Source: a bacterium
GTDB taxonomy: Bacteria; Patescibacteriota; Patescibacteriia; UBA9934
Length of the DNA stretch: 64,000 nt
Direction of reading: 5' to 3'
Assembly: GCA_043818555.1 (NCBI GenBank)
Contig: JBDRFP010000002.1
Span: 16,774 to 80,773 of the forward strand
The position numbers were made by a program, and so were the translations under genes. The notes beneath the pieces were generated by a model that ran no database searches, was not told the DNA's origin, and saw only the letters and a list, made by a program, of their open reading frames with translations. The first letter of the stretch is position 1; every line of letters starts with the position of its first letter. This document shows, one piece after another, positions 1-64,000 of the stretch.

Positions 1-126
1 ATTGCCAAGCGTAGGCAGTGAAAAATTTCCTCCAACCAGCACGGTGACGGCTACGCCGGCAACCAGGCCAAAGACAAAAACCATTTTTGGGTTTCCGTCA
101 AAAAAACCTCTTTTTTGATCTTCCAT
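1..126 (-). CDS. Partial CDS (N-terminal 42 codons; the gene continues beyond the window start). Hydrophobic N-terminus MEDQKRGFFDGNPKMVFVFGLVAGVAVTVLVGG, putative membrane protein.
   Basis: ATG at 124-126 on the minus strand, 4 nt after the lgt stop, open to the window edge. Not in the ORF track because it is under 60 aa. No clear SD. Confidence 0.3.
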   Translation of the reverse strand, partial: MEDQKRGFFDGNPKMVFVFGLVAGVAVTVLVGGNFSLPTLGN

Positions 127-130
127 ATAA

Positions 131-874
131 TTATTTACGGTTTTTTAGTTTGTAAATTGTAATAATCCCAAACGCTGCGAGTAAGATCGACAAATACTGT
201 GCAGGCGTCAGACCGAGGTATCTTACATCAAATGCGCGCAGGAAGTCCAGCCCAAATCGAACAATGCCGTACCAAAGTGCAAAAATCGCAATGTAGAGGC
301 CTGTTTGGCGCTGTTTTCGCGCCAATAGCAGGAAGGTTATTGCCATGGCAAGGCCGTTAATCGACAAGTATAAGCCGTGGTCGTGGCGGATGATTCCATC
401 CGGAAATTCAATGCCGAGCGGGAATGAAGTTTGCGTGCCAGGGTGGTCATGGATAAGGAAGCAGCCGATCCTGCCAATCCAGAGCCCTACCGGAAGGCCG
501 AAAACCGCTGTGTCAGCATAGTCCCAAACGCTTAATTTTTTTCTGCGAAGGTAAATTGCTCCGGCGATTACAACAGCTATGAACCCGCCATAAACCGACA
601 GCCCTCCGTGCCAGATCATCAGGATCTCCGAAGGGTTGCCAAGATAATATCCGGGGTCGTAGAGCAGAATGTGCGCAAGCCGACCGCCGACAAGTCCTGC
701 AAGCATTGCAATCGCGGCAAGGTCGTACACTGCCACGATTTTTAGATTGCGACGACGCGCCATCCATCCTGCCGCAAGCGACCCTGCAACAAAGCCAAGC
801 GCTACAAAAAAGCCCCACACATAAAGTGTAAGCGGACCAGCCTGGATCGATGTAAATTCAAAATATGGGATCAT
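131..874 (-). CDS. lgt: Prolipoprotein diacylglyceryl transferase
   Basis: 247 aa multi-TM protein with the Lgt signature stretches GGRLAHIL, WHGGLSVYGG and GRIGCFLIHDHPGT. Confidence 0.85.
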   Translation of the reverse strand: MIPYFEFTSIQAGPLTLYVWGFFVALGFVAGSLAAGWMARRRNLKIVAVYDLAAIAMLAGLVGGRLAHILLYDPGYYLGNPSEILMIWHGGLSVYGGFIAVVIAGAIYLRRKKLSVWDYADTAVFGLPVGLWIGRIGCFLIHDHPGTQTSFPLGIEFPDGIIRHDHGLYLSINGLAMAITFLLLARKQRQTGLYIAIFALWYGIVRFGLDFLRAFDVRYLGLTPAQYLSILLAAFGIITIYKLKNRK

Positions 875-1512
875 GCATCAATATATTTCGTGAACGATTT
901 TCGATGCTTAATAATCAACGCCGAGCCAACAATGGCACCAAGCGTGTCGTAGACAATGTCGCGAGTAGTGTCGCCAGGCTGGCCTGCCTCGCCATATGCT
1001 GCAGACCCAAATACGGCATCGAGCGACCATTCGCCAAGCTCAACAATAATCCCAAGAGCCAAAGTGATTACTATCAGCGCTGCCAGCACGCCAAACCCAC
1101 TAGGCCCCGATTTACTATCTGACATAACATATGCGAACGCATAAAGCGCCACTGCGGCAAGGGCTGAGCTTGAAAAATGCACAAACGAATCAAACCCAAT
1201 GTCCCAACGATACGGCCCCATAGCTCCAATCCATGAAAGAATTGTGGCAATAACCAAAATGAATTCAATTGTCCCCAGCGCCTGTTCTTTGCCCCGGTCT
1301 CTCAAGCCTGGCACAAGCTCAAAAAATAATTGCGGTAGAAACAAAAGAATCGCTGACAGAACAAACAAATACGCCAGCAACCACTCGAAATCATGGTCAA
1401 TATCAATAACTCGAAAATAAAACAACGGCGCAGCAATAAGGAATAGCCAAAAGCAGGCGTGTACGGTACGTCGTGTTGGTAATTTTGATTTAAATAAACT
1501 CGGAAACGTCAT
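871..1512 (-). CDS. Hypothetical polytopic membrane protein
   Basis: 213 aa with several predicted TM helices. The start overlaps the lgt end by 4 nt (ATGA). No diagnostic motif recognised. Confidence 0.5.
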   Translation of the reverse strand: MTFPSLFKSKLPTRRTVHACFWLFLIAAPLFYFRVIDIDHDFEWLLAYLFVLSAILLFLPQLFFELVPGLRDRGKEQALGTIEFILVIATILSWIGAMGPYRWDIGFDSFVHFSSSALAAVALYAFAYVMSDSKSGPSGFGVLAALIVITLALGIIVELGEWSLDAVFGSAAYGEAGQPGDTTRDIVYDTLGAIVGSALIIKHRKSFTKYIDA

Positions 1513-1551
1513 ATTAGCTCAGTTAGCTCCTTTAGCCCCACTAGCCCTCGC

Positions 1552-3003
1552 TTATTCCTCCTCCGCCTCCTGCGTATGCCAATTCGTAACTGACTGGTAC
1601 GCGTGCGCTGCGTGCAAAATCTTGCCGTCACCCAAGTGAGCGCCCATAAATTGCATGCCGACCGGCAAATCATCCACAAATCCGCATGGCACCGAAATGG
1701 CAGGAATGCCGGCAATGTTTGCTGTGACTGTAAAAATATCAGCCAAGTACATTGCAATCGGATCATTAAATTTCTCACCAATGTCCCAGGCTACTGTAGG
1801 CGATGTTGGGGCAAGCAAAACATCAACCTTCTTGAGAACTTCCTGGATTTCGTCATGAATGGCAGTTCGGACAGCCTGTGCCTTTTTGTAATACGCGTCA
1901 TAATAGCCGGCTGACAAAATATATGTTCCGAGCAAAATTCGGCGCTTCACCTCAGCGCCAAATCCTTCGCCGCGCGCATGAACATAGCTCTCCTGAAGTT
2001 TATCGGTTTGAGCTCGTGTGCCGTAGCGCAGGCCATCGAACCGACCCAAATTAGAGCTTGCCTCTGCTGGTTGAATAATATAATAGGTAGCGAGCGCATA
2101 CTCAGTAAGCGGCAAGCTAACATCTACAATTGTCGCTCCGTTCTCCTTTAAAACATCAATCGCATCTTCTACACACTTTCGCACGCCGTCGTCCATGCCC
2201 GGCACAAAGAACTCGCGCGGCACGCCAATCGTCATACCTTCAATGTTTGACTCCATTAGCTCGGCAACAGTCTTATCCGGCAAATTAAGCGATGTCGCAT
2301 CATATTCATCACCGCCTTCGATCACTTCCAGCAGAAGCGCAACATCTTCTGCGCTCCTGGCAATAGGACCGATCTGGTCCAGGCTGGACGCAAAAGCAAT
2401 CAAACCGTTTCTAGATACTCTGCCGTAGGTAGGTTTTAACCCTGTAACTCCGCATAACGACGCAGGCTGACGAATCGATCCTCCTGTATCGCTTCCCAAT
2501 GCTGCCGGTACCATACAGGCCGCCACCGCAGCTGCCGACCCACCGGAAGATCCTCCCGGAACCTTGGATAAGTTCCACGGATTTTTTGTTTTTTGCCAAA
2601 ATGAGTTTTCAGTAGACGACCCCATTGCAAACTCGTCCATGTTTGTGCGACCAATAATAATCGCGCCGGCTTCGAGCAATCGATCAACTACTGTCGAATT
2701 GTACGCGGCCTTGTAGTTCTCAAGCATTTTCGATCCTGCGCTCGCCGTGTGACCTTTGTATAAAATATTGTCCTTGATTGCAATTGGCACACCCGAGAGT
2801 CGCGGCATAGACTCGCCAGCGTCGCGACGATCATCGATTGCCTGCGCAGCCGCACGCGCTTCATCTTCAAAAACCTCCAAAAACGCGCCAACCTTGCCGT
2901 CGAGCTTTTTTATGCGATCAAGATACAAATCAACTACGCGCACGGCTGTAACTTCACCGCTCGCAACCGCCTCTGCAATTTGTTTTACACTGTCGTATTC
3001 CAT
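1552..3003 (-). CDS. gatA: Glutamyl-tRNA(Gln)/aspartyl-tRNA(Asn) amidotransferase subunit A
   Basis: 483 aa with the amidase signature (GGSSGGSAAAVAA, KDNI, SGVPIAIKD). Typical GatA N-terminus. Confidence 0.9.
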   Translation of the reverse strand: MEYDSVKQIAEAVASGEVTAVRVVDLYLDRIKKLDGKVGAFLEVFEDEARAAAQAIDDRRDAGESMPRLSGVPIAIKDNILYKGHTASAGSKMLENYKAAYNSTVVDRLLEAGAIIIGRTNMDEFAMGSSTENSFWQKTKNPWNLSKVPGGSSGGSAAAVAACMVPAALGSDTGGSIRQPASLCGVTGLKPTYGRVSRNGLIAFASSLDQIGPIARSAEDVALLLEVIEGGDEYDATSLNLPDKTVAELMESNIEGMTIGVPREFFVPGMDDGVRKCVEDAIDVLKENGATIVDVSLPLTEYALATYYIIQPAEASSNLGRFDGLRYGTRAQTDKLQESYVHARGEGFGAEVKRRILLGTYILSAGYYDAYYKKAQAVRTAIHDEIQEVLKKVDVLLAPTSPTVAWDIGEKFNDPIAMYLADIFTVTANIAGIPAISVPCGFVDDLPVGMQFMGAHLGDGKILHAAHAYQSVTNWHTQEAEEE

Positions 3004-3048
3004 AATTTTACTTTTGACTTTCTGACTTTAGACTTTTTGACTTTCGAC

Positions 3049-3360
3049 TTAATGACTCTCATCCGGCATATCAAAAACCGCCGGCACCTCAAGCGCTCCA
3101 CCCGTGCTCTTCGGGAACGCTTCCCTGCACGCCTCGCGGACGCCCTCGCTACATCCCGTGACTTCATCAGCTCGAAATACATTCACCTGATCGGTCAAAT
3201 AAGCTTTCATGTCGACCTTTGATGTATCGACTTCGTGTAGCTTGCTAACATAGGAAACGATTGACCCAAGTTGGTCAGGGAGTTCCGCTCGCTCCGAATC
3301 ATTTAGATCAATAAGCGCGAGTTTTGAGATGTGATCAATGTCAAATTCGATTTGGGGCAT
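3049..3360 (-). CDS. gatC: Glu/Asp-tRNA amidotransferase subunit C
   Basis: 103 aa small acidic protein immediately upstream of gatA on the same strand. N-terminal region is GatC-like (ISKLALIDLNDSE...). Confidence 0.75.
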   Translation of the reverse strand: MPQIEFDIDHISKLALIDLNDSERAELPDQLGSIVSYVSKLHEVDTSKVDMKAYLTDQVNVFRADEVTGCSEGVREACREAFPKSTGGALEVPAVFDMPDESH

Positions 3361-3449
3361 AAATGTTATTGAGTTATTGAGTGGTTGAGTTATTGAGAGA
3401 CTAAATCACTCAATCACTAAATCACTAAATAACTGTCGTTTCGCATTAA

Positions 3450-5516
<2,067 letters not shown>

Positions 5517-5520
5517 TCAG

Positions 5521-5700
5521 ATTTTTAACCTCCTGAGGAGTTCCCACCCCTTAACCCTGAAGGTTTAACCCCTGGGGTTAAACGTTTAGCGTTAAACCCT
5601 GAGGGTTAAGAAGCCTAAACCGCCAAGGTTGGCCCACCCTACTCTTAATCAACGGCCAAAACCAGGGTTTAACCCTGAAGGTTTAATTTGGAGATAAATA
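5521..5700. repeat. Cluster of TTAACCC / GGGTTAA-type palindromic repeat units (TTAACCCTGAAGGTTTAA and variants) directly upstream of ligA
   Basis: Visible repeated units ttaaccctgaaggtttaacccctggggttaaacg...gttaaaccctgagggttaag...agggtttaaccctgaaggtttaa. Confidence 0.7.
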
Positions 5701-5760
5701 TTTTCAAAAATAAATCCCCGACGTGAATCGGGTACGGGCTGATCAAGAACGATCGCTGGC

Positions 5761-5892
5761 CTTTGTGGCCGATCGGGCAAAATGTGCAACATTTGTAAAT
5801 CGTGACAATTGTGTAAACTTAGCAAAGATCCTCTATTTTTATAAAATGAAGTGTTGTAGATTGTGGCCGATCGGGCAAAATGTGCAACACAT
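5761..5892. repeat. Two 29-bp direct repeats TTGTGGCCGATCGGGCAAAATGTGCAACA (palindromic CCGATCGG core) about 100 bp apart, flanking an AT-rich TATAAAAT segment. Candidate operator pair in the ligA upstream region.
   Basis: Identical 29-mers at about 5763-5791 and 5862-5890. Confidence 0.6.
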
Positions 5893-6029
5893 GCAAAATA
5901 AATCCCCCGAAGTTAATCAGGAATGTGCTAATCACGAATGATCGCTGAGCTTGGCGATACCAACGCGGTGGATCGCTTACATGTCCAACATTGTTGCCGA
6001 TCATATGTAATGTTGGACAACAATCGCAT

Positions 6030-6058
6030 TATAAAACCGCCCCATCAGGAGCGGTCAG
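6030..6058 (-). terminator. Rho-independent terminator of small paralog 1 (ACCGC-TCCTGATGGG-GCGGT followed by TTTATAAT on the minus strand)
   Basis: GC stem followed by a T-run immediately after the stop at 6067. Confidence 0.6.
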
Positions 6059-6066
6059 CAGCGCCT

Positions 6067-6369
6067 TTACGACGCCATACGAGATTGAGCGCGCTTGGCC
6101 CATTCGTCCAGGCAGTCCTCGGCAAGAGCCAAATACCTGCCTGCTTCAACATCGCGCTCAACGATAGTGACTGTCTCCGGCATGGTGTTCATAATCGCCT
6201 TGCGGCGAACCACAGTAAGAACACCGAGTCTGCTGCGGAACGCCGGGCTTATGAGAACCTTTGCGACTCGTCCGCCAACATTTGCATACAGGACGAGCGC
6301 TTTCCTATTCGCATTCTGTGCCTGCACCAGAGCGTAGTCAATGAATACGCATTTTGCTGAACTTTTCAT
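6067..6369 (-). CDS. Small conserved protein, tandem paralog 1 (100 aa; MKSSAKC...LDEWAKRAQSRMAS)
   Basis: Start moved to the internal ATG preceded by GGAGG. Paralogous over its full length to 6516..6818. Has its own sigma70-like promoter and terminator. Confidence 0.7.
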   Translation of the reverse strand: MKSSAKCVFIDYALVQAQNANRKALVLYANVGGRVAKVLISPAFRSRLGVLTVVRRKAIMNTMPETVTIVERDVEAGRYLALAEDCLDEWAKRAQSRMAS

Positions 6370-6394
6370 TTTTACCTCCAGTAAACAAGAGTTA

Positions 6395-6423
6395 TGTATA
6401 TTATGTTTTTTGAATTTTGTCAA
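6395..6423 (-). promoter_or_regulatory. Sigma70-type promoter of paralog 1 (-35 TTGACA, 17-nt spacer, -10 TATACA), followed by SD GGAGG
   Basis: Minus-strand reading is TTGACAaaattcaaaaaacataaTATACA...GGAGGtaaaaATG. Confidence 0.55.
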
Positions 6424-6451
6424 CCTTTATGGCCCGAGCTCGGTCAAGATT

Positions 6452-6481
6452 GCAAAAAAATCCCCCGAACTTAGTCGGGGG
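6452..6481 (-). terminator. Rho-independent terminator of paralog 2 (CCCCCGA-CTAAGT-TCGGGGG plus a T7 run)
   Basis: Perfect 7-bp GC stem followed by TTTTTTT on the gene strand, right after the stop at 6516. Confidence 0.75.
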
Positions 6482-6515
6482 ACGCTCCACTCATGAGGAC
6501 AGGTCAACGGCGCCT

Positions 6516-6818
6516 TTACGACGCCATGCGGGATCGGGTGCGTTCGGCCCACTCGTCCAGGCTCGCGCCCGAAAGCGAGTAATGGATGCCGCGCCCCATG
6601 TGCCGAGCAACTACGGTTACACTTTCAGGCATGGTGTCCGCAATCGCCTTGCGAACGGCTGCATCCAACTCGCCAATTCGATGCCGGAAAGCGCTGCCAA
6701 TATTCACCTTAGCAGCACACTCATGAATTTCTATGTGAAGCACGAGATCGTTGCCGCTTGATCCCTTTACGATTACGCGCTCGAAAGCGACCAAATGACA
6801 CTTTGCAGAACATTTCAT
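6516..6818 (-). CDS. Small conserved protein, tandem paralog 2 (100 aa; MKCSAKC...LDEWAERTRSRMAS)
   Basis: SD AAGGGGG 5 nt upstream of the ATG. About 40% identical to paralog 1, with shared blocks TMPE(T/S)VT(I/V)V and LDEWA.R..SRMAS. Family not recognised. A weak Asp23/Gls24-like pattern is noted but not asserted. Confidence 0.7.
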   Translation of the reverse strand: MKCSAKCHLVAFERVIVKGSSGNDLVLHIEIHECAAKVNIGSAFRHRIGELDAAVRKAIADTMPESVTVVARHMGRGIHYSLSGASLDEWAERTRSRMAS

Positions 6819-6827
6819 ATTGCCCCC

Positions 6828-6980
6828 TTACCGGCCGCTTCGCTTGCTGCCAGAAGGCAGGCTCGACCTTGCCCTTGCCCAGTCCTCCACGAACCCGCAG
6901 GTTCGTCTTGATGCATCGCGACACCTGCGAGCGCGCTCCTCGAGCACGCAGGAAGTCAGGTTTATCAGGATCTCGATCAT
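6828..6980 (-). CDS. Candidate upstream small ORF (50 aa, MIEILINLTSCVLEERARRCRDASRRTCGFVEDWARARSSLPSGSKRSGR), Arg-rich with 3 Cys
   Basis: Canonical SD AAGGAGG 8 nt before its ATG. Its TAA stop overlaps the SD of paralog 2. Lies inside the roughly 200-nt GC-rich leader downstream of a TTGACA-N17-TATCTT promoter. Confidence 0.4.
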   Translation of the reverse strand: MIEILINLTSCVLEERARRCRDASRRTCGFVEDWARARSSLPSGSKRSGR

Positions 6981-7027
6981 TTTTCTCGCCTCCTTTTGGA
7001 TGATTTTGAGTGAACGAACAAGTGATA

Positions 7028-7056
7028 AAGATAACAAAACTTAGCCAAGTTGTCAA
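7028..7056 (-). promoter_or_regulatory. Sigma70-type promoter (-35 TTGACA, 17 nt, -10 TATCTT) driving the upstream ORF plus paralog 2
   Basis: Minus-strand reading is ggccTTGACAacttggctaagttttgtTATCTT. Confidence 0.5.
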
Positions 7057-7109
7057 GGCCAGACATCGTAATAGGCCATATTGGTCCAATGGGTCCTATT
7101 TCAACAGAA

Positions 7110-7140
7110 AACAGACCCCTCGGCCTGTTTATCCAGTCTA
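7110..7140 (-). terminator. Putative Rho-independent terminator downstream of the prepilin peptidase gene (AAACAGGCCGAGGGGTCTGTTT followed by a T-rich tract on the minus strand)
   Basis: Stem with one G-U pair, followed by TCTGTTGAAAT. Confidence 0.4.
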
Positions 7141-7173
7141 ATCAAGTTCCAAATCCAGCCCCATCCAGTCACC

Positions 7174-7968
7174 CTAACCAAAGAACCCCATATACCAATC
7201 CAGCAAATACTGCCCCCAAATCATAGTGATAATCGTCGCGCCTGCCATAAAGGTGCCAAACGGCACGTGGCTGTCGAGTTTGTATTTCTTAGTTGTGATC
7301 AAAATGATTCCGGCGATCGCTCCAAGAACGTAGGATAAGAACAGTGCGACGATTCCGAGTTCAATGCCAAGCAAAAATCCCATTAATAAGCCCATTCGAA
7401 TATCTCCACCGCCAATCCACTTTCCACCTGAAATCAAAAATTGAAAGGCAAAGAACCCGCCAAGCAAAAATCCGCCAGCAAGAATATTCATTGCGTCAGT
7501 CCCAAGGAAAATGTTAAATAGCAGTACAATGATCATCGCTGGGATGGAAAATCTGTCCAGAATGTATGAATAGCGCAGGTCGTAAACGAAAATGATGACT
7601 AGGAATACAGCCACTAATGCATCGCGAACGAAAAGCGTTACCCACTCGCCGCCTGCAACGAAAATCGGCAAGCCAAACCCCAGAGCTGCGCGCGCAAACA
7701 AAAGACCAAACAAAATTCCCATCGCAAGCTCCACGGCCGGATACTGCCACTCAATAACGCTTGAGCACTTCCTGCAACGTCCTTTTAGCGCAAAGTAGCT
7801 CCAAATTGGGATGAGGTCGAGTGTGGCTACCGGCACAAGGCACTGACGACATTTTGATCGCCCTGTGATTGGCTCGTTCGCGCCGGTTCGAAAAACCACA
7901 ACATTAATAAAGCTGCCAACAGCAATGCCGAGGACGCAGGCGAAGATTGTCCAAAGGATGATGTTCAT
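7174..7968 (-). CDS. pilD: Prepilin leader peptidase / N-methyltransferase (A24 family)
   Basis: 264 aa. N-terminal Cx2C...Cx2C zinc motif (CRQC...CRKC) and polytopic membrane topology typical of PilD. Confidence 0.85.
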   Translation of the reverse strand: MNIILWTIFACVLGIAVGSFINVVVFRTGANEPITGRSKCRQCLVPVATLDLIPIWSYFALKGRCRKCSSVIEWQYPAVELAMGILFGLLFARAALGFGLPIFVAGGEWVTLFVRDALVAVFLVIIFVYDLRYSYILDRFSIPAMIIVLLFNIFLGTDAMNILAGGFLLGGFFAFQFLISGGKWIGGGDIRMGLLMGFLLGIELGIVALFLSYVLGAIAGIILITTKKYKLDSHVPFGTFMAGATIITMIWGQYLLDWYMGFFG

Positions 7969-7979
7969 ATCGTAGGGCG

Positions 7980-8115
7980 TGGGATTTATTGTCGGGAAAC
8001 GATTGTTTATTATCGGCTAGCAAAGTTTATTGGCGATTTGCGAGGTTTATTGTCGGGAAGCTGGGGTTCGTTACAGACCTACAGACCGATAGATGAAGAT
8101 TATTGTCGGGAAGCT
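7980..8115. repeat. Array of five TTTATTGTCGG-like units at about 21-bp phasing between the pilin gene and pilD. Phased A/T tracts, predicted curved DNA.
   Basis: gatttattgtcggg / gtttattatcggc / gtttattggcg / gtttattgtcggg / gattattgtcggg at about 7986, 8007, 8028, 8048 and 8101. Confidence 0.65.
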
Positions 8116-8122
8116 CGACTGG

Positions 8123-8632
8123 CTACTCTGAAACCGTGAGCGCTGAACACTCGCCTGGGTCAATTCCTGATTCTGTAGCGCAATTAAGACCGCTCTCAAG
8201 TTCGATTAGCGGATTTGCGCGTTCAAGTTCAAATTGAATTCTGTACTCACCGTCGTCGCCAGCATAGCAATACGCATTGTTAGCACTGCCGCACGATGAC
8301 AATTTTTCCAGCCCCGCAGTCGGGGTCGATGGAACTACCAACATATAGACCGTCTGAGTCGCCTCAGGACACGAACCCGCAAACCCGGACTCCCCAAGAC
8401 AAATGGTAGATGCCTGCCCAAGCGCAATAGCCTCAGCCGTTTCCGGGTACATGTTTGTGTCGTTGAAATAAAGCTCCAGCGCAGCCTGAGTCTGTCTGAC
8501 ATCGGAAAGCCGAACAGCGTCGCGCGTGCGCGAGCGCGCTGTGGAGACCGCCACGACAGCCATTAGGCCAAGTAGACCTATGATTAGGCCTATAATTAGG
8601 ATTTCAATCTTAGTGATCCCTTGGTTGTTCAT
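8123..8632 (-). CDS. Type IV pilin-like protein (prepilin-type N-terminal cleavage/methylation domain)
   Basis: Leader MNNQG followed by ITKIEILIIGLIIGLL (Glu at +5) and a hydrophobic helix. 169 aa with C-terminal Cys residues. Confidence 0.75.
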   Translation of the reverse strand: MNNQGITKIEILIIGLIIGLLGLMAVVAVSTARSRTRDAVRLSDVRQTQAALELYFNDTNMYPETAEAIALGQASTICLGESGFAGSCPEATQTVYMLVVPSTPTAGLEKLSSCGSANNAYCYAGDDGEYRIQFELERANPLIELESGLNCATESGIDPGECSALTVSE

Positions 8633-8649
8633 AGATTTTCGGTAAACGA

Positions 8650-8745
8650 GTTTTATTGTCGGAAAACTTTGTTTATTGGCTGACGACGAAGTTTATTGCA
8701 CGGCCTACGGAGATTTATTACGAATAGTAGAATTTATTGTCAAAA
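8650..8745. repeat. Second array of five (G)TTTATTG units at about 20-21-bp phasing, upstream of the pilin gene
   Basis: gttttattgtcgg, gtttattggc, gtttattgcacgg, gatttattacg, aatttattgtc. Confidence 0.65.
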
Positions 8746-8760
8746 ACTACTGTACGCTGT

Positions 8761-9150
8761 CTACTGACTACTGTCTACTTTCGTAATCAATTTTTTCATC
8801 TTCGACACGGCCTCTTGCGGGACGAAATGGCCTACAAGCAAATATTCACTTGCGCCTGCCTGCAAGGAGCGTTCGATTTCAGAGCGATCTCCCATTTCAG
8901 CCAAAATAACAATTTTACTGTTCAAAATCGTCGGCATAGACCGCAACTTTCGTACCTCTTCGGAAATATCTGCCGCACAATCAGCATCAAGCAAAATAAT
9001 TGATGGACGAATTTTCACTGCCTTCCTCTCCCCTTCAGAAAGCGATTCAGCAACTTCCACCTCCCACCCGTCAAGTTCGAATTTTCGACCGTAAATTCCA
9101 GCAAGGTAAGGATCGCAGGCGACTATTAAGATAGATGGTGCGCTTGTCAT
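8761..9150 (-). CDS. Receiver-domain (CheY-like) protein, atypical
   Basis: 129 aa. Phospho-acceptor-like Asp in IILLDAD and a CheY-like beta-alpha pattern, but the conserved C-terminal Lys appears absent (YLLVGHFVP). Confidence 0.5.
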   Translation of the reverse strand: MTSAPSILIVACDPYLAGIYGRKFELDGWEVEVAESLSEGERKAVKIRPSIILLDADCAADISEEVRKLRSMPTILNSKIVILAEMGDRSEIERSLQAGASEYLLVGHFVPQEAVSKMKKLITKVDSSQ

Positions 9151-9173
9151 AGGTCGTATAGGTCCTATAAGAC

Positions 9174-10349
9174 CTATTTAGCGTTCTTCATCGCAAGCCC
9201 GGCCGCTACTGAAAACCTCGGACCGATTTCAGCCAAAACAGGCCTCAATCCTTCCGGAGCCGCAATTCGCGCCCATGGGTCTCCCAGGTAAACACTAATG
9301 TTCATAGCCTCTGTGATGATTGGGTCAATCTGAGGGAGCATGGCCGATCCTCCGGTCAAAATAATCTTCTCAACCGTTTGGTGCTGATGGAAATCCTGCT
9401 GGGCAAACAGTTCGAGTGAATACTTAATTTCGTGCAAAATCGGCTGAATTGCTTCTTTGAGAACAGGCGGAATCCCGCCCGGCGGAGGCGAAATTGCCAA
9501 ATCGAGCTTGGTTTGCTCGGCTTCAGACAACGAAATGCTCATTTGCTTTGCGATCATGTCGGTTACTGTTGCTCCTCCGGCCTTTATACTTCGGTGCAAG
9601 AACGGAAATCCTTTGTGAACGATTGTAATGTTTGTGCGCTCATAGCCGATGTCAACAATCATTAACCGCGACTTATCATTGCCGACCAACGATCGAATCA
9701 GCGCGAACGCCTCTGTTTCGAGCGAAACTAAATCAATCTTTGCCGCCTTGAATGCCGCAACATACTTTCCTACCATTTCCTTCGGAGCTCCGGAAACTAA
9801 AACGCGAATATGTTTACCGCCTTGAACTTTTGCAGGATACTCCTCTTTAATCTCCAGTCCCTCGTCTCCGGTTCCTTTGTCTTTTGCCTTATCGATCTTT
9901 TCAGCAAGCGGCGCCTTTGGCAGTAAATCCTTGTCGATTATGGTTGAATCCAGAATCATATCGCCAAGAGGCTTTGGCAGCAGCTTCTGAACCTGATTTT
10001 CAATCAGTGGCTTAAGGTCTTCCTTGTGGCTCTTTGGCTGTGGAATCGTAATTATTGCATGAAAAACCGAATGACTCGGGAGCGATGCGTTCGCCTTGTT
10101 CGACTTCATACCAGACTCCTGCATTATTCTGCGCAAAACCTCAGCGGCCATTTTTGGATCGTCCAAAAGAGCTCCGGCATGCTTTTCCGGATCTCTAAAT
10201 TCTGAGTAGCCATAAGTTACCAGGCGCAGGCGCTTGCCCTCCGGGACCAGCTCAACCATTTTGATTCCGCCGGCTCCAATGTCAACACCCATTAAACCGG
10301 GCGCTACCTTGTCTTTTTTTCCGAAGATTGCCATAAATGAGAGTATCAA
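9174..10349 (-). CDS. pilM: Type IV pilus assembly ATPase-fold protein PilM
   Basis: N-terminus LMGVDIGAGGIKMVEL matches the PilM/actin-like phosphate-1 motif. Located in the pilus module. The start may be at the second ATG (MAIFGKK). Confidence 0.75.
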   Translation of the reverse strand: MILSFMAIFGKKDKVAPGLMGVDIGAGGIKMVELVPEGKRLRLVTYGYSEFRDPEKHAGALLDDPKMAAEVLRRIMQESGMKSNKANASLPSHSVFHAIITIPQPKSHKEDLKPLIENQVQKLLPKPLGDMILDSTIIDKDLLPKAPLAEKIDKAKDKGTGDEGLEIKEEYPAKVQGGKHIRVLVSGAPKEMVGKYVAAFKAAKIDLVSLETEAFALIRSLVGNDKSRLMIVDIGYERTNITIVHKGFPFLHRSIKAGGATVTDMIAKQMSISLSEAEQTKLDLAISPPPGGIPPVLKEAIQPILHEIKYSLELFAQQDFHQHQTVEKIILTGGSAMLPQIDPIITEAMNISVYLGDPWARIAAPEGLRPVLAEIGPRFSVAAGLAMKNAK

Positions 10350-10412
10350 ATTTCAAGCTCCAAATAACAATTTATTATTTGGATTTTGGATTTTGGAATT
10401 GATTACAGTATA

Positions 10413-10862
10413 TCACAACCCAAGAGCTTCATCGATGGCTTTGTTTACCATTGCGTCCGCCTCCTTGTTAAACTCACGTCTCACATGAGAAAATCTGATT
10501 TCGCGAAACTTTTGTTTAAAGTTGTGGATCTCCAAAAAATATTCTGCGAGCTTGGCGTTTTTCACCCTATACTCGCCGTTTAATTGTTTGACTGCCAATT
10601 CTGAATCGAGCCTGACATCGATTGACTCAATCCCAAGCTCTTTTGCTTTTTTAAGACCATAAACGATTGCGGAGTACTCAGCCTGATTGTTGGTTGCAGT
10701 GCCAAGGTAAACTCCCTGTTCGAAAATTTTCGGTCCAAGACTTCCGTCCGCATCAAGTTCAAATAAAACAAAACCTGCCGCAGCCGGCCCGGGATTCCCC
10801 CGCGCTCCTCCGTCAGCGAACAATCGTGCTCGTTTTAAGCCCATACGGATATATTGTATCAC
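10413..10862 (-). CDS. rnhA: Ribonuclease HI
   Basis: Catalytic N-terminal motif LFADGGARGNPGPAAAGFVL and the RNase H fold. The start may be the internal Met (MGLKRA). Confidence 0.85.
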   Translation of the reverse strand: MIQYIRMGLKRARLFADGGARGNPGPAAAGFVLFELDADGSLGPKIFEQGVYLGTATNNQAEYSAIVYGLKKAKELGIESIDVRLDSELAVKQLNGEYRVKNAKLAEYFLEIHNFKQKFREIRFSHVRREFNKEADAMVNKAIDEALGL

Positions 10863-10948
10863 GAAGTGGAATAAGGTGAAAAAGTGAGATGAGGTGAAAT
10901 ATAAAACCCCATCGACTATTACTAGTCAACGGGGTCGAGTCGTCCACT

Positions 10949-13009
10949 TTACGATGAACGAATTCTGTAGTACTCGTCGCGGTGGACGAGATACTCCTCA
11001 AGCATGAACCCTACGAGGATTTCGTCGTCGTAGAGCCAGCGGAAAACTTCTTCCTCCGGATTCCGCTCGAACATACGCTGGAGCTCCTTATTCGTTACGC
11101 CAAGCAGTGAACAGTACCTACTGCGCTCGGCGCTTTCCGACACATCCTCCCAGCGCGGGTAGAACTCAAAGTCGGTTGACTCCGTGTCAGCGTACGCTTC
11201 TCTGCGCCCCTCAACCTCAATCGAGAGGTAAAACAGATGCAGAAGGTCCTTCCCAATGCGGCGAACAAACGGGAGGTACTCGTCCTTTGTGATGCCAGCC
11301 CTTGGACGATCTGTAGGGCTGCGGATCTCTGCAAACAGCATATCCCGCAACGCCTGCCTGTATTTCAAATCACCTGCAATCCTGCGAGCATCGGCCTTTG
11401 CAATCCTTGCAAACGAATCCACAACGGTCGATCGCCACAGGTTGATCTCCATGTCCTCGTGGCTTTCGATAAGCCCGGGCAGGCCCTCCACGAGCGCGCT
11501 CGCGGGCAGCAGGCTGGCGTAGCACGCCATAAACTCGGGCGTAATCTCTACAAGGCCGCTGCGGAGTAGACCCTTCATTGAGCGCTCGTCCAACCCTCTC
11601 TCGAAAATCATTCGGATCACTTCTTCGCGGTATGAAGGACAGGCTTTGGGCAAAAAGTCGACGACCATGCGCAAAGGCAGCACTTCTGCTTCAATAACCG
11701 ACAACCAATCTTCAGGGTTCAACATAGCCCAGTCAATGGCTCCGGCAACCGTATTTCGGAGGTATTTTTCCCGCTCGGACTCTCTCAGCCCTTCCGGGAA
11801 GTCAAACTCCCCGCCCCTTGCCGCCATCAGCGCATTTTCCGAGTTGAGCATCGCCTGGTCGTCTGTCAGAGCCAGAAAGACGATTTCAAGAGTGTGCTCG
11901 TCGATTGTATCCGTTCTTATTTTGCAAAGACTTCGGATTCCGTCCTCAATGGTTCTATGCACGATCACGAGCTCAGAATCACTAGGATCCCAGCCACGGC
12001 CGATCAGGCGTCCTACAACTCGCCTGGCCAGATCGTTCCCGGGTTCCTCCAGACGAATTTGCTTCATGGACTCCTGAAACTCTTCTAGGTCCACAAAGTC
12101 CTTGTCCGGTCCGTTGATGACTGCGAGAAGAATCTGCGCATTGATCCATGTACGCTCAATGGACTGCGTTTGCTGTCCGAACGCGTTCTCGGGGATTTCC
12201 TCAAGCTTCTTTGGCAGCCTACTGAAAGCTTCTGCCATCATAGTGTAGCGCAGCATCGTTTCACGGGCGTTTACAATTCTTGTAACACTGTTCGGATTTC
12301 CCCTTCCGAAAATGTCCAACTTTGACGCACCCGAACTCAGAAAGTCCAGCTTTCCGCCCTGCGCAGAGAGCATCGGCATTGGCGTGGCGCGTACGAAATG
12401 AGTGTACGAATTTTCGAAATCTTCGCAGAATCGCCCAATTGCTTCACCAAGCGCGCGAGCTTCCTTCACCATCCGCCCAAAGAACTGGGCGACAGGTGGA
12501 ACAAGCACATTACTCAGAAGATCAACGCCCTGCGCGTCCTGCCTGGAGATTTCTAGCCGCGCGATGATGTCATTTCCAAGCCCCAGGTCAGCCCAGGCTT
12601 GCTTGCTAAGCTTCATTCCAGGCTGTATGCCAATCTTGAGAGCATGATTCACAGCATGAACCACTTCGCGCTCAAATGCGTCTGCGGCCTCCCCCATGTC
12701 CTCGAACGAAAGGGCCAGACCGGCATTTACCAACGAATCGGTCTTTTGGCAAATGCGCTCAAAGTCAGATTCGCTCTCAATGTTCAGCCCCATAGCTTTC
12801 CCAATCACCTCAAGCAACTTGTACATACCGCGAATCACGGCTTCGCGAACAGGAAACTCGCTCCAAGTTACCTGGCCGCACATAGTTGTCGTGACCGGAG
12901 CGTAGCGGCGAATCAGCTCCGCATACAGCTCGGTAAACGGCGCACCGCTCGATTCCTCGATCACCCGCGCCACAGGCACGAGCGCCGTGGTATATTCTTC
13001 GTGAGTCAT
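10949..13009 (-). CDS. Hypothetical large protein (686 aa), high GC
   Basis: Long ORF with GC near 58-60% against a background near 42%. No recognisable catalytic motif. Predicted mainly alpha-helical. Confidence 0.6.
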   Translation of the reverse strand: MTHEEYTTALVPVARVIEESSGAPFTELYAELIRRYAPVTTTMCGQVTWSEFPVREAVIRGMYKLLEVIGKAMGLNIESESDFERICQKTDSLVNAGLALSFEDMGEAADAFEREVVHAVNHALKIGIQPGMKLSKQAWADLGLGNDIIARLEISRQDAQGVDLLSNVLVPPVAQFFGRMVKEARALGEAIGRFCEDFENSYTHFVRATPMPMLSAQGGKLDFLSSGASKLDIFGRGNPNSVTRIVNARETMLRYTMMAEAFSRLPKKLEEIPENAFGQQTQSIERTWINAQILLAVINGPDKDFVDLEEFQESMKQIRLEEPGNDLARRVVGRLIGRGWDPSDSELVIVHRTIEDGIRSLCKIRTDTIDEHTLEIVFLALTDDQAMLNSENALMAARGGEFDFPEGLRESEREKYLRNTVAGAIDWAMLNPEDWLSVIEAEVLPLRMVVDFLPKACPSYREEVIRMIFERGLDERSMKGLLRSGLVEITPEFMACYASLLPASALVEGLPGLIESHEDMEINLWRSTVVDSFARIAKADARRIAGDLKYRQALRDMLFAEIRSPTDRPRAGITKDEYLPFVRRIGKDLLHLFYLSIEVEGRREAYADTESTDFEFYPRWEDVSESAERSRYCSLLGVTNKELQRMFERNPEEEVFRWLYDDEILVGFMLEEYLVHRDEYYRIRSS

Positions 13010-13159
13010 CTTGTCTCCAATTGTTGTGCGAGCTTAGCCCGCGATGTAATGAACTTTCTTGTCGATTGCTGAAGCAATGACAATGACAATTACTATAACT
13101 TTGGATGAAGATTGATTTTCATTCCTTGGTCATGGTCACTGTCATAGTCATAGTTTCGT

Positions 13160-13214
13160 GTTAAGAAACGACCCGGCCCCGTCCATCTTGCAATGGATAG
13201 AGCCGGGCAAGTTT
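13160..13214 (-). terminator. Rho-independent terminator after the 326-aa acidic protein gene (CCCGGC...nested TCCAT-TGCAAG-ATGGA...GCCGGG followed by TCGTTTCTT)
   Basis: GC-rich stem with a nested stem directly downstream of the stop at 13215. Confidence 0.45.
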
Positions 13215-14195
13215 TCAGATCAGGTCGTCATCGTCGTCCGCGGAAGCCTGTTCTGCCTCCTGGAACGATGTGACTTCCTGCCGCACTCGCTCGCGCGCCG
13301 CGCGCAGATCCTTCTGCGCGGCGCGGAGCATGTCATCCGTGGTGAGGATCATATCCCCCTCCTCAACGAACTCCAGATATTCCTCCTGGAGTTCTTCGTT
13401 GAGCCCTACAAGCTCTAACAACTCCGTGATTCGATGGTCGAAGAAGTCGCCGTCGATGGCTTCGGCATCCCCTTCCTCATCTTCCTCATCTTCATCTTCC
13501 TCGTCCTCATCCTCGGAAATCCCCTGGATCTCGTGGAATATGGCCGAGAATAGGTAAGCTTTCAAGCTCACGCCCTGAGCGACTACCTCTTCGAGAAGCT
13601 CGCGGAAGTCGTCTCGCTCCGAGAGCTTGCGCCCCCATGCGAGAATTCGCGCCATGATGGACGCATCCAGATCCGCGAACGGGATCATGTCATCGATACC
13701 GGAATATTCACCTTCGCCGTCGCCTTCGGATTCACCGGGATCGCCTTCGCTCCCAAGGGCATCGAATGCCGTAGAAGCAGCTGCTGCTGCGTCCAGGTCC
13801 CGACCATCGGCCTCGTCCTTGAGCTCCTTTCGGAGCGCGGCAAGCACTGCTTCCTTCGAAGCTACAACGAACATCGAGCTCGGCAGGTCGCCCTGCAAAA
13901 GCAGTAGGTCTCCCAGATGCACTGTGGCGATGTGGTCGCTGAGCAACTCATGCGCTTGCTCGTTCGTGTGCTCACCCACCACCACCTCGACCACTCGGGC
14001 GCGTTCCCCAACGAGGAGCCCGCCCTTGCCAATCGACAACGGCTTGCACAGCATGAGCGCCGCCTTCGGGTCTGCCCTGACCGCTGCCTTGGCGACCGGG
14101 TCAAACTCGTCGCGGAACAATCTGGCCGCGTCGCGCCCGCCTCTTTGAAGGGCGTTCACAGCTTCAGATACCTGAAGATCGAATTTCTTGCTCAT
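13215..14195 (-). CDS. Hypothetical highly acidic protein (326 aa) with an Asp/Glu run (DEDEEDEDEEDEEGD)
   Basis: ORF in the same GC-rich block, about 65-70% GC. Contains acidic low-complexity tracts. Confidence 0.6.
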   Translation of the reverse strand: MSKKFDLQVSEAVNALQRGGRDAARLFRDEFDPVAKAAVRADPKAALMLCKPLSIGKGGLLVGERARVVEVVVGEHTNEQAHELLSDHIATVHLGDLLLLQGDLPSSMFVVASKEAVLAALRKELKDEADGRDLDAAAAASTAFDALGSEGDPGESEGDGEGEYSGIDDMIPFADLDASIMARILAWGRKLSERDDFRELLEEVVAQGVSLKAYLFSAIFHEIQGISEDEDEEDEDEEDEEGDAEAIDGDFFDHRITELLELVGLNEELQEEYLEFVEEGDMILTTDDMLRAAQKDLRAARERVRQEVTSFQEAEQASADDDDDLI

Positions 14196-14203
14196 CTCAC
14201 CTC

Positions 14204-14722
14204 CTATCGGTAAATGCTGAGTTTGGTGTTTCGCGCCATGGCTAGGATGTCGTGGAGCTCGGCCAATAGCGCCTTACCAACCGCTAGTCCTGCCAAGGCA
14301 TTCAAGAATGCGCTCACATTGGCGTTGTTAGGCTTTACCCGAAACCCTTCGCCCAAATCAACTGCCACGCAGCAACTCAGGAAGACCGCGAGATCTGGGC
14401 CCGAAACTGAGTTCGCGAGCCTGAGCGTCATATCGAGCACATCCTCGCCCGCTTCGGGCGTAAGGTATGCATCGAGCGTCTGCCGTCTCCGGTCACGCTC
14501 GTAATCCACATAGGCCTCGAACACATCCCTGAACTCGGAGAACAAGTTCTCCTGAGAGTTCGCTGTCAAGTCCGGATCGAACTCATGAAACAGGTCGTCC
14601 GGATGTTCCTCGTGGTCGTCCGCGTACGGATCGAGCAAGCGCTCGTCCTCTGCAGTCAAGTCACCGAGCCTCATCTTGAATCCACTTGTGCTTGCGGGCC
14701 GTACGATCCTTCTTTTTCCCAT
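14204..14722 (-). CDS. Hypothetical acidic protein (172 aa)
   Basis: Same strand and composition as its neighbours. Separated from the 326-aa gene by 8 nt. Confidence 0.55.
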   Translation of the reverse strand: MGKRRIVRPASTSGFKMRLGDLTAEDERLLDPYADDHEEHPDDLFHEFDPDLTANSQENLFSEFRDVFEAYVDYERDRRRQTLDAYLTPEAGEDVLDMTLRLANSVSGPDLAVFLSCCVAVDLGEGFRVKPNNANVSAFLNALAGLAVGKALLAELHDILAMARNTKLSIYR

Positions 14723-14843
14723 GATTTCTCCTGATTTTATTGGAAAGAACTGTGTCGCAATGACAATTCAGACTAACAAAAATCGGGCGATTTGTCAAGT
14801 AAAAAACCTGCTCCACGACTCTTGGTCGAAAAAGCAGGTTGCT

Positions 14844-15362
14844 TTAGCGCAAAAACACGAATAAATTGCCCGATTCTGCGCCATTCATACCCTCAGGGCC
14901 AACGCCGGAGATCTTTCCCCATAGAGAACGGCCTGGCATATTCGGAAGGGCTATTTCCACTCGATCGAGCGGCAACGGCAATGGCGAATTGAGTTCAATC
15001 GTAGCATGTTTTTCCGAGGGCCCCACCCATGCCACCACCATCACATCCGTACCGGGCGCCGGCTCCAGCCTGGCCTTGTCGCGCATGATTTCTCGCACGC
15101 GCACGCCGGCAGGGTCTGCCTTGAACAAGTCACCAATTGTTTCAACATTTGTCCCGCGATCATAGTTGCGACGCCGAACAAGGTCGGTCAAAATGCCGTA
15201 CGCGTATCTCGCACGCTCAAAACGCTCGGCAGATGCCAGGTCATCTCCGGCAATATCCGGATGAGATTCACGGGCAATGGCTCGAAACGCCCTCTTAATT
15301 TCCCTCTTGGACGCGTCCCGGCTAACGCCAAGAACATCGTACAAACTCTCGTGAGCCATCTT
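14844..15362 (-). CDS. J-domain protein (DnaJ-like co-chaperone domain, about 172 aa) with an uncharacterised C-terminal domain
   Basis: J domain with the HPD motif (MAHESLYDVLGVSRDASKREIKRAFRAIARESHPDIAG). Start placed at the internal Met. The ORF track extends further to 15533. Confidence 0.7.
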   Translation of the reverse strand, partial: KMAHESLYDVLGVSRDASKREIKRAFRAIARESHPDIAGDDLASAERFERARYAYGILTDLVRRRNYDRGTNVETIGDLFKADPAGVRVREIMRDKARLEPAPGTDVMVVAWVGPSEKHATIELNSPLPLPLDRVEIALPNMPGRSLWGKISGVGPEGMNGAESGNLFVFLR

Positions 15363-15626
15363 GACCTCCATGGTTAAAATGAACGAGGAAAAAGAGTAAC
15401 ACAGGCATGACCCATTGTCAAGATTCACGCTCAATTTGACAACATTACCGTTTTTGTTTATCATCCTAGTAAATTCGAATTTCCTACGAATATGATTGCG
15501 AATAAAACAACGCTTACCCGATTGCATCATCATGCAGAACCCTCTTTCAAGAAGAGATCTGTTTGATTTTCGACTACTTTAGAAAACAGACCAGGCCCCT
15601 TCTTGAAAAAGAGGGGTCTTTATTTT

Positions 15627-16478
15627 ATGGAAAAAATCATGCAAATAATCACTAAATACGACGCAAAAGGCAAACAGAATGAATCCTATGCCCAATTGCG
15701 TCAACGCGTCGCCTCAATCGTATCGCAAGGCGAACGGTTAGTGTTGCTTACGTTTACCTGCTCTACAATTAACGCTCAGGAGATGTTTAGTCGTACGCCA
15801 TGGAAGTATGTCGCTCTAGATCCACAAGGCAATAATCTTTCAAACGACATTCAAAGGCTGACACGAATCTTCACCGAAATAAAAACCATTTACCCCAACA
15901 CATCGCTGAAAGTATTAATTGGTAACACGGATCCATACTACATTTATACAAGGCAATTCGATGAACTCGCTTTTGACAAGGCAAGGCTGTGGTATGAGTT
16001 CGAGAAGCGATGGAACATATACAGGTTAAGACTTGAGCAGTGGATCAAAGAGCAGAATCCCGAATGCGACTGCGAAGTAGTCAGTTGGTACGAATTTGAA
16101 AAAGATATCGAAAAAAAAGGACGAAATTTCGAACAAGAATTTGAAGACGCATTATTTGCGATCGATAATTGCGCTAGGCGGTCGGACTTAGACTGGGAGC
16201 TCAGGCAACTTAGTGCCCAGTTTGCTCCCGGCAAATATTTTGACGGCCTTGAACGGCCCGGCGATGATATGCTGCGCGATTGGGTAAGGCGAAAATTTGC
16301 CCAATACGCTGTCCAGGCTTTATGGATTCGGCAATACATGCCAAGCGCAATCCTAATCCAAAATGAAAAACCAAGCGACCTTCGAACATCCATGTACCAA
16401 CCGCTTGTGCGTGAGCAGCTAAATGAAGATTTTCCGGTTTTATATTTTTGTGGGGTTGACAATGAAGGATACCGGTAA
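15627..16478 (+). CDS. Hypothetical protein (283 aa), paralog A of a tandem pair
   Basis: Start moved from the track TTG to the first ATG. The C-terminal half is similar to the downstream ORF (ILIQNEKPSDLRTSMYQ versus ILAQSEKPYDRKDRMYQ). Confidence 0.6.
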   Translation: MEKIMQIITKYDAKGKQNESYAQLRQRVASIVSQGERLVLLTFTCSTINAQEMFSRTPWKYVALDPQGNNLSNDIQRLTRIFTEIKTIYPNTSLKVLIGNTDPYYIYTRQFDELAFDKARLWYEFEKRWNIYRLRLEQWIKEQNPECDCEVVSWYEFEKDIEKKGRNFEQEFEDALFAIDNCARRSDLDWELRQLSAQFAPGKYFDGLERPGDDMLRDWVRRKFAQYAVQALWIRQYMPSAILIQNEKPSDLRTSMYQPLVREQLNEDFPVLYFCGVDNEGYR

Positions 16479-16537
16479 ACAGCTCACCTCCTGAATCATG
16501 CGGCCTTGGCCAAAGGCCTCATGTCAAGGAGGTGAAA

Positions 16538-17326
16538 ATGTGTCCTAGGATTCTCCACAATGGGACGGTACAGACCGCCAACCGCGAACTACGTTCGTGT
16601 GTACATAAAATGACGCCAGCGGACCAAGCAGTTATCGGCATCCTGGAAAAATTCGAGAACGGTTCTGTCGGCAGCTTGTCGATGGTAAATCCGACAGGGG
16701 TGTACAAGCGTATTCAATGTCGACCAATCCAACTTTTAGGATTCTCTTGCCTGGCAACATATTCGGGAAGAGAGGAGCTAATCCCGGAGATCAATCAAAC
16801 CTACTTTTTCCGCAATTCCAAATACGTCAATCGGATCGAACGATTACGCGCGGATTTACTGCGGACAGGGATCGATTTAGAAGTCGAGATCATCCTGCCC
16901 GACACCGAGCCTATCAGAACCTGGGGTTGGGGAACGGATCAGGAAGAACTTACATACTACTGCGAGTGTATGCGTGATGACTTCCAATTGTCTGATGGCT
17001 GGAAAGTAACGATCTGGTCGGAAATCGAAGCTCAACTTGAAAAGCCTATCGACTTTTCGACCTGGGTTGTATGGGCAGGGTCAAAGCCTTTGCTTATCTC
17101 ACAAGTCGTGGCGCACCTTCGACAATTCAAATCAATTAAGTTCCCAAAAGGTGTAGAGTGGTCTGCGCTTCGTCAAGTTGCGGCTTATGCCATGGAAGGA
17201 TTTGTGCTCGAGCAGCTGCGCTCTGAGTCAATACTGGCGCAATCCGAAAAGCCTTACGATCGCAAGGATCGTATGTACCAGTTGTGTCGAAATACTCCGC
17301 TACCAATCATTCACCCATTTATTTAG
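16538..17326 (+). CDS. Hypothetical protein (262 aa), paralog B of the tandem pair
   Basis: SD AAGGAGGTG upstream of the ATG. Similar to the 15627..16478 product. Confidence 0.6.
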   Translation: MCPRILHNGTVQTANRELRSCVHKMTPADQAVIGILEKFENGSVGSLSMVNPTGVYKRIQCRPIQLLGFSCLATYSGREELIPEINQTYFFRNSKYVNRIERLRADLLRTGIDLEVEIILPDTEPIRTWGWGTDQEELTYYCECMRDDFQLSDGWKVTIWSEIEAQLEKPIDFSTWVVWAGSKPLLISQVVAHLRQFKSIKFPKGVEWSALRQVAAYAMEGFVLEQLRSESILAQSEKPYDRKDRMYQLCRNTPLPIIHPFI

Positions 17327-17359
17327 GAGGGGACATGGGACTTCAATGGAGGACGCTAC

Positions 17360-17392
17360 ACCGTAGCGTGGGCGGAATCGCGTGTCACGAAG
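17360..17392 (+). terminator. Rho-independent terminator after the paralog pair (TGTCACGA-AG-TCGTGACA followed by TTTTCC). A second hairpin with a T-run lies at about 17410-17450.
   Basis: 8-bp stem followed by a T-run. Confidence 0.5.
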
Positions 17393-17474
17393 TCGTGACA
17401 TTTTCCTCCGATAGCTTAGGCTGTCGGGGGATTTTTCTTTTGAGTCGAAGGTCAGAATGTCAAAAGTCTAACCT

Positions 17475-19208
17475 CTAACACCCAGCCCCTAGCTCCTCTG
17501 AGATACGCAGGTCTACCACGTGGCCCTGCAAACTTCGATTGCCGTTCCACTCGTTCACATTGATCTCGTAGACCACATCGATCATGTCTCCCATGTTCAA
17601 CTTCTTAGCCCATTTACCAAAGCCAAATGCAATCATATTCCAAACAGACCCTTCAGGAGGATTCACACTTAGCTTTAAATGCTTACCCTCCTTCCCAACA
17701 GCGTTAGCCGTCATCACTTGAAGCCCGCGGGCGACAAAAAGAGGTTTGGGGTTGCCCTTTCCAAACGGAGCAAATCTCTGCAATGTTTCATAAAGTTCCC
17801 AGTCGATCTTGCCGAGCGGCAACTCGGCATCGATCTCAATTGCCGACTGCGGCTCGTTAATTCCAAAAAACTCATCAGCAAACTCGGTGACTTTTTGACG
17901 AAATTGCTCGACATGATCAAGCGTCGCCAGCGATAGCCCGCATGCCTGAGGATGGCCACCGGCTTTGATAAAAATATCACCGCACGAGTGCATTGCCTCC
18001 ACCAAATGGAGTCCACCCGCACTACGACCCGACCCAACAAACTGATTTTCAATCTTGGTAAGCGCAAAAGCTGGCACGCCAAACTCACTCACCAACTTCC
18101 CTGCTACCAAACCAACTATCCCCGGCGCCCACACCTCGCTCCACACAATGTATACTGAGCACTTTTGATCCTCCACAACCATTTCACGCGCTTCGGCATA
18201 CGCGACTTCGGTCGCTTTTTGGCGTTCACGATTTAAGATTTCGAGCTCAGCGGCGCGGTCGGCAGCCTCACGATCATCAGTCGCGATTAAGGTCTTAAAC
18301 GCAATTTCCGCCGACGACATGCGCCCAGCTGCGTTGAGGCGTGGCCCAATCCTGAATCCAATCGCCTGCGTATCAATTTCGCCCAACTTAGTTCGTGAAG
18401 ACTCGATGATCTTTTTTAACCCTGGCCGCCGAGTCTTATTGAGTACCACAAGCCCAAACTTTTCAAGTGCCCGATTCTCACCTGTGATCGGCATAACATC
18501 GGTAACTGTTGCGATTGCGACCAAATCGAGATACCACTTTTCGTGTCCGTCCGGCAGGTCAGCGCCGCGTTTTCGAGCTTCACGAATTAACGCTGTCGCA
18601 AACTTAAACGCTACGCCTGTGCCGCAAAGATCTTTATTTGGATACGCGTCCTCGAGCAGCGGATGGATAATCGTCGCGCGTGCAGGCAGATCACTAGCGA
18701 GCTGATGGTGGTCGCAAATAATTACATCCATGCCAAGCTCGTGCGCGCGATTCAGCTCACTGGCGTTCGATGTACCGCAGTCGACTGTTATGATTAAATT
18801 GACACCATCCCGATGCAATTTATCGATCGTATGCATTACCACGCCATAACCGTCGCGCTCTCGATCAGGCAGGTAAGCTTCGACATCGAGTGCCGAACCG
18901 CGTAGCCCGACTCCCGGTGTCGAGCTAGCCACGTCATGCAACACATTCCAAAGCAAAGCCGATCCGCAAACGCCATCAGCGTCGTAATCACCATGAACAA
19001 CTATTTTATCACCTCGCTCTAAAGCCAAAAAAACGCGATCTACCGCGTCCTGCATTTTTCTGAATAGCGACGGGTCAAGCACATCCTCCCACCTTGGATG
19101 TAAGAAATCCTCTCTGTCCTCCGTCTTAATCCGACGGTTGAGCAAAAGCTGCTCAACAACATCGTCCGACCTTCGCTCAGCTACTTTCCATTGTTTATTC
19201 ATGCACAA
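17475..19208 (-). CDS. recJ: Single-stranded-DNA-specific exonuclease RecJ
   Basis: 577 aa. DHH motifs (HGDYDADGVCGSALL, ITVDCGT, DHHQ) and a DHHA1 C-terminal region. Confidence 0.9.
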   Translation of the reverse strand: MCMNKQWKVAERRSDDVVEQLLLNRRIKTEDREDFLHPRWEDVLDPSLFRKMQDAVDRVFLALERGDKIVVHGDYDADGVCGSALLWNVLHDVASSTPGVGLRGSALDVEAYLPDRERDGYGVVMHTIDKLHRDGVNLIITVDCGTSNASELNRAHELGMDVIICDHHQLASDLPARATIIHPLLEDAYPNKDLCGTGVAFKFATALIREARKRGADLPDGHEKWYLDLVAIATVTDVMPITGENRALEKFGLVVLNKTRRPGLKKIIESSRTKLGEIDTQAIGFRIGPRLNAAGRMSSAEIAFKTLIATDDREAADRAAELEILNRERQKATEVAYAEAREMVVEDQKCSVYIVWSEVWAPGIVGLVAGKLVSEFGVPAFALTKIENQFVGSGRSAGGLHLVEAMHSCGDIFIKAGGHPQACGLSLATLDHVEQFRQKVTEFADEFFGINEPQSAIEIDAELPLGKIDWELYETLQRFAPFGKGNPKPLFVARGLQVMTANAVGKEGKHLKLSVNPPEGSVWNMIAFGFGKWAKKLNMGDMIDVVYEINVNEWNGNRSLQGHVVDLRISEELGAGC

Positions 19209-19257
19209 ATCTTACCAGAAAAAAAAGAAGCGCGCCACTTGGACGCGCACTAGTAGG

Positions 19258-19920
19258 TTACCCTGTCATTCTCGGGTTCAGAGCCTCTTGGAGTCTCTGT
19301 ACGATTCGTTCATGAGTCGGGATCTCTCCGCTGATCACCGGGTCGTCGCAATCAACGAAGACGCCTTCCTCGTTCTGCCTTTGGAACTTGCGGAAGTAGA
19401 GAGTCTTTCCGCTTTTTGACGGCCTACTGGCTACAATGGACTCACCGTCCCAGTTCTTCCAGTACGCCAGGAAGTGGTCCATGGTTCTGCCAAGCCACCA
19501 AGCCTTTGCCGGGGCCTGTTCGACCCCCTCCACAAGAGAATTGCGACCGACAAAAATTCTGTACACCGTTAGGCTCTTTTCGATTTTCTGACACGCGTCA
19601 TACTCATCTTCAAAAAACCATGTTGACACAACCGGGGACAAGCCGCCAGGATGCTGTCTCCTGTTGGGGCTACCCCTGAAGCATACCCGGTCATCAACTT
19701 TGACATCTCGAGTTCTATCCGGTACATAGTCTACCCCGACCATCCGACCGCGTTCCGTTACCCAGGCGAACTTTTGATTGTCCACCTTGAAATAGTATTC
19801 GAGCCCAGACTCATCTTCTGTGATGAACCCATAGCCCATATTTGGGTTGTACCACCTTACAACTCCTCGTCGACACTTTGGCCACTCTCTTGTCTCTCTA
19901 TCCCTGTCATTCACCATCAT
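19258..19920 (-). CDS. Cold-shock-domain protein with a long C-terminal extension
   Basis: N-terminal CSD (RGVVRWYNPNMGYGFITEDESGLEYYF). 220 aa, with GC above background. Confidence 0.65.
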   Translation of the reverse strand: MMVNDRDRETREWPKCRRGVVRWYNPNMGYGFITEDESGLEYYFKVDNQKFAWVTERGRMVGVDYVPDRTRDVKVDDRVCFRGSPNRRQHPGGLSPVVSTWFFEDEYDACQKIEKSLTVYRIFVGRNSLVEGVEQAPAKAWWLGRTMDHFLAYWKNWDGESIVASRPSKSGKTLYFRKFQRQNEEGVFVDCDDPVISGEIPTHERIVQRLQEALNPRMTG

Positions 19921-20197
19921 TTCCTCCGCTTTGACACTGAATTGTGACGCTAAAGTGTATCACTAAATTAGATTCCTGTCAACAAAACAACCGCCAAGGA
20001 CGGTCGTTTTATTCAAGCATCTAGAAGCCGAAGCTAAGACTGAAAAACACCATTGTAAAAGCGATTATGGCCGCAACCACTGCCCACCCTGTCCGAACCT
20101 TTGGTTGTTTTTTCATACAGATTGATTATATCAGATCGTAAATCTACTGACTACTGCCTCCTGACTTTATGACTTTCAACTTTCTGACTTTAGACTC

Positions 20198-22000
20198 CTA
20201 TCTCTTCAACACCTTCAAATACGCCTCGCTTGGAATCCTCACCTTCCCCTTCCCATGCGCGAGCATTTTCTTCTTTCCTTTCTTCTGCTTTTCGAGCAGC
20301 TTGCGCTTACGGGTTACATCGCCTCCGTAAAGCTTTTCCGTAACATCCTTTCTAAGCGCAGAGATCCTTTCAGATGCTACGATTTTGCCGCCAACCGCTG
20401 CCTGAAGTTTAATAACATACTGCTGTTTTGGAATCGACTCTTTAAGAGACTGTACAACTTTACGGCCAATTCTCTCTGCCTCTTTTCGATATGCAAAAGT
20501 GGCAAGCGCGTCGACCGGCTCTTCGGCTACGAGAATATTGAGCCTCACAATGTCGCCGGTTCGATACGCTACAACTTCATAATTCATTGACGCAAAACCG
20601 CTTGAGACGCTTTTTAGTTTATCGTAAAAGTCAACGATTATTTCAGCAAGCGGAATTTCGTAGCGAAGAATTGCGCGGCCTTCGGAAAGAAACTCGGTAT
20701 TTTTGTATATTCCGTGACGCTCCTGAACCAGTGTCATGACATTCCCAATGTAGTCAGATGGCGTAATAATATCAACTGCCGCCCAAGGCTCTTCTATTCT
20801 ATCAACAATTGACGAGTCCGGCAGGTCAAGAGCGCTTTTCACAATGTGCGGTTCTTGAACACTTTTTTGATACACCTTGTAAGCCACTGAAGGAACCGTG
20901 ACAATCAGATGAATACCAAATTCACGCTCCAGCCGTTCTTTCAAAATCTCAAGATGAAGCATGCCGAGTAGCCCGCAACGAAAGCCGTAACCGAGCGCAG
21001 GCGAATGTTCTGGTTCAAAAATCAATGCAGCGTCGTTCAGCTTAAGCCTTTCCATGGCATCGCGTAGCGCCGAATAGTCGTCGCCCTCTTCCGGGAAGAC
21101 GCCGGCAAAAACCATTGGTTGCACTTCTCGGTAGCCTGCAAGGGACTTTACATCTGCAACGCTGTCAATGGTCATCGTGTCACCAACTCGGCAGGCGCTA
21201 ATGTCCTTAAAGCCTGTTACAACATAGCCGATCTGACCTGTCTCAAGTTCTGGCATTGGGTCAAACCCAGGCTTTAGAGCCCCTACTTCAAGCATCTCCG
21301 TAGACGCTCGAGTTGCCATCATTTTCATCCTGTCACGCGCGCGGAACTTGCCGTCAACAACCCGCACATACGCAACAACGCCACGATAATCGTCGTAGAA
21401 CGAATCAAACACCAACGCTCGCGCCGGCTCAACTTCCTTGCCCTTAGGCTGCGGAATTTTTTCGACCACAATATCCAGTAGCTCGCCAACTCCCTCACCG
21501 GTCTTTGCAGACACTGAAAAAATATCTTCCGGCTTACAGCCAACCAGCTGCGTCAGCTCCTTCCTACGAGCTTCAATGTCAGCTGCCGGAAGGTCAATTT
21601 TATTTAAAACTGGGATGATTTCAAGATTCTGATCCAGCGCCAAGTACAAGTTGCCGATTGTTTGAGCCTGTACACCTTGAGTAGCGTCAACGAGAAGAAT
21701 CGCCCCCTCAACAGCTGCAAGCGATCGGCTCACCTCATAGTTAAAATCAACATGCCCCGGAGTATCAATTAAGTTTAGTGTGTACTCCTTGCCGTCTTTG
21801 ACATGCTTCATTCGGACAGGCGCAAGCTTGATTGTAATCCCACGTTCGCGCTCAAGATCCATACTGTCGAGAACCTGCTCCTGCATATTTCTCTTTTCAA
21901 TCGTGCCTGTGATCTCAAGCAACCGATCGGCAAGGGTAGACTTGCCGTGGTCGATGTGCGCAATAATGCAAAAGTTTCGGATTTGATTTTGGTTGGTCAC
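20198..22000 (-). CDS. lepA: Elongation factor 4 (LepA)
   Basis: 600 aa. G-domain AHIDHGKSTLADRLLE, DTPGHVDF, NKID. GTG start. Confidence 0.92.
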   Translation of the reverse strand: MTNQNQIRNFCIIAHIDHGKSTLADRLLEITGTIEKRNMQEQVLDSMDLERERGITIKLAPVRMKHVKDGKEYTLNLIDTPGHVDFNYEVSRSLAAVEGAILLVDATQGVQAQTIGNLYLALDQNLEIIPVLNKIDLPAADIEARRKELTQLVGCKPEDIFSVSAKTGEGVGELLDIVVEKIPQPKGKEVEPARALVFDSFYDDYRGVVAYVRVVDGKFRARDRMKMMATRASTEMLEVGALKPGFDPMPELETGQIGYVVTGFKDISACRVGDTMTIDSVADVKSLAGYREVQPMVFAGVFPEEGDDYSALRDAMERLKLNDAALIFEPEHSPALGYGFRCGLLGMLHLEILKERLEREFGIHLIVTVPSVAYKVYQKSVQEPHIVKSALDLPDSSIVDRIEEPWAAVDIITPSDYIGNVMTLVQERHGIYKNTEFLSEGRAILRYEIPLAEIIVDFYDKLKSVSSGFASMNYEVVAYRTGDIVRLNILVAEEPVDALATFAYRKEAERIGRKVVQSLKESIPKQQYVIKLQAAVGGKIVASERISALRKDVTEKLYGGDVTRKRKLLEKQKKGKKKMLAHGKGKVRIPSEAYLKVLKR

Positions 22001-22071
22001 AGGCGTGAGTAAGTAGATAGTAGTAAGTAGTCAAAGGGTACAATAAATTGGCGATTCTGTCGAGATGTTGG

Positions 22072-22116
22072 CAGGTTCAACCCTGAAGGTTGCTGCAACC
22101 TTCAGGGTTGAACCTG
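22072..22116. repeat. Perfect palindrome with 20-bp arms, CAGGTTCAACCCTGAAGGTT-GCTGC-AACCTTCAGGGTTGAACCTG, in the divergent lepA / 22181 intergenic region
   Basis: Member of the TTAACCCTGAAGGTT repeat family. Candidate operator or REP-like hairpin. Confidence 0.8.
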
Positions 22117-22180
22117 CACGCTTGACCAAATCGACCAAAACTGCTAACCTTGCCTCAGCGCCCTAACAAAGGAGACTTAA

Positions 22181-22711
22181 ATGTCGCACGAACCATTGAC
22201 TCTCGAAGCCGCCCGCGAGCGAGGACTGTACAAAATGCTCGCGTCTTCAATACGAGCGCTACAGGTAGGCAAGCATGAACTCAACCTAGGCTGGGAGACG
22301 GCCTACAATTTGGAAAGACGAGGTATCGTCTGCATCTTCCAACTGTGTGAGCTTACCCTAGATCAGTCATCCCCTATCTGCCATGCGCTAGATAGTGTGG
22401 AGATCGAATCAGCTCTAAAAAAAATTAGGCTAGGATACGGCATGAGCTTCAGCGACGAGCTCAAGCACGCTCTACTCAATGAGCCGACCCTGCTGGAGGG
22501 ACTAGACAGGGTGATCGAAGTCCTGACAGCTGAAGGAACGGCTAAGCGAACCGAACTCAATGCGCTCGACCGCGACCTAGGAGCGCTCAAGATGATCCAA
22601 CGGGAACTGACTGGCGAGGAAGAGCCAGAATCTATCGATAGAGCCAGCGATTCTGATCCGTCGCTCGATGACCTTCCGCAGGACATCTGCCCGAGAGCAA
22701 ATGGATCCTAG
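22181..22711 (+). CDS. Hypothetical protein (176 aa)
   Basis: SD AAAGGAGA upstream of the ATG. Bracketed by two copies of the AACCCTGAAGGTT palindrome. Confidence 0.6.
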   Translation: MSHEPLTLEAARERGLYKMLASSIRALQVGKHELNLGWETAYNLERRGIVCIFQLCELTLDQSSPICHALDSVEIESALKKIRLGYGMSFSDELKHALLNEPTLLEGLDRVIEVLTAEGTAKRTELNALDRDLGALKMIQRELTGEEEPESIDRASDSDPSLDDLPQDICPRANGS

Positions 22712-22752
22712 GGACAAACAACCCGCTTGCGCGATCGCAGGCGGGTTTCTTA

Positions 22753-22787
22753 TTAACCCTGAAGGTTGCTGCAACCTTCAGGGTTAA
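22753..22787. repeat. Palindrome TTAACCCTGAAGGTT-GCTGC-AACCTTCAGGGTTAA between convergent genes. Probable bidirectional terminator hairpin.
   Basis: 15-bp perfect arms around the same GCTGC loop as the 22072 copy. Confidence 0.75.
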
Positions 22788-23863
22788 GCACTAGCGATCA
22801 CCCCCGAGCCGACCAACTCGTCGTCAACATAAAACGCCACAAACTGCCCAGGCGCTACTGCGCGCTGAGGTTTGTCGAATGTGACTTTCGCCTGTGCTAT
22901 TGGATGCTGACTACTGGCTACTGGATGCTCACGCTTCACGACACACCCCTGCAACGGTTGACGGTAACGAATTCTAGCCTGGATAGGCTTATTAAAATAT
23001 GTGTTCAAGTTGCCGGGAACGGTCTCAGTTAGGTCAGTAACGATTATTTCTGATGAATACAATTTTGGGTCATCCTCATGCGCAACAACAACCTCGTCGG
23101 TATCCGGCCTGCGCTCGACAACAAAGTACGGATCGCCTCCGCCAATGCCCAAACCCTGGCGCTGGCCAATTGTGTAGTACGCATGGCCTTTGTGTGTTCC
23201 AAGAACGCGACCCTCAATATCGACAATATTCCCTTCTCGCGGAGGTATGCTTGTCTTTAAAAACTCAGACAGCTCAATCTTGCCCACAAAGCAAAGTCCT
23301 TGGCTATCCTTCTTATCCGCCACGACGATGTTTAGCTCGCGAGCTTTAACGCGAACATCTGACTTTTCCATATCGCCAATCGGAAACATAACGCGCTTGA
23401 GCTGACCCTGAGTGAGCTGGCATAGAAAGTAACTCTGATCCTTTCCAGCATCGCGCCCGGCTAAAAGATGAGCCGTGCCGTCGTCATTGCGCCTCACGCG
23501 AGCGTAATGCCCTGTCGCGATCATGCTGCAACCCAACTTCTCAGCCTCGCGCAGCAAAAATCCAAACTTCATATACTTATTGCACAGCACATCAGGATTT
23601 GGCGTACGCCCTGCTTTGTATTCCTGCACCATGTACTCAAAAACGTTTCGACGATACTCAGACTCAAAATCAAAAGTCAGCAAATCAATCCCAAGCTGGG
23701 CAGCAACGCGCGTGGCGTCACGACGATCGTTGTCAGACTCACACCCAGTCCAATTGTGCATATACGCGCCGATAACATCAAAACCCTGCTCCACCAACAA
23801 AGCAGCCGACACACTCGAGTCGACCCCGCCGCTCATTGCCATTAGTACTTTAGGCTTATTCAT
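22784..23863 (-). CDS. mnmA: tRNA-specific 2-thiouridylase
   Basis: PP-loop SGGVDSSV at the N-terminus. 359 aa, MnmA-like throughout. Confidence 0.88.
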   Translation of the reverse strand: MNKPKVLMAMSGGVDSSVSAALLVEQGFDVIGAYMHNWTGCESDNDRRDATRVAAQLGIDLLTFDFESEYRRNVFEYMVQEYKAGRTPNPDVLCNKYMKFGFLLREAEKLGCSMIATGHYARVRRNDDGTAHLLAGRDAGKDQSYFLCQLTQGQLKRVMFPIGDMEKSDVRVKARELNIVVADKKDSQGLCFVGKIELSEFLKTSIPPREGNIVDIEGRVLGTHKGHAYYTIGQRQGLGIGGGDPYFVVERRPDTDEVVVAHEDDPKLYSSEIIVTDLTETVPGNLNTYFNKPIQARIRYRQPLQGCVVKREHPVASSQHPIAQAKVTFDKPQRAVAPGQFVAFYVDDELVGSGVIASA

Positions 23864-23897
23864 AACGGAATGAGGATAGCACGATTATGAGCATTGA

Positions 23898-24182
23898 TCA
23901 AGTATCGGATAGCTCTTCTTTAAGATACCGACGTAACATCAGTCTAAGTGTGCGCTTCCCTGCCGCTGTCTTGAAATACTGTTCCCGACGTTTTGCATCC
24001 ATCCGATGAAGAAACGTCTCATAGAAGATTAGTTTGATCGGCAACCTGCCCTTGGTCGCAAAGACCTCTCCATTCTTATGGCGCGTGACTCGCTCCTTCA
24101 GATCAGTAGAATAGCCGATGTAAAATTTATCGTCGTCACAAAGAAGAACGTAGACATAATACATACAACCATGGCTTAGCAC
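23898..24182 (-). CDS. GIY-YIG nuclease-domain protein (UPF0213-like)
   Basis: YYVYVLLCDDDKFYIGYSTDLKERVTRH is the GIY-YIG motif. The real start is probably the internal Met (MYYVYV). Confidence 0.75.
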   Translation of the reverse strand: MLSHGCMYYVYVLLCDDDKFYIGYSTDLKERVTRHKNGEVFATKGRLPIKLIFYETFLHRMDAKRREQYFKTAAGKRTLRLMLRRYLKEELSDT

Positions 24183-24315
24183 AGATGGTTCCCCTGAAGT
24201 AGAGCTGTAAAGGATAAAGCATCAAAATCCTTCACAGCACACTTCAGGGGTAAACCATGAAGTGTGACATCAGCAAAAAGCAAAGACACCAGCGTTTGCT
24301 GATGTCTCTACTTCA

Positions 24316-24389
24316 TGGTTCCCGGGCAGGGATTCGAACCCCGATTTTCTGGACCAGAACCAGACGTCCTGCCGTTAGACTACCCGGGA
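24316..24389 (-). tRNA. tRNA-Gln (anticodon CUG), CCA encoded
   Basis: Hand-folded cloverleaf. U1:A72 acceptor stem TCCCGGG/CCCGGGA, D-arm GTCT/GGAC, anticodon stem TCTGG/CCAGA with loop TTCTGGT, T-arm CGGGG-TTCGAAT-CCCTG, then ACCA. Position 37 is G and the discriminator is A, which is unusual for Gln, so the isotype call is moderate. Promoter TTGACG-N17-TATTAT lies directly upstream and overlaps the dnaX stop. Confidence 0.7.
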
Positions 24390-24431
24390 ATGTTGCAGGG
24401 AGATAATAACAGGAATTGCTCTTTTCGTCAA

Positions 24432-26018
24432 CTACTCCACCACCGTTCCCCCAAAAGCCGAGGCGAGGTTTTCGAGTGCTGCTTCTTGTTCGCCTCCGAT
24501 CATATCTGCCACGATCGTCACCTTAACTAGCATGACTTCTTCAATCGCCGCTTCCAGAATTTCAGCGTTTTTTCTCTGATTTAGAGTATCGCAATGAAAC
24601 GAATGTTCAAAGCCGATCGTTACTGAATTGCCTACCATCGATATTGGCTTAGCGCAATGCAGTACCAACGGCAATGCTATGTTGCGTCTTGAAACAGCTT
24701 CGCAGCAGCGCTTCCATTTGTTTTGTAATTCTTCGATAGAGAAAGAGACCCGCGAGGTCTCTGGGGCTCCTTGGGATTTTGAGAGAGGAGGTTGAGGGAT
24801 TTTGAGGGAATTTGAGGGAGCTTCTGAATCGGGGGGAGATTGAGGGGTGTTGAGGGATGCTGAGGGAGGTTGAATATCAGGAGGAGATTGAGGGATGTTG
24901 AGAGAGGTTGAGGGATTTTGAGGGTCGCACATCTTGACCACGACGATCTCGAGCGGTAAGTGCGGCATTGCATCTGGCGCAAGCTTAGCGCGAGCTTCCA
25001 GCATTGCGTCAATAAACTCGGCGCACCGATTAACACTCATAAATTCCATCATTGAACGCATCTTCGCAGTCGTGGCAGCGTCGTAGTGATCGTGAACCGG
25101 ACCGTCGAGAGCGAGCAAAAGCATTGTTCGGACAAGATCTATTAACTCGTCTGTCAAATTCTGCACCGACCCGCCTTGATCAACAAAATTGTTCAACGCT
25201 TCAATCCCACTCTTCGCATCGCGCCTGGCTACAGCGTCAACCAAGCCAACAACCGTTGCCGTATTAGTTACTGGTAAAATTATAGAAGCTTCCTCAACGC
25301 CAATCGTTTTCTCTCCAAGCGCCAAAATCTGCCCAAACAAACTTTCCGCATCGCGCAAACACCCCTCGGAAAGCCTGGCGATCGAGCTTAAAACTTCGTC
25401 GTCAATCTTGACTCCTTCGGATTTGGCAATCATCTTGAGCCTGTCGATCATATCCTGAGCAGCAATCCTGTGGAAATCGAATCGCTGGCAACGCGAAAGA
25501 ATAGTCTGCGGAATTTTATGAATCTCGGTAGTAGCCAGAACAAAAATCACATTAGCCGGCGGCTCCTCCAAAGTCTTCAGAAGCGCATTAAAAGCCGAAC
25601 CGGAAAGCATATGCACCTCATCGATAATGAAAACTTTGTTCTTTCCCTGACCTGGAGCAAACCGAACAGCTTCGATGATGTTCTCGCGCACGTTATCTAC
25701 TCCGGTGTGTGATGCAGCGTCGATCTCAACAACGTCGAGCGCCTTGCCGAGCATAAACTCTTTACAATGCGCGCACTTTCCACACGCCTCGTTCGCGCCC
25801 TCTGCTCGATCTTCACAATTGACTGTTTTAGCCAACAATCGCGCAATTGTAGTTTTTCCAATTCCACGCGGGCCAGAAAATAAATACGCGTGAGCAACAT
25901 TGCCGCTCAAAATTTGACTCTGCAGCGTTGTTTTTATATGCCCCTGACCAGTAACGTCACTAAAGCTTGAAGGGCGGTATTTACGGTAAATTACTTCTGT
26001 CATACCCGGATAGTACAA
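24432..26018 (-). CDS. dnaX: DNA polymerase III subunit gamma/tau
   Basis: Walker A GPRGIGKTT, clamp-loader boxes, Zn module CGKCAHC. The C-terminal part has a tandem degenerate NIPQSPPD repeat (DNA about 24690-24930). Confidence 0.9.
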   Translation of the reverse strand: MYYPGMTEVIYRKYRPSSFSDVTGQGHIKTTLQSQILSGNVAHAYLFSGPRGIGKTTIARLLAKTVNCEDRAEGANEACGKCAHCKEFMLGKALDVVEIDAASHTGVDNVRENIIEAVRFAPGQGKNKVFIIDEVHMLSGSAFNALLKTLEEPPANVIFVLATTEIHKIPQTILSRCQRFDFHRIAAQDMIDRLKMIAKSEGVKIDDEVLSSIARLSEGCLRDAESLFGQILALGEKTIGVEEASIILPVTNTATVVGLVDAVARRDAKSGIEALNNFVDQGGSVQNLTDELIDLVRTMLLLALDGPVHDHYDAATTAKMRSMMEFMSVNRCAEFIDAMLEARAKLAPDAMPHLPLEIVVVKMCDPQNPSTSLNIPQSPPDIQPPSASLNTPQSPPDSEAPSNSLKIPQPPLSKSQGAPETSRVSFSIEELQNKWKRCCEAVSRRNIALPLVLHCAKPISMVGNSVTIGFEHSFHCDTLNQRKNAEILEAAIEEVMLVKVTIVADMIGGEQEAALENLASAFGGTVVE

Positions 26019-26232
26019 CTTCGAATGATGCCAACGGTAAACTGTGGCATCAAAGTTGTAGAGTTAAATATGATTTTATCTAAAAGGTGGCTCTCAACTC
26101 GGCACTATCAACCCCTTAATATCGAAGTTGTACTACCGAGCATACGGGAAGCATTTTAACATAAGACGGCGAAAAAACAAAAGTAGACAGCTACTGACTA
26201 CTGTCTACTGACTACTGGATGCTAGTTGCCGA

Positions 26233-28764
26233 TCACAAACTCGGCGGAACAGGCTCAGCCGTTGTAGGCTTTGACATTCCAATCCCGGCCCTAATCCTAA
26301 TCTCGCGGTCAACAATATCTCTTGGACGGCCATAAGTCAGGCGCGAGATCTCCTTAAGAGCATCGGCAAGCTTTTTGTTCGGCTCGCCTGGCCATTCCGT
26401 TTTAAGCGTGTAAGGCTTTAACAACTTTTCATTTGCAACAGTTTTTGCATTCCAAGTAAACTTTCCTGTGTTCATTAAGTCGTAAGGGCTAAATGTAGGC
26501 TCAAACACCTTGGCAAGAACCTCAACATCGTCCGGACCAATCCGCGCCGATAACATGCTGCCAACGTTACCAAGCACAGCGTCGCGAATTTCCGTCCTGC
26601 CACTCTCATCAGTCAATTGCCCCATGTACTGATGCGCAAGAATTAGGTTCAACTTGTATTTTCGAGCCTCGGACAAAATAGTCGCAATCGACGGAGTAAT
26701 ATAATTTTGGAACTCGTCAATATAGAGGTAAAAGTCCCTGCGTTCGTCTTCTGGAATGTCTGCCCTGCTAAACGCTGCCATTTGCAATTTGGAAATAAGA
26801 ATGAGCCCGATTAGATTTGAGTTCACTTCGCCGGTTTTACCTTTGGACAAGTTAACTAGCAAAATTTTACCCTCGTCCATAATTTCGCGAAAATTGAAGG
26901 CGCTATTTTTCTGCCCAATAATATTGCGCATCATCTCGTTTTCCACAAACCTACCAACCTTAGAAACCAGGTAGCCCATAGTTTCCGACTTATGGTAATC
27001 GCTCGTTTTTGCCATTTCGTCCTCCCAGAAACTTCGTACAACAGGATCCTTAACGCGCGCAATCCATTTGGCCTGGAACTTATCGTCAGCGATAATCCGC
27101 GGAATTTCGATCAAAGTCCCTGTGTCAGACAAGTCGGCCATCAAGGTCAGCATGAAGTTCCTCATGTAGTGCTCAAACATTGGCCCCATTGTTTCCGGCG
27201 GGAACAGCATATAAAAGATCGAGATCATTTCCTGCACGGCAAAGTCGCGCATGTTCTCATCTGGCGCCTCAAGCATATTCAAGCCCATTGGCCGCTCAAT
27301 GTCTGACGGGTTGAAGTAGATAACATCGTCGATTCTATTCTTTGGGATTTGACCAAGCACAGCATCGGCCAAGTCGCCATGCGGATCAAGCACAGCCACG
27401 CCTTTCCCTGCCTTAATGTCCTGATTAATCAGTGAGCGCAAAAAGACCGATTTACCTGTACCGGTTTTACCAATGATGTAAAAATGTCTTCGGCGGTCAG
27501 AATCCCCAATGAATACATCGGTTCTAACTCCGCGATATTCGTTGTATCCAAGACGCAAACCCTCCTTGGCTATCTCCGGTGGCACAGGCGCCACGCGCGA
27601 TTCCAGCCAGCGAATGTTTGGGGTCTCCGTTGACGCCAAAGGCAAATGCCACAAGCTAGCCATTTCCTCAGTGTTCAAAACAATACTGTACTTTGGATTA
27701 AAGCCGCGGTAAATAAAATCTCGAACTATCCTAGATTTCTTATTTGGAATCTCAGCACTAAAAGCATTGCCGTATTCGTAGATATTAAATTGGTTGAACG
27801 CCTTCAGGGCACCGTCCAAATCTTCCTTAACCGACTGAGCGCTCTTGCCCGACGCTACAACTCGAATATTGGCCTCTATCCCGGCCTTGGTCATCTTGGC
27901 CTCGATGCGCTGCGACATCTGCTCTTCAGCCTGAGTCAGCTTCCTTGGCTCTTCCGGCTTGTCTTTATCTTTCGACTTAAACATGTCTTTCCAGGTCGAT
28001 TTACCCTTCAGCGCATCTTCAAACGACATGCCCTTGTTCATGTTTTTGACCACCTTTTTGCCCAAGCCCCGCCAGCCCGGGCGAGCCGAGCGAACAATGT
28101 ACTGGATTGCCACGCCCTCGCCTTCGCCGATCTTTGAAAGCGCGTTGGTAATTCCATCGAGCGGATCAGACTCACTCTCCTTGTAGGTCTTCACCGGCAA
28201 CATGGACTGACGCTTAAAATTCAAATACCCGCCGGCAACAGTGGAAGTCGGCGTGAACAAGTTATAATCTTCAACCGGCTCAATTGCCGCGTCAGGATAC
28301 TGCGCATGCAACTGCTCCTCAATAAAGTCCCTCATGTACACCGGAACTGTCACATAAAAATCGATCATTTTGTCGATTACGACAATCTCCAAAGCCAACG
28401 AATCGGTCCTGCCAAAAAGCCATGCGCTAAAACCCTTCTGAGCTGTCAAGCCACCGATCGCGCTATAAAATGTCTCGGCAATTGCAATGTCTTCCTGCCA
28501 CTGCGCTATTGTGGCATCGCCCTTAACATCTCCTTCGGTTACAAACTTTGGCACCAAAACTTGCAAAGTGATGTTTTGATACTGCCCGCCGTGAATATTG
28601 CGGTTTTTCTGCAGAAAGTGTCGCAATAGGTAAACCGACCCCACTGCTGCAAAAATTATTAGCGCTACTGTAATCAAAATCGTAAGTGCCTGAAAAGCAT
28701 CAACCTGTGTGAAAGCGGGCTGAGTTGGAGCGCCTACTGTGATTTGGATCAATCCGATGTACAT
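26233..28764 (-). CDS. Fused membrane-domain plus VirD4/TraG/TrwB-like P-loop ATPase (type IV coupling-protein-like), 843 aa
   Basis: The N-terminal 400 aa are homologous to the 560-aa protein at 51759..53441 (LHAQYPDAAIEPVEDY versus LYAQYPEAQMLEVEDY). The C-terminal ATPase is homologous to 49518..51635 (RRRHFYIIGKTGTGKS, LDPHGDLA). Start set to ATG 28764. The track N-terminus MGIHWELIVGHWSL comes from reading through a conserved leader. Confidence 0.75.
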   Translation of the reverse strand: MYIGLIQITVGAPTQPAFTQVDAFQALTILITVALIIFAAVGSVYLLRHFLQKNRNIHGGQYQNITLQVLVPKFVTEGDVKGDATIAQWQEDIAIAETFYSAIGGLTAQKGFSAWLFGRTDSLALEIVVIDKMIDFYVTVPVYMRDFIEEQLHAQYPDAAIEPVEDYNLFTPTSTVAGGYLNFKRQSMLPVKTYKESESDPLDGITNALSKIGEGEGVAIQYIVRSARPGWRGLGKKVVKNMNKGMSFEDALKGKSTWKDMFKSKDKDKPEEPRKLTQAEEQMSQRIEAKMTKAGIEANIRVVASGKSAQSVKEDLDGALKAFNQFNIYEYGNAFSAEIPNKKSRIVRDFIYRGFNPKYSIVLNTEEMASLWHLPLASTETPNIRWLESRVAPVPPEIAKEGLRLGYNEYRGVRTDVFIGDSDRRRHFYIIGKTGTGKSVFLRSLINQDIKAGKGVAVLDPHGDLADAVLGQIPKNRIDDVIYFNPSDIERPMGLNMLEAPDENMRDFAVQEMISIFYMLFPPETMGPMFEHYMRNFMLTLMADLSDTGTLIEIPRIIADDKFQAKWIARVKDPVVRSFWEDEMAKTSDYHKSETMGYLVSKVGRFVENEMMRNIIGQKNSAFNFREIMDEGKILLVNLSKGKTGEVNSNLIGLILISKLQMAAFSRADIPEDERRDFYLYIDEFQNYITPSIATILSEARKYKLNLILAHQYMGQLTDESGRTEIRDAVLGNVGSMLSARIGPDDVEVLAKVFEPTFSPYDLMNTGKFTWNAKTVANEKLLKPYTLKTEWPGEPNKKLADALKEISRLTYGRPRDIVDREIRIRAGIGMSKPTTAEPVPPSL

Positions 28765-28794
28765 GCTACTAAATAGGCAATCTTGAAGTGACAC

Positions 28795-28881
28795 TAATGA
28801 CCAATGCCCAACTATCAATTCCCAATGAATCCCCAATATCCAACCCCTAATTGGTTATTGGGTACTTGTGAATTGGTCATT
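28795..28881. repeat. CCAAT-box-rich leader element copy A, inverted-repeat bounded (TAATGACCAATG ... GAATTGGTCATT). It contains a 43-nt block identical to copy B.
   Basis: taatgaccaatgcccaactatcaattcccaatgaatccccaat is identical at 28795-28837 and 51642-51684. Confidence 0.8.
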
Positions 28882-29358
28882 CTACTGTTTCTCGATATAA
28901 TTCAAAACCTTGTCTGTCCTAATCTTCGCCTCCTGCTCTAAGAAAAACTTATTCACACCCGGAATCATTTTTAGCCAATCGCTAATAAGCTTTAATACTT
29001 TTCGAGCCGTAATTTTGCCCTTATCAACCATTTCTTTGATGGCCGCAGCGACTTCCTCACCCCTTTGTTTGAAAGCTGGCCTTCTATCTGCCGGAAGCGC
29101 AAGGAAAATATCGGTAAGGTCATCGGCAAGAATCTCTTCAATGTCTTCGGTGACTTTATCTTTCTCTGGCCTTATCGATGACGGCTGAGCAGTCGGCGTC
29201 TCCGCGACCTCGACAACCGGCGCTTCTTTTTTCTCTTTTACCTCTTTCACTTTTTTCACCTCTTCCACCTCCGCAAGCTCTTTCACCTCCCCAACCTCAA
29301 CAACTTCCGGCTTTTCCGAAAGTGCTTCTTTTTTCTTTGGCTTCATTGCATCTGCCAT
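28882..29358 (-). CDS. Hypothetical Lys/Glu-rich protein (158 aa)
   Basis: Low-complexity KE-rich N-terminal half (VKELAEVEEVKKVKEVKEKKE) and a structured C-terminal part. Confidence 0.55.
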   Translation of the reverse strand: MADAMKPKKKEALSEKPEVVEVGEVKELAEVEEVKKVKEVKEKKEAPVVEVAETPTAQPSSIRPEKDKVTEDIEEILADDLTDIFLALPADRRPAFKQRGEEVAAAIKEMVDKGKITARKVLKLISDWLKMIPGVNKFFLEQEAKIRTDKVLNYIEKQ

Positions 29359-29386
29359 GTACTTATTTTACCACATTCCCGCACGT

Positions 29387-29416
29387 AACCCTAAAGGTTT
29401 CTGAACCTTTAGGGTT
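29387..29416. repeat. Variant palindrome AACCCTAAAGGTT-TCTG-AACCTTTAGGGTT downstream of cysS. Terminator-like.
   Basis: 13-bp arms. Variant of the same family with TAAAGG in place of TGAAGG. Confidence 0.7.
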
Positions 29417-29418
29417 GT

Positions 29419-30804
29419 TTAGTCTCGCTTTTCGCGAACCCTTTGCCCTGTTGAAGTATCCTCCACAGTAAAACCCTCCTCGGCAATCTTTCCGCGAATT
29501 ACATCTGACTGACTCCAATCTTTTTCTGCGCGAGCTTTTTGACGCTCGGCTAGCAACTTTTTAATCTTTTCCGATACCTGAACAGGCCTTGCCACATACT
29601 CGCCAAGCTGAAGGCCCAGCACCTCGTCGAGTTTTAGAATCGTCGCTGATTTCGCAGACGATTCCATTTTTTCATCATTAACAATCCCCCACAGCTCTGC
29701 AACAGCGCCAGGCATATCCAAATCGTCGTTGATTTTGGCCTTGAATCGATCGACCGCGTTTGCATCTGCCTCGCCCGGGCTGTCCCACTCGCGCGCAGAA
29801 TCGCGCAGGTTATTCAACGCATTTTGAGCTCCCTCAAGCGCTTCCCAAGTGAAATTAAGCTTCGACCTGTAGTGGGCTGTGAAAGTAAAATATCGGTACG
29901 CCAGCGGATCAAAGCCCTTTTCGATAAGATCATCTACCGTGTAAACATTTCCGAGCGACTTGCTCATTTTCCCGCCGTCAATTAGCAAAAACTCACCATG
30001 TAACCAATAATTAGCCAGCTTGTTGCCGCGCGCGGCAATCGTCTGAGCCATTTCGTTTTCGTGATGCACTGGCGCCAGATCTATCCCGCCGGTGTGAACA
30101 TCAAAAGGCGAGTCCAGATACTTTTCACTCATGGCGCTACATTCAATGTGCCAACCTGGAAAGCCAACGCCCCAAGGAGAATCCCACTCCATTTGGCGGT
30201 GCCCGTCTGCTGGCGAGTACTTCCAAAGCGCAAAGTCGCTTGGATTGCGTTTTTCCTTATTGGCCTCCACGCGCGCGCCTTCTTCTTTTTCTTCAAGCTT
30301 TTGACCGCTAAACTTACCATAGCTGGCGAGCTTAGAAGTATCAAAATAAACCCCATCGCTTGTCCTGTACGTAATTCCCTTCTCCTCAAGTGCCTTAATA
30401 AAAGCAATCTGATCTTCAATGTGTTCAGTTGCCTTTGGCATTGTAGTCGGGCGCTTGTTGCCAAGACGATTCTGATCTTTGAGGAATCTCTCAGTGTAAA
30501 ACTCGGCAACATCCCAAGCGCTCTTTCCTTCGCGACGCATGGCCACGATCATTTTGTCCTCGCCTTCGTCAGCATCATCAGTAAGATGGCCGACATCGGT
30601 GATATTCATAACGTGGCGGACTTCATAACCGTTAAACTCAAGCATGCGACGAAGAACATCGCTCATTATGAAAGTCCTAAAATTGCCAATGCTCGCAGTC
30701 TGATAAACAGTTGGACCACAAGAATACATGCCGACTTTTCCTTTGTGGATCGGTGTAAACTCCTCCTTCCTCCGAGTGAGTGTGTTGTAGAGGGTAATAG
30801 GCAT
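29419..30804 (-). CDS. cysS: Cysteinyl-tRNA synthetase
   Basis: HIGH (GHLTDD / HIGN region) and KMSKS (KMSKSLGN) class I motifs. 461 aa. Confidence 0.92.
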   Translation of the reverse strand: MPITLYNTLTRRKEEFTPIHKGKVGMYSCGPTVYQTASIGNFRTFIMSDVLRRMLEFNGYEVRHVMNITDVGHLTDDADEGEDKMIVAMRREGKSAWDVAEFYTERFLKDQNRLGNKRPTTMPKATEHIEDQIAFIKALEEKGITYRTSDGVYFDTSKLASYGKFSGQKLEEKEEGARVEANKEKRNPSDFALWKYSPADGHRQMEWDSPWGVGFPGWHIECSAMSEKYLDSPFDVHTGGIDLAPVHHENEMAQTIAARGNKLANYWLHGEFLLIDGGKMSKSLGNVYTVDDLIEKGFDPLAYRYFTFTAHYRSKLNFTWEALEGAQNALNNLRDSAREWDSPGEADANAVDRFKAKINDDLDMPGAVAELWGIVNDEKMESSAKSATILKLDEVLGLQLGEYVARPVQVSEKIKKLLAERQKARAEKDWSQSDVIRGKIAEEGFTVEDTSTGQRVREKRD

Positions 30805-30924
30805 AGCGGTGTGCGAGAGTTAGTAGGAAGTAGGTAGTAGGAAGTAGGTTTGGATGCAGGTATTATAGCCGAGTTTTACGTAAAAGTTAAGGTTTCAAAG
30901 GTTTCAAGGGTCGCAAAGGTTTCA

Positions 30925-30990
30925 GAAGCTCAGTCCGTAGGTCTGTAACGTAAATCAAAATCCCCACTGCTATTTCTAACAGCGGGGACA
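30925..30990 (-). terminator. Terminator-like hairpin (CCCCGCTGTTAGAAATAGCAGTGGGG followed by ATTTTGATTT) downstream of 31002..32042. The adjacent AAAGGTTTCA tandem repeats and a TCTGTAGG-family motif are inside this interval.
   Basis: Stem-loop with a T-rich tail on the minus strand. Confidence 0.4.
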
Positions 30991-31001
30991 GGGTGCGGGC
31001 T

Positions 31002-32042
31002 CTAGGCGCGCACCTTGGCGACCTCCAGACTGGCGATCGTGAAGCCGGTTGCTTCTTCGATCTCCCTCCTGCGATCGCGCATGCGATCCATGCGCTCTGC
31101 CATTTCATGAACCATGTCGATGGCCGAGTGCGAACGCACCGACTGCTGGCCGAATTCGCCTTCACACGCCCTGCGACGGGCGTACTCAACCTGGCTCTCC
31201 AGCCATTCTTGGTCGGCCCTGCATGCCACGAGAAAGTCCTTCACCTTCTGGCGGTCGGTGTCCTTCTCGATTAACCCAAGCTCCAGCTGATCCTGAAGAC
31301 CGGCGAGGAACTTCACTTGCCTGTTCCAGCTCTCCAAGCCTTCGAGCAAGGACCGGAATAGCTTGTAGCGGTCGTCCTCAAGCAGAAACTTACCGGGCTT
31401 CCTTCCGCCGAGTGAAACATGGCTCACTTCAAGACTTGGAGCGAGCTCCTTATCTGCGAAGAAGAAATACACCCCTCTTACGACCGCGAGTACGGCCTGT
31501 AGGCCGAGCGGCCGCTTGCCACGAACTTCATCCGGAATCAGCTCTGACCTCACCACATGATAGGCGAATAGGCCGATCGCCAAGAACGGAAAGGTAGCGA
31601 ATCCTGCCAAGACCGCGGCCAAACCGACACCAACTTTCGTGATAGGGCTAATGTTCTGCCAATCCTGATCCAACATGCCCGACAAGCCCATTGCGACAAT
31701 CATCACGACTGCGGTGGCCAACAGGTAAAATGGGGTCGCGATGGGGCCGAGCCACAGTGCGAGCGGCACTGCGAGCGCTGCCCAACCCAACATGGCCGAC
31801 GGGTACCACTTCCCAATCTTCATTGCCATGTCACGGCTGAACGCGCGCTTGCGCGCGAATGCCTGCTGCTCGTGTAGCAGAAGCGTCACGCAGTCGAGCT
31901 TGTTTGCCAGATCTGCCGGCAAACTCTCGATTTTGAACTTCTTGAAAGGAGCAAGCGAATCACTCATGTTTTTCTCCAGTTTTTCAAGTTTTTGTCGATC
32001 TAAAGAACTGCCTACAGTATACCATTTTGGGCTTTTTGTCAA
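31002..32042 (-). CDS. Hypothetical membrane protein (346 aa), high GC
   Basis: Several TM helices in the first half and a charged C-terminal domain. GC about 58%. Confidence 0.55.
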   Translation of the reverse strand: MTKSPKWYTVGSSLDRQKLEKLEKNMSDSLAPFKKFKIESLPADLANKLDCVTLLLHEQQAFARKRAFSRDMAMKIGKWYPSAMLGWAALAVPLALWLGPIATPFYLLATAVVMIVAMGLSGMLDQDWQNISPITKVGVGLAAVLAGFATFPFLAIGLFAYHVVRSELIPDEVRGKRPLGLQAVLAVVRGVYFFFADKELAPSLEVSHVSLGGRKPGKFLLEDDRYKLFRSLLEGLESWNRQVKFLAGLQDQLELGLIEKDTDRQKVKDFLVACRADQEWLESQVEYARRRACEGEFGQQSVRSHSAIDMVHEMAERMDRMRDRRREIEEATGFTIASLEVAKVRA

Positions 32043-32136
32043 GCTGTCGCGGGGTGTTACAAACCTACAAAATTCAACCCAAAAACCGGGTGGCAGATCC
32101 CGGTTTTATCTAATCCTACTGGCTACTGGCTGCTGT

Positions 32137-32982
32137 CTACTGACTACTTTCATTAACTGGCGGCTGACTGCTGTACATGCCCTGCCCGCGCTCGATTGGC
32201 GGCTTTGGGAATCGTGGTTTTTCAAATACAGGCTTTGGTTCTCCTTCAACATGCTCAGGCGGTACAAAATCTTTTGGCAAATCCTCAGGCCGTACGAAAT
32301 CATCCGGCAACTTTGGAGGCGCTCCAAACATGTGCATCTGCGGCATTATCGCCTGCCTTTCTTCCGGAGTCAAATCAGCCTCGTTAATCTTCTCCTGTAG
32401 CGCCTGCATTTTTTCATCAATTTCCCCAGGCGATGGTCTGCGGTCAATATTATTGACAAATACGGTTTCAAACAGATGGTTGTAACGAAGATTCTGCGCT
32501 TGCAAACGGTCAATTAACCCTCTTCGAAATTCAAGATCGTCCCTGGCGCGAATCAGCTCATCAACAGTAACATCCAGCTCCTCGGCGATCTTCTCAAGAT
32601 GCCCCGGACCCAACCGCTCTTCGCGCATCATCACCTCGCCCTCAGCAATTCGGCGCTCCATCATGCGCGCATGAAACTCCGCAGCGCCCTCTGGGGAACG
32701 AGGCAACAACGCCTCTACAGCTTCAATCCCCCGCTTGAACGGATGCAGAAAATGACCTTGCGTGACTTCCGGACTTGCGTACGCATAACTCCCCATGCCC
32801 ATGGTCACCAACACGACTACCAGAGCCACTGGCATTGCAAGCGCGCGCTTGAACGAAGGCCTGTTTGCCGGATATTCGCGGCCAAACTCATCGCCAAGCT
32901 CGCTTGCAAGAGCGTTCTTAAATCCACGCTCAGGCTTTCCGGCCTTTTTAATTTCTTTTAAGTTTCGTTTGATTTCTTTCAT
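32137..32982 (-). CDS. Putative anti-sigma factor (single-pass membrane protein downstream of the ECF sigma gene)
   Basis: 281 aa with one TM helix (AMPVALVVVLVTMGMGSYAYA). Positioned immediately after the sigma factor gene. Pro-rich C-terminus. Confidence 0.45.
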   Translation of the reverse strand: MKEIKRNLKEIKKAGKPERGFKNALASELGDEFGREYPANRPSFKRALAMPVALVVVLVTMGMGSYAYASPEVTQGHFLHPFKRGIEAVEALLPRSPEGAAEFHARMMERRIAEGEVMMREERLGPGHLEKIAEELDVTVDELIRARDDLEFRRGLIDRLQAQNLRYNHLFETVFVNNIDRRPSPGEIDEKMQALQEKINEADLTPEERQAIMPQMHMFGAPPKLPDDFVRPEDLPKDFVPPEHVEGEPKPVFEKPRFPKPPIERGQGMYSSQPPVNESSQ

Positions 32983-32989
32983 AAATTAT

Positions 32990-33045
32990 AAAATAACATG
33001 GTTTATTATCGCAAAGCAGGGTTTATTGACTGTCGACATGGTTTA
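32990..33045. repeat. Three phased GGTTTATT units (about 21-bp period) upstream of the anti-sigma-like gene
   Basis: tggtttattatcgc / gggtttattgactg / tggtttatttttcg. Confidence 0.55.
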
Positions 33046-33694
33046 TTTTTCGTGTAGCCTGATTAAAATCCCAGCTAGTCACCTTAACCTCTGCGCTCTT
33101 CGCCATAACCTCTCCGCCATCTGCTAAAACCTCTTCGTTTCTCGCCTTAACCTCTGCGTCCTCAGCGATAACCTCCTTGTTGATTGTTAATGAATTATTC
33201 TGATTTTCGAAAATCGTTTTTAAATTTTTCATTGCTCTATGGGCATCGATCCGAGCAGCCCCGGCAGTCTTGCCGAGTAACTCACCAATTTCTTTATATC
33301 GATAACCGAGCAAATACTTTAGCTCAATTATGTGTTTTTCTTTATCGTCAAGCTCGCACAAAGCAATATTTAGTCGATACTTGTCGTCGGCCTTGATTAA
33401 ATCATCACGGCCATCAGTGCCCTCAATCTTGAACGCGATTTGATCAATGTCGATTACATCCTTTCGATCCCTCCAATGGTTGATTACATGATTGCGGGCA
33501 ATGGTCATAATCCAGGCGTTCTGAGACTGCGCCGGATCATACACCGCAAAACTCCGTAGAGCCTTTATGAAAATCTCGCTCGTAAGATCTTCTGCCACTT
33601 CCCTGTTCATGTTTACACGATAGAACACAAATCGATACACTCGACTGAAATGTTTATTGTAGAATTTGTTGAAATTTGACTTGGTAAGTTGCAT
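33023..33694 (-). CDS. RNA polymerase sigma factor, ECF / sigma-70 family, with a C-terminal repeat extension
   Basis: Region 2 (EDLTSEIFIKALRSF...AWIMTIARNHVINHWR) and region 4 HTH (ELKYLLGYRYKEIGELLGKTAGAARIDAHRA). C-terminal AEVKARNEEVLADGGEVMAKSAEVKV-type repeats. Confidence 0.8.
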   Translation of the reverse strand: MQLTKSNFNKFYNKHFSRVYRFVFYRVNMNREVAEDLTSEIFIKALRSFAVYDPAQSQNAWIMTIARNHVINHWRDRKDVIDIDQIAFKIEGTDGRDDLIKADDKYRLNIALCELDDKEKHIIELKYLLGYRYKEIGELLGKTAGAARIDAHRAMKNLKTIFENQNNSLTINKEVIAEDAEVKARNEEVLADGGEVMAKSAEVKVTSWDFNQATRKINHVDSQ

Positions 33695-33797
33695 AAACTT
33701 AAATAACTGACGCTTTTGCTTTACACGGCCTGTGAATAAATGTTACTTCGAGTCTATTTTGAGCTTAAACATTGGCATATTTTGGTTAAAAAGTAAA

Positions 33798-33866
33798 GGG
33801 GGTAATCGGATCGCGAAGGGGTTAATCGTAAACAAGAGTTCACAGTTAACAGTTCACAGTTCAGCG
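33798..33866. repeat. GGGGGTAATCGGATCGCGAAGGGGTTAATCG plus GTTCACAGTTAACAGTTCACAGTTCA heptad element, copy 1 (upstream of the ECF sigma gene)
   Basis: Near-identical to the element at 35453..35567. On the gene strand it reads as tandem TGAACTG heptads. Confidence 0.75.
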
Positions 33867-33959
33867 ACTTGCAATTTTCTACTTATGACTTGAAACATTT
33901 GACTTTAGACTTTCCGACTTTAGACTAAATTAAACCCGGCCGTAACGACCGGGCTAGAA

Positions 33960-34376
33960 TCAGGGATCGCGCTGAAGCGTGGCGAACAAAGGGGTTGCTA
34001 GCCACTGGTCGTGGCCCTTGGGCTCGAGGCGCTGCTGGCAGACCTTCATGAGCGCCGAATAGGTCGCAGGCAGTGGCGAACCCGGGTCGGCGGCCAGTTC
34101 TTTGCACTCAGGAGTATCGACTGGCACGGCCTTCTCTTGTTCGCCCAGCGGATCACGCTCCCACCATCCTGCACGCGAAAGCGACTTTGCCGTCTCCCGC
34201 TCCTTCCACTCGCGCGGGTCGTAGAAGACCCTTGACCTGCTGTCATATGCCCTCACAGCGACCACTCCGGCGGCAAAGATCCTCATGCCGATCGGCCACT
34301 CATGCTTGAACTTGCCGACCACAAGCATTTCACGCACGGCATCAATCAACTCTTTCCCTACCTCTTTCACTGCCAT
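33960..34376 (-). CDS. Hypothetical protein (138 aa), high GC (about 62%)
   Basis: ORF with compositional contrast to its flanks. No motif recognised. Confidence 0.5.
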   Translation of the reverse strand: MAVKEVGKELIDAVREMLVVGKFKHEWPIGMRIFAAGVVAVRAYDSRSRVFYDPREWKERETAKSLSRAGWWERDPLGEQEKAVPVDTPECKELAADPGSPLPATYSALMKVCQQRLEPKGHDQWLATPLFATLQRDP

Positions 34377-34444
34377 GTTACCTCCGTTTTTTTGATATAA
34401 ATGACTACGCCCAAACTAGCATAAACCAACGATTCTGTCAATAT

Positions 34445-34879
34445 ATGCTACAATATCGCCATATGGACAAAAACAAGATCTTCGACGTAATTAAGGCCTT
34501 AGAGCTCCCAATCAAAGACTTTGCGATTGTTTCAAGCGGACCTATGATTGTTCGCAATCTTATCCCGTGCAATCACGACATTGATATTCTAGCGCGCGGC
34601 AAGGCTTGGGAAATGGTAACTAAACTCGGCGAGGTTACGCAGGCTGCTATGCGCGACCACATGGTTAAACTCGAAAATGGTACGATTGAGATTTTTGATG
34701 GCTGGGCGCCGTCGGACAGGAGCGATGATGAATTGATCGACTCGGCTGAGATGATTGACGGGTTGCCGTTCGTAAAGCTTGAGTACGTTCTGGAGTACAA
34801 AAAGAAGTTAGGTCGAGTTAAAGATTTGAAGCATGTTGAGATTTTGGAAGCTTATTTGGACAAACAAAAAAAGGCCTAG
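34445..34879 (+). CDS. Hypothetical protein, possible minimal nucleotidyltransferase fold
   Basis: 144 aa. FAIVSSGPMIVRNLIPCNHDIDIL resembles the GS...DhD nucleotidyltransferase motif. Weak. Confidence 0.4.
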   Translation: MLQYRHMDKNKIFDVIKALELPIKDFAIVSSGPMIVRNLIPCNHDIDILARGKAWEMVTKLGEVTQAAMRDHMVKLENGTIEIFDGWAPSDRSDDELIDSAEMIDGLPFVKLEYVLEYKKKLGRVKDLKHVEILEAYLDKQKKA

Positions 34880-34914
34880 GTGGCAAAAGAGGTTAGAAAG
34901 AGGTTATAGAGAGG

Positions 34915-35424
34915 TTAAGCGCGGCCGCGGGTTCCGAGGAGTAATGCCACGGGTGCTAAAGGCCAAAGTATTAGCGCAAGATCGCTCGCAAGTACGCCTC
35001 GTACGACCGGAGAAAGTGAACCAATAACATCGGCTGGTAAAAACATAAACACAGCGGTTAAAAACAGCCCAGTAAATACAGTTGCGAAAATAGCAGACTC
35101 CCAACTCGAAGGCACCACAGACGGCTCAGAAAAGCCGTTTTTTGCTACAACGCCGAAAATAATCAAGAACAGCACTACAAACATTCCAATCTCGCCGTAA
35201 TAAGGCTCTGGGCCAATCGCGGGCGCAGCGTCGATCCAAAAACTTGTAATCATCATAGCCGCAATCGCCATGTAAAGCGCATAAATCATGGTCATATTGT
35301 AGTCCTTGCCAAGCGTGTACGCATACACAATAACGAGCGCAAGTACGCCAAGAACAATCAGCAGGTCAGCTGTGAAGATGTCTGTGTTGATTTCGCTAAG
35401 TTGTTCGAGTGTGTCGGTTGGCAT
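34915..35424 (-). CDS. Hypothetical membrane protein (169 aa)
   Basis: 4-5 predicted TM helices. Confidence 0.55.
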   Translation of the reverse strand: MPTDTLEQLSEINTDIFTADLLIVLGVLALVIVYAYTLGKDYNMTMIYALYMAIAAMMITSFWIDAAPAIGPEPYYGEIGMFVVLFLIIFGVVAKNGFSEPSVVPSSWESAIFATVFTGLFLTAVFMFLPADVIGSLSPVVRGVLASDLALILWPLAPVALLLGTRGRA

Positions 35425-35452
35425 GGGGTGATTATACCATATCGGAAAGCGT

Positions 35453-35567
35453 GGGGGTTAATCGGATCGCGAAGGGGTTAACGAGAGTGCCGGGGGGTTA
35501 ACGGTGGGCTGAAGGGGTTAATCGATGCGCAAGAGTTGACAGTTGATGGTTCACAGTTCACGGTTCA
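35453..35567. repeat. GGGGTTAATCG x4 plus GTTGACAGTTGATGGTTCACAGTTCACGGTTCA heptad element, copy 2 (upstream of the 34915..35424 membrane protein gene)
   Basis: Four GGGGTTAA(T)CG units followed by five TGAACYG-type heptads on the gene strand. Confidence 0.75.
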
Positions 35568-35570
35568 TTA

Positions 35571-35611
35571 ACAAAATGAAAACCGCATCTTGATGTTATC
35601 GCTGATGCGGT
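35571..35611 (-). terminator. Rho-independent terminator of the 54-aa small ORF (ACCGCATC...GATGCGGT followed by TTTCATTTTG)
   Basis: 8-bp stem and a T-rich tail on the minus strand. Confidence 0.55.
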
Positions 35612-35638
35612 CGGTAGGGTCGCGGGCCTGTCCACGAT

Positions 35639-35803
35639 CTACGATGGCGATGGCGATGGCGCGGAAGAGTCTTCACGCTTCTCCGACGGCTTGTTGTCGA
35701 TCTTGGCCTGAGCGCAGTCCTCCGGACGGCGCCTCTTGGCCTTGAGAATATCCACGAACTCTGGCGTCATCATGCACGCCTTGCTACCTGCAACAGATGC
35801 CAT
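35639..35803 (-). CDS. Unannotated small protein, 54 aa (MASVAGSKACMMTPEFVDILKAKRRRPEDCAQAKIDNKPSEKREDSSAPSPSPS)
   Basis: Below the 60-aa track cutoff. Perfect SD AAGGAGGTG 5 nt before the ATG, a -10-like TATCAT upstream, an intrinsic terminator downstream, and about 62% GC. Confidence 0.5.
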   Translation of the reverse strand: MASVAGSKACMMTPEFVDILKAKRRRPEDCAQAKIDNKPSEKREDSSAPSPSPS

Positions 35804-35876
35804 AACTCACCTCCTTGTTGTACTTTTATGATACCACTGATTGCCGCAGTTGGTAAATCTATACAGGCAAAATACC

Positions 35877-35965
35877 GTCATTGCGAGGAGCCCTGCAACT
35901 CGGCGACGAAGCAATCTACGCGCTAGATCGCTTCGCTAAACGACAAGCAGCCACTCGCGATGACG
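35877..35965. repeat. 89-bp nested-palindrome element, copy A (outer arms GTCATTGCGAG/CTCGCGATGAC, inner arms CGAAGCAATCTA/TAGATCGCTTCG), downstream of dnaJ
   Basis: About 85% identical to the copy at 38360..38448. Candidate structured RNA or complex terminator. Confidence 0.8.
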
Positions 35966-36045
35966 AAAAACTATTTTTCTCGCGTAAATCCAATCCCTCA
36001 ACTAACTTATTCTCCATCTTACTCCGATCGTCCTAAGACGGTAAA

Positions 36046-37098
36046 TTACTTTTCTCGTAGATCCAGTTCTTCGACCAACTTCTTTTCCTTCCGGCCTAAT
36101 CGAGTCGGCGTTACAACTTGAACGATTACAATCTGATCGCCTCGACCGCGGGCGGTTTGGACTCCTTTCCCGCGCAGCTTAAGCTTGTCGCCAGCTTGAG
36201 TCCCGGCTGGAATTTTCAGCTTAACCTTACCATCAACCGTGTCAACCTCAACTTCATCGCCCAAAGCCGCCTGAGTAAAACCGATCTTTTTATCAACATA
36301 AATATTGTTGCCTTCGCGACGAAAACGCGGGTCAACATCAACATGCACGCGCAAGTACAAATCACCCGCATTGCCACTCGCCCCAATCGCCTCGCCCTGC
36401 CCGCGCACGCGAATCTGCATTCCGTTCTCAATCCCGGCCGGAATTTCAACTCGAATGGTGCTACGGCCGTATTCCAGGCCGATTCCGTGGCAAGTTGAGC
36501 ATTTGGTCTCCGGGTCCTCTCCTCGGCCCTGACAGGCCGTGCAGGCAGTCTGGCGCTGCATTGTGCCAAACATAGTACGCTGCACCACTGTTTCCATTCC
36601 ACTGCCTTTGCACGCGTCGCAAGTCTTCATGTTTGTGCCAGGTTCAGCTCCAACACCTCCACAGCGCTCGCAATCGCTATTCTTCGATACTTGAAGTTCC
36701 TTTTCGACTCCAAAAACCGATTCTTTAAAACTCAACTTAACATCGACTGCAATGTCAGCCCCTCGCGCCCTGCGAGATCGACCGCCGCCACCCCCAAACC
36801 CTCCTCCGAAAATATCACCAAAAATATCTCCCAAGTCTTCAAAATTAACACCTTGGCCGCTAAAACCTCCTCCAGGAAAACCTCCAGCACCATCAAAAGT
36901 AGTACCAAACTGGTCGTACTGCGCGCGCTTTTCATCGTCATGCAAAATATGATACGCCTCGTTAATCTCTTTAAACTTGGCTTCATCCCCGCCCTTGTCC
37001 GGATGATGCTCATGCGCAAGGCGCCTAAAAGCCCGCTTAACTTCATCCTTCGAAGCGGTTTTATCGACCCCCAATGTTGCGTAGTAATCTTTGGACAT
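36046..37098 (-). CDS. dnaJ: Chaperone protein DnaJ
   Basis: J domain with HPD, G/F-rich region, four CxxCxGxG zinc-finger repeats, C-terminal domain. 350 aa. Confidence 0.92.
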   Translation of the reverse strand: MSKDYYATLGVDKTASKDEVKRAFRRLAHEHHPDKGGDEAKFKEINEAYHILHDDEKRAQYDQFGTTFDGAGGFPGGGFSGQGVNFEDLGDIFGDIFGGGFGGGGGRSRRARGADIAVDVKLSFKESVFGVEKELQVSKNSDCERCGGVGAEPGTNMKTCDACKGSGMETVVQRTMFGTMQRQTACTACQGRGEDPETKCSTCHGIGLEYGRSTIRVEIPAGIENGMQIRVRGQGEAIGASGNAGDLYLRVHVDVDPRFRREGNNIYVDKKIGFTQAALGDEVEVDTVDGKVKLKIPAGTQAGDKLKLRGKGVQTARGRGDQIVIVQVVTPTRLGRKEKKLVEELDLREK

Positions 37099-37109
37099 GT
37101 TTTTATTTT

Positions 37110-37129
37110 CCCCCCCTTTTTAAGGGGGG
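37110..37129. terminator. G/C hairpin CCCCCCC-TTTTTAA-GGGGGG between the DUF559 gene and dnaJ
   Basis: Perfect 6-7-bp G/C stem. A similar hairpin lies on the other side of the DUF559 gene. Confidence 0.5.
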
Positions 37130-37140
37130 ATTAAGGGGGG

Positions 37141-37512
37141 TTACTCGCTTAATCGCTTTAAAGCAACCTTTATTTGATCAATAACCCCCTCGATACTCTC
37201 GTAAACATCAATGTTTGTAAATCTGATTGTCGTAATCGCATTATCTGACATTAAGTAACCTCTTTGCTTGTCATGGTCGCGACCCAGATCGTCGAAATGG
37301 CTATCTCCATCAATCTCAACAACAAGCTTAACCTTCGCACAGTAGAAATCAACAACATAGGGCCCAATCCCCTGCTGTCTACGAAACTTGAACCCGTCGA
37401 CCTGTGAACCGCGTAAATATTGCCACAGTCTCTGCTCTGCAGGCGTCATTTTTCGCCGTAGCTTTCTACGAAAATCAATGCTACTCGTCCAGTTGTACAG
37501 CTTTCGATCCAT
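37141..37512 (-). CDS. DUF559 (Vsr-endonuclease-like) domain protein
   Basis: 123 aa. YVVDFYC...LVVEIDGDSHF motif is typical of DUF559. Bracketed by G/C hairpins inside the dnaK-dnaJ region. Confidence 0.65.
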   Translation of the reverse strand: MDRKLYNWTSSIDFRRKLRRKMTPAEQRLWQYLRGSQVDGFKFRRQQGIGPYVVDFYCAKVKLVVEIDGDSHFDDLGRDHDKQRGYLMSDNAITTIRFTNIDVYESIEGVIDQIKVALKRLSE

Positions 37513-37527
37513 AGTAACCACCCCCTA

Positions 37528-37548
37528 CCCCTCCTTAAAAAGGAGGGG
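37528..37548. repeat. G/C hairpin CCCCTCCT-TAAAA-AGGAGGGG upstream of the DUF559 gene
   Basis: Perfect 8-bp stem. Partner of the 37110 hairpin. Confidence 0.5.
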
Positions 37549-37556
37549 GGTCGAAA

Positions 37557-37745
37557 TTAACTAAACAGCTTTTTCTTGTCCTCCTCCTTCACAACCTTCG
37601 CCTTTGCGTCAACGACCTTTTGCTGGCCCTTGCCAACAGTCTTCTTCCAAATAAAGTTTCGTACAGGTGGAAACGAGAGGATGGTTAGAATTGCACTCCC
37701 AATACCGAGAGCACCCTTCCACATGTAGTGAAGCATTTTTTTCAT
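37557..37745 (-). CDS. Hypothetical small membrane protein (62 aa)
   Basis: ATG 10 nt downstream of the rdgB stop. One hydrophobic helix (GALGIGSAILTILSF). No SD. Confidence 0.35.
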   Translation of the reverse strand: MKKMLHYMWKGALGIGSAILTILSFPPVRNFIWKKTVGKGQQKVVDAKAKVVKEEDKKKLFS

Positions 37746-37755
37746 ATGACAAGCG

Positions 37756-38349
37756 TTAGATTAAACTTTGGTCTTTTAATTTTTGTGCGAGTTTCTTTCC
37801 TGCGCGGACGCGGTGAGAAAGCTCGGATTTTTTATCGTATCGTTCTGCAAGCGTGGCTCCAACATCTTCTGCCCAGAAAATCGTATCAAACGGCAGGCCC
37901 GGCTTGTACTCTGCAGTTCTAGCCTCAGTAATCCGACCATTTAGATGCCCCTCCACTGCAATCTTATTTCCGTCAGGATCTACATACACCATTGCTGTCG
38001 TAAACCTTGCTGTGCGTTTTTCAAGAGGCACTCCTTCAAGCTTTTCAAGGCACAAGTCGATCAACTCCTCGTCTTCAGCCTCGTAACCCGGCCATCTGCG
38101 AACCTTTAGCCCAGGCTCGCCATCCAGCGCGTCGATGAATAACCCAGTATCGTCCCCGATCGTCGGCAGTCCACTAGCCTCCATACCAGCGCGCGCCTTC
38201 TTGAGCGCATTACCCTCAAGCGTTTGCTGATCTTCGTCAACGTCAAGTTCGATACCCCGATCTTTAAGCGTGACCGTATCGATCCCACCGAGAATCTTCG
38301 AAATCTCCTCGGCTTTACCTTGATTGTTAGTGCAGACTAGAATTGGCAT
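37756..38349 (-). CDS. rdgB: dITP/XTP pyrophosphatase (Ham1/RdgB family)
   Basis: N-terminus MPILVCTNNQGK (compare ATGNPGK) and C-terminal FDTIFWAEDVGATLAE...KSELSHRVRA (RdgB SHR motif). Start set to the internal Met. Confidence 0.8.
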   Translation of the reverse strand: MPILVCTNNQGKAEEISKILGGIDTVTLKDRGIELDVDEDQQTLEGNALKKARAGMEASGLPTIGDDTGLFIDALDGEPGLKVRRWPGYEAEDEELIDLCLEKLEGVPLEKRTARFTTAMVYVDPDGNKIAVEGHLNGRITEARTAEYKPGLPFDTIFWAEDVGATLAERYDKKSELSHRVRAGKKLAQKLKDQSLI

Positions 38350-38359
38350 ACATGCATCT

Positions 38360-38448
38360 GTCATTGCGAGGAGCTCAGAAACTCGGCGACGAAGCAATCT
38401 AACGAGTAGATTGCTTCGCTAAACGACAAACGACCACTCGCAATGACG
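38360..38448. repeat. 89-bp nested-palindrome element, copy B, directly downstream of dnaK
   Basis: GTCATTGCGAGGAGCTCAGAAACTCGGCGACGAAGCAATCTAACGAGTAGATTGCTTCGCTAAACGACAAACGACCACTCGCAATGACG. Confidence 0.8.
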
Positions 38449-38456
38449 AATTAAAT

Positions 38457-40373
38457 TTATTTTTCGCTTTCCGATCCTTGATCATCAACATCCTTAAACT
38501 CAGCGTCTTTTACTTCAGGCTCGGCGTCGGCAGGTTGATCCCCAGTTTCTGACGCTTGAGCCCCAGTTGCCTGCTCTTGCTGGTACATTTTTGCCCCAAT
38601 CTTCTGAGCCTCTGTGGATAACTCATCAGACGCCTTTTTAATAGCATCGATATCGTCTCCGTCTTTAACAGCCTTCAAAGCATCGATCTTTTCGCCAATT
38701 ACTTTCTTTTCATCGTCAGCGATCTTTTCGCCATACTCACTCATCATTTTCTCAGTTGTGTAGACCATTGTATCAGCCACATTCCTAACTTCAATCTGCT
38801 CCTTTTTCTTTTTATCATCCTCAGCGTGAGTTTCCGCGTCAGCCTTCATCTTTTCGATCTCCTCGTCGCTAAGCCCTGACGAAGCTGTGATTGTAATCTT
38901 CTGCTCACGACCGGTCGCCTTGTCCGCAGCCTTTACGTTTAAGATTCCATTAGCGTCAATATCAAACGAAACTTCAACCTGCGGGATTCCTCGCGGCGCC
39001 GGTGGAATGCCGTCCAGCATAAACTGCCCGAGCAGTTTGTTGTCGACCGCCATCTGACGCTCGCCCTGGTAAACTTTAACATCTACCGAAGGTTGGTTGT
39101 CAGCAGCGGTTGAGAAAATTTGACTCTTGCTTGTTGGAATAGTGCTGTTTCGATCGATCAGCTTGGTGAACACACCGCCGAGCGTCTCAATGCCAAACGA
39201 CAACGGCGTAACATCGAGAAGTAAAATATCTTTCACATCGCCCTGCAAAACTCCAGCCTGAACAGCCGCGCCAAGCGCCACCACTTCGTCCGGGTTCACA
39301 CTAATGTTTGGTTTCTTGCCAAAGAACTCCTCAACTCGCTTTTGCACAATTGGCATGCGAGTCATCCCGCCGACCAGAACGATCTCTTCGATCGCGCTAG
39401 CGTCCAACTTGGCATCAGCCAAAGCCCTTTTAACTGGCTCTAGGGTTTTATCTACAAGTGGCGACACCAGCTCTTCAAGCTTTGAGCGCGTTAGTTTCAT
39501 AACAAGGTGCTTTGGACCTTCAGCGCCCTGAGTAATAAATGGCTGATTAATCTCGGTTTCTTGAGCTGTGGATAACTCGATTTTAGCTCGCTCAGCAGCA
39601 TCTTTCACGCGCTGCATGGCCAAAGAGTCGCCTGCCAAATCAACACCCTCCTGAGTCTTGAACTCTTGAATTATCCAGTCAATTATCACCTTGTCAAAGT
39701 CGTCACCGCCCAAATGAGTGTCGCCGTTGGTTGAAATAACCTCAACAGTTGAATCGGAAACATCGAGCACTGACACATCAAAAGTTCCGCCTCCTAGATC
39801 GTACACAAGAATCTGCTGGCCAACTTTTTTATCAAATCCGTATGCCAGCGCAGCCGCGGTCGGCTCGTTGATTATACGCGATACTTTCAAACCGGCAATC
39901 TCACCAGCGTCCTTAGTAGCCTGGCGCTGTGAGTCATCAAAGTAAGCCGGCACAGTAATCACCGCCTCAGTTACAGGCTCGCCAAGACGCTCTTCGGCAT
40001 CGGCCTTCATCTTTTGGAGAATCATTGCGCTCACTTCCTGCGGCGTATGCTCCTTATCTCCAATCTTCACTGCCACACCTTCGCCACGAGCAACAATTTC
40101 AAACGGCATCACTTTAACATCGTTTTGAATCTCATCGTCGGAAAACCTGCGTCCAATCAGGCGCTTAATCGAGTAAAGTGTGTTATTTGGATTTGTAACT
40201 GCCTGACGCTTTGCCGGCACGCCAACCAGGCGCTCGTTATTCTTTGTGATTGCCACCATTGACGGCGTGGTACGCGCGCCCTCCTTGTTTTCTAAAATTT
40301 TCGGCTGTCCACCCTCCATTACAGCCATTGCGGAATTGGTAGTTCCAAGGTCTATTCCTAGAATTTTTGACAT
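38457..40373 (-). CDS. dnaK: Chaperone protein DnaK (Hsp70)
   Basis: 638 aa. [18 protein letters not shown], Hsp70 signatures throughout. Confidence 0.95.
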
Positions 40374-40384
40374 AATGTTTCAAT

Positions 40385-40465
40385 TACGAATGTTTATTTC
40401 CCAGCCTGCGGAGTTTTATTCCGGCTTGCCGAGTTTTATTCCTTAAAGCTTAGATTTATTGTCGA
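40385..40465. repeat. Four phased TTTATT(G/C) units (about 21-bp period) upstream of dnaK
   Basis: tgtttatttcc / agttttattcc / agttttattcc / gatttattgtc. Confidence 0.55.
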
Positions 40466-40490
40466 ATAGGTCGTATGGGTCCTATAGGTC

Positions 40491-41030
40491 CTATCCTGAC
40501 CCTTGATCTTCTGTGACCTGATTCACAATTACCATAGCTGGTCGCAAAACCCCCTTTCCAAGCGTCCAGCCTTTTTGCACAACTTCCAAAATCGCCCCAT
40601 CAGCAGCATCTTTTTCATTCCTCATACCAACCGCTTCATGCAAATTCGGATCAAATTTCCCTGTACTACTAATCTCATGCACTCTATGAAGTTCGAAAAC
40701 ATGTTCAAGTTGACTATGTGCACAAGCGACCCCCTTTAGCCAATTTTCGATCTCAGCTCGCTTGGCTTTGTCGAGCGCTGATAAATCCGGCTGATGACAC
40801 TCTGTCTGTTCCAAGGCATCCATTGCATTAAGTAGTTCAAGAAAAATATCAGATTCGTAACGATACAAAGATTTAAACACCCGGCTTTCAGTATCGCGCT
40901 TTAGGTTCTCATAGTCAGCCAACGCGCGCTTCCAGCCATCCAGATACTCTGCACACTTGGCCTCGAGTTCCTGATCGACTTCTACGCTTTCTATGTCTTC
41001 TACGTTTTTTACATCTTTCTTCTTACTCAT
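40491..41030 (-). CDS. grpE: Nucleotide exchange factor GrpE
   Basis: 179 aa. C-terminal GWTLGKGVLRPAMVIV is the GrpE signature. Overlaps the hrcA stop by 4 nt. Confidence 0.85.
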   Translation of the reverse strand: MSKKKDVKNVEDIESVEVDQELEAKCAEYLDGWKRALADYENLKRDTESRVFKSLYRYESDIFLELLNAMDALEQTECHQPDLSALDKAKRAEIENWLKGVACAHSQLEHVFELHRVHEISSTGKFDPNLHEAVGMRNEKDAADGAILEVVQKGWTLGKGVLRPAMVIVNQVTEDQGSG

Positions 41031-41728
41031 AATTCTTCATCTAATAACTTCTTAGCTTCGCGTAGCAACTTCATGTTTCTCCCATAATCCATACGAAGCG
41101 GGCCAACTAAGCCCATAATTCCTGTAAATCCTCCAGGCATTTTATATTTTACAAGCATCGTTGTCATTTGACTGCCAAACGGACTTTGCTCGCCGATCCA
41201 GACGCTAACATCTCTATCGACACGCTCAAAAACATCATTTAAAACATCGTCAAACTTGTCGATAATGCCAGAGAGCTCGCGCAAAGTGTCCACATTGCCA
41301 AACTCGGGCTTATCGAAAAGATTTGATATTCCAGTGTAATAATTTTGATTAGAGTCCATTGATGAAAACGCGGTTTCGCCTGAAAGCTCAACAAGACATT
41401 TGGCGATTTTGCGAACAATGTCGCGCGGGTCACCAACGTGCTGGCGAGCTTCTACGAGTGGAGCGCGCGGCCGCATCGATCCGGCTGGCTGCATAAACTG
41501 CTCAACATAAAGTCGAAAGCCTTCCTCGGTTGGCACGCGCCCGGCAGAAGTGTGCGGTTGGCGGAGCAGTCCGAAATCCTCGAGCGCAACCATTGTATTT
41601 CGTACCGTAGCCGATGAACACCCAAGGCTAAACTTGTTAACTAAAATTTGCGAAGCAACCGGCTGTGCTGTTTTTACATAATGCTCAATTATGGCTGAAA
41701 GTATTTGTGACTGTCTGTCGGAAAGCAT
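41027..41728 (-). CDS. hrcA: Heat-inducible transcription repressor HrcA
   Basis: N-terminal wHTH (LSDRQSQILSAIIEHYVKTAQPVASQIL). CIRCE operator upstream. Start set to the internal Met. Confidence 0.85.
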   Translation of the reverse strand: MLSDRQSQILSAIIEHYVKTAQPVASQILVNKFSLGCSSATVRNTMVALEDFGLLRQPHTSAGRVPTEEGFRLYVEQFMQPAGSMRPRAPLVEARQHVGDPRDIVRKIAKCLVELSGETAFSSMDSNQNYYTGISNLFDKPEFGNVDTLRELSGIIDKFDDVLNDVFERVDRDVSVWIGEQSPFGSQMTTMLVKYKMPGGFTGIMGLVGPLRMDYGRNMKLLREAKKLLDEEL

Positions 41729-41739
41729 AAGACAAATTT

Positions 41740-41850
41740 CCAATTCACAAGCACCCAATCCCCAATGAATTCCCAATGTCCAATCTCCAATTGGTCATTG
41801 GTAATTGGATATTCATTGTATATTGGCTAGTTGGTCATTGGACATTACTC
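41740..41850. repeat. CCAAT-box-rich element copy C (shares CCCAATGAAT(T/C)CCCAAT and CTTGTGAATTGG with the two T4CP-gene leaders), between CIRCE and the hrcA start
   Basis: caattcacaagcacccaatccccaatgaattcccaatgtccaatctccaattggtcattggtaattgg. Confidence 0.7.
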
Positions 41851-41855
41851 GATCG

Positions 41856-41882
41856 TTAGCAGTCAGTATTATAGACTGCTAA
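41856..41882. promoter_or_regulatory. CIRCE-like operator (TTAGCAGTC-N9-GACTGCTAA) upstream of hrcA-grpE-dnaK
   Basis: 9-bp inverted repeat with a 9-nt spacer, one-position variant of the consensus TTAGCACTC-N9-GAGTGCTAA. Confidence 0.8.
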
Positions 41883-42067
41883 GTTTGAACCGTCAAGTTT
41901 TTAGACCTACAGACTACAGATTTTTTTGGATTTACAGATCGAAAAACTCGTACTTCATTCTGTATATCTGTAAGCAATCAGTAGTCTGTAGGAAATAAAA
42001 AATCCCCTCAGCAATAAGCTTCGGGGACCAGACACTCTTCGTCAAGACTCCTAGAAAGAGGGATGCC

Positions 42068-42496
42068 CTATTCTTCGCCTTCATCCATAGGAGGAGGCAA
42101 AACCTTGGGCATACCTGGGACATTGTGCAAGAGCAACGGCCCACTTCGGCCATTGAAAACTTGCGAGTGGTGGCGCGGTAGAGTAACTCCGCGCGCTTGC
42201 CGGATCTCTCCAGCTAGAACCTTGAGCTTCAGCACCATGCACTCGTGCCGGGGGCTGAACTCTATGTACGCCTTCGCCGCGCGATCAACAAAGTACTGAT
42301 CACGGAAGAACCTGACCGTGAAGCCAAGCGATGCAAAATCCTCTTCATCAAAATTCTCCGTAGGTAATTTGAAGTTAAAGAAGACAACCAGACCTTCTTT
42401 CAGGTGCCGATACTGCACACCGATCAAGGGGCCAACGATTTCGACCGGGTTAACCCTGATTTCCTCAGGGCATGTTTCTTTTTGGATTGCGCACAT
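42068..42496 (-). CDS. Hypothetical protein (142 aa)
   Basis: ORF with moderately elevated GC. No motif recognised. Confidence 0.5.
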   Translation of the reverse strand: MCAIQKETCPEEIRVNPVEIVGPLIGVQYRHLKEGLVVFFNFKLPTENFDEEDFASLGFTVRFFRDQYFVDRAAKAYIEFSPRHECMVLKLKVLAGEIRQARGVTLPRHHSQVFNGRSGPLLLHNVPGMPKVLPPPMDEGEE

Positions 42497-42679
42497 GGCA
42501 ACCTCCTTCTGAAAAATGAACAGCTGATTAGACTACCATAAATATAGACTTTAGTCAAGTGTTGGCCATTTTCTTCAAACATACTTCGGTCCGGTCTGGC
42601 CACAAACGCCACGAATATAACAAAAAATACGAATTTCAATCAAAAAACATGAAAATCACGGTTTGTTGTAGATTTCTTG

Positions 42680-43528
42680 TTACGCTACCTTTTCGCTAGA
42701 CAAAGCCGCTTCTAACGCATACGCGCTTAGCTTAATGACATAGTCGCGGGCAGATTCTCCGGCATCGTAATTAATATTCACATTCGGATCAATAAACTCG
42801 TACAGCCCGTCAGCCCCTTTCCCAACATATCGCAGCGTTGCTCCCCCGCCTTCACCGACCATATCCTGCAGACGCTTGAATGCAGGATGCTCCGGATTGC
42901 CGGCAAAATCTTCCGCCACTCGCCTCATGGCCTCGGCGCTAAAATCCAATGACACATCTCCTTTCAAATCAAACCCGATCTCTGCAGGTTCCGGCTCAGC
43001 TTCCACTTCCGGCTGAGCGCCCTCCATTCCTAGCATTTGACGGATTTCAGCCTTAAGCTCGGCGACTTTTTCCCTGTCACCTGCAGTCCTTGCGGCATCA
43101 TACTCTGCTTTTATCTGGATCGCCCGCTGGGCTTCTGTTTGAGTTTCCCAGCCGCCGGCTTCCTGAGCCTCAACTTTGTGAGCAGGCATCTCAACCGGAC
43201 CAGCTCCGATCTTCTCACGATGCTCGCGCAAAATCCGCTGCACTTTTTCAAGGTCGGCATCCTGTTGCGACCCTGGCTGTGGAGGACTCTCTAATTCAGC
43301 CTCCTCGCCTCTATTAGCCCACAAGCCCCTAATCTCTTCTCGCAATTCAGACAGCTTTACTTCATCCCCGACTTGTTTAGCGGCCAAATACTCATCCCGA
43401 ATACGCAAAGCTTGCGCAGATTCTGGTTCGTATATATTTTCTACTTGCGGCTCTTCTCGTGTTTCTCGATGTTTCGCAGCCTGAGCCGCTTTGAGTTTTA
43501 GATATGTTGAATCGCTTGATCTTTCCAT
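42680..43528 (-). CDS. Hypothetical acidic protein with two internal repeats (282 aa)
   Basis: Repeat DEYLAAKQVGDEVKLSELREEIRGLW / AEYDAARTAGDREKVAELKAEIRQML. Confidence 0.55.
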   Translation of the reverse strand: MERSSDSTYLKLKAAQAAKHRETREEPQVENIYEPESAQALRIRDEYLAAKQVGDEVKLSELREEIRGLWANRGEEAELESPPQPGSQQDADLEKVQRILREHREKIGAGPVEMPAHKVEAQEAGGWETQTEAQRAIQIKAEYDAARTAGDREKVAELKAEIRQMLGMEGAQPEVEAEPEPAEIGFDLKGDVSLDFSAEAMRRVAEDFAGNPEHPAFKRLQDMVGEGGGATLRYVGKGADGLYEFIDPNVNINYDAGESARDYVIKLSAYALEAALSSEKVA

Positions 43529-43543
43529 ACAAAAATTATATTA

Positions 43544-45226
43544 TCACATGTCCCGAATCGCACCAAGCGCCTTTTTTTGACGCCTAGCAAGCGACTCCCA
43601 GGACGCTCGACGGAACTTTTTCTTTTGTAAGATGTCTGAAAATAACTCGCCTCCTAGCACGCTTGGAATAATCACAAAAGTCGCGCCCAACTCGTACATC
43701 TTTTCAATATCCTCTGCGCTCTTTACAGTCACCACGGTTGCCGCCTTGGATTTTTTAACTCTTAGATACTGCAAGATGTCACTACTGATTGCCGCGTCCG
43801 GAATAGTAGAAATTACTAGGTTTGATTTTTCAGCGCGCAGGAAGCTTAAAAAGTCATCGCTTGCTGCGTCGCCATAATGATGCGGGACCCCCCTCTCTTC
43901 CAAATCGTCGATCGCATCCGGGTCGAAATCGGCCACTACATAATCCTCGCCCAGCTTCTGGATTGACGGCAAAATTACCTCGCCCATCCTATGATAGCCA
44001 AACAAAATTATCTTTGGCGCCTTTCTGCGCTTTTTACCTTGCTTATCTTCGCCACGCTCAAGCCATGAAAACATCCAATGAATCTTGTCGTAAATTTGTT
44101 CATTGTAGCCAATGAGATATGTTGAAACCGCAATAGTAAACAGGCCGACAATAGCCGCCATGGTCATAATGCCTCCATTTGCGACTCCGGCCGCGATCGC
44201 GGCAGCAATAATAATAAACGAAAATTCGCTGACCTGCGCAAGGGCCGACCCTGTCAAAAACCCGGTTCGTGGGTGGTATCCAAACGCTCGCAGGATCAAA
44301 ATTACAATAATCGGATTGCCAACCAGAACAAAAATGCTAAACGCTATTGCCGGCACAATCATGTCGCCAAGTGATTCAAATGACAGGTTTGTGCCAAGCA
44401 CAATGAAGAAAATAATAAGGAAAAAGTCGCGTAGCGGGCGGATTTTAGAACCGATTTCGTGCTGGAAGCCGGTGCTGGCAAGCGAAATTCCTGCAAGTAG
44501 AGCGCCAATCTCAATGCCAAAGCCAATAAAATGAAGTGTGCTTGCGACTGCAAAACACCAGGTAAGAGCGGCAAGGAACAACAGCTCTGAAGATTTGGCC
44601 GCGTAGTGCATTAAGTGTGGCAGAATAAATCGACCAAGCGCCCACAAGATTCCTAATACGACTACGCCCTTTAGGATCGAAACAATGAATACGTCTGCCA
44701 CACTCATCCCGCCGGTGCCAAGCGCGCTAAGAGTCAAGAGCGCAAGCATGGCCGCAATGTCCTGGACAATTAGAATCCCAACTGTAATTCGGCCGTAGAA
44801 ACGGTCCAAATCTTCTTTATCGGAAAGCAGCTTGATTATTACGATTGTGCTTGAGAGCGCAAAGGCGATCGACAAAATCAAGCTGGTCCAAACATCAAAC
44901 CCGAGCCAGAAGGCCAGCAGCAATCCAAAGAGTGTTGTAAAAATAATCTGCCCAAGGCCGGCAAGAATTGAAATACGGCCAACATGGCGTACGCTGCGCC
45001 AATCAAGGTTAAGACCAACGAGGAACAGCAAGAAAGCAATGCCGATTTCCGCGAGCGCGTTGAAGATTTCAGGCGAGCGGGCCAGATCGAAAAGACTCGG
45101 GCCAACAAGTAGCCCGGTGATCATGTAAGCGATGATTAGCGGTTGCTTGAGACGAAAAATCACCAGCGCAACAAGGCCGGCTGTTACAATCACCGCCGCG
45201 ATTTCGAGGAAGAGAATGTCGAGCAT
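43544..45226 (-). CDS. Cation:proton antiporter (CPA2/Kef-type) with a C-terminal RCK/TrkA-N domain
   Basis: 12-13 TM helices, then a Rossmann-like segment (KIILFGYHRMGEVILPSIQKLGEDYVVADFD). Confidence 0.8.
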   Translation of the reverse strand: MLDILFLEIAAVIVTAGLVALVIFRLKQPLIIAYMITGLLVGPSLFDLARSPEIFNALAEIGIAFLLFLVGLNLDWRSVRHVGRISILAGLGQIIFTTLFGLLLAFWLGFDVWTSLILSIAFALSSTIVIIKLLSDKEDLDRFYGRITVGILIVQDIAAMLALLTLSALGTGGMSVADVFIVSILKGVVVLGILWALGRFILPHLMHYAAKSSELLFLAALTWCFAVASTLHFIGFGIEIGALLAGISLASTGFQHEIGSKIRPLRDFFLIIFFIVLGTNLSFESLGDMIVPAIAFSIFVLVGNPIIVILILRAFGYHPRTGFLTGSALAQVSEFSFIIIAAAIAAGVANGGIMTMAAIVGLFTIAVSTYLIGYNEQIYDKIHWMFSWLERGEDKQGKKRRKAPKIILFGYHRMGEVILPSIQKLGEDYVVADFDPDAIDDLEERGVPHHYGDAASDDFLSFLRAEKSNLVISTIPDAAISSDILQYLRVKKSKAATVVTVKSAEDIEKMYELGATFVIIPSVLGGELFSDILQKKKFRRASWESLARRQKKALGAIRDM

Positions 45227-45327
45227 GGGAGTTCGTTACAGACCTACAAACTGTACAGACTTACAGACTGATTGCGTATTTTTTGATTGTCGGTTCGTAG
45301 GTTCGTATAGTCTGTAGTTCTGTAACG

Positions 45328-45639
45328 TTACTTCGTTACTTTGTGTTCGTCGCCGCGTCGGAGCATGCGTTCGTACACAGATTCAGCAATTAGCTCCATG
45401 GCAATAAGTAGAAATGGTACGGTGAGGAGCATGTAAATTGTAGTGACGATTCTTGAAATTGGCGTTGTTGGTGCCAGGTCTCCAAAGCCGACCGTGGTCA
45501 TGGTTGAGATTGTAAAGTATAGGGCGTCAATAAAACTCCAACCTTCAAGATAAATAAAAACAATCGTACCAAATAAAATCAATACGATTGCGATACTTAT
45601 TAGCCCGCGAAGTCTTGGGTGAGCAATTGCACGTAACAT
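45328..45639 (-). CDS. Two-TM potassium channel (ion transport 2 family)
   Basis: Selectivity filter TTVGFGD between two TM helices. 103 aa. SD AGGAGGA. Confidence 0.8.
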   Translation of the reverse strand: MLRAIAHPRLRGLISIAIVLILFGTIVFIYLEGWSFIDALYFTISTMTTVGFGDLAPTTPISRIVTTIYMLLTVPFLLIAMELIAESVYERMLRRGDEHKVTK

Positions 45640-45808
45640 AAAATCCTCCTGGTTAATTGATGAGGATATTATATCACAGATTGCGGAGGAAGTACTAAGT
45701 AGTAAGTAGTAAGTAGGCGAGAGCTATAGGTCTTATAGGTCCTATGCGACCTATCCGACCCCGACGACTAGCCTCGCAGAGGCCCAGCTCCCCCGGATCC
45801 AATTCCGG

Positions 45809-45837
45809 GGGTTTTTCTTGACATAATGATGCAAATG
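45809..45837 (+). promoter_or_regulatory. Sigma70-type promoter of tRNA-Glu (TTGACA, 17 nt, TATCCT)
   Basis: TTGACAtaatgatgcaaatgcgaTATCCT, 28 nt upstream of the mature tRNA 5-prime end. A CCCCCGGATCCAATTCCGGGGG hairpin with a T-run precedes it. Confidence 0.55.
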
Positions 45838-45865
45838 CGATATCCTACTCCCACAAATCACAGAC

Positions 45866-45940
45866 GGCCCCATCGTCTAGTGGTTAGGACACATGGTTCT
45901 CATCCATGAAACCGGGGTTCGACTCCCCGTGGGGTCACCA
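45866..45940 (+). tRNA. tRNA-Glu (anticodon CUC), CCA encoded
   Basis: Cloverleaf: acceptor GGCCCCA/TGGGGTC (one G-U), D-arm TCGTCTAGTGGTTAGGACA (Glu-like), anticodon stem CATGG/CCATG with loop TTCTCAT, T-arm CGGGG-TTCGACT-CCCCG, then ACCA. Confidence 0.85.
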
Positions 45941-45950
45941 CAAAAGCGAG

Positions 45951-45973
45951 CCAGCTTCAGCTGGGTCGTTTTT
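45951..45973 (+). terminator. Rho-independent terminator after tRNA-Glu (CCAGCT-TC-AGCTGG followed by GTCGTTTTT)
   Basis: Palindromic stem and a T-run. Confidence 0.6.
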
Positions 45974-46094
45974 GTGATGTTCTGGAGTCGAGCCCCCGCT
46001 CGTAGGTTCGATAACCAAGCGAGTGAGCGGAGAGCTGAGTTTACTCAAGTTCTCCCGAGCGAGTGCAGGATATCTCGAGCGAAGCGAAGAGATT

Positions 46095-46113
46095 CCCCCT
46101 GGGGTCACCACAA
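46095..46113 (+). repeat. Direct repeat of the tRNA-Glu 3-prime end (CCCCCTGGGGTCACCACAA versus CCCCGTGGGGTCACCACAA), about 170 bp downstream
   Basis: 19/20 identity to 45924-45943. att-like scar or partial tRNA duplication. Confidence 0.6.
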
Positions 46114-46477
46114 GGTCCTCCAACTCAATGCTGGGGGATTTTGTGTTACCTTACAGCCTTAATCACTTTCGCGCGAAAGTATCTAAACTGCTTTCTCGCT
46201 TTCGTACGAAAGCGAGAAAAAGAAATGAGGTAATAAAATACCCCATAGTAGAACCTTGCGGTTCGCTACGGGGCCACACCGCCCGGGTGGGCGGCTGAGT
46301 TGATGGGGTCAGTCAGGGTCGCTAGGCTTATCCCAGCCTTCTCCCCACTCCTCCACCAGCTTTTTGAACATGCGATCTGATCGTTCAATCGCGACGTCCA
46401 ACTGCTTAAGTCTTGGACGCACGTAGAGCAGGTGGATCACGACGATTGTAATGCCACCGATCCCGCCTACTACAATC

Positions 46478-46612
46478 TTAACCCTCAGGGTTAAACCTTC
46501 AGGGTTAAACCTTCAGGGTTAAGAGTGTAATCTTGCTAAAATTAGCCAAGCCCATGCTTAAATGGTGGTCAAAATGTATTGTTAACCTTCAGGGTTAAAC
46601 CTTCAGGGTTAA
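46478..46612. repeat. Array of AACCTTCAGGGTTAA units (three tandem copies, a 53-bp unique insert, then two tandem copies) downstream of the HD-domain gene
   Basis: ccctcagggttaaaccttcagggttaaaccttcagggttaag...gttaaccttcagggttaaaccttcagggttaaaa. Confidence 0.8.
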
Positions 46613-46643
46613 AAATCCGCCCCGAGTTAACGGAGCGGATAGG

Positions 46644-47873
46644 TCATCCCTTGAAAACCAGGATGTAGTACAAGTTGTCGACAGGCATCTGGAAGTTTAC
46701 TTGCGCGCGGAGGTTGTGGACTGTGCCATCCGGCGTGGTGACAGAAACCACCTTGCGCCCAAAGTCGTAATACGGCACCAGAAGCACACCCTCAAACTGC
46801 ATCTTCCTTGCCGCCTGCTCAAACTCATCACTCGTGGCAAAGCTATGCGACTCCCAGCGTTTCAACTCCTTCATGTAGCCGTTTACGATCTTCCAGCAGG
46901 AACGAATCCACTTCGCAACCCTGAACCCGCGGTTGAACATGTTTCTTAGCGCCCCGATCACCTGATCGTCTGTACCATTAACAACCATCTCTGGCTGTAG
47001 CGCGCCAACAGTGAAGGCGAACTTGAGTACTTGGGCAAACGCCGCGTTGTAGATCTTGCCACGCAGGCTGCGGTAGAGCTGTTGATACATACACGCACGA
47101 ACGTCGAGCAAACGCTGAATCGGACCTGTATTTCGAACCGATACGGTACTGTCTCCCACGTAAGTGATTGGCTTGATTACTTGCCAAATAAAGTCATCCG
47201 ACAGATCAATATCAATCACCCTGCAGTCGATCTCCACATAGGAAAGCGTATCGGCAAGCGACTGCACCATTCCAAAAGGTCCGGTTTCAGCCATGACTGT
47301 CAAGACATCAGCAAGATCCACACCGCAAAGCTCTAAAACCCTGTGGATTTCCTCGTCGGTTTGCACAATCTTCAAGCCTCGCCTCTCATGGCCTGAATAT
47401 CCGCAAAGATTCACGAGCGCATTATCCGCATCGTGGCCAAAGGCGCTGTGACCAAAGTCGTGCAACAACCCAGCGAGCGCCAGATTGGCAATTAGCTTAA
47501 ACGGCAGCCCCCGATGCAGGCCGATGGCTATGTTGATCGCCGCGGTCAGCCGGCAGTGCTCCCAGCGCATTTGCGGCAAAGGCTCGCCAGGCTTGCGGTT
47601 GGACTTCAGCCCGAGTTGGCGGTTTACAGCCAGCCGTCTGGCCACCGTATGGTTCTCCAAGTCGAGAAAGCGATCCTCATACATGTCCATAAAGCCGTTG
47701 CCCCAGAACTGCAAGGAAAAGTGATGGTCATCATCCTCGGGCAGGATTCTCTTTACATGCTCGCGCACGCTCATTCTGCGCAGCGCCTCCACGGCTGCGT
47801 CAGCCTCTTCGGTTGGTGAAGGAGCCACTATTGCAGCTTGTGAAAATGCGGCAGCGCCGTCTTGAGGCGTCAT
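46644..47873 (-). CDS. HD-domain phosphohydrolase family protein (409 aa), high GC
   Basis: H...HD motif (WEHCRLTAAINIAIG ... LLHDFGHSAFGH). GC about 58%. Confidence 0.6.
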   Translation of the reverse strand: MTPQDGAAAFSQAAIVAPSPTEEADAAVEALRRMSVREHVKRILPEDDDHHFSLQFWGNGFMDMYEDRFLDLENHTVARRLAVNRQLGLKSNRKPGEPLPQMRWEHCRLTAAINIAIGLHRGLPFKLIANLALAGLLHDFGHSAFGHDADNALVNLCGYSGHERRGLKIVQTDEEIHRVLELCGVDLADVLTVMAETGPFGMVQSLADTLSYVEIDCRVIDIDLSDDFIWQVIKPITYVGDSTVSVRNTGPIQRLLDVRACMYQQLYRSLRGKIYNAAFAQVLKFAFTVGALQPEMVVNGTDDQVIGALRNMFNRGFRVAKWIRSCWKIVNGYMKELKRWESHSFATSDEFEQAARKMQFEGVLLVPYYDFGRKVVSVTTPDGTVHNLRAQVNFQMPVDNLYYILVFKG

Positions 47874-47987
47874 TTACTCTCCTCGTTGTTAGGGCTATGG
47901 TACATCCCCAGATTGTCCCCCGTGTGCCTAGTTTAAAAAATCGACCCATTTGGGTCAATGAAGGCTGTTGATAAGCTCGATTGGGTT

Positions 47988-48779
47988 TTAGGTGATAAAC
48001 ATAAATAATATCAACGCCAAAATGATTCTGTACGCAGCAAACCAGCGATAGTTGGCTTTTTCTATGAATCTAAACAGGAACCTTATCGATACTCCGCCGG
48101 CGATGAATGCGGCAATGAATCCAACTATCATCGAAGCCAGTGGGGTCTCAAGCCCGGTCTGCAGGGCATCATAACCGGTTAAAACTCCTGCGCCGGCAAT
48201 TGCGGGAATCGCAAGCAAAAACGAGAACTTGGCCGCGGTTTTACGATCAAGCCCTGCAAATAAACCTGCAGTAATCGTTAATCCCGAGCGCGAACTGCCC
48301 GGCAACAATGCAATAGCTTGAAACACTCCGATTACAACCGCCTGCCACCATTTCACTTTGCCGATCTTGTCGATTCTGTTTTTAATACTTTCCGAATACC
48401 AGTCCGCTGCCCAAAGAACCGCGCCCCAAAGTGCCAGATTAATAGCCACGAGCCTCACGGTACGGATCTGATCAAAATACGCTCCACTTATCGCCAAGCC
48501 AAAAATCACAACCGGCAGCGTGCCAACAACAATTTTCCAAAACAGCGTCTTGTCTCCTTTACGGCCAAACAGGTCTTTTCCAATCTTCAAAATGTCACCC
48601 CACATCACCCACAAAATCGCGAGCACGGTTGCAAGGTGGATCATTACGTCAAAATCAAGCGCATGAACATCCCAGCCAAAAAGCTCAGGGAAGAAAATTA
48701 AATGCCCTGAACTAGAAATCGGCAGGAATTCTGTGATTCCTTGAACTACGCCCAATATAATCGCCTCAATAATACTCAT
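47988..48779 (-). CDS. uppP: Undecaprenyl-diphosphatase
   Basis: 263 aa. N-terminal GITEFLPISSSGHLI signature and 7-8 TM helices. Confidence 0.88.
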   Translation of the reverse strand: MSIIEAIILGVVQGITEFLPISSSGHLIFFPELFGWDVHALDFDVMIHLATVLAILWVMWGDILKIGKDLFGRKGDKTLFWKIVVGTLPVVIFGLAISGAYFDQIRTVRLVAINLALWGAVLWAADWYSESIKNRIDKIGKVKWWQAVVIGVFQAIALLPGSSRSGLTITAGLFAGLDRKTAAKFSFLLAIPAIAGAGVLTGYDALQTGLETPLASMIVGFIAAFIAGGVSIRFLFRFIEKANYRWFAAYRIILALILFMFIT

Positions 48780-48871
48780 GCAAAAATTCTAAATTCGAAA
48801 TCCTAAATTCTAAATAAGCTCAAAATTATAAATTCGAATTTTGGATTTATTTAGAGTTTAGAGCTTTGGAT

Positions 48872-49528
48872 TTAGAGTTTCTCAGCAACCCAGTTCACTA
48901 CGTAGTCGAACAACTCAGGGTCGTTTTCAAACATAGTTGTACCATGGCCAATTCCTGACTTTTTAACCAGCTCGACCTGATCAGGCTTTAGCTCTCCGAG
49001 CTTCAATATTGACTTAAACGATGTTTCATCTTCCTCGCTTGCAACTAAAAGCACGCGCTGTTCGTCGGCAAGCTTACCGATCTTGTCATCAGTTGTAACT
49101 CCTCGATAATCTACCCCAGGCGAAAGCGCAACTGCGGCCGGCATTCTGGCCTCCACGGCCATCTGAATTGCTAAATTTGCTCCAATTGACGCCCCAACAA
49201 CTACCGTTTTTTCAACTACTGCTCCTCGACGTTTAAGCTCCTCCCACGCCGCGCGCGCATCCAAAATCTTCGCCTGCTGCTCGGCCTCAGTAAACTCCTT
49301 GTACCCGCCAGGACCACCTTCGCTGGCACCGTGCCCTCGCTCGTCAATAGCAATCGATGCCACTCCACGCCCTGCAAGCGCAGCGGCAAACCCAGCCCAG
49401 CTCTCCTTAGTGGCCGGCATCATATGCAAAAGGATCGCGTATTTTTCACCTTCAGCAGGGTAAAAATCAGCCGCGATCGTCTTGCCGTCTTTGGTTGTGA
49501 GTCTTATCTGCTCCATGCTAATCACCAA
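48872..49528 (-). CDS. Alpha/beta-hydrolase fold protein
   Basis: 218 aa. Nucleophile elbow GASIG and an HGxxM-type C-terminal motif. Confidence 0.6.
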   Translation of the reverse strand: MVISMEQIRLTTKDGKTIAADFYPAEGEKYAILLHMMPATKESWAGFAAALAGRGVASIAIDERGHGASEGGPGGYKEFTEAEQQAKILDARAAWEELKRRGAVVEKTVVVGASIGANLAIQMAVEARMPAAVALSPGVDYRGVTTDDKIGKLADEQRVLLVASEEDETSFKSILKLGELKPDQVELVKKSGIGHGTTMFENDPELFDYVVNWVAEKL

Positions 49529-51635
49529 AAGACAAAATTTCGTTCGGCCTCACGCTTTGCGCGCCGGTAATAGCCGACCCCCTGTCGTCAGTCCTTTCCC
49601 GATCACTGGCTCCACTAGCCCCACTAGCTCCTTTAGCTCCACTGGCTCCTCCCCGATCACTAGCCCCTTCACGATCGCCAGCAGATCTCTTTTTGTTTCT
49701 ATTCCTTCTTTTCCGCTTCCTCGGAACCTGCCGTTGATCATCCTGCCTACTCTCATCAGCTCGATCCCTAGCTCCTTCGCGATCACTAGCTCCTTCGCGA
49801 TCACTAGCTCCGCTAGCCCTGCTAGCCCTACTAGCTCCTTCGCGATCATTCTCTCCTTCTTCTACTTTCTTCTTCAACAAATCACCAGCCTTAATTTCCG
49901 GCTCCGTTTCCTCTTTTATCTCAACTATTTCACTTTCTTTCACCTCTTTCGCTTCTATCGCCTTTTTCGCCTCTGCCTCCTGACCTTTAGCCCTACTAGC
50001 CCAATTAGCCCCTCCCCGATCACCAAGCGCGCTCAACCCAATTTCCTCCCCAACCTTTTTCTCAATAACCTCGCCCTCCTCTACTTTTGGCGGCCTATCA
50101 ACAACTGTTTTCTCTTTACGGTCGTCAGGCTTCTGCTTCCTTCGATTTTTTGACTTCTCGCGCTCTTCTTTAATAATCGGTACACAATCTTCGCAATAAA
50201 TCGGCCGTTCGCGATCAAGCTGAACAGGCAACTTAAACACCTTACTGCAACGCGTGCAGGTGTACTCATGCGAAAATCGTTCCTGTTTTACAGCCTTTTT
50301 TAGATCTTTCGCAGCTTTCATTTCTTTTTCCAAATCAACATCATCTCCAAACCCGCTCCACTCTGCCACATGCTTTTCAATAGCGACCCGATCGCCGGCA
50401 AAGCGCTCGCGCGACTGGTCGATTACCTTTTGCTCGCTTCCAGTTCTGACAGCAATAGGATGCAGCGTTACGGCAGAAAACGGCTGGCTTGTGATTCCGT
50501 CGATCATCAACTTTACATAAACCTGAAACTTGGCAAGGTTGACCAAATCCTGCGGAATAAACCTTGGCATAAACTCATCCTCCATAAACTGAGCGTCAGG
50601 CGAGCCAACACGAAAACTGATCAGCGTACCAATGTTACCAAACACGGCATCGCGGACTTCTTCGCTGAGCTGAGCAATAAACTGGTGAGCCATCACAAGA
50701 TTCAAACGGTACTTTCGAGCCTCGCTCAAGATCGCAGCAAAAGATTCGTTTGCAAAGTTTTGAAATTCGTCAACATAAACATAAAAGTCCTGTCGTTCGC
50801 TTTCCGGCATGTCAACGCGCTCCATTGCAGCCATCTGAATTTTGGTGATTATCATTCCGCCGAGGAGCCGCATGGCATCTTCACCAATCCGGCCCTTGGA
50901 CAAGTTCACAATAAAAATCATCTGATCGTCCATTATTCTGCGCGGATTGATTGACGACTTTGCCTGGGCTACAATATTTCGAATAATAGATGCGGAAAGA
51001 AACTGACCGACCTTGTTTTGAATAGGCGCCACAGCTTCGGACGCAAATTTGCTCTGGTAGGACTCAAATTCTTTAATCCAGAACTGCTTAATTATCGGGT
51101 CCTTAACATTGCCGATTATAATTTTTCTGTAATCAGCGTCAGAAAGTAGCCTGTTGATTCCCAAAAGCGTACTGCCAGGCGTTTCAAGAAGAGCCAAAAT
51201 AGTATTATTCAAAATGTACTCCATTCGGGCACTCCAGACATTTTCCCAAATCTTTTTGAACACGCTCATCATTCCGGCTGCAACAAGATGGCGCTGAGTG
51301 TCGTCGACCGATTCGAGAATGTTAAAACCGACCGGATAATTCAAATCTGCCGGGTTAAAGTAGACAACATCGTTAATTCTCCAACTTGGGATGTAGTCAA
51401 GCAGGCGCTCAGCAGTGTCGCCATGCGGGTCAATGTAGCAGCAGCCGTGACCGGCATAAATGTCTGCAAGAATCATGTTTTCGAGCAGAGTCGTTTTTCC
51501 AACACCGGTTTTTCCAATTATATACATGTGCCGACGGCGGTCGTCGGTTTTAATCCCAAATTTCCGCATTTGATTGCGGAAGTTCGTCTTTGCAAAATAG
51601 ATGACGTCGTTTTCGTGATCGTGTTCGTATCTCAT
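49518..51635 (-). CDS. VirD4/TraG/TrwB-like P-loop ATPase (type IV coupling-protein-like / T4SS DNA-binding-domain family), 705 aa
   Basis: Walker A YIIGKTGVGKTT, DPHGD, Walker B-like ..VDEFQNF. C-terminal Cx2C...Cx2C zinc ribbon, then a highly charged tail with tandem repeats (REGASRASRASGASDREGASDREGARD; DNA about 49560-49860). Start set to ATG 51635. Confidence 0.75.
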   Translation of the reverse strand: MRYEHDHENDVIYFAKTNFRNQMRKFGIKTDDRRRHMYIIGKTGVGKTTLLENMILADIYAGHGCCYIDPHGDTAERLLDYIPSWRINDVVYFNPADLNYPVGFNILESVDDTQRHLVAAGMMSVFKKIWENVWSARMEYILNNTILALLETPGSTLLGINRLLSDADYRKIIIGNVKDPIIKQFWIKEFESYQSKFASEAVAPIQNKVGQFLSASIIRNIVAQAKSSINPRRIMDDQMIFIVNLSKGRIGEDAMRLLGGMIITKIQMAAMERVDMPESERQDFYVYVDEFQNFANESFAAILSEARKYRLNLVMAHQFIAQLSEEVRDAVFGNIGTLISFRVGSPDAQFMEDEFMPRFIPQDLVNLAKFQVYVKLMIDGITSQPFSAVTLHPIAVRTGSEQKVIDQSRERFAGDRVAIEKHVAEWSGFGDDVDLEKEMKAAKDLKKAVKQERFSHEYTCTRCSKVFKLPVQLDRERPIYCEDCVPIIKEEREKSKNRRKQKPDDRKEKTVVDRPPKVEEGEVIEKKVGEEIGLSALGDRGGANWASRAKGQEAEAKKAIEAKEVKESEIVEIKEETEPEIKAGDLLKKKVEEGENDREGASRASRASGASDREGASDREGARDRADESRQDDQRQVPRKRKRRNRNKKRSAGDREGASDRGGASGAKGASGASGASDRERTDDRGSAITGAQSVRPNEILSFGD

Positions 51636-51641
51636 ATTCGA

Positions 51642-51760
51642 TAATGACCAATGCCCAACTATCAATTCCCAATGAATCCCCAATCCCCCAATTCGATCTT
51701 CAATTGGTTATTGTGCATTGGATATTCATTGGTCATTGGGTTTTTGTGAATTGGTCATTT
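51642..51760. repeat. CCAAT-box-rich leader element copy B (TAATGACCAATG...CATTGGTCATTGG...GAATTGGTCATTT), between the 560-aa gene and the ATPase gene
   Basis: 43-nt block identical to copy A. Internal inverted repeats. Confidence 0.8.
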
Positions 51761-53441
51761 AAATTGGTAGATTCTCAGGTCCTGATTCTTGACCGATTGG
51801 TTCATCAGCTAAATCTAATCCCGGCGGCAACGGAGCCGGCATGCCAGCTTTTGGCATGTATTCGCCTTCTACGATTTGATTAACCCCCGCGTCATACGAT
51901 TCAACCTCCGCGCTTTTCGAAATAACCCCCTCATCTTTTGTCAAACCCCCTTCAACTCCTAAACTCGGCGTTGGCACAACAAGCGGTTTTGGCTCAGGGA
52001 GTTTTTTATGCACTGTAACGCCTGCGGCAGCCTGCACATCCGGCGATACACGGTCCAAATTCGGCAAGGTAGGATCGTCGGCCCCTGCAAATTCAAGCTC
52101 GCTAGGGGCTTCCGCGCGCCGCGCGCCAATACTTGTCAACACCGGCGTTCGAGCGTCAGCGGCCGGGAAGTGGAACAAAGTCGCAAGTTCCTCACAGTTC
52201 AAAATGTACGGTGTTGCGCCAGCGCCAAACGAACGATTCTTATATCGCTTAATCAGCCGGCGCTGTTTCATTGGCATCTGCCAGAGCATGTAAAAATAAT
52301 CATCCTTTGGAGTTGAAGGAATGTGCAAACCAAATTTATTCATTCCCAAGTGACCGTACTGGTGGAAAATACCTTTAATCATTGAAGCCGCGGTCCCCTT
52401 GCGGAAAACATCTTTTTTACCACAATAAACAACCCTGATCTTTGTGAGCCAGCCGATTGATCCAGTTTTCCGCGAAACCGAATCAATTAGTTCTTTTTCG
52501 TCAGGCGTAATCCTAAACATTGCCCAGTTATCTGCCGATTTTTCTTCTGCTGAGGCCGCGCCCATCCCAATTGCCTGGCTCAAGAGTTCCTGAGGCACCC
52601 AGCCGACAGCTTCTGCCAAAAAGCTCTTTTTCTTTAGCTCTTCCTTCCCAAACTTGCTATTAACAAACTTTTCGCCTTCTTTAATCCAACCCTGACTGTC
52701 CGGTTGCATAACCAAAAGCTGAATCCAAAAATGCTCACCGGGACGCATTTTCCCCAAAATCTCAATTACTCCAAGAAGCGGATCTTTAAACCGCTGATCT
52801 TTTTCGCCCTGATGTTCGAACAGATCCCAGGTTTTGATTGGAACATACTGTGGCTTCTTTAGCATCATCTCCGTACCAAAACAATCGTATTCCTCATGCG
52901 GGTAATCGTTAGGGATCAGATCAACATAGTCCTCCACTTCGAGCATCTGAGCTTCCGGATATTGGGCGTAGAGCGATGCCTCCAAGAGGTCGCGATACTT
53001 GTCGGTTGTTCGAATGTAGAATTTAATGTGCCCACCGTTGCTTACAATTTCAAAAGCAAAATATGATTGGAACTTTCCCCAAAACCACTTTTCCTTCCAT
53101 GTGATTGACGATTTTGATCCGGCAAGGTTGGTAAAAAAGTTCGCCATTCCCATTGGGGTTTGGATGGCGTCCTGCGGCACACTGATTTCGTACAGGGTCC
53201 ATTTAAACTTTTCCCAGTACTGAACCTGCTTGCGGAAAAGCCAAACTTCTGAGAAGCCCCAAATGGCCACAGCAAAAATCGGCACCCACCCAATTGCCAA
53301 AAGGATGTGCGCGCCCATTACCTCCACAGGCGTTGTGGCAAGGTACTGTTCGATTGCAGCCGGAAGAGCTATAAACACTCCGATCATAATGAGATTATTA
53401 TAGCATATTGCGAGAGTAGACAGTAGGGACGCTGTATGCAA
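51759..53441 (-). CDS. Membrane-anchored partner protein of the T4CP-like ATPase (560 aa), homologous to the N-terminal half of 26233..28764
   Basis: N-terminal TM helices and a conserved LYAQYPEAQMLEVEDY block. Precedes the ATPase gene on the same strand. Confidence 0.65.
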   Translation of the reverse strand: MHTASLLSTLAICYNNLIMIGVFIALPAAIEQYLATTPVEVMGAHILLAIGWVPIFAVAIWGFSEVWLFRKQVQYWEKFKWTLYEISVPQDAIQTPMGMANFFTNLAGSKSSITWKEKWFWGKFQSYFAFEIVSNGGHIKFYIRTTDKYRDLLEASLYAQYPEAQMLEVEDYVDLIPNDYPHEEYDCFGTEMMLKKPQYVPIKTWDLFEHQGEKDQRFKDPLLGVIEILGKMRPGEHFWIQLLVMQPDSQGWIKEGEKFVNSKFGKEELKKKSFLAEAVGWVPQELLSQAIGMGAASAEEKSADNWAMFRITPDEKELIDSVSRKTGSIGWLTKIRVVYCGKKDVFRKGTAASMIKGIFHQYGHLGMNKFGLHIPSTPKDDYFYMLWQMPMKQRRLIKRYKNRSFGAGATPYILNCEELATLFHFPAADARTPVLTSIGARRAEAPSELEFAGADDPTLPNLDRVSPDVQAAAGVTVHKKLPEPKPLVVPTPSLGVEGGLTKDEGVISKSAEVESYDAGVNQIVEGEYMPKAGMPAPLPPGLDLADEPIGQESGPENLPI

Positions 53442-53493
53442 TGTCCCTACGACAGAGGTTCGCAGTTGCCTGTTCGCGGTTCACAAAACAAAA

Positions 53494-53521
53494 CAAGAGC
53501 CTGGGCTCTTGCTTTTTTTTT
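53494..53521. terminator. Hairpin CAAGAGCC-TG-GGCTCTTG flanked by a T9 run (plus strand) and a T-rich tract (minus strand). Bidirectional terminator-like.
   Basis: 8-bp stem followed by T9. Confidence 0.5.
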
Positions 53522-53867
53522 ACGATGTTGCCAGTCCTACTTTTTGTTCAACTATGTTCAGCCGCTCCTCGAGACGATCTTGTCTGTGCCGCATCATTAG
53601 AAGTTCCTGATCCAGAGTCTCGTGCAGCTTACAAAAACGATCAAATTCGGTCAAAATCCTTGATTCTGTTTCCTTCAGCCTTGTGTCCACAAGGCCCTCT
53701 ACATCCTCATGCGACAATATTTTTGCCTCTATTGGTATCAATTTCTTATCCGCAACTTCTGCAACAATATTCTCAACATCCTCTCGCATGAGCATGTTCT
53801 GCTGGAGAAAGTCCAGAATCTCGCTTGTCGATACGTCGCCATTTGTCATAAATTGATTATACCACAA
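53520..53867 (-). CDS. Hypothetical coiled-coil protein (115 aa)
   Basis: Helical, charged ORF. No motif. Confidence 0.5.
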   Translation of the reverse strand: MWYNQFMTNGDVSTSEILDFLQQNMLMREDVENIVAEVADKKLIPIEAKILSHEDVEGLVDTRLKETESRILTEFDRFCKLHETLDQELLMMRHRQDRLEERLNIVEQKVGLATS

Positions 53868-53873
53868 ACCGAC

Positions 53874-56828
53874 TTATCGATGCCTTCGCTTCTCCCACGC
53901 CACCAATAACGGACTTGCGATAAAGATTGACGAGTACGCACCGGAAACAATTCCGACCATCAACGCCAGGATAAACTCGCGCGTGGTTTCTCCTCCGAAC
54001 AAGAATATTGCAAGCAGCACCAGCAATGTCGTCAGCGAGGTGTTAATTGACCGCGCAAAGCTCTGCATAACACTTTGGTTTACGATTTGACCAAACGAAG
54101 CGTCGCTATGGCGGTTACTGATCAAGTTTTCACGAGTACGATCGAATACAACAATAGTGTCGTTAATCGAGTACCCAAGAATTGTGAGCATGGCAGCTAC
54201 AAACGCCGTGTCAATTTGAAAGCCGTAAAAATATCCGAGGGCTGCGAAAAGTCCAAGCGGGATTATTACATCGTGCACTGCTGCAACGATCGTGAGAATT
54301 CCGTACTTCCAGGAAGCAATTGGTTTTGTGACTTTTCTGAACGCCCAAGCAACATAGAGAACAATCAGTACGAGCAAAAGTACCACTGCTGAAACTGACT
54401 TTTTCTTCAGCTCTTCGCCAATCACAGGCCCGACAGCGTCATAACGGAGCTCTTCAATTTCGCCGTAGCGTTCCCCAAGCCCTGCAATAACCGCATCGTG
54501 CTCTTCGGTTGTAAGAGGCGCGAAGCGAATAAGCATTTCGCTCTCGCCGCTGTCCTGAACTACTGCGTCAAATCCGATTTCTGCCAAAGCTATGCGAATT
54601 TCACCAGATGCCGCAGAAGTCTCCATTGTGATCTCCATCAAGCTACCGCCGGTAAAATCAATCCCCAAATTCAGGCCAAAAATCGCTATGCTCGCTATTG
54701 CAGCAACCAGCAGCACGGTAGAAATCCCGAGCCAGATTTTTGTTTTCCCAATTACGTTAAAATTTTTCATATATTTGCTGACTACTGAATACTGTCTACT
54801 TTTGCTTTTAGATCCCCCATACAACCACTTTGACTTCAAAATCTTCCCACCGCTTACCCAGTGTAAAAGCACGCGCGTGACCAAAATCGCAGTCAGCATG
54901 GACACCAAAATTCCAAGCGCCAGCGTAAGCGCAAAGCCTTTAATAAAGCTGGTGCTCATTGTAAACAGCACTGCTGCGGCGATTAGCGTTGTAATGTTGC
55001 CGTCTCGGATTGATGTCCAGGCCCGGCGGAATCCTTCGTCAATAGCTGTTGACAAGTCGCGACCACTTATTAATTCTTCCTTAAGCCGTTCAAAAATCAA
55101 CACATTGGCGTCCACTGCCATACCAAGCGAAAGGATAAATCCGGCGATTCCGGCAAGCGTAAGCGTAACGCCAAGCCATTTGTACAAGGCAAGGTTGACT
55201 GCGCCGTACACAACAAGGGCCAGCACTGCGAGCAATCCGGCCAATCGATAATATGCAATCATGAACAAAGCCACAAGCGCAAAGCCAATCAGGGCCGCAT
55301 TAATGCTTCTCTCTAGCGAAACCGCTCCAAGCGACGGGCCAACCGTCTGCTGGCTGAGAAGATCCACCGGAACCGGCAAGGCGCCCGCGTTCAGGCGCTG
55401 CGCAAGCAATTTTGCTTCTTCGAGCGTAAAGCTACCGGTAATCGTGGCATCGCCTCCGTAAATAACATTTTGAACAACTGGGGCTGAAATTGGATCTCCA
55501 TCCAGGAAAATTCCAATCACTTCGCCAATCTGCTCTTCGGTCAGAATCTGGAACAGATCACCGCCTTCATCGTTAAAGTCTAGCGTAACATAAGGTGCGC
55601 CCGTACTCTGATCAAAAGCGACTGCCGACCCCTGTACATGCTTTCCAGAAAGCCCTGTGTTTTCCCACATTGCGTCTTCCATCAGGTCACTGACTGTTGT
55701 CCAATCCATTTTAATGTGCGCGATCTCGTAAGTTGGCACAGCGCGGGAGTTGGTTCGATAGATTATATGATATCCAAACCTGGTCTCAACAACATCTGAA
55801 ATTGTGTTGTCTTCCATTGCAAACAGCGCGGTTTCAAAATCCTCAACCATCATCCCTTCACGCACCCATCCAAGCGACCCCTCGTCTTGCGCGCTTGGAC
55901 CCTCTGACTTTTCTACTGCAGTTTCGCCAAAAGTTGCAGCCGTTACTTCGCGCTGAATTTCCTCTGCAATCAGCTGGGCTTCAATTTTTGAGCGTTCAGA
56001 ATCACATCCGTCCGATTCGCTGTGGCAAATCAGGATGTGCGATGCTTCAACTTCGATGCGGTCCTGCTCGGAAATGTAATTTACAATGTGAAGTTCTGAT
56101 TCAGCTTCGTAAATTCCGTTAATCACGCCGGTTGGAATGTTTTCCGATCCAATCTGCTCAACTAGCTCGTCAAAAATGTAATTTTCAGAATCTACAAAAC
56201 CAATGTATCCGCCATTATTGTTGGTGGATGTTGCTGTTGAAAATTCTGCCGCAAGCGCTCCAAAATCCTCTCCCGCAAGCGCGCGATCCAGCACTGCAAG
56301 CGCGGCCGTGTATTCCTCAGCCTGAGCAGCTTCGACTTGTGCTTCCTGCTCTTCAGTCGCCTCAACCTCGTCAAGATTTGTTGGAATCTTAAACTCTAAA
56401 ATAGGCGTCTCACCGATTTCCGCAATCGCTTCGCTAATGTCAAACACGCCAGCAAGTTCAATAATTAGTCGGTAATGGCCGTCGGTGATTGTTGTCTGCA
56501 CCAAAGGCTCTGCAACGCCGAATGCGTTCACGCGTCGCTCAATAACATCACGGACTCCTTCCAAAGCACTGGCGCGGTCGTCAGCGTCGATGTTAGACAT
56601 GTCGGCTTCGTAAAGAAGGTGCGCGCCGCCCTGCAAGTCCAACCCAAGCCGAAAACCTTCATCGGAAAAATGCGGACCAAAGCCGATTTTGTCCATTGCG
56701 CTGTTCCACATGCCTGGAAATGCGGCTGATGCCGTAAGTACAAAAACCACTACGATTGCCAGAATCGTAGCATGTAAATTCCATCGCCTCCTGCCTTGTT
56801 TTCGTTCCATAGTATGTTCGTTAGCCAA
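53874..56828 (-). CDS. secDF: Protein translocase subunit SecDF (fused) with an inserted parvulin-type PPIase domain
   Basis: 984 aa. SecD head (LGLDLQGGAHLLYE), 12 TM helices, SecF-like C-terminal half (MLTILGYSINDTIVVFDRTREN). Periplasmic insertion carrying ASHILI...GSLGWVREGMMVEDFETALF...RFGYHIIY (PpiC/parvulin signature). Confidence 0.85.
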   Translation of the reverse strand: MANEHTMERKQGRRRWNLHATILAIVVVFVLTASAAFPGMWNSAMDKIGFGPHFSDEGFRLGLDLQGGAHLLYEADMSNIDADDRASALEGVRDVIERRVNAFGVAEPLVQTTITDGHYRLIIELAGVFDISEAIAEIGETPILEFKIPTNLDEVEATEEQEAQVEAAQAEEYTAALAVLDRALAGEDFGALAAEFSTATSTNNNGGYIGFVDSENYIFDELVEQIGSENIPTGVINGIYEAESELHIVNYISEQDRIEVEASHILICHSESDGCDSERSKIEAQLIAEEIQREVTAATFGETAVEKSEGPSAQDEGSLGWVREGMMVEDFETALFAMEDNTISDVVETRFGYHIIYRTNSRAVPTYEIAHIKMDWTTVSDLMEDAMWENTGLSGKHVQGSAVAFDQSTGAPYVTLDFNDEGGDLFQILTEEQIGEVIGIFLDGDPISAPVVQNVIYGGDATITGSFTLEEAKLLAQRLNAGALPVPVDLLSQQTVGPSLGAVSLERSINAALIGFALVALFMIAYYRLAGLLAVLALVVYGAVNLALYKWLGVTLTLAGIAGFILSLGMAVDANVLIFERLKEELISGRDLSTAIDEGFRRAWTSIRDGNITTLIAAAVLFTMSTSFIKGFALTLALGILVSMLTAILVTRVLLHWVSGGKILKSKWLYGGSKSKSRQYSVVSKYMKNFNVIGKTKIWLGISTVLLVAAIASIAIFGLNLGIDFTGGSLMEITMETSAASGEIRIALAEIGFDAVVQDSGESEMLIRFAPLTTEEHDAVIAGLGERYGEIEELRYDAVGPVIGEELKKKSVSAVVLLLVLIVLYVAWAFRKVTKPIASWKYGILTIVAAVHDVIIPLGLFAALGYFYGFQIDTAFVAAMLTILGYSINDTIVVFDRTRENLISNRHSDASFGQIVNQSVMQSFARSINTSLTTLLVLLAIFLFGGETTREFILALMVGIVSGAYSSIFIASPLLVAWEKRRHR

Positions 56829-57165
56829 ATTCGCTAGTCAGATCGTTTTAACATATTAAACGATTTTAATGTTTTGAACGTTAATGATAAGTGGCCCTAT
56901 TTTAGATTAAATAGCCAAAATTGGCAAGTGGATAGTCGAGAAACGAGAGTAGTCAGTAGACAGTAGACGGTAGACGGTAGACGGTCGAAGGCCTATAATA
57001 AACCTCGTCTATCGGTCTGTAGTTCTGTAGAGTCTGTAGGTCTGTAACGACCTCCAACTTGACACAACACCCCAAATCGGGTTAGATTACCACCTCTGCA
57101 AGGTCCAAACCCAAACAGAGACCCACCCCACCCTCCTTCGCAACTCTCCTGGAGCAAAAACACGG

Positions 57166-57765
57166 ATGCCCGCAACATTCGATCCTTACATCCCAACACA
57201 CCAGCTCATCGAAGAGCTACACAACTCTCTCCCCGCCGCCTCATCCCGCATGCATGAAGCGATCCAATTCGCTATTCGTGCATACAAAAACGCCAAGCGC
57301 TACGACGGCTCAAACTTTCTTGGCCACGCACTTCGCGTTGCACTGATCCTGACGCAGGAGGTGGAAGAAGCTGACGAGGAAACCATTGTCGTCGCAATCC
57401 TGCACGACGCGGTAGAAGAACATGGCGTAGGGATGGTGGAGATCTCCCGAGCGTTCGGGCCGATCACCACTTCTCACATCGCCTGGCTCACCAAGTTCTC
57501 GCCTCCACGAGAGCGTGAGAAAGAAACTGACGTGTTCCACCTGAATTGCGTTACAGGCGCGCCGAGGTGCGTACGCATGGCTCGACTGGCCGACAGGCTC
57601 GACAACATGCGGAGCGTCCCGTTCCTGCCCGAGGAGCAGTACGCGCGCATCCGCGACTACCACGAGCACGCGCTCCCGACCGTGCTCGAACTCGCTGGGA
57701 TGACGAACGAGTGGTTTATCGAACCGCTCAAGAGCGTCAACATGGACCGCTTGGCCGATCGCTAG
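57166..57765 (+). CDS. Small HD-domain protein of the RelA/SpoT hydrolase type (putative (p)ppGpp hydrolase)
   Basis: GHALRVALIL...VAILHDAVEE...RLADRLDNMR matches the RelA/SpoT HD hydrolase motifs. 199 aa. GC about 60%. Confidence 0.6.
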   Translation: MPATFDPYIPTHQLIEELHNSLPAASSRMHEAIQFAIRAYKNAKRYDGSNFLGHALRVALILTQEVEEADEETIVVAILHDAVEEHGVGMVEISRAFGPITTSHIAWLTKFSPPREREKETDVFHLNCVTGAPRCVRMARLADRLDNMRSVPFLPEEQYARIRDYHEHALPTVLELAGMTNEWFIEPLKSVNMDRLADR

Positions 57766-57800
57766 CTCACGATCACTGGCTCACGATCGCTAAAAAAACT

Positions 57801-57837
57801 ACTGGCGCTTTCGCACGAAAGCGCCAGTCTTTATTTT
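57801..57837 (+). terminator. Rho-independent terminator (ACTGGCGCTTTCG-CAC-GAAAGCGCCAGT followed by CTTTATTTT)
   Basis: 13-bp stem and a T-run directly after the stop of 57166..57765. Confidence 0.75.
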
Positions 57838-57839
57838 GG

Positions 57840-58406
57840 CTAACTTACCTCCTTGATCAACCGCTGCATCAACTCAAGTGGCATTCCGCTGGTCGAATCC
57901 TGCGGGCCGTCGATGTGATCGACAAAATTGCATAGCGGCTCGTCTTCCACGCGCATCGCGCCTGAGCAGTACATGATTTTCTCCATCGATATCGCCTGTT
58001 CGATCGCCTCGCTTGCGATTGGCTTAAAGTAAACTTTGACTATGTCGATTCCCTCAGCGCGATCATTTATCGCCGTATTGACGACCACAACACCGTTTAC
58101 AATCTCCATCGGGTGACTATGATACTTTGCAAGCCACTCGCGAGCTTCAGCAGCTGATTCTGGCTTTTCCCGAATCTCTCCGTTCCAGACTACGACCTGA
58201 TCGGAAGTAATTAATATCGCCGGCTCGTCGATTTTGTCGACTATGGCGTCTGCCTTCGCATGCGCTAACTTAATCACCAGTTTAGCCGGATCTGGATCTC
58301 GAATCGCTTTTTCGTCAATATCGGCTACTAAAACATCAAACTCAATCCCAGCATCGCGCAGGACTTGTTGACGTGATTTTGAGCTAGAGCCGAGGATTAG
58401 TTTCAT
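57840..58406 (-). CDS. maf: Maf-like nucleoside triphosphate pyrophosphatase
   Basis: N-terminal LILGSSS(K/P)(S/R)R and the overall Maf pattern. 188 aa. Confidence 0.85.
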   Translation of the reverse strand: MKLILGSSSKSRQQVLRDAGIEFDVLVADIDEKAIRDPDPAKLVIKLAHAKADAIVDKIDEPAILITSDQVVVWNGEIREKPESAAEAREWLAKYHSHPMEIVNGVVVVNTAINDRAEGIDIVKVYFKPIASEAIEQAISMEKIMYCSGAMRVEDEPLCNFVDHIDGPQDSTSGMPLELMQRLIKEVS

Positions 58407-58890
58407 ACCAACTGGTTAATATATGGTCGCGGACGAGGTCGAAATGCGGGTGAAGACAAGAATGAGGCGGGTCGGGAAATTCTTCCGGATGAAACCAACC
58501 GAGCTCATCTATTTTATCAGGTTCGCCAATCTTTACTTCGTCAGAATTTAAATGCACGGCGTGTAGCAGAGCAATCCAGTGAGTGGGCACTCCTTCATTA
58601 TCGCGCATCACATTAGTCGCCTGAACGAATTTCACATCCAAGGGATCGGCACAATACTCTTCCATGACTTCACGACGAACAGCATCTTCGATCTTCTCCC
58701 CGTGCTCCATTGATCCACCACCGCAGTCCCATCGCCCACGCTCGTCGCGGCAAGTCTGTGATCGTCGATGAAGCAATACTCGCCCAGCACCGTCGTGGCA
58801 AAAGAAAACAACGCAGACTCCAATGTAGTCTACGCCGCGTTTTGCATCTATTTGACGATACTCTTCACCGATCATAAATCTCTCTTCCAC
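58384..58890 (-). CDS. NUDIX hydrolase
   Basis: Nudix box GGGSMEHGEKIEDAVRREVMEEYC. Overlaps the maf start by 23 nt. Confidence 0.8.
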   Translation of the reverse strand: MEERFMIGEEYRQIDAKRGVDYIGVCVVFFCHDGAGRVLLHRRSQTCRDERGRWDCGGGSMEHGEKIEDAVRREVMEEYCADPLDVKFVQATNVMRDNEGVPTHWIALLHAVHLNSDEVKIGEPDKIDELGWFHPEEFPDPPHSCLHPHFDLVRDHILTSWYETNPRL

Positions 58891-58948
58891 GAAAATACCG
58901 AGGGCTTATTTGTTAATTCAATTGAATTAGCAAATAAGTAATCTTGGG

Positions 58949-59476
58949 CTAAATCTTGCCAATTTTATGCAACGCCTCAAGCGCCTTCAAGGTTACGCGA
59001 CGCTTCCCGCGTTGGTAAATCCCTTCAGCCAAATTCAACGCTTCTTGATAGTTGAGCCATCTAAAATCATCAAATTCAGTATCGTCAACATTTAAATCAT
59101 CCGTTCCCGCATCGGCAACTGCAAAAAAATATAACTTCCCTTTCATAAAAACTTCCTTGCCGTCGTCGGTCTGTAAATCGCGCGTGCCCTGAGTCTTAAT
59201 TGGAAACTCAACAAGGTCTTTTTCAAATACACTAATGTCGCCCTCGGCCTTGTCGACAAATGTTTTTCCAAGCTCCTCGGCCATCTCGCGCCGAAAAGCG
59301 CTATCGAGCGTCTCCTGGTTATTAATCCCGCCTTGCGGGAACTGCCATAGCTCATGTTCGGCCTTGTAGACGAACAGGGCCTTCTTATCGTGCACAAAAC
59401 AACCAACTACCTGGGGCCTAAACCCAGCGCGACGAATTTCGTCGATTTTTTCAAGCGATGTGTTGATCATACACAC
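58949..59476 (-). CDS. NUDIX hydrolase (RppH-like)
   Basis: Nudix box PQGGINNQETLDSAFRREMAEELG. The real start is probably the internal ATG (MINTSLEKI). Confidence 0.8.
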   Translation of the reverse strand: MCMINTSLEKIDEIRRAGFRPQVVGCFVHDKKALFVYKAEHELWQFPQGGINNQETLDSAFRREMAEELGKTFVDKAEGDISVFEKDLVEFPIKTQGTRDLQTDDGKEVFMKGKLYFFAVADAGTDDLNVDDTEFDDFRWLNYQEALNLAEGIYQRGKRRVTLKALEALHKIGKI

Positions 59477-59795
59477 TTATGCTAGCACGATCGTCTGCGT
59501 TGATCAAACACACTGCGCCAATTAAGCGGGCCTTGACAATAATCAAGAATTGAGATAACTTTATATTGATCCAGCGCCCCTTGTGGGAAGTGCGGAGGGC
59601 CGGATATCGAGCAAGATCTGACTTTGCCGCAAACTTACGCTCGAAAGAGTGTGCGGAGAACAGAGTCGCCAATCAAGATCGAGCTCCGGCGAAGCCCGAG
59701 TTTAACTGGGCGCTGCAATGTCGCCAATGGTGTCCGTTGTGTTCGGTGAGTATCGCGAACGGAACGACGGCATTGTAGTAATGGACTCACACTTG

Positions 59796-59835
59796 CCGTC
59801 CCTTGGGAAACCTCGGGGCGGCATTTTTATCGCAT
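59796..59835 (+). terminator. Rho-independent terminator-like hairpin (GCCGTCCC-TTGGGAAACCTC-GGGGCGGC followed by ATTTTTAT) ending an ORF-poor plus-strand interval
   Basis: 8-bp stem (one G-U) and a T-run. Confidence 0.45.
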
Positions 59836-59859
59836 CGAAGCAAAGCCGAGGGACAATTT

Positions 59860-59889
59860 AACCTTCAAGGTTCAGAAACCTTGAAGGTT
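59860..59889. repeat. Variant palindrome AACCTTCAAGGTT-CAGA-AACCTTGAAGGTT downstream of 59937..60284
   Basis: 13-bp arms. Member of the TTAACCCTGAAGGTT family. Confidence 0.7.
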
Positions 59890-59936
59890 AAGATACATTC
59901 GCTACAGACAGCCTCGTAGAAATGCTGAGGTAATAT

Positions 59937-60284
59937 TTATTCCTTCTTAAACGCCACTCTAAACACCGGGTACCACTTGTTGTCATACTCATCGACAATC
60001 TCAACTATCTCCTTGTTTGTGTACATATTCAATGCAATATCTGAAAGTAGCTCCTGGTCGGTTTCAATGTCGATCTTCAAGTCCTCCAGTTCTCGGAACT
60101 CTCGCGAGTCTTCTTTGATTTCAGTTTCGATCGACTTCTTTTCATCGCGCAACACTTTAATTTCCTCAACCAACTCTTTATGTCGCGAGTTCTGAACAAG
60201 CTCATCCTTGTACATCTTGTTGATCTCACTTCGCTTCTTTTTATTTTCAGTTAACCTTTTGTAAACATCTTCGAGCTTGTGCAT
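59937..60284 (-). CDS. Hypothetical coiled-coil protein (115 aa)
   Basis: KE-rich helical ORF. Confidence 0.5.
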   Translation of the reverse strand: MHKLEDVYKRLTENKKKRSEINKMYKDELVQNSRHKELVEEIKVLRDEKKSIETEIKEDSREFRELEDLKIDIETDQELLSDIALNMYTNKEIVEIVDEYDNKWYPVFRVAFKKE

Positions 60285-60501
60285 AGTTGAAAAAAATTAC
60301 GGCTAAGAGCCGCATTATAACAGACTGGTTAATATTGTGAAATGATGATAAGCTAGCATGGCTCAAAGTGGCGCGTCGGGTTTTGGCCAATGGTTGGCCG
60401 ATCCCAACTTCGTGAGCTATACGACACCTCAGCGTTGATCGGAGTAGCTCTTCTGCGAGTATCCCTTTGCCGCTTGGACTAATAATCCAGGCGGCATATT
60501 T

Positions 60502-61041
60502 TTATTTCAGCTCGTACTCCCACCCCGGCTGCCAACTCCAAGGAGCCGGCACGATCTCATCGAGCGATTTTTCTAAAATCAAGCTCTCAAGTCCATATTG
60601 AGTCGCCCGGTGACCTATTACCATCACGCGCTTGTCGTCGTAGAACTTCCGCAGATCTTCTAAAAAACTTTCAATCCTGGTAGTAGTCTGCTCGTAGCTT
60701 TCACCTCCGGGGAAAGGCTCGGAAATCCGTTTCGATTTCTCGGCCTTTACAGTCTCCGCGTCGCCTTGAGTCATTTCGCCATAATCAGCCTCACGCAGGC
60801 GCCAGTCCATGAAAATCTTAATATCGTCTCGATCCCCGAATGCAATTCTCGCTGTTTCGTACGAACGTTGTAAATCTGAGCAAAAAATTGCATCAAAACT
60901 TTCCTCTTTGTTGCGCTCACCTAAGTTCTGTGCTTGCTGACGCCCAAGCTCGGACAGCCCAACATCGTACCAGCCCGATGCTTTCTCTGCTTCGTTATCA
61001 ATAGTTGTTGAATGAGATTCAAATTTGATACTTACTGACAT
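60502..61041 (-). CDS. Histidine phosphatase superfamily (phosphoglycerate-mutase-like) protein
   Basis: N-terminal ...ESHSTTIDN with a catalytic His in the RHG position (Arg not conserved), GLSELGRQQAQ, SDLQRSYETA, VMVIGHRATQ. Confidence 0.55.
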   Translation of the reverse strand: MSVSIKFESHSTTIDNEAEKASGWYDVGLSELGRQQAQNLGERNKEESFDAIFCSDLQRSYETARIAFGDRDDIKIFMDWRLREADYGEMTQGDAETVKAEKSKRISEPFPGGESYEQTTTRIESFLEDLRKFYDDKRVMVIGHRATQYGLESLILEKSLDEIVPAPWSWQPGWEYELK

Positions 61042-61080
61042 ATATTATTTACTTAGGGTATATTCCATAACGCTCAACGT

Positions 61081-61097
61081 TTAACCCCAGGGGTTAA
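61081..61097. repeat. Small palindrome TTAACCCC-A-GGGGTTAA
   Basis: Same core as the TTAACCC/GGGTTAA family. Confidence 0.5.
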
Positions 61098-61132
61098 GGC
61101 ATCGGGGACTAACAATCCAAGCGGTAATTTTT

Positions 61133-61429
61133 TTAGTCCAAAAACGGTTCTACGTACCATGGCGCAACTGTCGACGGCCAAAACTGTACATGCTTTTCGT
61201 AAACGCTTGGACCGCAACCTGAAAGCATCTGGCTATCGGAATCCTTAATCGGGTAACTAAGCGTCAATAAAATCGAGATTACCAACAGCGCGATAAACCG
61301 CTTCTTGCCTAGCTTCTTCCTAAGAATTACCGTCGCTAAAATAAGAAAAGGAAAAATTGCATGAAAAATCGTTGTGGTGACTACTTTGATCTGGTAAAAC
61401 GAATCGCAAGTTAGTGCTGTAGGATCCAT
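61133..61429 (-). CDS. Hypothetical membrane protein (98 aa)
   Basis: Two TM helices. Confidence 0.45.
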   Translation of the reverse strand: MDPTALTCDSFYQIKVVTTTIFHAIFPFLILATVILRKKLGKKRFIALLVISILLTLSYPIKDSDSQMLSGCGPSVYEKHVQFWPSTVAPWYVEPFLD

Positions 61430-61432
61430 ATA

Positions 61433-61948
61433 TTACAATTCAACCTCCAGCTCGGCGTCAACCCAAGCATCAAAACCACCATCTAGCAAATAGACTTCCT
61501 CCCAGCACCCACGGCCCTTGGTTCGCTCAATAGCCTTTCGAACTTCCTGATAGTCCTCACCATGACCAGAGTAGTAAAAGTAAGTCTGTCTTTCTGAGCA
61601 ATCTTTCTCTTCACATGCCAATCCACGGAAAAGGTGGCATGGGTCGTTGCCTCCCCAAATTGCTCCTGGTAGGCGTGACTGTTTGTACAAACTATAATCT
61701 CTAATATCCACAACAACAGAATTGCTTGTTGAGCTAAATTGAGCTTCGAATTCTTCCAACTCAACAATCGAAATATCTGGCGCAGGCACAAGGGTAATGT
61801 TGGTAAGCCTTAAAAATATAACTACAAGCACCAGTAGTAGGCCTGCAAGAATTAATACTCTAGGAGTGATTTTTAGACGCTCTTTCCGGGTTTTAGCAGA
61901 TGATCCCTCACTCTGATCTTTGCCATTTTGTAATTCAACTCTTTCCAT
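61433..61948 (-). CDS. Membrane-anchored rhodanese-like domain protein (probably catalytically inactive)
   Basis: One TM helix, then a rhodanese fold (VVDIRDYSLYKQSRLPGAI ... YLLDGGFDAW). No Cys in the active-site loop position. Confidence 0.55.
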   Translation of the reverse strand: MERVELQNGKDQSEGSSAKTRKERLKITPRVLILAGLLLVLVVIFLRLTNITLVPAPDISIVELEEFEAQFSSTSNSVVVDIRDYSLYKQSRLPGAIWGGNDPCHLFRGLACEEKDCSERQTYFYYSGHGEDYQEVRKAIERTKGRGCWEEVYLLDGGFDAWVDAELEVEL

Positions 61949-61972
61949 ATTGCTTTATTGTAACATATCTGA

Positions 61973-62518
61973 CTAATGCCCTCTCTCCTCCCTACGCTTT
62001 TTATACATCCGCTCGGTGAAGCCGCCTTGTTGTAGAAATTCATTTCCCAAGGCCACTAATTGTTTGTCCAACAGGTAACATGCTTGGTGAATAAGGCAAA
62101 TTGCTGTGTTTGCCGCAGCACTCCGGTCAGCAATATAGGTCTCATAAGTCTTATAGGACCTATTTTCGCTATATGCAAGCGCGCGAACTGCCTCCGCTGT
62201 CGGGTGATCTTTTGGCCACTGCTCAAGATCCCTTTGCCGTAAAAAATCCTCATAATCACACAAAAGCTCTTCTAGGCTCGCACGGGCGACATTCACCAAC
62301 TTAATCTCAGACTTCTTGGATACTCCGGAAGCCTGGCATCCCTCAGCAATATTTTGCCTGCCCGATCTTGCTGCGTGAACCATCTGATCGCGCAAACGAT
62401 AATCGTTAATGAAGCTTTTACAAAAATGAAACGTGAAATCGTAGATTATGGTAGCGGCCTGGTAGGATTTTAATTTTCTGTATCCGCCATGCGGTGTAAT
62501 TAGGTTCGCTCCGCTCAT
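61973..62518 (-). CDS. Four-helix-bundle protein (23S rRNA intervening-sequence protein family, TIGR02436-like) with a C-terminal extension
   Basis: YRKLKSYQAATIIYDFT...NIAEGCQASG matches the family motifs. Start set to the internal Met. The ORF track extends to 62593. Confidence 0.6.
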   Translation of the reverse strand: MSGANLITPHGGYRKLKSYQAATIIYDFTFHFCKSFINDYRLRDQMVHAARSGRQNIAEGCQASGVSKKSEIKLVNVARASLEELLCDYEDFLRQRDLEQWPKDHPTAEAVRALAYSENRSYKTYETYIADRSAAANTAICLIHQACYLLDKQLVALGNEFLQQGGFTERMYKKRREERGH

Positions 62519-62541
62519 AAGTCTTATTGGTCCGATAGGAC

Positions 62542-62949
62542 TTATTTTTTCATTTTGAATAACTTCTCCGCAGACTCGTGGTACAAATCCCAAACTTTAT
62601 ACTTTTCAAAATCTGACAGGTTCATCCATTTATATTCTGTCACTTCTTTCTTGTCTAAAACCGGAACCTGATCGTCATCGACTAAAGATGCTTCAAAAAT
62701 CACCACAAAATGATGCTGTCCTGACGCGCTGGTGAATGGGAAACAGTCGAGCACGTCGCCTGCAGTAACATCCAAACCGACCTCCTCTTTCATTTCCCGT
62801 GCTAAGGCATCCCTTGGAGATTCATTTCCGTGCATTCTCCCACCGGGGAAAGTCCACCTTCCGTCGCTTTCCTTAACCATAAGCACTTCTTCGCCTTTAC
62901 GAATCCAGGCTTTCACTGGAATGTCTGCAATAAAATGTTCGTTTGACAT
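62542..62949 (-). CDS. NUDIX hydrolase
   Basis: Nudix box PGGRMHGNESPRDALAREMKEEVGL. 135 aa. Confidence 0.8.
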   Translation of the reverse strand: MSNEHFIADIPVKAWIRKGEEVLMVKESDGRWTFPGGRMHGNESPRDALAREMKEEVGLDVTAGDVLDCFPFTSASGQHHFVVIFEASLVDDDQVPVLDKKEVTEYKWMNLSDFEKYKVWDLYHESAEKLFKMKK

Positions 62950-62950
62950 A

Positions 62951-63259
62951 TTACCAAAGTTCCTTCATTGATTTTAGTTTTTTGGTTTTCCCAGACTGAT
63001 ACTCTTCCCTGCCTATTTCGAACTCATCTGTCTCCTCTGCAATAACTGGCTTTTCTCGCATCCAAGTAAACCTCGGCACTCCCTGGCCGTCGATGACGAC
63101 ATTCTCCATGAACATCCCCAAAGGCCGAGCCCAAATCTGGCCGTCGCCATACAGGGCCTTGTAGATTACGAACTCTTCCTGCGTCTCGCTATGCTTGGCG
63201 ATCCCCATGAACTCGTACTCGTTGCCCTTGTAATGCTTATAAATTCCCGGTTTGAGCAT
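62951..63259 (-). CDS. DUF1653-domain protein
   Basis: [13 protein letters not shown] matches the DUF1653 YRHYKG motif. 102 aa. Confidence 0.6.
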
Positions 63260-63265
63260 ATTTAA

Positions 63266-63634
63266 TTATCTTTTCACCCAAGCTCGAGGTAATAACTCTG
63301 ATGCCTTCACAGACTCAGTTTCCGATAATATCACCTGTGCATCGGGGCAGTAAGTTAAAAACAGTTCACGACACAAGGCGCACGGAGGATAGATCTCATA
63401 ATTCCCCTCCTGATCGCGGTGAACAGCCACGACCATTTCGATTTCGCCATCGCCTTGTGAAAAAGCCTGGCTGACTAGCCCCCATTCGCTACAAAGATCA
63501 AGCTTTTGTGAATTCAAACAAACGCCGGTGTACACATTCCCGGATTTTGCACGCAAAGTCGCGCCAACAGTATGCCTACGCTTATCGTAACGCTTTTCAA
63601 TTATGTCTTTTGCTGCCTGAATCAGTTGTTGCAT
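63266..63634 (-). CDS. cdd: Cytidine deaminase
   Basis: Zinc ligands C-S-E ... PCALCRELF (CAE...PCxxCRQ pattern). Start set to the internal Met to avoid overlap. The ORF track gives 63691. Confidence 0.7.
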   Translation of the reverse strand: MQQLIQAAKDIIEKRYDKRRHTVGATLRAKSGNVYTGVCLNSQKLDLCSEWGLVSQAFSQGDGEIEMVVAVHRDQEGNYEIYPPCALCRELFLTYCPDAQVILSETESVKASELLPRAWVKR

Positions 63635-63635
63635 A

Positions 63636-63980
63636 TTATTTTCCGTGGCATTTTTTGTATTTCTTCCCACTTCCACACGGACATGGATCATTTCGACCTG
63701 CCTTGGAGACGTCGGACTTTACCGATGCTGGCTGATCCTCGCTCGGCGTTGTTCCGCTTGCGACAGCTGCGGCAGCCGCTCGAGCCTGAGGTCCCATCGT
63801 CTTCTGAGCTCCTGCAAACTGCAAACGAGCCCGCTCGATTATTGACGGCGCCAGCTTAATCACCTTTTGCGCTGCCAAAGCCTGATCGTAAATCTTCATT
63901 ATGTTGTACACCACTTCACGGTCGATATTTTCAAGCAATGCGTTGTAAAGCCCATACGACTCACGCTTGTACTCCACCAA
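63636..63980 (-). CDS. SEC-C motif (SecA C-terminal metal-binding) domain protein. The N-terminus may lie beyond 63980.
   Basis: C-terminal [17 protein letters not shown]. Confidence 0.6.
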
Positions 63981-64000
63981 CGGATCGCGCTGCCCGTACC

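What the first reader, a model, noticed from the sequence alone, without database searches (positions are those of the whole stretch)
53874..56828. SecDF fusion protein carrying an inserted parvulin-type PPIase domain
Within the periplasmic region of the SecD half there is a complete PpiC/parvulin signature (ASHILI...SLGWVREGMMVEDFETALF...RFGYHIIY), preceded by a second, degenerate parvulin-like segment. Fusing a foldase domain into the translocon accessory subunit would couple export to prolyl isomerisation. That job is normally done by the separate proteins PpiD, SurA or PrsA.
Basis: partly seen in the sequence, partly recalled or inferred. Interest (0 to 1): 0.5.

Follow-up and report, generated by a model that had tools for sequence, protein, structure and literature searches.

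The report
SecD translocon subunit with built-in parvulins
This gene encodes the SecDF helper of the bacterial protein-export channel with two parvulin-type protein-folding domains, built from a rearranged (circularly permuted) unit, spliced into its outward-facing arm; the design is shared by many ultra-small "candidate phyla radiation" bacteria and apparently undescribed.

Summary
ORF 53874-56828 (minus strand; likely ATG start at 56810, 978 aa) is a genuine SecD+SecF protein. Two Pfam-significant parvulin domains lie between the P1 base and the P1 head.

This is not a frameshift artefact. Hundreds of Patescibacteria SecDs (Uhrbacteria, Magasanikbacteria, Moranbacteria, Peribacteria) share the insert, as single, tandem or larger versions. 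All named ones are annotated plainly as "SecD".

New detail: the inserted unit is a circularly permuted parvulin, with its His-bearing β1 strand placed after β4. The window has two such units. The AlphaFold secondary structure and correlated loss of His residues indicate that parvulin B is nested inside permuted parvulin A.

Both His pairs are present. However, the Asp equivalent to Pin1 C113 is replaced in both domains of this protein (A199, G310), so catalysis is uncertain.

The SecD-SecF fusion is atypical for close relatives. It depends on a 4-nt indel and might be an assembly error.

Most likely function: a foldase/holdase tethered to the translocon. This is a covalent version of the SurA, PpiD or PrsA associations with Sec. 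No description was found in the searchable literature.

The parts
53874..56828 (-). Whole ORF (984 codons from TTG, plus stop). The probable true start is the ATG at 56810, giving 978 aa = NCBI MFH1631498.1.
56721..56783 (-). N-terminal transmembrane helix TM1 (about residues 16-36)
   Evidence: AlphaFold helix 10-30 in model numbering (ORF numbering minus 6); hydrophobic sequence
56382..56654 (-). N-terminal half of the P1 base (SecD_1st), residues 59-149, ending in the strand ETPILEFKIP
   Evidence: Pfam PF21760; aligns to T. thermophilus SecDF residues 32-119
56061..56381 (-). Parvulin A body (helices through β4), residues 150-256. It has no N-terminal β1 strand. H247 is the β4 His. A199 occupies the Asp position.
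   Evidence: Rotamase 34.6 bits, model positions 8-95; conservation
55743..56060 (-). β1a strand plus parvulin B in canonical order, residues 257-362. Contains H264, the C268/C275 pair, E309-G310, L319, M327, F331 and H354.
   Evidence: Rotamase 77.7 bits; PrsA 2jzv E = 2e-16; Foldseek TM 0.83 to 2jzv and Pin1; pLDDT 90-95
55695..55742 (-). β1b strand (PTYEIAHIKMDWTT), residues 363-378. It supplies the β1 His (H371) to permuted parvulin A.
   Evidence: continuous strands in the model; hhalign; homologous ASHIL strand in single-parvulin SecDs; H247/H371 co-loss
55359..55694 (-). Connector plus P1 head, residues 379-490
   Evidence: Pfam PF22599, residues 391-486; aligns to T. thermophilus SecDF from residue 160
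54834..55358 (-). SecD transmembrane helices 2-6, residues 491-665, including D573 (equivalent to T. thermophilus D340)
54771..54833 (-). SecD-SecF junction, residues 666-686. There is a 4-nt indel (about 54804-54807) relative to the nearest relative. The ancestral stop TAG, now out of frame, is at 54782-54784. Only about 11 nt separate it from the secF ATG.
53877..54770 (-). SecF half, residues 687-984, including D890 and R926 (equivalent to T. thermophilus D637 and R671)
   Evidence: TIGR00966 345 bits; 80% identical to a stand-alone Uhrbacteria SecF; alignment to 3aqp
56899..56927 (-). Promoter-like site upstream of the gene (TTGCCA-17-TAAAAT). Consensus match only.

Best explanation
The gene encodes the SecD and SecF subunits of the Sec translocon of a Patescibacteria (Uhrbacteria-like) bacterium. 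These subunits use the proton gradient to help pull exported proteins out of the SecYEG channel.

**Shown here.** The extracytoplasmic P1 domain carries a module of about 230 residues made of two parvulin domains. It sits at the junction between the P1 base and the mobile, substrate-binding P1 head. The ancestral inserted unit is a circularly permuted parvulin, ordered helices, β4, turn, β1.

**Shown in part, inferred in part.** In this protein the unit is duplicated so that parvulin B (canonical order) is nested between β4 and β1 of parvulin A. That gives a domain within a domain within a domain.

**Inferred mechanism.** The parvulin module is tethered beside the P1 head, directly over the SecYEG exit. 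There it would bind emerging unfolded chains, hold them against back-sliding and aggregation, and, where the active site is intact, catalyse Xaa-Pro isomerisation. This would hard-wire into SecD the role that separate proteins (PrsA, PpiD, SurA) play by docking on the translocon in other bacteria.
For: **Identity**
- Pfam and NCBIfam hits pass their cut-offs: TIGR01129 secD 399 bits against a cut-off of 244, TIGR00966 SecF 345 against 160, and Rotamase twice.
- The best solved-structure matches are SecDF 3aqp/5xan, and PrsA, SurA and Pin1 parvulins.
- The proton-relay residues align: D573, D890 and R926 with T. thermophilus D340, D637 and R671.

**Conservation**
- All 120 best hits to the P1 region plus insert (55-70% identity, 97-100% coverage) carry Rotamase together with SecD domains.
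- At least 67 of the 150 best 50%-identity cluster representatives carry a parvulin insert of single, tandem or larger size.
- Loci from Uhrbacteria, Magasanikbacteria, Parcubacteria-group and Peribacteria MAGs were confirmed.
- The single-parvulin form occurs in Moranbacteria.

**Permutation**
- Single-parvulin SecDs read base, helices, FGYHIIK, turn, EVKASHILF, head.
- Moving β1 to the front raises the Pfam Rotamase score by 11.6-13.1 bits and extends the match to model positions 1-96/97.
- 99 of 120 have the motif order, nearly always with a 19-residue His-to-His spacing.

**Nesting**
- The AlphaFold model (pLDDT 88-95 over the parvulins) has continuous strands 239-261 and 346-369. The His pairs sit in the same register in both domains.
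- All 10 family members that lack H247 also lack H371, while H264 and H354 are invariant. Fisher p = 1e-7, across at least 6 lineages.

**Function by analogy**
- AlphaFold places SurA's two parvulin domains on the SecDF P1 head (PMC9987972).
- PpiD-YfgM binds SecYEG (PMC9643414).
- In M. pneumoniae, Sec including SecDF sits under a dome of PrsA-like proteins, and substrate density contacts the PPIC domain (10.1101/2025.04.25.650208).
Against: - No biochemical data exist for any member.
- In this protein the position equivalent to Pin1 C113 / PrsA Asp is Gly in parvulin B and Ala in parvulin A. The family consensus is Asp at both: 83/121 and 101/121. The PPIase activity of this orthologue may therefore be weak or absent.
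- Several extracytoplasmic parvulins work without PPIase activity: PpiD, SurA P1, and PrsA in vivo (my own knowledge of the literature).
- pTM is only 0.48 and the linkers flanking the module have pLDDT 67-71. The position of the module relative to the P1 head and SecYEG is therefore not determined.
- I could not inspect model coordinates. The nested topology rests on the DSSP string, strand register and covariation.
- Whether these genomes lack stand-alone PrsA, PpiD or SurA was not tested. I only found no other parvulin within the 64-kb window.
Confidence: 0.62

Rival explanations
1. The parvulin module is catalytically inert. It acts only as an extra substrate-binding (holdase) surface or a structural extension of the P1 head, like the inactive parvulin domains of PpiD or SurA P1.
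For: The window protein has G310 and A199 at the catalytic Asp/Cys position in both domains. 30 of 121 relatives also have Gly in parvulin B. Parvulin A loses both His residues in 10 relatives, so selection on catalysis is relaxed at least in that domain.
Against: H264, H354, F331 and G317 of parvulin B are invariant in 121/121, and L319 and M327 are largely kept. Most family members keep Asp. Single-parvulin SecDs have Asp in 96 of the 100 sequences where the motif could be located, and 99/120 match the strict β4-His/β1-His motif order. This pattern is typical of active parvulins. E309 next to G310 might substitute for the Asp.
Confidence: 0.27
2. The SecD-SecF fusion (not the parvulin insert) is an assembly or sequencing indel artefact. 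The organism really has separate secD and secF genes like its relatives.
For: All 120 best SecD hits are about 607-709 aa and all 120 best SecF hits are about 286-323 aa, so they are separate genes. The open frame depends on a 4-nt difference inside A-rich sequence (AAAAGCAAAAG). In the neighbouring frame the ancestral ...ATT CAG TAG stop is intact, 11 nt before the secF ATG. The protein is known from one contig only.
Against: The indel is 4 nt, not a simple homopolymer slip. The spacer has also shrunk from 72 to about 11 nt, consistent with real evolutionary compaction. Fused SecDF is common in bacteria, and fused parvulin-bearing SecDFs of 1015-1119 aa exist, for example in Cand. Peribacteria locus L022. 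The fusion is topologically permissible because both ends are cytoplasmic.
Confidence: 0.3
3. The whole architecture is an artefactual fusion of a SecD gene with a neighbouring PpiC/PrsA gene, through a frameshift or chimeric assembly.
Against: The insert is flanked on both sides by SecD P1 sequence in one frame. The same architecture recurs in hundreds of independent assemblies from several lineages. AlphaFold models the parvulins with high confidence.
Confidence: 0.01
4. The module serves SecDF itself or a partner rather than substrates. For example, it could gate or limit the swing of the P1 head, or dock another envelope machine such as YidC, pilus or S-layer assembly.
For: It is inserted exactly at the base-head junction, where head rotation is hinged. 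An invariant Cys pair (C268, C275) in the β1-α1 loop could be a redox-sensitive staple.
Against: Conservation falls on the canonical proline-pocket and His residues, not on a novel surface. There is no conserved partner gene in the neighbourhood.
Confidence: 0.08

Closest known systems
Canonical SecDF (T. thermophilus 3AQP/5YHF, D. radiodurans 5XAN; RND superfamily)
   Same: P1 base and head, 6+6 TM helices, Sec_GG motifs and proton-relay residues all align. The expected mechanism is PMF-driven P1-head motion pulling the substrate (PMC6028853).
   Different: A connector of about 40 residues (T. thermophilus 120-159) is replaced by about 240 residues containing two parvulin domains. No solved or described SecDF that I could find has a foldase domain.
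SurA (E. coli 1M5Y), a periplasmic chaperone with two tandem parvulin domains
   Same: It has two parvulins in tandem. The tandem region aligns to SurA P1-P2. SurA's parvulins are predicted to dock on the SecDF P1 head (PMC9987972), which is the site where the insert sits here.
   Different: SurA is a soluble separate protein with an N/C chaperone core (no SurA_N hit here). Its parvulins are in canonical order and side by side, not permuted or nested.
PrsA (B. subtilis, S. aureus), a lipoprotein foldase of monoderm bacteria
   Same: It is the closest parvulin by sequence and fold (2jzv, E = 2e-16, 41% identity, TM 0.83). It is an extracytoplasmic, membrane-tethered foldase for Sec substrates.
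   Different: PrsA is a stand-alone lipoprotein in which the parvulin is inserted into an NC chaperone domain. Here the host scaffold is SecD P1, and the parvulin unit is circularly permuted.
PpiD-YfgM on SecYEG (E. coli) and the M. pneumoniae Sec 'dome' of PrsA-like Mdp lipoproteins
   Same: Both place a parvulin-fold protein physically at the exit of the Sec translocon (PMC9643414; 10.1101/2025.04.25.650208).
   Different: In those systems the association is non-covalent and uses separate gene products. Here it is a single polypeptide.

Membership tests
SecD/SecF protein-export subunits (RND superfamily) | Profile match above the curated threshold for SecD and for SecF | tested here: met
   TIGR01129 secD 399.2 bits (cut-off 244.4); TIGR00966 SecF 345.3 (160); TIGR00916 353.7 (148.6); PF02355 232.5 (20.5). 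The full-length fused-SecDF NCBIfam equivalogs are not reached: the best is NF009583, 677 against 721.
SecD/SecF protein-export subunits (RND superfamily) | Periplasmic P1 domain with base and head subdomains | tested here: met
   PF21760 at 91-148 and PF22599 at 391-486. Both align to 3aqp P1. Foldseek top hits are SecDF structures.
SecD/SecF protein-export subunits (RND superfamily) | Charged transmembrane residues needed for proton transport (T. thermophilus D340, D637, R671; their role is recalled from Tsukazaki et al. 2011) | tested here: met
   D573, D890 and R926 align with them.
SecD/SecF protein-export subunits (RND superfamily) | PMF-dependent stimulation of translocation | not testable with these tools
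   Needs biochemistry.
Parvulin (PpiC-type) PPIase domain | Pfam Rotamase match above the gathering score, and the parvulin fold | tested here: met
   Parvulin B 77.7 bits and parvulin A 34.6 bits against a cut-off of 21.7. The model superposes on PrsA and Pin1 parvulins at TM 0.83, 2.5-2.8 Å.
Parvulin (PpiC-type) PPIase domain | Canonical order of secondary structure elements (β1 first) | tested here: not met
   Parvulin A, and the single parvulin of related SecDs, have β1 after β4, which is a circular permutation. Parvulin B can be read in canonical order.
Parvulin (PpiC-type) PPIase domain | Two active-site histidines (Pin1 H59 and H157) | tested here: met
   Parvulin B: H264 and H354, invariant in 121/121. 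Parvulin A: H371 and H247, both present in the window and in 93/121.
Parvulin (PpiC-type) PPIase domain | Cys or Asp at the Pin1 C113 position | tested here: not met
   The window has G310 (parvulin B) and A199 (parvulin A). The family consensus is Asp, 83/121 and 101/121. The alignment to Pin1 numbering uses the Pin1 sequence from memory, together with the PrsA and SurA alignments.
Parvulin (PpiC-type) PPIase domain | Measurable prolyl isomerase activity | not testable with these tools
   Needs an enzyme assay.
PrsA / SurA / PpiD chaperone families | SurA_N / trigger-factor-like NC chaperone domain flanking the parvulin | tested here: not met
   No such Pfam or NCBIfam domain was found. The only hits outside SecD are Rotamase families, plus sub-threshold partial matches to PPIase models. 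It works like these chaperones but is not a member of their families.

The most novel reading that the evidence does not exclude
Patescibacteria have replaced free extracytoplasmic foldases with a PPIase built into the moving arm of SecD. Proton-driven swings of the P1 head would feed the emerging chain through a nested pair of circularly permuted parvulins, mechanically coupling translocation to prolyl isomerisation and folding. This would be the first natural circularly permuted parvulin. It would also be a single-chain 'Rosetta stone' showing that the SecDF P1 head and parvulin chaperones (SurA, PpiD, PrsA) form one functional unit in bacteria generally.
Probability: 0.3. Interest if true: 0.75.

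Novelty: new variant of a known kind. Interest (0 to 1): 0.58.

Why it matters
How proteins leaving SecYEG are handed to folding factors is an active question. Recent work covers PpiD-YfgM, SurA with the holo-translocon, and the Mycoplasma dome.

A natural, widely conserved covalent fusion of parvulins to the SecD P1 head is independent evolutionary evidence that these two activities belong together. It also offers a compact single-chain system for structural and biochemical study.

It suggests how genome-reduced CPR bacteria economise on envelope proteostasis.

The permuted, nested parvulin is a neat example of domain evolution: permutation, then duplication, then strand swap. Standard domain annotation misses it. 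All named database entries I saw simply say "SecD".

Tried and rejected
1. **First AlphaFold job (A2: full-length protein plus separate SecD and SecF relatives).** MAFFT slid the SecD relatives' head and TM region onto the paralogous SecF half, leaving residues 350-680 uncovered. The model was poor there. I used it only to confirm that the same long strands appear.
2. **Fold search against afdb50.** The library was not available.
3. **Genome scan with the diverse alignment A4.** I repeated it with the tighter A5. It is therefore a sample, not a census.
4. **Re-permuting the window's parvulin A with its full-length first helix.** This gave no Pfam gain over a control. With the helix trimmed the gain was small: +1.6 bits for Rotamase and +4.0 for Rotamase_3. 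hhalign gave 52.3 against 48.1 for the control. For the window, the assignment of β1b to body A therefore rests mainly on the AlphaFold strands and the His co-loss. The permutation itself is proven on the single-parvulin relatives.
5. **Two tandem independent permuted units (each β4-hairpin-β1) versus the nested reading.** I considered this reading and cannot exclude it without coordinates. It is disfavoured by the unbroken strands and by H371 tracking H247 rather than H354.
6. **Literature searches.** I searched SecDF+parvulin, SecD/PpiC/Patescibacteria, 'circular permutation'+parvulin, and SecD+peptidyl-prolyl+CPR. None found a description of this architecture. The library covers open-access papers only.
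Full report
**1. The observation**

The ORF listing finds a 984-codon ORF at 53874..56828 on the minus strand, exactly as reported. Relatives begin at the equivalent of codon 7, so the ATG at 56810 is the likely start. That 978-aa protein is present in NCBI as MFH1631498.1, 'MAG: protein translocase subunit SecD [bacterium]', from a single 105.8-kb contig.

Pfam gives the following domains:
- SecD_1st, residues 91-148
- Rotamase, two stretches, E = 4e-29
- SecDF_P1_head, residues 391-486
- SecD/SecF transmembrane modules, twice
- Sec_GG

NCBIfam gives secD (399 bits against a cut-off of 244) and SecF (345 against 160). Scanned separately, the strong parvulin (residues 264-359, 77.7 bits) and the upstream one (about 162-252, 34.6 bits) each exceed the gathering score of 21.7. 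The insert has SecD P1 sequence on both sides in one frame.

**2. How widespread it is**

A search with the P1 region plus insert returned 120 best hits at 55-70% identity and 97-100% coverage. All carry Rotamase plus SecD domains. Those that are named are 'SecD' of Candidatus Uhrbacteria or Patescibacteria.

In the exhaustive library of 50%-identity representatives, 311 proteins score E <= 1e-30. Domain HMMs I built from the family show several architectures among the best 150:

| Architecture | Length | Number among the representatives with both base and head |
|---|---|---|
| Single parvulin | ~560-620 aa | 17 |
| Tandem (the window's type) | ~670-700 aa | 37 |
| Larger inserts | ~775-830 aa | 13 |
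| No parvulin detected | | 69 |

The three insert-size classes total 67 of the 136 representatives that have both base and head. Fused SecDF forms with a parvulin (1015-1119 aa) are included within these classes.

A scan of GTDB species genomes, checked with the same HMMs, confirmed the following:
- Tandem-parvulin SecD with a separate downstream SecF in Uhrbacteria, Magasanikbacteria and 'Parcubacteria/Patescibacteria group' MAGs.
- A fused 1080-aa parvulin-SecDF in a Candidatus Peribacteria MAG.

The single-parvulin form belongs to Moranbacteria and other Patescibacteria. All 120 best hits there have the same domain combination.

The locus is syntenic with the nearest Uhrbacteria relative: NUDIX, NUDIX, Maf, HD_4, secD, secF.

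**3. Anatomy: a circularly permuted, nested parvulin pair**

Parvulin A matches Pfam only from model position 8 onward, so it lacks the N-terminal His-bearing β1 strand.

The SecD-only AlphaFold model has mean pLDDT 83.7, with 88-95 across both parvulins. It shows two unbroken long strands, 239-261 and 346-369 in model numbering (ORF numbering minus 6).
- The first strand runs from β4 of parvulin A into β1 of parvulin B.
- The second runs from β4 of parvulin B into the conserved 'YEIAHI' segment.
- The His pairs are in the same antiparallel register in both domains: 258+348 = 241+365 = 606.

Single-parvulin SecDs make the logic plain. They read P1-base strand (ETPxLEFKE), helices, FGYHIIK (β4), acidic or Gly turn, EVKASHILF (classic β1), TGLSG (head). 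Moving that β1 to the front has these effects:
- The Pfam Rotamase score rises from 71.0, 86.8 and 84.9 bits to 84.1, 98.4 and 97.3 bits.
- The match extends from model positions 13/15-96 to 1-96/97.

99 of 120 such proteins show the motif order, nearly always with a 19-residue His-to-His spacing. The inserted unit is therefore a circularly permuted parvulin.

The window contains two bodies and two β1 strands, in the order body A, β1a, body B, β1b. Which strand completes which body cannot be read from profiles. Two observations favour β1b with body A and β1a with body B, meaning parvulin B nested inside permuted parvulin A:
- The AlphaFold strands are continuous.
- All 10 family members lacking H247 also lack H371. 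H371 never occurs without H247, while H264 and H354 are invariant. Fisher p = 1e-7, across at least 6 lineages.

I could not inspect coordinates, so this last step remains an inference.

**4. Active-site status**

In parvulin B, residues H264, H354, G317 and F331 are invariant, as is a family-specific Cys pair (C268, C275). L319 is present in 118/121 and M327 in 85/121.

The position equivalent to Pin1 C113 / PrsA Asp is Asp in 83/121, but Gly in the window and in 29 other family members. In parvulin A it is Asp in 101/121, but Ala in the window.

This particular protein therefore keeps both His pairs but lacks the acidic or Cys residue in both domains. Single-parvulin SecDs keep Asp in 96 of the 100 sequences where the motif could be located.

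The closest solved parvulin is S. aureus PrsA: 2jzv, E = 2e-16, 41% identity, TM 0.83.

**5. Insertion site**

Against T. thermophilus SecDF, residues 52-144 of the model align to T. thermophilus 32-119, and residues 387-663 align to 160-437. The module therefore replaces a connector of about 40 residues between the last N-terminal base strand and the P1 head.

The flanking linkers have pLDDT 67-71 and pTM is 0.48. The orientation of the module relative to the head is not defined.

**6. The SecD-SecF fusion**

All 120 closest SecD relatives are about 607-709 aa, and all 120 closest SecF relatives are about 286-323 aa stand-alone proteins.

Compared with the nearest relative (L001, which has a 72-nt spacer), the window differs in two ways:
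- A 4-nt indel (about 54804-54807) puts the ancestral TAG (54782-54784) out of frame.
- Only about 11 nt lie before the secF ATG (M687).

This may be a real, recent fusion. Fused parvulin-SecDFs exist in other lineages such as Peribacteria. It may also be an indel error, and there is no independent assembly to decide. Function is unaffected either way. The proton-relay residues D573, D890 and R926 are conserved.

**7. Mechanism**

Established model: the P1 head binds the emerging chain and swings, driven by the PMF (summarised in PMC6028853).

Separate parvulin chaperones are known or predicted to sit at this site:
- SurA's two parvulins on the P1 head (PMC9987972).
- PpiD-YfgM on SecYEG (PMC9643414).
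- PrsA-like Mdp proteins forming a dome over Sec in M. pneumoniae, with substrate density touching the PPIC domain (10.1101/2025.04.25.650208).

I infer that the built-in module acts as a translocon-tethered holdase or foldase for nascent exported proteins. Whether this orthologue is an active isomerase is open.

**8. Novelty**

The sequences are public but annotated only as SecD. Four literature searches found no description of a parvulin inside SecD or of a circularly permuted parvulin. The library is open-access only.

I rate this a new variant of a known kind: real, conserved and mechanistically suggestive, but built from well-known parts.

Noticed in passing
window 53520-53867 (-), with a hairpin at 53490-53515: A 115-aa ORF with no Pfam match lies 6 nt downstream of secDF. 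It is followed by a terminator-like GC hairpin with T-runs on both strands, so it may be co-transcribed with secDF.
   Followed up: partly
window 49518-51683 (-) and 51759-53441 (-): A TrwB/VirD4-like type IV coupling ATPase (PF10412, E = 5e-11) sits next to a 560-aa membrane protein with no Pfam match, just downstream of secDF. This could be a type IV secretion or DNA-uptake module in a CPR genome.
   Followed up: no
window 56004-56027 (-), residues C268 and C275: Two cysteines in the β1-α1 loop of parvulin B are invariant in 121/121 close relatives but absent from PrsA, SurA and the more distant parvulin-SecDs. They may form an extracytoplasmic disulfide staple. The distance was not measured.
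   Followed up: partly
whole window 1-64000: GC skew is negative in nearly every 2-kb bin (cumulative -4.0) and almost all long ORFs are on the minus strand. The window therefore lies within one replichore with strong gene-strand bias.
   Followed up: no
L003, L007, L011, L012, L015: MAG records titled 'uncultured Gammaproteobacteria' or 'Candidatus Binatia' carry the Patescibacteria-type tandem-parvulin SecD plus a separate SecF. L003 is 62% identical to the window insert. The taxonomic labels of these records look unreliable.
   Followed up: no
L001 1175-1903: The nearest Uhrbacteria relative has an IS200/Y1 transposase-like gene between the NUDIX genes and maf. It is absent from the otherwise syntenic window region 57840-59476.
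   Followed up: no
representatives P0294, P0309, P0315, P0318, P0330, P0333, P0336, P0352, P0362: Some SecDs have even larger inserts between base and head (290 aa or more; proteins of 775-1119 aa). These have extra sequence before and after the recognisable parvulin, possibly a third unit or other domains. They were not analysed.
   Followed up: no
window 53874-56828: The best full-length NCBIfam SecDF model (NF009583) scores 677 bits, below its 721-bit cut-off. The protein is therefore named only through the SecD and SecF domain models, which may be why the insert goes unmentioned in annotation.
   Followed up: no
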